A stretch of DNA of 63,589 nucleotides from Tubiluchus corallicola (Eukaryota; Animalia; Priapulida): assembly GCA_030141605.1 (NCBI GenBank), contig JAQGDQ010001092.1, positions 1 to 63,589 on the forward strand, given 5' to 3'. This document shows positions 1 through 63,589 of the stretch, piece after piece. The notes under the pieces were generated by a model. That model ran no database searches, was not told the DNA's origin, and saw only the letters and a list, made by a program, of their open reading frames with translations. The position numbers and the translations under genes are program-made. Each line of letters starts with the position of its first letter. Position 1 is the stretch's first letter.

Positions 1-30033: not shown

Positions 30034-30180
30034 GTACGCAAGTATTTTCGATACGGTCGCCGCTCAGCATCGTACGAGGCGCAGAGAAAAACTAAGAAAT
30101 TAATCAAAATCGGATTTATCGTTGGAGTAATATGCTGGGTGTTGTACCTCATTATAGTCATACTAAGGTTTCTTTTATAA
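30034..30180 (+). CDS. CD225/Dispanin last coding exon (VRKYFRYGRRSASYEAQRKTKKLIKIGFIVGVICWVLYLIIVILRFLL*)
   Basis: Acceptor ttcatttcttag; basic loop followed by a C-terminal TM helix as in CD225 proteins; TAA at 30178-30180. Confidence 0.95.
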   Translation, partial: VRKYFRYGRRSASYEAQRKTKKLIKIGFIVGVICWVLYLIIVILRFLL

Positions 30181-30231
30181 CAGTAAAGTTATGCATTGAG
30201 GAAGGTAAAATGTATACGCTACTAGTAGCTA

Positions 30232-31076
30232 GTCTATGGTTAAAATGATCACCAATTAATTCGGCCACCACCAGATGGCTCTAAATGTTACTTTCGCTAT
30301 CTAAATTCGCTATCTATCAGTGATGTCATAGACGTAGACGTTATTCATGGCTTGCAAAAACAGGCAGCAGATCAAACCTACTGCACAATTTTCATAAAAA
30401 GTGCCAACATTTTTGTTTAAAGCAAAGTAATGACATCACAAACTAACATAATTTTCAACAGCAAAAATATTCCATGAGCGTGTTTGTGAAAGACAAAATT
30501 GAAGTACAGTGCTACTCTAAGATATTCAGTGTATTGTACTAAAACTAGGCAAGTTTTAAGATAAAAATTCAAATTTCAAATTTACCACTGCACTCATGCA
30601 TGAGCTATCGAACGTGTGTAGTTCGTCACAAACTAATACATCTGAACTAAGAGGTACAGCACCTGTTTTTCTGTAATGCATTTCCGACATGCAGGCGCTG
30701 GTGCCCGTCTAACTAGCAAATGGCAAAATGCAATTACCAGTGAAGAACTAGTGATGCGAATGTGAAATTGCGTTTCTGTGGTAATAATTCCTTCTAGTAA
30801 GCCATTTTTGAAAAAAATAGCATGTTTCCTTTCAATATTTTAAAGAGTAGATTGTTTTGACCTGCAGTGTAAGATTGCGTCAGTTTTGCTTTAAACAAAA
30901 ATGTTGACACTTTTTGTAAAAATTGTGCAGTAGGTTTGACCTGCTGCCTGTTTTTGCAAGCCATGAATAACGTCTACATCTATGACATCACTGATATGTG
31001 AATTTAAATAGCGAAAATAACATTTAGCGCCATCTGGCGGTGGCCGAATTAATTGGTGGTCATTTTAACCATAGAC
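30232..31076. mobile_element. Foldback element (arms 30232-30416 and 30895-31076) with MITE family A (30421-30890) at its central TTAA
   Basis: About 185-bp inverted arms; TTAA at 30417-30420 and 30891-30894 flanks AGCAAA...TTTGCT. Confidence 0.9.
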
Positions 31077-31273
31077 ACGTTATTGTTCCTTGATCAGACG
31101 GGGAGTCTGTTGAAATAAAATTGTACAGTTATAGCAGCTTGTTAAGTAACTACTTAGGATTTAGTAATAATTTTTAGTGCAAAATAACATGTGTTTTGCT
31201 AATAATATTATAATAAATGTATCGTAAACTTGAAGGAAGGTTATTTTAATCTAGTTACAGGTAAATAATTTAA

Positions 31274-31822
31274 AGGCAGACCGAGCTATTGTTTAGACTC
31301 AATCTCAATTTAATTTACTGTCCAAAATATACATTTTCGTGCCTATAAAAGTTAACAATTGTTCCTTATATTTGAATAATTAGCTTAGAAAGTTAATTAA
31401 CGACAACCGAACACCTCTATTGCTTACGTCAGAAACTAACCACAGTTTGTGCAATGGCAGGCGTCTTCCCTTGCGCATCAAGCACGTTTACGTAAGTGTT
31501 ACAGTACTGTTTAAACGCATGATGTCACGAAAAATGGGCGCTATGTCATATGACGTCAGAAACTAACACAGCAGTTCATGATCATGGTTATCACGGTGCC
31601 GCCTTCTATTTCTCGGCCACATGAATGTGACAAAAAGGCGCCGTTGCGAATCATATTAGATTCACTGAGTCGCGCGTAGCTTTGAAAGTTTAAAGAAATT
31701 TGAGTGTCCGAGGTAATTATTGTTTAATCTAAGCTTTGATTTAAAATAAGCTATTTTAGTTTTCAATATTTTACAGCATTCTTTATTCTGAACTAATGTT
31801 TACACAACTATCCGTTTATCCT
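31274..31822. mobile_element. Kolobok-like MITE family B, copy 3
   Basis: TTAA|AGGCAGACCG...CCGTTTATCCT|TTAA; collinear with 28351-28802. Confidence 0.88.
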
Positions 31823-32212
31823 TTAAGTTACTTGTATTTACTTATTTTGATAATAATGCTGTATCCTTAAGCAATAATTTTGCAAAGTTTGTTAGCGTCA
31901 TTGTGAATAACAAGTTGATCTAAAAAATTGCATTGTTAATTAATTTCGGCACAGTACATATAATTGGTTAAAATGTTCCTCTTACATCTGTTATACAGAA
32001 TACCTTTCCTTGAGTAGTTAGTAGGCCTGCCATAATTTTATTAATTATAAGATATCAGAACGTAGGTATGTAATGATGTAAAACTATAGTGTCTTATGTA
32101 CAAAGTTATTAATCTGTGTTATTTATTATGTTAGCTTCAAAGGTGCTGTAAGTGTAATTATAATTTTAAGTTTTATAAACGATTTATCGCTATGTCTCTC
32201 TCCATCCCACAG

Positions 32213-32430
32213 GCATTTTTGGTGGTGAACATAGACTGAAATAAAGAAATTTTAACACAATTAGGAATATTCATGTGACCGAGTCGCTGCTAGTTTATTA
32301 TCTTTGTTACAATGTTTGATGAACTTACTGTACTTTGAATCAAATAAAAAACAATTTGTTCAAATTACTTGTGGATGTGTAACAAAAGTTGGCTTTGTTT
32401 AAACATTGTTATGCCAATAAAACACTTAGA
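32213..32430 (+). other. Possible non-coding 3'UTR exon of the Dispanin gene
   Basis: Donor AAG|GTAAAA at 30205; acceptor tctctctccatcccacag at 32212; AATAAA at about 32240, 32343 and 32417. Confidence 0.45.
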
Positions 32431-33109
32431 TTTTAACAGCTAAGAAATTGTGAATTATTTTGGTTACATGTCCTGCCTTTAACACAGGAAAAGCAATCGA
32501 ACTTTTTAACGTGTAAATATTAAGTTTATGCGATATATACAATAGAGTGAAGACTTATGAGATTAAACTGATATTTTGGTTTGCCAGACAAACGAGGGAA
32601 AACGTTGGTCCGAATTTGCTGATTATCCGTATTTACCAAGCTAATACAGTAGGCGCCATGTATTAGACTCACGGTAATGTAGAAACAATTGTATAATTGT
32701 CTCAAAAACGTCTAAGTACGGACCGCTCCTATGCAAAAGTATGTAAAAATTGACTCGAATAACTCCGCATATTTGAGCTTTTGCTATTTTTATGTTATCT
32801 TACTTCCCTTTCGTCCACTGCCGTCCTACACGCTGCTTGGCTACAGACGTAACGATGTAAACAAAATGACGCCCTGCCATCTAGCGGTCGGCTCGCAAAA
32901 CAACGGAATGTGTCCGTAATATGCGGACATAGTATAGTGTCCGTAGTAAACGGGTATAGTGGTGCAAATTTCATCGGATTCTTCCGATATCCGTAAAGAC
33001 GGGTTCGACAAACCGAGATATGAGTGCAGCTATTTATACCCTAGGATTGTACCTTTCTTTACCATTTTAGTTATGCGCAGAGTGCAAGATGTATCCTGCT
33101 TAATTTTTT

Positions 33110-33610
33110 TTAATTTTAATAGATTTATTTTCGCAATAAACATATACATATGCATTAAATGTGCACCGATAATCAGTATTTGTTAATACAAAGTTATGAT
33201 ACAATTCATGAATTCTGCACTAGAGACCTAAGAAGCTAGCTTATGATAGGCCACTAGATTAAGTTACAAAATAGAAAATTACAATATATTGCAACAAATC
33301 ATGATTGAGTGATCCAGTTATATGTTTCAAGTAAATTTAATTTATAATTTATTTTAAATGTGGACAGCAAGTTGGCATTTTTAATAGCTGGAGCAATTGA
33401 ATTCCATGTGTTAGGGCCATTTTGTATTTAATAGAAAATTTTCTAACATTTGTGTTGCACTGTATGTAGTGATAGTTAAGTCTATAAGGTGTAACGTAGA
33501 ATTATGTATCTCAGCATTCAAACAAAAATAGTCAGTAAATAAGGGTGGCAATAATTTGTGAGAGAATTTGTACATGAAAATGGCAGTTTGAAATTTATTA
33601 ATGTTCTAGA
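33110..33610 (-). mobile_element. Degenerate LINE 3' fragment
   Basis: Minus-strand remnants such as INKFQTAIFMYKFSHKLLPPLF and GPNTWNSI, typical of CR1/L2 ORF2 C-termini. Confidence 0.6.
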
Positions 33611-33719
33611 AGTCTGCTCGGAAAAGTTTTGTTTTTTGTTTCGTATAAGAGAAGGTGAGCAAAATGGTAACTTGTTGGCAAATCAATTAAACTGACTGGT
33701 TTGTAATGATTACTGATCT

Positions 33720-33920
33720 GGGTGGCATAGCTCAATGATAGCATACTAGCTTCCCACCCGGGTGGTTGTGGGTTCAACTCTCGACCGAGTCATGCCAAAG
33801 TCTTGAAAATCGGACTGCTGGTTCTTCAACCAATTCGGGATCTCCTTGGAAATAAGTATTGAGTTACTTAAGTTGTTATCCTTGGACTATGTCCTAAACG
33901 AAATTATAATTATTATCATC
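33720..33920 (+). mobile_element. tRNA-derived SINE
   Basis: Pol III A-box-like tagctcaatgat and B-box-like ggttcaactc in a tRNA-like head, followed by a non-tRNA body and an (att/atc)n tail. Confidence 0.65.
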
Positions 33921-35733
33921 CTGCAGTGTGTATGTCAATACAGATTGATCAAATGGAACTGTATAAAGAAATTTGAAAGAAAGAAAAAACAAAGAAAACT
34001 AAATCTATAGTAATGTTTGAGATAGAACATTTAATCTTTAACTACAGTATTTCTAAAACTTCTCTCCCCTACTCGTTAACAATCTAGTAAAGGTTAACAG
34101 CAGCTTCCAGTGTGATTTGTCCGGAAATGTCTAATTAATAATGAAATGTAGATGGCACTGCAATGACAAGTTAAAAACACATATAGCAAATGCTTCCACA
34201 GGCAACGTTGATAGATATCCGGCTAAGAAGCCAAGTTTCCTGTTCCAAAATGGATAAACACTTACTTAGTCTTTGAACAAGGTTGTAAATAATATTTTCA
34301 AATAATGCTGCTTCTATCTATACTCTTTCTTATTATAATTAGAAATTATTGCTCAAAACACTTTTAGCCGAAGCAATAGTATTAGGTATCACAGAATTAA
34401 TAACAGGTCGAACGATTCAACACAAAAAATGAAACATTAGCAAAATGGCATCACCATCAGTAACAAAAGTAAATTTCTCTGTTTACCTTATCAAAAGTGA
34501 ATAATTTAGATGAGATTTTAAAATATCAGCTGAAGACATTAGACTATAACAGTACTGTTGGTATTATAATCCTAGCAGCAGGATGTACGCCTTGACGTGC
34601 CACATTTTAGTCTGTAGGTACAACAGCAAGCTAATGATTATATAATAGTAAAATCTGCAGCAATAAAATTTATGCGATAATTAACAAGAAAAGGACGATT
34701 ATAAAAGAAATTTTGTCAAAATACTCTGTCCGTCAGAGCATGCACACGTACTGATGTCGCTTACAATCTCACCAACACGCGACGCTGTTTACAAAACATA
34801 AAGACCAGGTCTCTTATTTACAATCATATTTACACAGACTTGTGAAATTGAAAGTTCATGGGTTTGCGTGTCATCATGCTCACGGACAGAGTCAGACAAA
34901 ATAATGGACATAACGCTCATCATGGCTGGACTCAAGGTGGCTGCTATTATTTTGTGAAAAACAATTAATCACGAAAACGGTTATTCACCATAACAGTTAA
35001 TCGCGAAAACAGTTTTTCACCATAACAGTTAATCACGAAAACAGTTATTCACTATAACAGTTAATCATGATGGTTAATCACAAAAACCAAACATAGGTGG
35101 CAGCACCTGTACCATCTGAGCTCTACAGACGTCTAGGGCATGCACGCCACATATGCGAATGAACATACGGACGACTGTAACTACTCTAAAAATATGTCAA
35201 TCAAATCGTTGTTAGATCATAGCCATTGTCCATAGTCAATGCCCCCTAGCTAGTCAGACTTGCTTGGCTGGCATTCTTGTATACATTGCACCCAATGCAA
35301 ATATGGCTCCTCCAATGAAAACATCAAAGCCAGACAGAAAACCAAACCTAAAATTAAATACATTTTATTTGGTACAAAAAATTAAAACAATAATGTGAAT
35401 TGGGGGGATGATTCTCTATTAAAATTTGGCTTTAATTCTTATCAAATCTCAAAGAAGTTATTTATGTTTAGTTTCTTGACTTCGGTAAGAAGCAACGCTT
35501 GAAATTTGAGAAGCCAATTATTGTATCGATTTCACCTTCATACACCATGGAGTAACAACTCAGAACTTGTGTTTAAAGGTATAAGAAATTAAAATGATGC
35601 ATTACTATAATCCAAGGCTACATGACTTGTTAAAAGCGGCAAGTTTTGCAGTACAATAAAACATTTGCAGGAAGAGGAAGAAGTTCAAGGCACAATTGTA
35701 AGTTCGGGCATTTCTTTTAGTTGATGGGAAAAT

Positions 35734-35739
<6 letters not shown>

Positions 35740-35823
<84 letters not shown>
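35740..35823. repeat. (AGT)n microsatellite
   Basis: Direct reading. Confidence 0.95.
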
Positions 35824-36463
35824 CTCACCGTTTTTGGTTAAAGCTTTCTCTCATAATATGTTCATCTGCAGAAGTGCCTTTGTGGAGGATTGCTGGTGCG
35901 AACAATTTATACTGAAATTAGCAAACAGTTTTACCACTTTTGTCAGTTTAGAGGTAGATTTGCCAAGCAAATCTGCAAACTTACAAATAATTGTGGTTAT
36001 TAATATAGAGAAAACACTTTTCCTAACAAAATATTGAACGAAGAACAGAGCTGCATAAAATATTTTGCAAGAGCTAAGAATTCAAAACCAAAAGTGAAAA
36101 TAAACTCGAACATTTGTTTCCCCTAGCAAAATATAGACAGCTTGATATCTAATTAATTAAATGTGATCGGGACAGTTCGCGCAAATACTTCAAGACTGTC
36201 AATATCCACTGTTGTATTTTGGCTTAATTCATTTAGTTAATTAGTTATCACTCTTTGCTGGAATTGATAATGCTGATTTAGTGCATTCCACACACCTCCA
36301 ACAGGCTATAAGAACCAGGAGATAACTCAGTACAGTCAGTAGCTGGGGTAGCTTGAATGCCAGGCGTCTAATTTCGAGGCATTGATTGGTAAGTCAATTG
36401 ATGTTAATTTTGGCTTTTGTTATAGCTAGAAATTATTAGTATCAAAAAAGAGCAGCAGAAACA

Positions 36464-39400
36464 TTATAAGAAACTCACTGTGCTGACGAGACTATTGTCA
36501 CTTCCAAGACTGCCATTATGATAAGCAGTAAAAAGAAGCTCAGAGTTGCGTTTGTGAGCTGGATCATATCTCTGTTGCTTCAATGAGTTATGTCTGGTGT
36601 CGGCTTGCCTCTCAAGTGAGTCACGCCGCTCGTCGCGCCTGGTGTCGGCACGCCTCTCAAGTGAGTCTCGCCGCTCGTCGCGCCTGGTGTCGGCACGCCT
36701 CTCAAGGGAGTCACGCCGCTCGTCGCGCCTGGTGTCGGCACGCCTCTCAAGGGAGTCTCGCCGCTCGTCGCGCCTGGTGTCGGCACGCCTCTCAAGTGAG
36801 TCTCGCCGCTCGTCGCGCCTGGTTTCGGCACGCCTCTCAAGTGAGTCTCGCCGCTCGTCGCGCCTGGTGTCGGCACGCCTCTCAAGTGAGTCTCGCCGCT
36901 CGTCGCGCCTGGTGTCGGCACGCCTCTCAAGTGAGTCACGCCGCTCGTCGCGCCTGGTGTCGGCACGCCTCTCAAGGGAGTCTCGCCGCTCGTCGCGCCT
37001 GGTGTCGGCACGCCTCTCAAGGGAGTCTCGCCGCTCGTCGCGCCTGGTGTCGGCACGCCTCTCAAGGGAGTCACGCCGCTCGTCGCGCTTGGTGTCGGCA
37101 CGCCTCTCAAGGGAGTCACGCCGCTCGTCGCGCCTGGTGTCGGCACGCCTCTCAAGGGAGTCTCGCCGCTCGTCGCACCTGGTGTCGGCACGCCTCTCAA
37201 GGGAGTCTCGCCGCTCGTCGCGCCTTGTGTCGGCACGCCTCTCAAGTGAGTCTCGCCGCTCGTCGCGCCTAGTGTCGGTACGCCTCTCAAGGGAGTCACA
37301 CCGCTCGTCGCGCCTGGTGTCGGCACGCCTCTCAAGGGAGTCTCGCCGCTCGTCGCGCCTGGTGTCGGCACGCCTCTCAAGGGAGTCTCGCCGCTCGTCG
37401 CGCCTGGTGTCGGCACGCCTCTCAAGGGAGTCTCGCCGCTCGTCGCGCGTGGTGTCGGCACGCCTCTCAAGTGAGTCTCGCCGCTCGTCGCGCCTGGTGT
37501 CGGCACGCCTCTCAAGGGAGTCACGCCGCTCGTCGCGCCTGGTGTCGGCACGCCTCTCAAGGGAGTCACGCCGCTCGTCGCGCCTGGTGTCGGCACGCCT
37601 CTCAAGGGAGTCACGCCGCTCGTCGCGCCTGGTGTCGGCACGCCTCTCAAGGGAGTCTCGCCGCTCGTCGCGCCTGGTGTCGGCACGCCTCTCAAGGGAG
37701 TCTCGCCGCTCGTCGCGCCTGGTGTCGGCACGCCTCTCAAGGGAGTCTCGCCGCTCGTCGCGCCTGGTGTCGGCACGCCTCTCAAGGGAGTCTCGCCGCT
37801 CGTCGCGCCTGGTGTCGGCACGCCTCTCAAGTGAGTCTCGCCGCTCGTCGCGCCTGGTGTCGGCACGCCTCTCAAGTGAGTCTCGCCGCTCGTCGCGCCT
37901 GGTGTCAGCACGCCTCTCAAGGGAGTCACGCCGCTCGTCGCGCCTGGTGTCGGCACGCCTCTCAAGGGAGTCACGCCGCTCGTCGCGCCTGGTGTCGGCA
38001 CGCCTTTCAAGTGAGTCTCGCGCTCGTCGCGCCTGGTGTCGGCACGCCTCTCAAGTGAGTCTCGCCGCTCGTCGCTGGTGTGGGTTCAAGGAGTCCGCCG
38101 TCGTCGCGCCTGGTGTCGGCACGCCTCTCAAGGAGTCCGCCGCTCGTCGCGCCTGGTGTCGGCACGCCTCTCAAGTGAGTCCGCCGCTCGTCGCGCCTGG
38201 TGTCGGCACGCCTCTCAAGGGAGTCTCGCCGCTCGTCGCGCCTGGTGTCGGCACGCCTCTCAAGTGAGTCTCGCCGCTCGTCGCGCCTGGTGTCGGCACG
38301 CCTCTCAAGGGAGTCACGCCGCTCGTCGCGCCTGGTGTCGGCACGCCTCTCAAGGGAGTCGCCGCTCGTCGCGCCTGGTGTCGGCACGCCTCTCAAGGAG
38401 TCTCGCCGCTCGTCGCGCCTGGTGTCGGCACGCCTCTCAAGGGAGTCTCGCCGCTCGTCGCGCCTGGTGTCGGCACGCCTCTCAAGGGAGTCTCGCCGCT
38501 CGTCGCGCCTGGTGTCGGCACGCCTCTCAAGGGAGTCACGCCGCTCGTCGCGCCTGGTGTCGGCACGCCTCTCAAGGGAGTCTCGCCGCTCGTCGCGCCT
38601 GGTGTCGGCACGCCTCTCAAGGGAGTCTCGCCGCTCGTCGCGCCTTGTGTCGGCACGCCTCTCAAGTGAGTCTCGCCGCTCGTCGCGCCTGGTGTCGGTA
38701 CGCCTCTCAAGGGAGTCACGCCGCTCGTCGCGCCTGGTGTCGGCACGCCTCTCAAGGGAGTCTCGCCGCTCGTCGCGCCTGGTGTCGGCACGCCTCTCAA
38801 GGGAGTCTCGCCGCTCGTCGCGCCTGGTGTCGGCACGCCTCTCAAGGGAGTCTCGCCGCTCGTCGCGCCTGGTGTCGGCACGCCTCTCAAGTGAGTCTCG
38901 CCGCTCGTCGCGCCTGGTGTCGGCACGCCTCTCAAGGGAGTCACGCCGCTCGTCGCGCCTGGTGTCGGCACGCCTCTCAAGGGAGTCACGCCGCTCGTCG
39001 CGCCTGGTGTCGGCACGCCTCTCAAGGGAGTCTCGCCGCTCGTCGCGCCTGGTGTCGGCACGCCTCTCAAGGGAGTCTCGCCGCTCGTCGCGCCTGGTGT
39101 CGGCACGCCTCTCAAGGGAGTCTCGCCGCTCGTCGCGCCTGGTGTTGGCACGCCTCTCAAGTGAGTCTCGCCGCTCGTCGCGCCTGGTGTCGGCACGCCT
39201 CTCAAGTGAGTCTCGCCGCTCGTCGCGCCTGGTGTCGGCACGCCTCTCAAGTGAGTCTCGCCGCTCGTCGCGCCTGGTGTCAGCACGCCTCTCAAGGGAG
39301 TCACGCCGCTCGTCGCGCCTGGTGTCGGCATGCCTCTCAAGGGAGTCACGCCGCTCGTCGCGCCTGGTGTCGGCACGCCTTTCAAGTGAGTCTCGCCGCT

Positions 39401-40838
39401 CGTCGCGCCTGGTGTCGGCACGCCTCTCAAGTGAGTCTCGCCGCTCGTCGCGCCTGGTGTCGGCACGCCTCTCAAGTGAGTCTCGCCGCTCGTCGCGCCT
39501 GGTGTCGGCACGCCTCTCAAGGGAGTCACGCCGCTCGTCGCGCCTGGTGTCGGCACGCCTCTCAAGGGAGTCACGCCGCTCGTCGCGCCTGGTGTCGGCA
39601 CGCCTCTCAAGGGAGTCTCGCCGCTCGTCGCGCCTGGTGTCGGCACGCCTCTCAAGGGAGTCTCGCCGCTCGTCGCGCCTGGTGTCGGCACGCCTCTCAA
39701 GGGAGTCACGCCGCTCGTCGCGCCTGGTGTCGGCACGCCTCTCAAGGGAGTCTCGCCGCTCGTCGCGCCTGGTGTCGGCACGCCTCTCAAGGGAGTCTCG
39801 CCGCTCGTCGCGCCTGGTGTCGGCACGCCTCTCAAGGGAGTCTCGCCGCTCGTCGCGCCTGGTGTCGGCACGCCTCTCAAGGGAGTCTCGCCGCTCGTCG
39901 CGCCTGGTGTCGGCACGCCTCTCAAGTGAGTCTCGCCGCTCGTCGCGCCTGGTGTCGGCACGCCTCTCAAGTGAGTCTCGCCGCTCGTCGCGCCTGGTGT
40001 CGGCACGCCTCTCAAGGGAGTCTCGCCGCTCGTCGCGCCTGGTGTCGGCACGCCTCTCAAGGGAGTCTCGCCGCTCGTCGCGCCTGGTGTCGGCACGCCT
40101 CTCAAGGGAGTCTCGCCGCTCGTCGCGCCTGGTGTCGGCACGCCTCTCAAGGGAGTCTCGCCGCTCGTCGCGCCTGGTGTCGGCACGCCTCTCAAGTGAG
40201 TCTCGCCGCTCGTCGCGCCTGGTGTCGGCACGCCTCTCAAGGGAGTCTCGCCGCTCGTCGCGCCTGGTGTCGGCACGCCTCTCAAGGGAGTCACGCCGCT
40301 CGTCGCGCCTGGTGTCGGCACGCCTCTCAAGGGAGTCTCGCCGCTCGTCGCGCCTGGTGTCGGCACGCCTCTCAAGGGAGTCTCGCCGCTCGTCGCGCCT
40401 GGTGTCGGCACGCCTCTCAAGGGAGTCTCGCCGCTCGTCGCGCCTGGTGTCGGCACGCCTCTCAAGGGAGTCTCGCCGCTCGTCGCGCCTGGTGTCGGCA
40501 CGCCTCTCAAGGGAGTCTCGCCGCTCGTCGCGCCTGGTGTCGGCACGCCTCTCAAGGGAGTCACGCTGCTCGTCGCGCCTGGTGTCGGCACGCCTCTCAA
40601 GGGAGTCTCGCCGTTCTTGAAAAGAAGAAACTTTCATATTTTCATCATAGTAATGTTCCATTATGCTTTCTGCCTTGGAATTAGTGGAATAAAAGTCGGG
40701 ACTTATTGAAAACTTTTCTTTCATGACATCTTTTTCAAAAGTTAAGGTACGCCTTTGCTGCACTGCATCACCTTGCACAGTTCTGGCTAGAAAGAAGCTC
40801 AAAAATGCCAGGGTGAATAATTTTAGTGTTGCTGTCAT
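36464..40838 (-). CDS. Secreted Arg/Asp/Glu-rich tandem-repeat protein: signal peptide + about 50-aa unique segment + about 89x ERRDSLERRADTRRD + short unique C-terminus; indels at about 38020-38400
   Basis: Acceptor tttcatttttctgttacag directly before AAG ATG; MTATLKLFTLAFLSFFLARTVQG has signal-peptide layout; the unique sequence runs in frame into and out of the array (…RQADTRHNSLKQQRYDPAHKRNSELLFTAYHNGSLGSDNSLVSTVSFL*); common variants (CGA/CGT, TCC/TCA) are synonymous in this frame. Confidence 0.82.
36597..40615. repeat. 45-bp GC-rich coding tandem array (about 89 units)
   Basis: Unit ggtgtcggcacgcctctcaag(g/t)gagtc(t/a)cgccgctcgtcgcgcct. Confidence 0.98.
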
Positions 40839-40959
40839 CTTCTGTAACAGAAAAATGAAATTTCTCACAACTAAAATCACCAAATATTAACAGTTGTGAG
40901 AGAAATTAGAGAATGATGACAATAATATGACGATTATGATGATGTGACTATGACTATGT

Positions 40960-41074
40960 CATCATCATCATCATCGTTATCATCATCACTATCATCATCA
41001 TCATCATCATCATCATTATCATCACCATAATCACCATCATCGTCATCACCATCATCACCGTCACCCTCACCACC

Positions 41075-41105
<31 letters not shown>

Positions 41106-41257
41106 CCACCACCATCATCATCGTTATCATCATCACTAACATCACCATCATCGTCATCACCATCATCACCGTCACCATCACCATCATCATCATCATCATC
41201 ACCATCGTTATCATCATCACTATAATCACCATCATCATCATCATCATCACCATCATC
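40960..41257. repeat. (CAT/CAC)n trinucleotide tract in intron 1 of the repeat-protein gene
   Basis: Direct reading; source of the poly-D/poly-M ORFs. Confidence 0.95.
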
Positions 41258-41595
41258 CCACAAGCTTATGTGTTGAACACTGGTCAATGGCATGTGTGTT
41301 TTTATCATCATAGCGTCCACTCTGTCCTTCGGGAAAGGTCAAATGTGACTCGTGGAATTTGAAGGCCAATCAATTTTGTCGAAAAAATGGGTGCCAGAGT
41401 TTTGAGGTCACAGGTTCGATTCAAGATCGTTGGCTGTGTGAGATGCAGGAGGATCTCAATACACCAACTTGTCGTTTATTTACTTAAGAAACTTGGTAAT
41501 GCTCCATATGTAAACTTTTATCACATATATTGTCAATATATTTCATCAAGATAATTGCACACATAATTGATTACTAATAGCAACATTTCTTACAG

Positions 41596-42074
41596 AAACC
41601 TAGCCACTGGGGGGGGGGGGGGAACAAGCCAGCCCAACTCAGTGCCGGTCCCAAGCCCGGATAAATAGGGAGGGTTAGGGTCAGGAAGGGCATCTGCCTG
41701 TAAAAACTGCGCCAAAACCTTCTATGAGTGAGTCGGTGAGTGCAAAGAGGTGGTCAGACCCGCTCTAATCTATAGGCTGGAAGCAGCTTCTCTAAAGAAG
41801 ACCAAAGAGAAGGAAATGGGTATGAGGATGTTGAGATGGATGGTGGGAATAACAAGAAGAGATAAAATTAGAAATAATAATATCAGAGGAACGGTAAAAG
41901 TAGTGGAAGCCTCGCAAGATTACGATGGTAGGGACATCTGAAAAGAAGAGTCGGCGAAGATCATGTGGGAAGGGAAGACATAAATGAAGAGATGGTCAAC
42001 AATAGGAATGCGTGGAGAAGACTCATTCACAACGGCGACCCCGCATAGGGAAAAGCTGGGAAGAAGAAGAAGAG
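41596..42074 (+). mobile_element. Internally deleted (bipartite) RTE-clade retroposon
   Basis: RTE-type 5' motif gccggtcccaagcccggataaa; ORF C-terminal remnant VRPALIY...MRMLRWMVGITRRDKIRN; (GAA)n tail; 16-bp TSD gcaacatt(t/a)cttacag at 41580-41595 and 42075-42090. Confidence 0.88.
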
Positions 42075-44612
42075 GCAACATTACTTACAGGGTGGTTGAC
42101 TTTGATAACTTTTACTGCTTCGCCAATCAGTTTAATATCATACCTGAGATAAATTAATCATAATAATAATTTTGTTACATTGTATCATATTATCGTTTCA
42201 CACACTGTGTTTTTCTTTCTGTAGAAAGGTGATAAATAAACACATTTACACTTATACTAATACTTACACTTACACTTGTGCTTATGCTTATCTGTACTAA
42301 CATTTGTACGCTTGTGACCCCCCCACCCCCACCCCACCCCCGCCTCCCAAATAAATCTACGTGCCACGTTTCATTTTACTATTTGTTTGAGCGCAAGAAT
42401 ACATGCAAAGAAGTAATGTAGCACACGAAGAGCATAAGAGTATAGCAAAATTGTCCATAAGTAGGTAGTTAAACTTTTCTAGTTCACAAATCTTGAATTT
42501 CCATTTCATGAGGATCATTTAGGTACCAAGCTCATTGCTCTATGTTATTTCCAAGCTGAGATAATCCACGTTGAAGTTGAGGTGCAGGCTGCACACTGAA
42601 AAACAGAATCTTGAGAAAATCACTGTTAAAGTCAGCCATTGTTTTTTGTCGCGTTTCTACAAAACACTTAGCGACCGCACAAATGTTGGTTGCTACGGAC
42701 TTTGCAAGATCAAATTGTAGTTACGTTTACATCCAGTAGATGGCTCTTCCTGACAAAGACCTGGGCTTGCAGAAACCCGAAGCAAAATAACAGCTTCCGC
42801 GAGCTGCTTGGAGTTTGAAAGTAGGAGTTCTTTTGCAATTGCAGGGTAGGGGTTAAAAAATTAGATTTTTAGCATTCGTTTAGCGCTTTTTTGATAATTT
42901 GTAGCCAAAATATAAAAGTCCAATATATTTAGCATAAAAAACAAAAAATTGAAATTTGACCAACTTTTTGGTGCATTCTACTTTGAAGAATCATAGCGTA
43001 GTTTTAACTATGTCGACTTATGGACGGTTTTGCTTTGCAAGCAAGCAATTCTCTTGGAAGGAATCTTTATTCAATATGAGTAAATTATCGTTCTTAGGAG
43101 GGAAATTTAAACATAACTTTCAGTCTGTGTCATATCTGGAAAATGTACAAGCAGAAGTGCCGAAAAAACAAAATAATGAAAATACGAATAAAGTCATATA
43201 TATAAACATACATACGAATATTTACAAAAAAACGTGTACATGGAAATTAAGCAGACGTGATAAAATGAATAACAATAAAAATTGAATACTGTGATAAAAC
43301 AAATTAAAGATATCCCATGTGTGATCACGTTAAAACGTTCAGTACTCCTAACGTAATACTGTCAGTTATCTTCAAAATTAAGATGCACATTAAAATATTA
43401 TTTTATTTTATTATTTTGCTCATTGATTAACAGTTATGATTAAGTTTCGCTAATTTTTTTGAATCATATTTCTGAAAGTCATTTTTGAAGTTGTTGTTCA
43501 GTCACTTTGTTATGATTGAGCTTAGACGCAGGGAAGTATGGATAGGAACCAAAAATCAACAATAAATATTTGCACTGCACACAACAGAAAAGTGTTTATT
43601 AAACTACAGAAAACATGAGTAGCAAAACTGCTGCACTGAACATTGAGCAAAAACTAGAAAGCAAAAAACAGTCGGTAAAACCTGTTTCACAGCCAGTATA
43701 CAGGTATAGAACTTGACCTATGCAGAGTTGCACAGGCTTCACAACAACCATTAATTTTAGATAGGGAGAGGACCAGTGTATATGTAGTCACTGGACCATA
43801 CAATTATACTGAAGGTAAGTCAGCTGGTAGAATGTAACAAGATTAGCACATAGATGGCAGCACCTAACTACAATCTACAATACCAACTTCCACATCATTG
43901 TCTATTTAGTTCCATACTCATATTTCATTGCATATTTTGTTTACTCCATTTCCATTTCTCTATATTAGTTCTTTTGTTCGACAGTGGTTTCCGAATTATG
44001 CTTAACTGATATAAGTTGATTGAAACTATTGCATATTTTTTCGTTTCAGTATAATAGGCTTCATTTTATAATGCATACTTTGTTTCCTTTACTGATTTTT
44101 TTATTTATGCTTTATTTTCTTCTCTTGCTTTGACTTGATTTTCTAGTTTCTTTATGCACTAATCAGTTTTGTTAAATGCTTCACATATTTGGCTGGTCGT
44201 CATTCATATTTTTCATTTTATCATAATGCTTCCTTATTGCATAATCCTTTTAAAGTTAAATTTCTTAAGCTATAATTTTACATTAAAAGTTGATGTAGGA
44301 GTTTCGCCAAGTATCTAGTTGGTCACGTGACCACGGTCATACACCTGTGCAGATCTGTTTCTACCTGGGCAAGTGAGTTAGTTGGTAGACGTTAACAGGC
44401 TTCTTTAAAAGTAGTTTTTCACAGTATGATAGTGACATAATTTGTCTGATATATTGGTAAATACTAGATTTGCTTTATGGAGACATACGACGTAAGTAAA
44501 TACGTCATTTTATATTATTTTGAATAATCATGAACTGATCACTTTGAACATTTTAATTTAATGAATAACAATCTTATCAGTTTGATAGAACATCGTATAA
44601 ATTAGTAAATTA

Positions 44613-45916
<1,304 letters not shown>

Positions 45917-46239
45917 GTTCTGCTGAATAATATGTAGAAAAACTATAATGTTACTATAATTGTATTGCTGTTATTGTCTAAAAGATATTGACCAATCCAG
46001 ACAACGATTCAGAGAAGTAATTGAAGTGTTAAGATAAGAAATTCAACAAATTTTTAATGTTAGAAAAGTCTAAACTTAAACGATGAATTATATTTTAACT
46101 TCTTCAGAAAATAAACAATTAAAACAAACAAATAAGAGAAGTAATTTTTGAAATGGCTTATTTTTTGAGCCACCCATTATCTTTTCAGTTAAAAAGTTTT
46201 ACATGCTTTCCTAATTCATGAATAAAAAAGCACGGTCAC

Positions 46240-46578
46240 GTTTGTAAGGTTTGTGTGAGTCCCGTGAGTAAGGTTTGCGTGAGTCACGTGAGTAAGGTCA
46301 GCGCGAGTCACGTGAGTAAGGTCTGCATGAGTCACGTGAGTAAGGCCTGCGTGAGTCACGTGAGTAAGGTATGCGCGAGTCACGTGAGTAAGGTCTGCGT
46401 GAGTCACGTGAGTAAGGTATGCGTGAGTCGCGTGAGTAAAGTCTGCGTGAGTCACGTGAGTAAAGTCTGCGTGAGTCACATGAGTAAAGTCTGCGTGAGT
46501 CACGTGAGTAAGGTGTGCATGAGTCGCGTGAGTAAAGTCTGCGTGAGTCATGTGAGTAAAGTCTGCGTGAGTCACGTG
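46240..46578. repeat. 24-bp minisatellite (about 14 copies) with TGAGTCA and CACGTG motifs
   Basis: Unit gtgagtcacgtgagtaa(a/g)gtctgc. Confidence 0.95.
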
Positions 46579-47333
46579 CTATTGAAACAGATCGAACATG
46601 CAACTTGCGTGTAGTTACAGTTAAAATTACGAATTTGTGAAATTTAATTTTAAAATCAATGCCACTAAAATTAAGAAACTTTGAAATTGTGCAAAAGATT
46701 GTCTTAAAGTTATCGCTGAGTAATTCATAAAACTTAAAATAAAATTTCAACTTAAAAAAAGGAATCAACGAAGCATGAAAATCCAATTTCAAAGTGGCTC
46801 CTCATTTGAGATAAAGGATCGCTGTTTGAGGCCCTTTATTTGAGGTAAGGGCCCCTCTTTGAATCCCTTTATTTGAAATATGCAAATGGTGCTAAAATAT
46901 TTCACAAGAAAAAAAAATATTCGAGACGAGTGCAAGCAAATTAGAGAGTGCTTCTGAATGAAAGGGGTCCCATAATTACATTAGCCTGAGGTCCCAAAAG
47001 GTCATAATCTGGCCCTGATTACCCCTCATTAAACAATCTGCATGATTGGTGTTAATTTCTTTTCATCAAAAGTACAAATCTTTAGTACCAAATCACTCAA
47101 TATGAGTAAACACTTACTCAGCTTACTTTAAAATTACTCAATCTGTTTAAATTACTACAACGCGTTTGGTTAGTTATCAGCTGTTTTCAAAACTAAATTT
47201 TACCGAAAGAAAGAAAACACAAATAAGCTAGGATTCGAACCTCGGACTCTTGCATTACAACAGTGAGTGAGTTAACTCTTCAGTGCGTAGATTACTTCAC
47301 AGAAATATTTCTTTGCCACAGTAAAATTCTTAC

Positions 47334-47563
47334 CTCAGGTACTAGAATGTCAACGTGTTAAAGGATAGTGTCTTTGGCGCCGCCTGTTGACGGTCGTGTG
47401 CAACTTCAACTTCTTGGATGACTTTGATCCTTGGCTCGTAATTGTCCGATGTATAGGAGCCGATAGGTTCGGTCTTGGTTGCCTTGCAAAGAAATCTTTT
47501 GGAAATGATCTTGAGTTCGTTCTTGAAAATGTTAGAGTCCGGTTTAGCAGCAGAAGTTGCAAT
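47334..47563 (-). other. Non-coding first exon (5'UTR) of the repeat-protein gene
   Basis: Starts 31 nt downstream of TATAAA; 230 nt with no ATG; ends at the consensus donor GAG|GTAAGA (47333). Confidence 0.68.
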
Positions 47564-47626
47564 GTTCCAACATTTGCCCGGCGTCCGGTTTATAACTGGA
47601 GGGGGCGGATCTGACGCATGCGCAGT
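47560..47626 (-). promoter_or_regulatory. Pol II core promoter: TATAAA (47594-47589), Inr-like CATT (about 47563), GC box and NRF1-type CGCATGCGCA
   Basis: Canonical TATA-to-start spacing; GGGGCGG at about 47602-47608; tgacgcatgcgca at 47612-47624. Confidence 0.65.
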
Positions 47627-48027
47627 GAGGCAGCTGAATGGCTCTGCTGATTTTCATTCTCGCGGCACTTACCGTTTAATTGCATAAATTTAGTCTTATC
47701 TGGGAGGGAAGGATGAGGATGAATTTGGGAAGATTTGTTCGGAATCTTTGCAAATTTGTCGCGAATAAAAGGGGAAGGTGATCGTAGAGCAGGGGAGGGG
47801 AGGGGAGAGGGCGGGATGAAAAGGAACGAGAAAGCAAGGTAAAGATTCCAGGCAAAAGTGTCTCTCTACAAGTCAGTAAGTTGCTGATGTTTCATACCTT
47901 CCCCAAAATTGATTTATTATCAGACACTGATTAGTTGTTTGACTAACTGGTCAGCAGACAGGCTAGCTGACTGCCTGAATAATTGATTGATTCATTGATT
48001 GAGTGCTTGTTTGTTTGTTTAATTGGT

Positions 48028-48161
48028 TGACTGACTGACTGACTGACTGACTGACTGACTGACTGACTGAGTGCCTGACTGACTGACTGAATGACTCATT
48101 GACTGACTGACTGACTTCCTGCCTGCGTGCCTGACTGACTGACTGACTCACTGACTTCCCG

Positions 48162-48193
<32 letters not shown>

Positions 48194-48240
48194 ACCGACC
48201 GACCGACCGACTGACTGGCTTATTGACTGATTAACTGACC
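48028..48240. repeat. (GACT)/(GCCT)n microsatellite
   Basis: Direct reading. Confidence 0.93.
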
Positions 48241-49357
48241 AACCGTTCAACTGTCTAACTGACTAGCTGGCTAACGGATTTACTGAATATGTAATTAAAC
48301 AATTGACCAAACGCTAACTGACCGATTGGTCGAATGACCCATTAACTTCTTTAACTCCCCTTACTGCGCATTGTTTTAAGTTAAAAATTGTTTTCCTGCT
48401 AAAAACAATACTGTTTTCAATGTTATTGAGAAATGAGTATTAAGAAAAAGTAGATTGGTAAAATTTCCAACCGTTTATTATTGTCCCGTGGCAAAAACTG
48501 CCATAGGCATAGTCGCCAACTGTTATAAAGTCATCTTGAAGGACAAGAAAAGAGGTACCTGAAGTAGGTTTCAGAAAAATCTTCTTAAAAAGTCATACTA
48601 CTTTACACCAATTTCATGCTTATGCCGTACTCGCGTTAAAAGGATTTTTTTGTTTTCATTTCAAATCTCCCGCCATTACATGACGTCATATACGCACAAC
48701 GCAAATCGGGAGAAGAAAAGAAAATGTTAAAATATATCCCAAAAAACTTTCCGTGCAAAGTTATATTACTTAGCATTTCGCTTACCTGCTGGAAAGACTT
48801 AAGTAACTAGAAAATGAAATTATTAATTATTTAACATGTTTTCAGAATTTAATTAATGATATCGCTAATTGCCAGCTCATTTAAAAACGTTGAAACCAAA
48901 AGCGAGTGTTTTTTTGCCTTTTTGTTGGTCCTGGGTCTTCCCCCCCCCCCCCCTCGGAAAGTTTTCGCGCATTAATTATTACCCGTCTAATGACGTCATA
49001 GTTTATAAAGTCTCCGCTATCTCATTCCGGCAGCCTTCAAGGTTCAGGATTATCCCCGCCCTGGTATCAGTAAATCCGCACCGGCGCGCGGTCACTGATA
49101 AAGGATTTCCATTAAAGTTGGCAACGACTTCGATTGTGAGGTAACATTTAAAGTTTTCTAAGTAAACGAGCGTCCATATTGTCTGGCTTCATCTTAGCTG
49201 CCGATAAAATATGAGCTAATAAAGACGTTGGATTCTTGGCCAAGAGAGATAAGAATTCTTGAAAGAGAAAATTTCGTTTCTTTGTAGAATAAGACGTTCA
49301 AAGCAACGGTTAATCTGTAAAACATTAATTTCTTATATTATATCAATCACTGAACCA

Positions 49358-49881
49358 TATAACGGTAGAAGGCATGGCCCCATTGTGGTGTTAAAAATTA
49401 GAAATATTTCTTTGTATTCCATTTAGAGCATATCTATAACAAAAGCCAAACACTGATTAAGTCGTTAAATTGGCAAACTTAATTAAAATATTGTTACGAA
49501 GACGGGTTTTGACCAACCCATTAGTAATGGGTATAGTCGAGAAGCCCAGTAATGCAAATGTACCTGTATAAAACAGAATGCATGCCGTAATTTGACGATT
49601 CCAACCTGACCTTTCTGTCTGTAAGGGTGAATGCTGTAGGTTTGCTGATTTATATACAAAAGTCTGTTCACATGTCATGGAGCTACTGGTTGTGCATTAA
49701 AGTTTATTTTACATTCGTATTCTTTTTACTTTTCTCGTCTGCCGTGTAGTATTTTTTAACTTGTATGCCGCTCTATAAATCCTGAGACGGATCAGCGCTG
49801 GAATGGAACCCGGATCCGTTACACTGGTGTCAGAAGTGGGATCCGAAATTGCCGCCTGGAATGGAACCCGGATCCGTTACA
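49358..49881 (+). mobile_element. LTR retrotransposon relic: LTR ending at 49823, primer-binding site, and a second copy of the last 26 bp of the LTR
   Basis: ...ccgttaCA followed by TGGTGTCAGAAGTGGGAT (complementary to a tRNA-Leu 3' end, a common Gypsy PBS); probable start tataacgg at 49358 (inferred, 1 mismatch to TGTAACGG). Confidence 0.75.
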
Positions 49882-51539
49882 ATAAGTTACATAAGTTTTA
49901 ATAGCATTACAACTGATTAGGTCAATCAGAAAAATGCAAGATTTTACCACTAGATGTCTCTACGCTAGGTGTAACCGTAGCTGTAAGTTTCATCATGTAT
50001 GTTTGTGGGTACATGTTAGTTTGAAAATGATGGTCACTTTTATATATTTTTATTTTTGTTACGAAAAAACTAAAACAACAATACAATATAGCAAAATACA
50101 TTATGATAACATGGTATGCATTGTTATATTAATTGACATGGCATGATATTTATATAAATTGTTGCTTTCATTAAAGTCAGAAGCAGTACTTGTGTGACTA
50201 TAATGCAATTAATGGTGCTGATGTTGGGGTGCAAAAAAGGGAAGGTAAGAAATGATGGAATTAGTGGAGATTGCAGGAGATGGGAATTAGTAGGATTAGG
50301 TTACTGAAATGATGTGAATGAGAATGAATATGAGATTGCTATTAGGACATTACAAAAATATATCAACATTTATAAACAGAAGTACACTATGGGCCAGTCT
50401 GTCACTCACCGTGAATCTGAACATGCGTCATATAATATACAAGCTTAATCTTTAATATAAATTTAAGAATGAAGTTTTCAAACTTTTTTTAAATCTTGGT
50501 AACGACGAAATTGACTTAATATTTGCAGGTATTTTGTTCCACAAGGTATGATCAATAAGTTAAGCGCAATCTACTATCTTTCTTCCTACCATTTCCACTA
50601 ACACATCCTTCTACCCTTCCTGTGTGATCTAACCTTTCTCCCAGTTCTTTTTTTGTTCACTCATCCATTCTTTTTTATCGGGCTCACATGACAATGGGCT
50701 TATACAAGACTTTGCTTCTCTAGCCCACTGCAGTACAATTATTCTTTTATGATAACGATGGTGTATGAAACATAACAATTTAACACAGTATGAAGTAATA
50801 ATTTTGATGTCACTGTGTGCTTAATGTCATTATATTGTACTGAATGTGATAATAATAAACTAAAAAAATTGTCCGTTTTTACCGATTCTAAGCTAATACA
50901 GTAGTCGCCGTGTATTCGACTTATGGTAACGTATAAATAAATAATAAAAAAATAATAAATAATGAGATGAAATGTTTCGTAACATTAGGCCTACACCGGT
51001 CAACTTGATACTCGTTAATTAAATCTAGTATTGCAATGTTTTTGATTAGGATTAACAGGATTAAAGAAAAAAGATGGCGTAGATTTATGGTGAGTTTTAT
51101 GCATGAATATGCTTATATTATATTTAATTAAGTTGTCATTGGTCATTTGTTTGAAATCTTTGAGGTGCCAAATCAAAATAGGCGCGAATTTAGGTAAGCC
51201 ATGAAAAATGCGAATAAACGAACGTTGAAGAGCACGGGGAGAAACTAGGTTCGATTGACATCATCATCATCATACGCCCGTCACGTCTATTGTAGACATT
51301 CGGCAGGCAGAATTCTAAAATAAAAGAAATCTGCCTTCAGATAGGTAAACGCAGCAGTAATCCAGCAAAAAAACTAGACACTGCTACGCCAGTGGCTTGT
51401 CAGCACCACTTCCGATCATTGATAAGTCATTCTTGGCTATTTTGAAGCTAATCTTAATGTGCTTAATGTGCTAATCTTAATGTTAATATTAATGTGACGA
51501 GTCCTGTCATGATGCCTAAAAATTTTATTTATTTATAGT

Positions 51540-51900
51540 TTGTCCAATAGGGGGAACCATCGATCATTAAAAGGTGGGAATTTGGGGGAAGTGGTTTGTT
51601 TCTAGAGCGAAAATGACACATTTAGTTTTATCTGTATTAAGAGAAAGTTTTATTAGCTTTGAGCCAATTAGATAGGTTACCCAAGGCAGTATTCATATTA
51701 TTTACAGAAAAATTGTCAAAGTCTAAGAAGATGGTCGTCTGCAAATTGTTATTTTCATGTTGCGTTGGATGTTGTGGGTGTCGTTGATGTATACTAAAAA
51801 TAAGAGGGGTCCTAGGATTGACCCTTGTGGTACTCCACAAATTGCTATTGCCTGGTCAGAGAGGGAGTTATTGCACTTGAACAGTACTTGATCTTTGACT
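51540..51900 (-). mobile_element. Degenerate LINE RT fragment
   Basis: CGVPQGSILGPLLFLVYIND, followed by a frameshifted FADD-like region and NWLKANK. Confidence 0.85.
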
Positions 51901-52237
51901 CTGCCCATGTGCATTTTTCCTTAATTGTAACTTTTCCTCTTTCCTTTTCCCTGTTCTTCCTATTTCCCCTTTTGATTAAAATACTCAATAAAGCTTCTCA
52001 ACAAAAATAATATAAAATGATAAAAAATATTGTAATGTCTTGCTTAAAGGCGTAGGCTATGAGCAGGTTTTCTTGTTAAAATCAGAAAAAATTCATATGG
52101 GCTGTAATCTATGATGTACTACAGAATATGATGTACTTTTTGAAGCCCTCTTCTACTATCATCATTTTTGTCGTCGTCATTATCATCATTGATGTGATTA
52201 CCAGTAACTTTGTAATCACAATAAATATTGCAATAGT

Positions 52238-52408
52238 CATCATCATCATCATCATCATTATCATCACCATCATCATAACCACCACCATCATCATCATCAC
52301 CGTCATCATCGTCATCGTCCTCATCATCTCATCATCATCAACATCATCATCACCATCATCATCATTATTATCATTGGCACCATCATTATCATCATCATCA
52401 TCATCATT
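52238..52408. repeat. (CAT)n tract
   Basis: Direct reading. Confidence 0.93.
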
Positions 52409-52870
52409 AATGTTACAGTCGCACACTAAGAAAAAAGTCTGTTATCAACATGGCAACAGGCTCATTCTCAGCCTCTTCTAGCAGCATACAAAATAAATCA
52501 GGAATAAGTATTTTTTCCAGCCACAATTGCAGCAGTGAAAAAGAGCAATTCGATGCCACATTAGCGAGTAATAGACTCCGTGATTCTCTTTGCTTAGTTG
52601 AAGAGATATGGTCACCATTATCCGGCTAATAACGTCTCTATCGCCTGCAACTCCAAGATAAGGAATTTAATGACGTCATATTGCTCTGATGATTTCCCAA
52701 GCAAGCAAACAAAATATTTATTGTACAATCAAGTCAACGTCGTCTGCATAAAACAAATGATAGCTTTTAATTGCAACATTTCTGGAATGCTAAAATAGGA
52801 ATGGTGCGTAAATAATTAGTTTTATTAGTTCTACACAAAATGCAAGTATGTTTTCAATTACAAGTACAAC

Positions 52871-53543
52871 GTAGTGTAGTGTAGTGTAGTGTAGTGTAGT
52901 GTAGTGTAGTGTAGTGTAGTGTAGTGTAGTGTAGTGTAGTGTAGTGTAGTGTAGTGTAGTGTAGTGTAGTGTAGTGTAGTGTAGTGTAGTGTAGTGTAGT
53001 GTAGTGTAGTGTAGTGTAGTGTAGTGTAGTGTAGTGTAGTGTAGTGTAGTGTAGTGTAGTGTAGTGTAGTGTAGTGTAGTGTAGTGTAGTGTAGTGTAGT
53101 GTAGTGTAGTGTAATGTAGTGTAGTGTAGTGTAGTGTAGTGTAGTGTAGTGTAGTGTAGTGTAGTGTAGTGTAGTGTAGTGTAGTGTAGTGTAGTGTAGT
53201 GTAGTGTAGTGTAGTGTAGTGTAGTGTAGTGTAGTGTAGTGTAGTGTAGTGTAGTGTAGTGTAGTGTAGTGTAGTGTAGTGTAGTGTAGTGTAGTGTAGT
53301 GTAGTGTAGTGTAGTGTAGTGTAGTGTAGTGTAGTGTAGTGTAGTGTAGTGTAGTGTAATGTAATGTAATGTAATGTAGAGTAGTGTAGTGTAGTGTAGT
53401 GTAGTGTAGTGTAGTGTAGTGTAGTGTAGTGTAGTGTAGTGTAGTGTAGTGTAGTGTAGTGTAGTGTAGTGTAGTGTAGTGTAGTGTAGTGTAGTGTAGT
53501 GTAGTGTAGTGTAGTGTAGTGTAATGTAATGTAATGTAATGTA
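52871..53543. repeat. (GTAGT)n pentanucleotide microsatellite (about 134 units)
   Basis: Direct reading. Confidence 0.98.
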
Positions 53544-54582
53544 AATTAATCTAAAAAATAATTTAAAACCTTATTGAAAAGGATGAAGTCCATATAAAAA
53601 TGCAGTTACACTGACATTGAAATTATTTCAAGTTAAAGAAAAAATATCAAATTTTCACTTTGTAAAGAAAATGTCAACAGATGGCATAAAATATAAAAAA
53701 TATTTCGAGCAATGGCGCCAGAACCAAAACACGAAAACCAATTACAGTAAACCAAAACAAAGGAAAAAAATATTCAAATATTATCGATGATGATTTTTCG
53801 TTATAATCCAGTTCTTTATGTACTTTCATTCAATTTTTTGGATATGTGCCAAACAACGCGTTTTTGCAAGCATTGGGAAACAGACAATACAAAAAATCTA
53901 TCTATCAATACAAAAAATATTTTGCCAGCCATCTTGAAATTCAAAATGGCTGCCGTCGCTTATCGAAATTTTGTTCATATCTCTGCTTGTAAGTTGAATA
54001 GACGGTTTCGATTTGATATCAGAACATAAATAATGTGAAATGCAGAAACAGGCATTAATTACGAAGTAAGGTGTTAAGTTAAGTTAAGTTAAGCCAAGTT
54101 TATTCACATTTCTACAGCGTACTGTTCATTTGCGTGCTCTAGCAAGCTTTTCAGTAATTACAGCTTATCGAAAGCTATACAGTTCGATAATATTACGTTG
54201 TTTTTCAGAGATTTAGTTCATTTTCCAACAGGAATGTTCATAAAATCAACCCTACTACTCAATTCTGCTAGAACCCATCAAGACGACCAATTATTATCCA
54301 CTTTCTCCCAACCCAAGTGAGGCTTGGGGTTGATTTTAGGAATGCTTTTTCCATTGGATGACAGGGCTTGTGGTGAAAAACAGGATATGAACAGGGTCAG
54401 GCAAATTACGTCATCGTCTGTCAGGCAAATAATGAAGATGTTTTACGAATTTTACTTAGAGAAGCGAAACAATGTTACTACATAGTGCGTAGAACCAAAA
54501 TTGTTTTTGTAAGAAAATCCCATCTGTGCACGCATTCTGGCAGTCATGCGCTGAAGCCTATATTAAATGAATTTTATCTTTT

Positions 54583-55247
54583 CTCACCTCATCTCATCTC
54601 ATCTCATTTCACCTCACCTCATCTCATCTCATCTCACCTCATCTCATCTCATCTCATCTCACCTCATTTCACCTCACCTCACCTCACCTCATCTCAACTC
54701 ATCTAACGTCATCTCATCTCACCTCATCTCACCTCACCTCATTTCACCTCACCTCACCTCATCTCAACTCACCTAACGTCATCTCATCTCATCTCATCTC
54801 ACCTCATTTCACCTCACCTCACCTCACCTCATCTCAACTCATCTAACGTCATCTCATCTCACCTCATCTCATCTCATCTCACCTCATTTCACCTCACCTC
54901 ACCTCATCTCAACTCATCTAACGTCATCTCATCTCACCTCATCTCATCTCACCTCATTTCACCTCACCTCACCTCATCTCAACTGATCTAACGTCACTCA
55001 CCTCACCTCACCTCACCTCAACTCACCTTATCTGACCTTACCTTATCCTATCCTATTCTACCCTACCCTATCCTGTCTTCTCTTCCCTTCTCTTCTTTTA
55101 TCTTGTCTTGTCTTATTTTTGCTTATCTTGTCCTGTCCTCTCCTGTGCTGCGCTGTGTTGTGCTGTCCTGTTCTGTCCCGTCCCGTCCCGTGCCGTCCCG
55201 TCCCGTCCGGTCCCGTCCCGTCCTGTCCTGTCTTATCTTATCTTATA
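54583..55247. repeat. Compound pentanucleotide microsatellite (CTCAT/CTCAC, CCTAT, GTCCC)
   Basis: Direct reading; includes a longer-period ...aactcatctaacgtc... pattern. Confidence 0.95.
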
Positions 55248-55903
55248 ACAAATTGTCCTGGAAAATTTTGATGTGTATGTATACACTTAAATATTTTAAC
55301 TAGCTTCTGTTCTAATGTTTATATAACTATTTAAACTTTACACATGTGTGTTTAAACTTTGTTTGCAATACTGTGCACTCTTAAAGTAAATTTTAAAACG
55401 AAAAAAAATAAAAACGCAAAATTAATAACTAAATAATGAATTGAGAGTGAAAGACAACTTTGTCAGAATTTCAAGTGACAAACTGAATGAGAAGGAGATG
55501 TGATGTTTCAAAAACTTTCTGAAGTAAAAGAGTACCAAGAAAGTGTGTATTTTTTCTCAAGTAAGTTTTAAAAACTGAAACTACAAAGAAAATGTGTTAG
55601 TAACAACAAGTAACCTAGTCACTGACATTCGGGGTGAGAATTCTCTTCCAGAAAGCGAATACGAATCGAATCGAATTTGTGACTATCGAATAAGAATCGA
55701 ACCGAACTTTAATATTTCGAATTCGAATTGAGACTGAAAGATTTTCGAACAAGTTTTCGAACCGCCAGTAAAATTAGTCGTACAAAGATCGTGCATATTA
55801 CTCGATTTTGTTCTGCAGTAAAACTGCTAATAAACTGTTTAAAATTGTGCAGAAAAATTGCAGTTAAACTGTGCTAATTGCATGATGTTTCAAAAGTTTT
55901 AAT

Positions 55904-56238
55904 AATCATTATCATCATCATCTAATGAATCACACGTCCAGTGACATGATTCTGCTGACCTCCCTATGCCAGGACTCCCTGCTCGCCGCAATGCCCCAAG
56001 TGCATTTATTTCTAAGGATCAATGCTGAAGTGTTTAAATCTTTCTGTGCAAAATCTAAGTATGTTAACATTTGTTCTCCTGCAGGTTTTTTTAGCTGGTT
56101 CTATGGCTTGTTGAAGAGCTATCTTCACTGGAATATCATCAGGTAGTCTAAGCATATGCCCAATCCATCTTAAACGGTGTCTTTTTATTTTTCTTGTCCA
56201 AGGTTCTTCTTTTATTTTTTCATATAGATAATGATATT
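55904..56238 (-). mobile_element. 5'-truncated RTE-like LINE inserted in a TTCGAA-repeat-rich element (about 55630-56350)
   Basis: Minus-strand HRLRWIGHMLRLPDDIPVKIAL...SRESWHREV; (GAT)n tail; TSD aaaagttttaat at 55892-55903 and 56239-56250. Confidence 0.82.
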
Positions 56239-57217
56239 AAAAGTTTTAATGATAAAGAACGTATGTGGTTGAAGTGATGAATAATTCGAATCTATAGCTT
56301 TATAGGTTCGAATCGAATTCGAACTGAAAAAAAATCGATTCAAACGTACGATCCTCACTGTAACGTATGACTACTATGATGTTTTTAGTATTCTAACACA
56401 TCCTTCTACCCTTCCTGTGTGATCTAACCTTTCTCCTAGTTCTTTTTTTTGTTCACTCATCCATTCTTTTTTTATCTGGTTCACATGACAGCGGGCTTAT
56501 ACAAGCCTTTGCTTCTCTAGCCCACTGCAGTACAATTAATCTTTTATGATAACGATAGTGTATGAAACATAACAATTTATTACAGTATGAAGTAACAATT
56601 TTGATGTCACATTGTGCATTATATTGGACTGAATGTGATAACAATAATAAATAAAAATGAAAAATAAATAAAAATAATTCACGTTGATAAACCAGTATTC
56701 AAAGAGTAGAACGTATGCACTCCCACAATGCAACATGTTTCACGAAATTTCATTACGTCATACAAAGATCCCCTAAAGTTCGAAATAAGTTCTTTCTTAC
56801 TCGCCCACGCAGAAGCGCATTATTTCAATAGAGAAACGTGAGGCGTATCGAAAAATTAGTCCGGCTAAAACCATCTAAACGTCCATTATAACATTTAGTT
56901 TCAAACAGTTTTCTTTTTTGTCGTTACTAATGGAGTTCAAAATACATTTTAGCTTAAACGAATCTATTCACACTGGCCCAGCAACGCCTGTTTTTCACCC
57001 ACAATAAAGAAACCCCCCTGATACGAAAGGTCAGCCTCCATATAACGCCCATCAGTGCGGCCAATGTGCCGTAAAATGGGATAAAGCAGGATAATTGCCA
57101 GGACAATTACAGGCTTCATTGAGTTATTTAGTAAAAAGGCAAGGACCCACTATGATCCGATTTCCATTGAAATTGGTCATATATTATATGCAGTGGATTC
57201 TTTTGAAAAGGCTTTGA

Positions 57218-57750
57218 CCTGTCATCTATAGTGGAACAGGTCCTGCAACAGCAAATGACCTATATCAATCACAGTGGAGCAGGTCCTGCAACAGCAGAAT
57301 GACCGGTCATCTATACTGGAACAGCGCACTCTAGGAACCGTAAACAAAAGGTTATCATTTGATTTAAGACTGTACCTGTGTAAATTTGTTGGGCGAATCA
57401 TATCACAAATATATATATATATATATATATTCCGGGGTCAAGGTCAAGGTCAAAACCTGGAACAAAAGGTCACCAGTTAAAAATCAACAGATAGGTTGAA
57501 TTTGAGCCTTGATTTAGATTCTAGGGATTTTTTCTGATTAAAACGACACTTCTCCCGTGAATTTTGGTCCAGTAGTTACTGAAACATGAATTTTTGAAAT
57601 TTCAGGCAAACACGAAAGCCCAAAATTTCAAATTGTCATAACCTTTGAACGGGTGGGTTGCTTGACCTAAAATTTTGAACAGCAACTGTTCTCATAAGGC
57701 CCAATAACCGTGCCAAGTTTCATTAAAATACTGGGAGAATTGACATGGAA
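57218..57750 (+). mobile_element. Dispersed element with a ggtcaaggtcaaggtcaa motif; inverted copy at 59908-60665
   Basis: About 500 bp of reverse-complement similarity between the two copies. Confidence 0.85.
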
Positions 57751-58051
57751 TTTGATTTGATAGAACTATTCTCGTATCACGATTTCCACGTGACAGCATA
57801 ATCACTTTCTAATCTGATAATTTTTTGTATTAGTTTTTTTAATAATATACGCCTTTATACAAAAAATCACTCTAAATTTTTTAGTAAAACAAAAGTTAGG
57901 TCAAAAGGTCATAAAATTTTAACAGACAAAGACTGACTGTACGTATTTTGTACGTAAGAAAGAAATATTTCTCATTTTGTGTTTTATTTTATAGTGCACT
58001 CTTCAATTGAAAAAGATTTTTGAAATACTTTTTCTGTTCAGAAACATCTTT

Positions 58052-58970
58052 AGTTTAAACATAATTTATTTAGGATTGGATCAGACAGTTTGTACAACAT
58101 GATTTAAGATCCTCACCACAACAGACTTTATACACTATTTACAAGAACATTTACAGTAAGAATAGACTATACTTAGTTTTTAGTATACTTCAGTATACTA
58201 AAGTTTTACTACAGTGATACATTAGACATTAGTAAAAAATGACGGTTAGTAAATATTAATGTACGATTATTTAAGACTGATGCATTTGATATCAGATAGA
58301 AACTACTGGAAGCGTTTAGTACATAATATAAAGTCATGTATACATTGGAATATTTTACAGTCAGCAACATAGTTAAATTCGTCTTTACCGAATAATAACA
58401 ACTTCAACAGATCATTATTTTCTAAAACAGCTATATTAAGGTTTTTGGGCAGAAGTATTGCATTTAATTTATCAAACATAACTACCCTAGCTAGTTGATG
58501 CAATGGGCAGTGCAACAAAAAGTGTTCAACAGACTCAAATCGAAATCCACAGTTACAATTCGGCAATATTGGATGACCGTTTTTATCTTTATAGCCTTTA
58601 GAGAAAAAGTCACAGTTTAGCTGAGAAAATCCGATTCTCATGCGCGTATGATGCACTGACATTGGAGGTTTACCAAATGAAAAATGTTTCTTACGCAACG
58701 AAATACTTAAATGTGATTTGAGCTCTTGTTTGAATTGTGATATGGATGTAATTTCACCAATGTTCTGTGGTAAGTTGTTCCACATGTTAATGGTCGATAT
58801 GAAAAACGATTTTTCACAGCTAACAGAACGGCAACTAAAATTTCTGTATTTAGTACCACTGCGCATATAATAGGGTGTAACTTAGTTTACCTATGGCGGC
58901 AGAATTGCACTTAAATAGTGGGGCACTAAGTCATTGATTATTTTGAAAAAAAGACATAGGCGATGATATC
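58052..58970 (-). mobile_element. LINE 3' portion (CR1/L2-group-like ORF2 C-terminus and 3'UTR)
   Basis: ORF 58303-58866: SFFISTINMWNNLP...CNCGFRFESVEHFLLHCP; 3'UTR shared with the copies at 1670-2305. Confidence 0.88.
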
Positions 58971-59235
58971 ACAGAAACATCTTTTTCACAATACAGTCGC
59001 CGAGATCGGTTCTACAATAAGTTAAATCCAGAGGATTTAAGTCAGGGCTGTTTTCTATCCTGTGTTTTGTAATACATCAAAAGTTGGGTTTCTTTTTCAT
59101 TCAGAACAGTAATACTGGGAAAGTTCCGTAAAGGAAATACAATTTTATACAACACATTTAAAGGAATCGTGAAAAGGAAAACAAAGCGCACAACTAATTT
59201 TTTCTTGGGTAGGCCTATTAGACACTCATTGTTAA

Positions 59236-59693
59236 AGGACAAGAAAATGGCCAACCAAAGTAAGCCTCAGAAAACGCGCAATAAAAAATCATATCACCTA
59301 AGTATAATCTTAAGCGAATAAAGTACTCACGTTTTCGCATTTACTCCAATTTTTGTAAAATATTTCAACCGCTGCAGTAAACGTTGGCGCAGACATGTTT
59401 CATTTAGTCCGCCAATTGAAAAGCCAGCATGTGACTGATCACGTGGTATGACGTCACTTGAACACAGTCGCAAGGAGTTCTGATCACGTGTACTATACAG
59501 ATTTGTGCTGTGGTTCCGTGACGCCATCTAATATGGCGCCGCCGTGACAGTTTCGCGGAAGAATTTAAAATGAAAACAAACAGGAAATTCTTTCAACGTG
59601 AGTATGATAAACGCTTAAGATTGTCTCTAACCATTATAATTCTTTAACGAAAATTTTCTGAGACTTGCTTTAACTAGGCCTTTTCCTTGTCCT
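59236..59693. mobile_element. Kolobok-like MITE related to family C, abutting a family A terminus (59698-59770) through a shared TTAA
   Basis: TTAA|AGGACAAGAAAA...TTTTCCTTGTCCT|TTAA|AGCAAAACCGG. Confidence 0.8.
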
Positions 59694-60394
59694 TTAAAGC
59701 AAAACCGGACTCAATCTTAAACTGTAAGTCAAAACAATCTGCTTCTTAAAATATTAAGAGGAAACATGCTATACTAAGACAACGATGGTAAAATTGGTAA
59801 ACTTTTTACCTAAACTAAAATTGTTGCTTTGTGGCTTTACCTAACATTTCGATATAATTGCAGAAATAGACACTGAACAGCTCTGCTGAAAAGTCTTATG
59901 GGTCATTGCATGTTAATTCACCCGGTATTTTAGTGAAACTTGGCATGGTTATTGGGCCTTATGAGAACAGTTCATATTCAAAATTTATTTTAGGTCAAGC
60001 GGCCCATCCGTCCAAAGGTTATGACAATTTGAAATTTTGGGCTTTCGCACTCTTTCGCATTTGCCTGAAATTTCAAAAATTCATGTGTCAGTAACTACTG
60101 GACCAAAATTCACGGGAGAGGTGTCGTTTTAATCAGAAAAAATCCCTAGAATCTAAATCAAGGCTCAAATTCAACCTATCTGATGATTTTCAGTTGATGA
60201 CCTTTTGACCGAGATTTTGACCTTGACCTTGACCCCGGAATATATATATATGTGTTTGCGCTTCATGGCGAAGCATGTGGTTATATTTGTGATAGAGATT
60301 CGCCCAACAAATTTGCATAGGTGCAGTCTTAGATCAAATGATAACCTTTTGTTTACGGTTCCTAGAGCGCGCTGTTCCAGTATAGATGACATGA

Positions 60395-60665
60395 CAGGTC
60401 ATTCTGCTGTTGCAGGACCTGTTCCACTACGAGTAATATAGGTCATTTGCTGTTGCAGGACCTGTTCCACTACGAGTAATGTAGGTCATTTGCTGTTGCA
60501 GGACCTGTTCCACTACGAGCAATATAGGTCATTTGCTGTTGCAGGACCTGTTCCACTACAAGTGATATAGGTCATTTGCTGTTGCAGGACCTGTTCCACT
60601 ATAGATGACAGGTCATTCTGCTGTTGCAGGACCTGTTCCACTATAGATGACAGGTCATTCTGCTA
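60395..60665. repeat. About 43-bp tandem repeat (about 6 copies) inside the dispersed element
   Basis: Unit aggtcatttgctgttgcaggacctgttccactacgagtaatat. Confidence 0.92.
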
Positions 60666-61028
60666 TTGTGCGACAAATTCCATGAAACAGCCTACCTATC
60701 ACATCAGGACACAAGAACATTAACAGTTTTAAAATACAGATAGACATACTTATTAAAGATAGCATACAGTCTTTGAAGTAATCCAATTTTCATTTGTATT
60801 GCATATGCTTGTATTTTTTTTAATCTGTGTGTTTTTTATGAATTTACTAATTGTAATGTTATGATATTTAGTAAGATTACTGTTTAATCTCATAAACCAT
60901 TTTTAAGTCCGTCATGATGATTTTAGAAATCTTTGTGAAGCTTCTTTGAATATTGCCAGCTGAGCTGTCTATAGATTAAGACGCTATGCAAAGTAAATAT
61001 TATTATTATTATTATTATGATTATTATT

Positions 61029-61069
<41 letters not shown>

Positions 61070-61072
<3 letters not shown>

Positions 61073-61416
61073 CACGGAGGCACCTGTGTCAGGTCAGGTG
61101 TAGGGCCCTCTACACGCCCTGCTTCCACGTCAGCAGCGACTCACGCCTTTCTTGTAGGTCCAGACGTCTTGTTTGGGCCTACACGTGGTGTGAGAAGCCA
61201 GCTGACCTGGAATGGCAGTATAAAAGCGTGTAGAGGTCACTACAGCCTTGATTTCTGACACAGGCGCTTCTCGGGTGTAGTGCTGTTACTGAGTTAGATA
61301 GTTATTTTTTGTGCACGTGTATTTTGTTCCCTATTTTTATTAGTGCTGATAATAAACTCCGTACAGTGTAGATTTTGTGTATTTTATTTTATGAGAGTTA
61401 AATGACATGCTATAAC
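61070..61416 (+). mobile_element. Possible solo LTR
   Basis: TGTCA start, TATAAAA at 61219, AATAAA at 61351, TGACA/TAACA end; no clean TSD because the left flank is a (TTG)n tract. Confidence 0.5.
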
Positions 61417-61589
61417 AGGTATATGGTACTAGACATTGATTTAGTTAATTAACATAACGTTTGTAATTAAAATTAACATTTGTAGTTAAGTAATCAGTTA
61501 CACAACGATTATAAAATGGAACTTCATGATGCGCAATATCAAGGCCGCCATGCCATCTTGGAGTTCGACCCTCTGAGTCGAATTCAGTC

Positions 61590-61637
<48 letters not shown>

Positions 61638-61698
61638 CATCATCATCATCATCATCATCGTCGTCGTCGTCGTCGTCATCGTCAACATCATCGTCATC

Positions 61699-61730
<32 letters not shown>

Positions 61731-62271
61731 TATTATACAACATCATAAAACATGAATATGTCATATAAACATTTCACTACATGTGAAAATTGTTAGAGTG
61801 GAATTGAATATTTCATTTAGCTCGTCACTAATAACGTCGATTGGAATAAGGGCGCTGCCTGCGTTTGTGGCTTGTGTCTGCCTGCCTGCGTTTGTATGTT
61901 AAACGAGGTCGTCGTCTGGATTGTTGTTGGCTGTAACCATGGTAACAATCACATACTCCTAAACAAAAAAAATCATCAGATAGCCAAATTCTTTTTTGTA
62001 ATGTATTTCTTGTGATGTGTTAGATTTCCTTACTTTTTTAACACAGATGTGTATAATCTGAACACTGATATTAATCTAATCACGAGGAGATTAATCTAAT
62101 CTTTTAGCTGTGACGTTATTTAATTAGGTTTACGTTTGCAAACAACATACAGTATTCTTCACTTAACGCCGCAACGCTTTGCGACGTTTCGTTTAACGAC
62201 GCATTTTGCTGTTTGCTGGAACGCATTAGCATGGCGTTAAGGGAGCGCTTACTGTACTTTACTATACTCAC

Positions 62272-62373
62272 CAGGTGGACCAGGCGGACCAGGAAGACCT
62301 CGTGGACCAGAGGGACCCTCAGTACCAGGTGAACCACTGGGACCAGCAGGTCCACTAGGACAGATAAGACATT
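62272..62373 (-). CDS. Collagen exon ([35 protein letters not shown])
   Basis: Nine uninterrupted Gly-X-Y triplets after CxxCP; acceptor tttttatttttctag; donor G|GTGAGT; 102 bp, phase 1-1. Confidence 0.9.
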
Positions 62374-62992
62374 CTAGAAAAATAAAAAAAATACAATTAA
62401 TATAATTACAATTGTGTTGACTAAAAATGATGACTTACGCCTAGTCCACACTGTCCTTCAAAGGACTGACATTCAAAAGACTGACATTCAAAACACTCAA
62501 CTCTGTCCACGTGTTTAGTTTTTGCTGACGCTTACTTTCACATAGCTGTTTGTTGAAAGGGTCTTCTTCATTTATGAAATAGCGTCACGTGGCTTGTACG
62601 AAAACGAGTTTTGCTTTGACGTGTGCTGGAAAACGAAAGGAAAAGGAAAAAAAAAACTTCGGTAAAACGTGAAGCAGAAGTTAATGAATTATAATACAAG
62701 CAAGTTCGATTATTGGACACATTTTCGTCTGCAGAAAGACAATTGCAGTGATGGCATTGACGCCGATAAGACCAGGTCTCGGAGGCCATGCTAAAACAAC
62801 TGGCTTTGATGTAAACGATGTAGAGATTGTTTACCTTAGCAACGGCATGGTAACAGCTGCAGTTAATGACGTTAATTACACTTTGCGTGCTCATCTGTCG
62901 ATAGTTTTTTTGCAGAGAACTTTCTGGAACTTTCATTTAGGAAATAGTCCGTAAAAGTGCGAGGTTAGCTTTGATTAATAAATTTTCCTTAA

Positions 62993-63467
62993 AGAACAAG
63001 AAAAGGGGCACCTGAAGTAGGTTTCGGAAAAATCGCCTTAAAAAATTATATTACTTTATGGCAATTTGATGCGCACATCGTACTCGTGTTGAAAAGATTT
63101 TTTGTTTGTTTTCATTTTAAAATCCTGCGACGCCGTTCCGACCGCACCATTACATGACGTCACTACGCATGCGTAAATAAGGGGAAGAAAAAGAAATGTT
63201 AAACTATGTCCCAAAAAACTTTCCATTTTGCCTAGCATTTCGCTTACCTGCTTGAAAGGTTTATCTAACTAGAAATAATAATTTAAAATGTTTGTGTCAA
63301 TTGGTAAAATGTCGTTGACTCACCCTCCAGGGTGCACCACTCAGTAACAAAAACGTATTTTTGATCTTATTGACAAGATATAGCTGTTTAAATTTAGTTA
63401 CTCAGTTAGTGATGTGTGCGCTACGAATGCTCTGATTATTTTTTCAAACTTTACAGAATGTTATCTC
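62993..63467 (-). mobile_element. MITE family C copy, truncated by a (GAA)n-tailed retroposon end at 63468-63589
   Basis: TTAA|AGAACAAGAAAAGGGGCACCTGAAG is the reverse complement of the 17380-17409 end; collinear to about 16960. Confidence 0.8.
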
Positions 63468-63589
63468 ATTCTTCTTCTTCTTCAAAAATCTCATTCCACC
63501 TATCGTAGGCACTGAGGTATCAACATTTATCGAAGTATTCTACCCTCTTCTATCTATACCAAACAGCGCAAGTTCTTCTACTCCTTAAT

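What the first reader, a model, noticed from the sequence alone, without database searches (positions are those of the whole stretch)
36464..47626. Complete gene for a secreted polyampholyte made of about 89 copies of ERRDSLERRADTRRD
Seen: a TATA/Inr promoter, an ATG-free 230-nt first exon, a 6.5-kb intron, then an ATG 3 nt into exon 2. That ATG opens a hydrophobic signal peptide, about 50 unique residues and about 4 kb of a 45-bp repeat. Each 15-mer has 6 Arg, 3 Asp and 2 Glu (11/15 charged, net +1) in alternating RR / acidic blocks. Established knowledge: S-x-E (here S-L-E) is the Fam20C Golgi-kinase consensus, RR pairs are prohormone-convertase sites, and R-D-E-R is a minimal furin RxxR site. 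Inference: one phosphate per unit would switch the net charge. That suits a coacervating, adhesive, mineral-binding or granule-matrix protein. Alternatively it is a polyprotein cut into tiny acidic peptides (DSLE, ADT, DE) with bulk Arg release. I do not recognise it as a named family, and repeat-masking would hide it from annotation pipelines.
Basis: partly seen in the sequence, partly recalled or inferred. Interest (0 to 1): 0.9.

Follow-up and report, generated by a model that had tools for sequence, protein, structure and literature searches.

The report
Orphan secreted arginine-acid repeat protein
An animal gene with no known relatives encodes a predicted export signal followed by about 90 copies of a 15-residue unit that is three-quarters arginine and acidic residues, likely a self-condensing secreted matrix material, but the deposited sequence is frameshifted mid-array (probably an assembly error) and neither splicing nor function is shown.

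Summary
The array is real: 90 units at 40616-36590 (minus strand). 74 of 83 full-length units read ERRDSLERRADTRRD, and 50 of 60 codon changes are silent in that frame. A signal-peptide-like start and an in-frame tail holding a decayed unit flank it. TATA box, ATG-free leader, splice sites and a poly(A) signal are where expected, but no spliced read was seen.

'Complete gene' is wrong as deposited. Six short units clustered at 38411-37982 shift the frame, so the ORF stops at 943 aa and never reaches the unique tail. The cluster sits at the join of a ~31-unit block duplication and looks like long-read error (inferred, not tested). True copy number may be ~60-90.

No homologue was found in any library searched. 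The unit also occurs in a second sample (run X5, RNA only by guess).

Best reading (0.5): an uncleaved secreted Arg-only mixed-charge protein that condenses in granules or as extracellular matrix, tuned by Fam20C phosphorylation. Rivals: RR-cut polyprotein, helical rod, soluble hydration coat, dead allele. Verdict: new variant of a known kind, function untested.

The parts
47589..47594 (-). TATAAA box of the predicted promoter (a GC box and a TGCGCATGCG palindrome lie just upstream, 47600-47622)
   Evidence: sequence; function inferred
47334..47563 (-). predicted non-coding exon 1 (start site inferred about 30 nt below TATA); ATG-free; ends at donor GAG|GTAAGA
   Evidence: no RNA support
40842..47333 (-). 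predicted intron 1, 6,492 nt, with (CAA)n, (TCA)n and a 24-bp minisatellite
40770..40838 (-). predicted signal peptide, 23 aa, likely cut after VQG
   Evidence: rule-based; SignalP not run
40617..40769 (-). unique 51-aa spacer with one RR site; could alternatively be a 156-nt in-frame intron (40771-40616)
   Evidence: sequence matched by contigs of X1 and X2 (same sample)
38412..40616 (-). repeat units 1-49, all 45 bp, in frame with the ATG
37982..38411 (-). units 50-59: six deletion-bearing units (net -20 nt) that break the frame, at the join of a ~31-unit block duplication
36590..37981 (-). repeat units 60-90, in frame with the unique tail
36464..36589 (-). unique 41-aa tail starting with a decayed unit, then TAA; donor-like site at 36478 leaves the true C-terminus open
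   Evidence: sequence matched by contigs of X1 and X2
35364..35369 (-). AATAAA followed by a GT/T-rich stretch: candidate poly(A) signal, 3' UTR about 1.1 kb
   Evidence: inferred

Best explanation
The locus is a predicted two-exon animal gene whose product would be a secreted, largely uncleaved chain of up to about 1,460 residues made of Arg/Asp/Glu 15-mers, which likely condenses through arginine-acid contacts into a granule or extracellular matrix (glue, coat or mineral-precursor phase), with predicted Fam20C phosphorylation of each S-L-E tuning the charge. Shown: array, coding bias, in-frame flanks, composition, motifs. Inferred: splicing, secretion, that the mid-array frameshifts are assembly errors, phosphorylation (net +1 to about -1 per unit, adding a Ca2+ site), condensation, and the tissue role.
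For: Coding: 50 of 60 codon changes among 83 full units are silent, 52 of 61 base changes are at third positions, and only 38 of 83 units equal the DNA consensus while 74 equal the protein consensus. Two control arrays of period 33 and 24 show no comparable bias in their open frames (7 of 25 and 2 of 25; 12 of 22, 6 of 22 and 4 of 22 silent). Both unique flanks are open in that same frame and the tail begins with a decayed unit. Secretion. Chemistry: basic residues are Arg only, written with five different codons. Charges two residues apart are 8 attractive and 0 repulsive per unit (P 0.005 at that lag, 0.023 over any lag, 0.045 given RR pairs), the complementarity of an extended chain. Analogues: RD repeats condense length-dependently from about 40 dipeptides, at 5 uM, without crowder, and R-to-K abolishes it (10.1101/771592, passages). 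Pif80, with 17 DDRK-type motifs, binds aragonite as a random coil and forms Ca2+ coacervates (PMC4971512, PMC5540247, passages). Fam20C S-x-E specificity and its expression in tubeworm cement cells (PMC12650399, PMC12621633, passages). A contig of run X5 (other sample and study) covers the unit head-to-tail with 1 other letter and no gap.
Against: The ORF is broken as deposited. Silent-site counts are not independent: by distinct change types only 7 of 16 are silent (P 0.17) and 4 of 5 recurrent types (P 0.03, uncorrected for six frames). Units 55-57 share the same deletion, which real spread of a mutation could also give. kappa about 0.005 (approximate) predicts a swollen soluble chain on charge patterning alone (general polyampholyte theory, recalled). 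Pif80 coacervates dissolve at high salt, a problem for a purely ionic material in seawater. The unit has three RR pairs that convertases could cut. There is no Tyr, Cys, His or known domain for cross-linking or anchoring in the array. AlphaFold predicts one long helix. Tissue and organism group are unknown.
Confidence: 0.5

Rival explanations
1. A polyprotein or granin-like precursor: convertases would cut the RR pairs in secretory granules, releasing tiny acidic peptides (DSLE, ADT, DE) and free arginine, or dissolving a granule matrix on cue.
For: Signal peptide plus about 270 RR sites if all units are read, one RR in the spacer and a KR in the tail; dibasic sites are the general processing signal (PMC9070308, abstract in listing only); minimal R-x-x-R once per unit.
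Against: No Gly-basic amidation signal and no R-x-K/R-R site in the unit. Products of 2-4 residues match no peptide I could find. Lys would serve cleavage as well, yet appears in only 1 of 83 units. No Pfam family matched.
Confidence: 0.2
2. A long helical rod (single alpha-helix or 15-residue-period coiled coil, about 200 nm) acting as a spacer or fibre.
For: Single-sequence AlphaFold2 gives a continuous helix with pLDDT 97-99 over the repeats; 10 of 15 residues are helix-favouring; a 15-residue period is a known coiled-coil period (recalled).
Against: A non-coding (AG)n microsatellite frame from the same window also folds as one helix at pLDDT 96, so the result is unspecific. i,i+4 pairs are 2 attractive and 6 repulsive, against 8 and 0 for an E4R4 helix. 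Only one Leu and one Ala per unit could form a core.
Confidence: 0.1
3. A soluble, highly hydrated zwitterionic polymer: mucus-like lubricant, anti-fouling coat, release agent or ion buffer that never condenses.
For: 73% charged, net charge per residue +0.07, kappa about 0.005, lower than 98% of unit shuffles.
Against: Arg-based mixed-charge chains condense where Lys-based ones stay soluble (10.1101/771592), and this unit uses Arg only.
Confidence: 0.1
4. A dead or truncated allele, or a non-coding minisatellite with chance flanks: the deletions are real and no full-length product is made.
For: Six frameshifting units in the deposited sequence, three sharing one deletion; four other frames of the consensus unit are also stop-free; no homologue found.
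Against: All six are deletions, most in short homopolymer or dinucleotide runs, packed into 10 consecutive units of 89 (P 1.5e-5 if random). Unit 57 is garbled at several separate places while the other 83 units have no indel. Promoter, splice, signal and tail features line up in one frame. Summed contig depth over one unit is at most about 430 times (X1) or 150 times (X2) the flank with overlaps counted repeatedly: a crude bound, not a copy number, but not thousands of copies.
Confidence: 0.1

Closest known systems
Arginine-enriched mixed-charge domains (RD/RE repeats; U1-70K, CPSF6, NELF-E, SPA-5 domains; 10.1101/771592)
   Same: Long low-complexity runs of interleaved Arg and Asp/Glu, Arg not Lys, near-neutral charge, Ser as a possible phospho-tuner.
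   Different: Those examined there are intracellular; this one has a predicted signal peptide, is about ten times longer than RD50-RD60, and is a strict 15-mer with RR pairs. No sequence homology.
Pif80 of pearl-oyster nacre (PMC4971512, PMC5540247)
   Same: Matrix protein with repeated paired acidic/basic motifs (DDRK), disordered, Ca2+-coacervating.
   Different: Pif has a conserved chitin-binding Pif97 part and 17 scattered motifs, is acidic and uses Lys; here there is no domain, 90 tandem units, Arg only, net positive until phosphorylated.
Fam20C-phosphorylated cement proteins of sabellariid tubeworms (Pc-3/Sa-3; PMC12621633)
   Same: Secreted repeat proteins stored in granules by coacervation, charge set by Golgi phosphorylation.
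   Different: They use separate polyanion and polycation chains plus DOPA; here both charges sit on one chain, with one Ser per unit and no Tyr in the array.
Multi-copy neuropeptide precursors and granins (general knowledge, recalled)
   Same: Signal peptide, many dibasic sites, acidic spacers.
   Different: No amidation signal, no recognisable peptide, RR only, fragments of 2-4 residues, no Pfam match.
FbsA of Streptococcus agalactiae (PMC3782484; PF08017 surfaced only through a weak Atlas lead)
   Same: Leader peptide plus a variable number of tandem charged units containing LERR.
   Different: Bacterial, wall-anchored by LPKTG, a different unit; no Pfam match at E 0.01. Architectural likeness only.

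Membership tests
Arg-enriched mixed-charge domain | interleaved Arg and Asp/Glu, Arg rather than Lys, length above about 40 pairs | tested here: met
   criteria
Arg-enriched mixed-charge domain | self-condensation lost on R-to-K | not testable with these tools
   needs recombinant protein
Arg-enriched mixed-charge domain | intracellular (nuclear speckle) protein | tested here: not met
   predicted signal peptide; so it works like one but is not a member of the speckle class
Pif/Pif80 | conserved chitin-binding Pif97 region | tested here: not met
   no Pfam family in the N-terminus, array or tail
Pif/Pif80 | DDRK-type motifs | tested here: not met
   the unit has RRD/RRDE, no DD and no K; only the paired-charge pattern is shared
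Neuropeptide/prohormone precursor | signal peptide and dibasic-flanked repeated peptides | tested here: met
Neuropeptide/prohormone precursor | amidation Gly or a recognisable conserved peptide | tested here: not met
Neuropeptide/prohormone precursor | processing in neuroendocrine cells | not testable with these tools
   needs expression data and peptidomics
Single alpha-helix domain | net favourable i,i+4 and i,i+3 salt bridges | tested here: not met
   score -3 against a shuffle mean of +1.4; the AlphaFold helix is unspecific
Fam20C substrate | S-x-E in a secretory-pathway protein | tested here: met
   one per unit; consensus from PMC12650399
Fam20C substrate | actual phosphorylation (site is flanked by Arg) | not testable with these tools
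   needs phosphoproteomics or an in vitro kinase assay
FbsA / PF08017 | profile match and LPxTG anchor | tested here: not met
   tail sequence

The most novel reading that the evidence does not exclude
A natural, secreted, ~170-kDa Arg-only mixed-charge polymer: the condensate chemistry of nuclear-speckle domains redeployed outside the cell as a one-component coacervate, switched from net positive to net negative by one Golgi phosphate per 15 residues and dissolved on demand at its RR sites.
Probability: 0.2. Interest if true: 0.75.

Novelty: new variant of a known kind. Interest (0 to 1): 0.45.

Why it matters
Secreted low-complexity repeat proteins build the glues, shells and granule matrices of invertebrates and are easily lost to repeat masking and assembly error; this one has no entry in any library searched. 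If it condenses, it is a single-chain, genetically encoded, phospho-switchable polyampholyte: a clean test of whether arginine mixed-charge cohesion works in the secretory pathway or in seawater, and a ready design for a biomaterial. If it is cut at RR, it would be an extreme polyprotein. As it stands it is an orphan gene with an untested function and a flawed assembly.

Tried and rejected
No whole genome is held, so genome-wide occurrence and paralogues could not be searched; there is no paralogue in the window. Homology searches, all blank: N-terminus against 141-2000-aa proteins, 0 of 30 candidates; N-terminus plus array against 275-875-aa proteins, 0 of 35 (repeat-only relatives above 875 aa were not covered there); phmmer of 115 aa against 1.84 billion representatives, 0 at E 0.001; Pfam, 0 families for the target pieces; PDB sequences 0; Foldseek PDB 0; Rfam 0; metagenome DNA pattern 0 and related loci 0 of 326 candidates; Atlas no usable hit and only leads at 0.82-0.83, a level shuffles reach a third of the time; earlier findings none by sequence, place or first word set. 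Papers: 0 for the unit or four 8-residue pieces of it, 0 for Arg-Arg-Asp matrix protein, 1 unrelated for secreted polyampholyte; subscription journals and supplements were not covered. Sequencing runs: no RNA holder listed. X5 gave no cover on the unique flanks and X4 only a 63-nt piece under 90% alike, which proves nothing. No joints were seen and only contigs were available, so splicing is untested. The indel patch itself could not be examined with reads. A search with a neighbouring exon to place the organism group found nothing. Rejected: exon 1 as a coding exon (stops in the phase-0 frame); the other open frames of the unit as the real one (4-31 of 61 changes silent and no link to a start); the AlphaFold helix as evidence (control). 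One change labelled 'stop' is a script artefact (it is Arg to Cys in context; corrected).
Full report
Observation. The window is repeat-rich animal DNA (about 35% GC, many microsatellites) with a CD225/dispanin exon and a collagen exon nearby. The 45-bp array at 36594-40613 has 89.8 copies at 96% identity. On the minus strand it splits into 90 units, 83 of them 45 bp, and the unit occurs nowhere else in the window (88 matches, 0 expected). An ATG at 40838 opens 74 codons that run in frame into unit 1. The first 23 look like a signal peptide, and 0 of 852 background ATGs match both features (a crude rule, not SignalP). The acceptor 3 nt upstream ranks 6 of 3771 and the donor after 47334 ranks 37 of 3820. 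TATAAA lies at 47594, the leader has no ATG, and AATAAA with a GT-rich follower lies at 35369. Contigs of runs X1 and X2, one sample and possibly the window's source, match both unique flanks.

Units 50, 51, 55, 56, 57 and 59 are short by 1, 2, 1, 2, 13 and 1 nt, so the deposited frame stops at 943 aa and never reaches the unique tail. All six are deletions, they fall within 10 consecutive units (P 1.5e-5), and unit 57 is damaged at several places. Four rare markers pair units 28/59, 30/61, 43/75 and 44/76, so the patch sits at the join of a 31-32-unit block duplication. I infer uncorrected long-read error, possibly with a mis-join that inflates copy number, but I could not test it, and the deletion shared by units 55-57 is also compatible with a real mutation. 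Two other points of the gene model are open: the 51-aa spacer coincides with an in-frame 156-nt GT..AG segment, and a donor-like site lies 14 nt before the stop, with a strong acceptor at 36122.

Is it coding? 74 of 83 full units give the same peptide while only 38 share the same DNA; 50 of 60 codon changes are silent and 52 of 61 base changes are at third positions. Events in an array are not independent: by distinct types it is 7 of 16 (P 0.17) and 4 of 5 recurrent types (P 0.03, uncorrected). Control arrays of period 33 and 24 show no such bias. The stronger argument is convergence: the silent-biased frame is also the frame of the signal peptide at one end and of a 41-aa tail at the other, and the tail starts with a decayed unit. 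A 75-nt contig of run X5, from another sample and study, covers the unit head-to-tail with one other letter and no gap at depth 217.8, in a run with only 13.2 million contig letters. The run is RNA only by guess, so this shows the unit in a second sample and at most hints at expression. Summed depth over one unit is at most about 430 (X1) or 150 (X2) times the flank; the tool warns this is no copy number, and no genome was available, so a genome-wide satellite is unlikely but not excluded.

Relatives. None in any search; the Atlas leads at 0.82-0.83 are at chance level. The unit is not in the searchable literature. Eight earlier findings listed by words are prokaryotic or phage; YjdP is a loose analogue only.

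Chemistry. Per unit: six Arg, five acids, one S-x-E, three RR, one minimal R-x-x-R, no amidation Gly, no full furin site; charged fraction 0.73, net +1, kappa about 0.005. Charges two apart are 8 attractive and 0 repulsive; four apart they are 2 and 6 (P 0.005-0.045 depending on the null, lag chosen after looking). This fits an extended, self-complementary chain better than a charged helix. AlphaFold's confident helix is discounted because a microsatellite frame gives the same.

Mechanism. I commit, at 0.5, to an uncleaved secreted Arg-rich mixed-charge protein that condenses into a granule or extracellular matrix, with Fam20C moving each unit from +1 to about -1 and adding Ca2+ sites. The basis is analogy. 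RD repeats condense from about 40 pairs and need Arg (10.1101/771592, passages). Pif80's paired-charge motifs bind aragonite and form Ca2+ coacervates, which high salt dissolves (PMC4971512, PMC5540247, passages). Fam20C reads S-x-E and is expressed in tubeworm cement cells (PMC12650399, PMC12621633, passages). FbsA was read in passages only for its architecture (PMC3782484), and PMC9070308 was seen as a listing abstract. No supplements were read. Every functional step is inferred. Rivals are an RR-cut polyprotein (0.2), a helical rod (0.1), a soluble hydration coat (0.1) and a dead allele or non-coding array (0.1); the first can coexist with the best reading.

Verdict. A probably real orphan gene of a known broad kind (secreted low-complexity repeat protein) with an unusual Arg-only polyampholyte unit. 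It is a member of no family tested, it is not intact as deposited, and it has no direct evidence of splicing or function. Interest 0.45.

Noticed in passing
window 23411-23740, 28954-29070, 30034-30180 (+): Exons of a CD225/dispanin-like gene (Pro-rich exon with PPPPY; PF04505 E 5.7e-9 on the middle exon; hydrophobic last exon), convergent with the repeat gene.
   Followed up: partly
window 62272-62373 (-): Isolated collagen exon (CxxC then Gly-X-Y; PF01391 E 1.3e-5, below the curated cut-off) with no further coding-like Gly-X-Y exon downstream in the window; the repeat gene may lie after, or inside an intron of, this gene.
   Followed up: partly
window 8917-10602 (-); fragments near 51726-51920 and 58306-58881: LINE-type reverse transcriptase remnant (PF00078 E 1.7e-17) in several frames, its 5' end replaced by an (AG)n microsatellite.
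   Followed up: no
window 35829-36122 (-): Stretch bounded by a strong acceptor (36122) and a strong donor (35828); if joined from the donor at 36478 it would add a 40-residue Phe-rich end. Unverified alternative 3' exon.
   Followed up: partly
window 46235-46578: 24-bp minisatellite in intron 1 whose minus frame reads RDSRRxYS; no silent-site bias in that frame (6 of 22), so likely coincidence.
   Followed up: yes
window 36590-40616 (-): Each unit also holds a perfect PKA-type R-R-x-S site on the same Ser and a CK2-type T-x-x-D; relevant only if the protein were cytosolic. The array is 70% GC with little CpG decay; flank CpG o/e is about 1.0.
   Followed up: partly
window 36532-36552 (-): The tail has a KR site followed by residues resembling the first few of pigment-dispersing hormone (recalled, not from a call); the rest does not match and Pfam finds nothing.
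   Followed up: partly
window about 2950-4100, 11855-12436, 30340-30960: Copies of one dispersed non-coding element (similar translated frames; the third copy seen by eye), probably a non-autonomous transposon.
   Followed up: no
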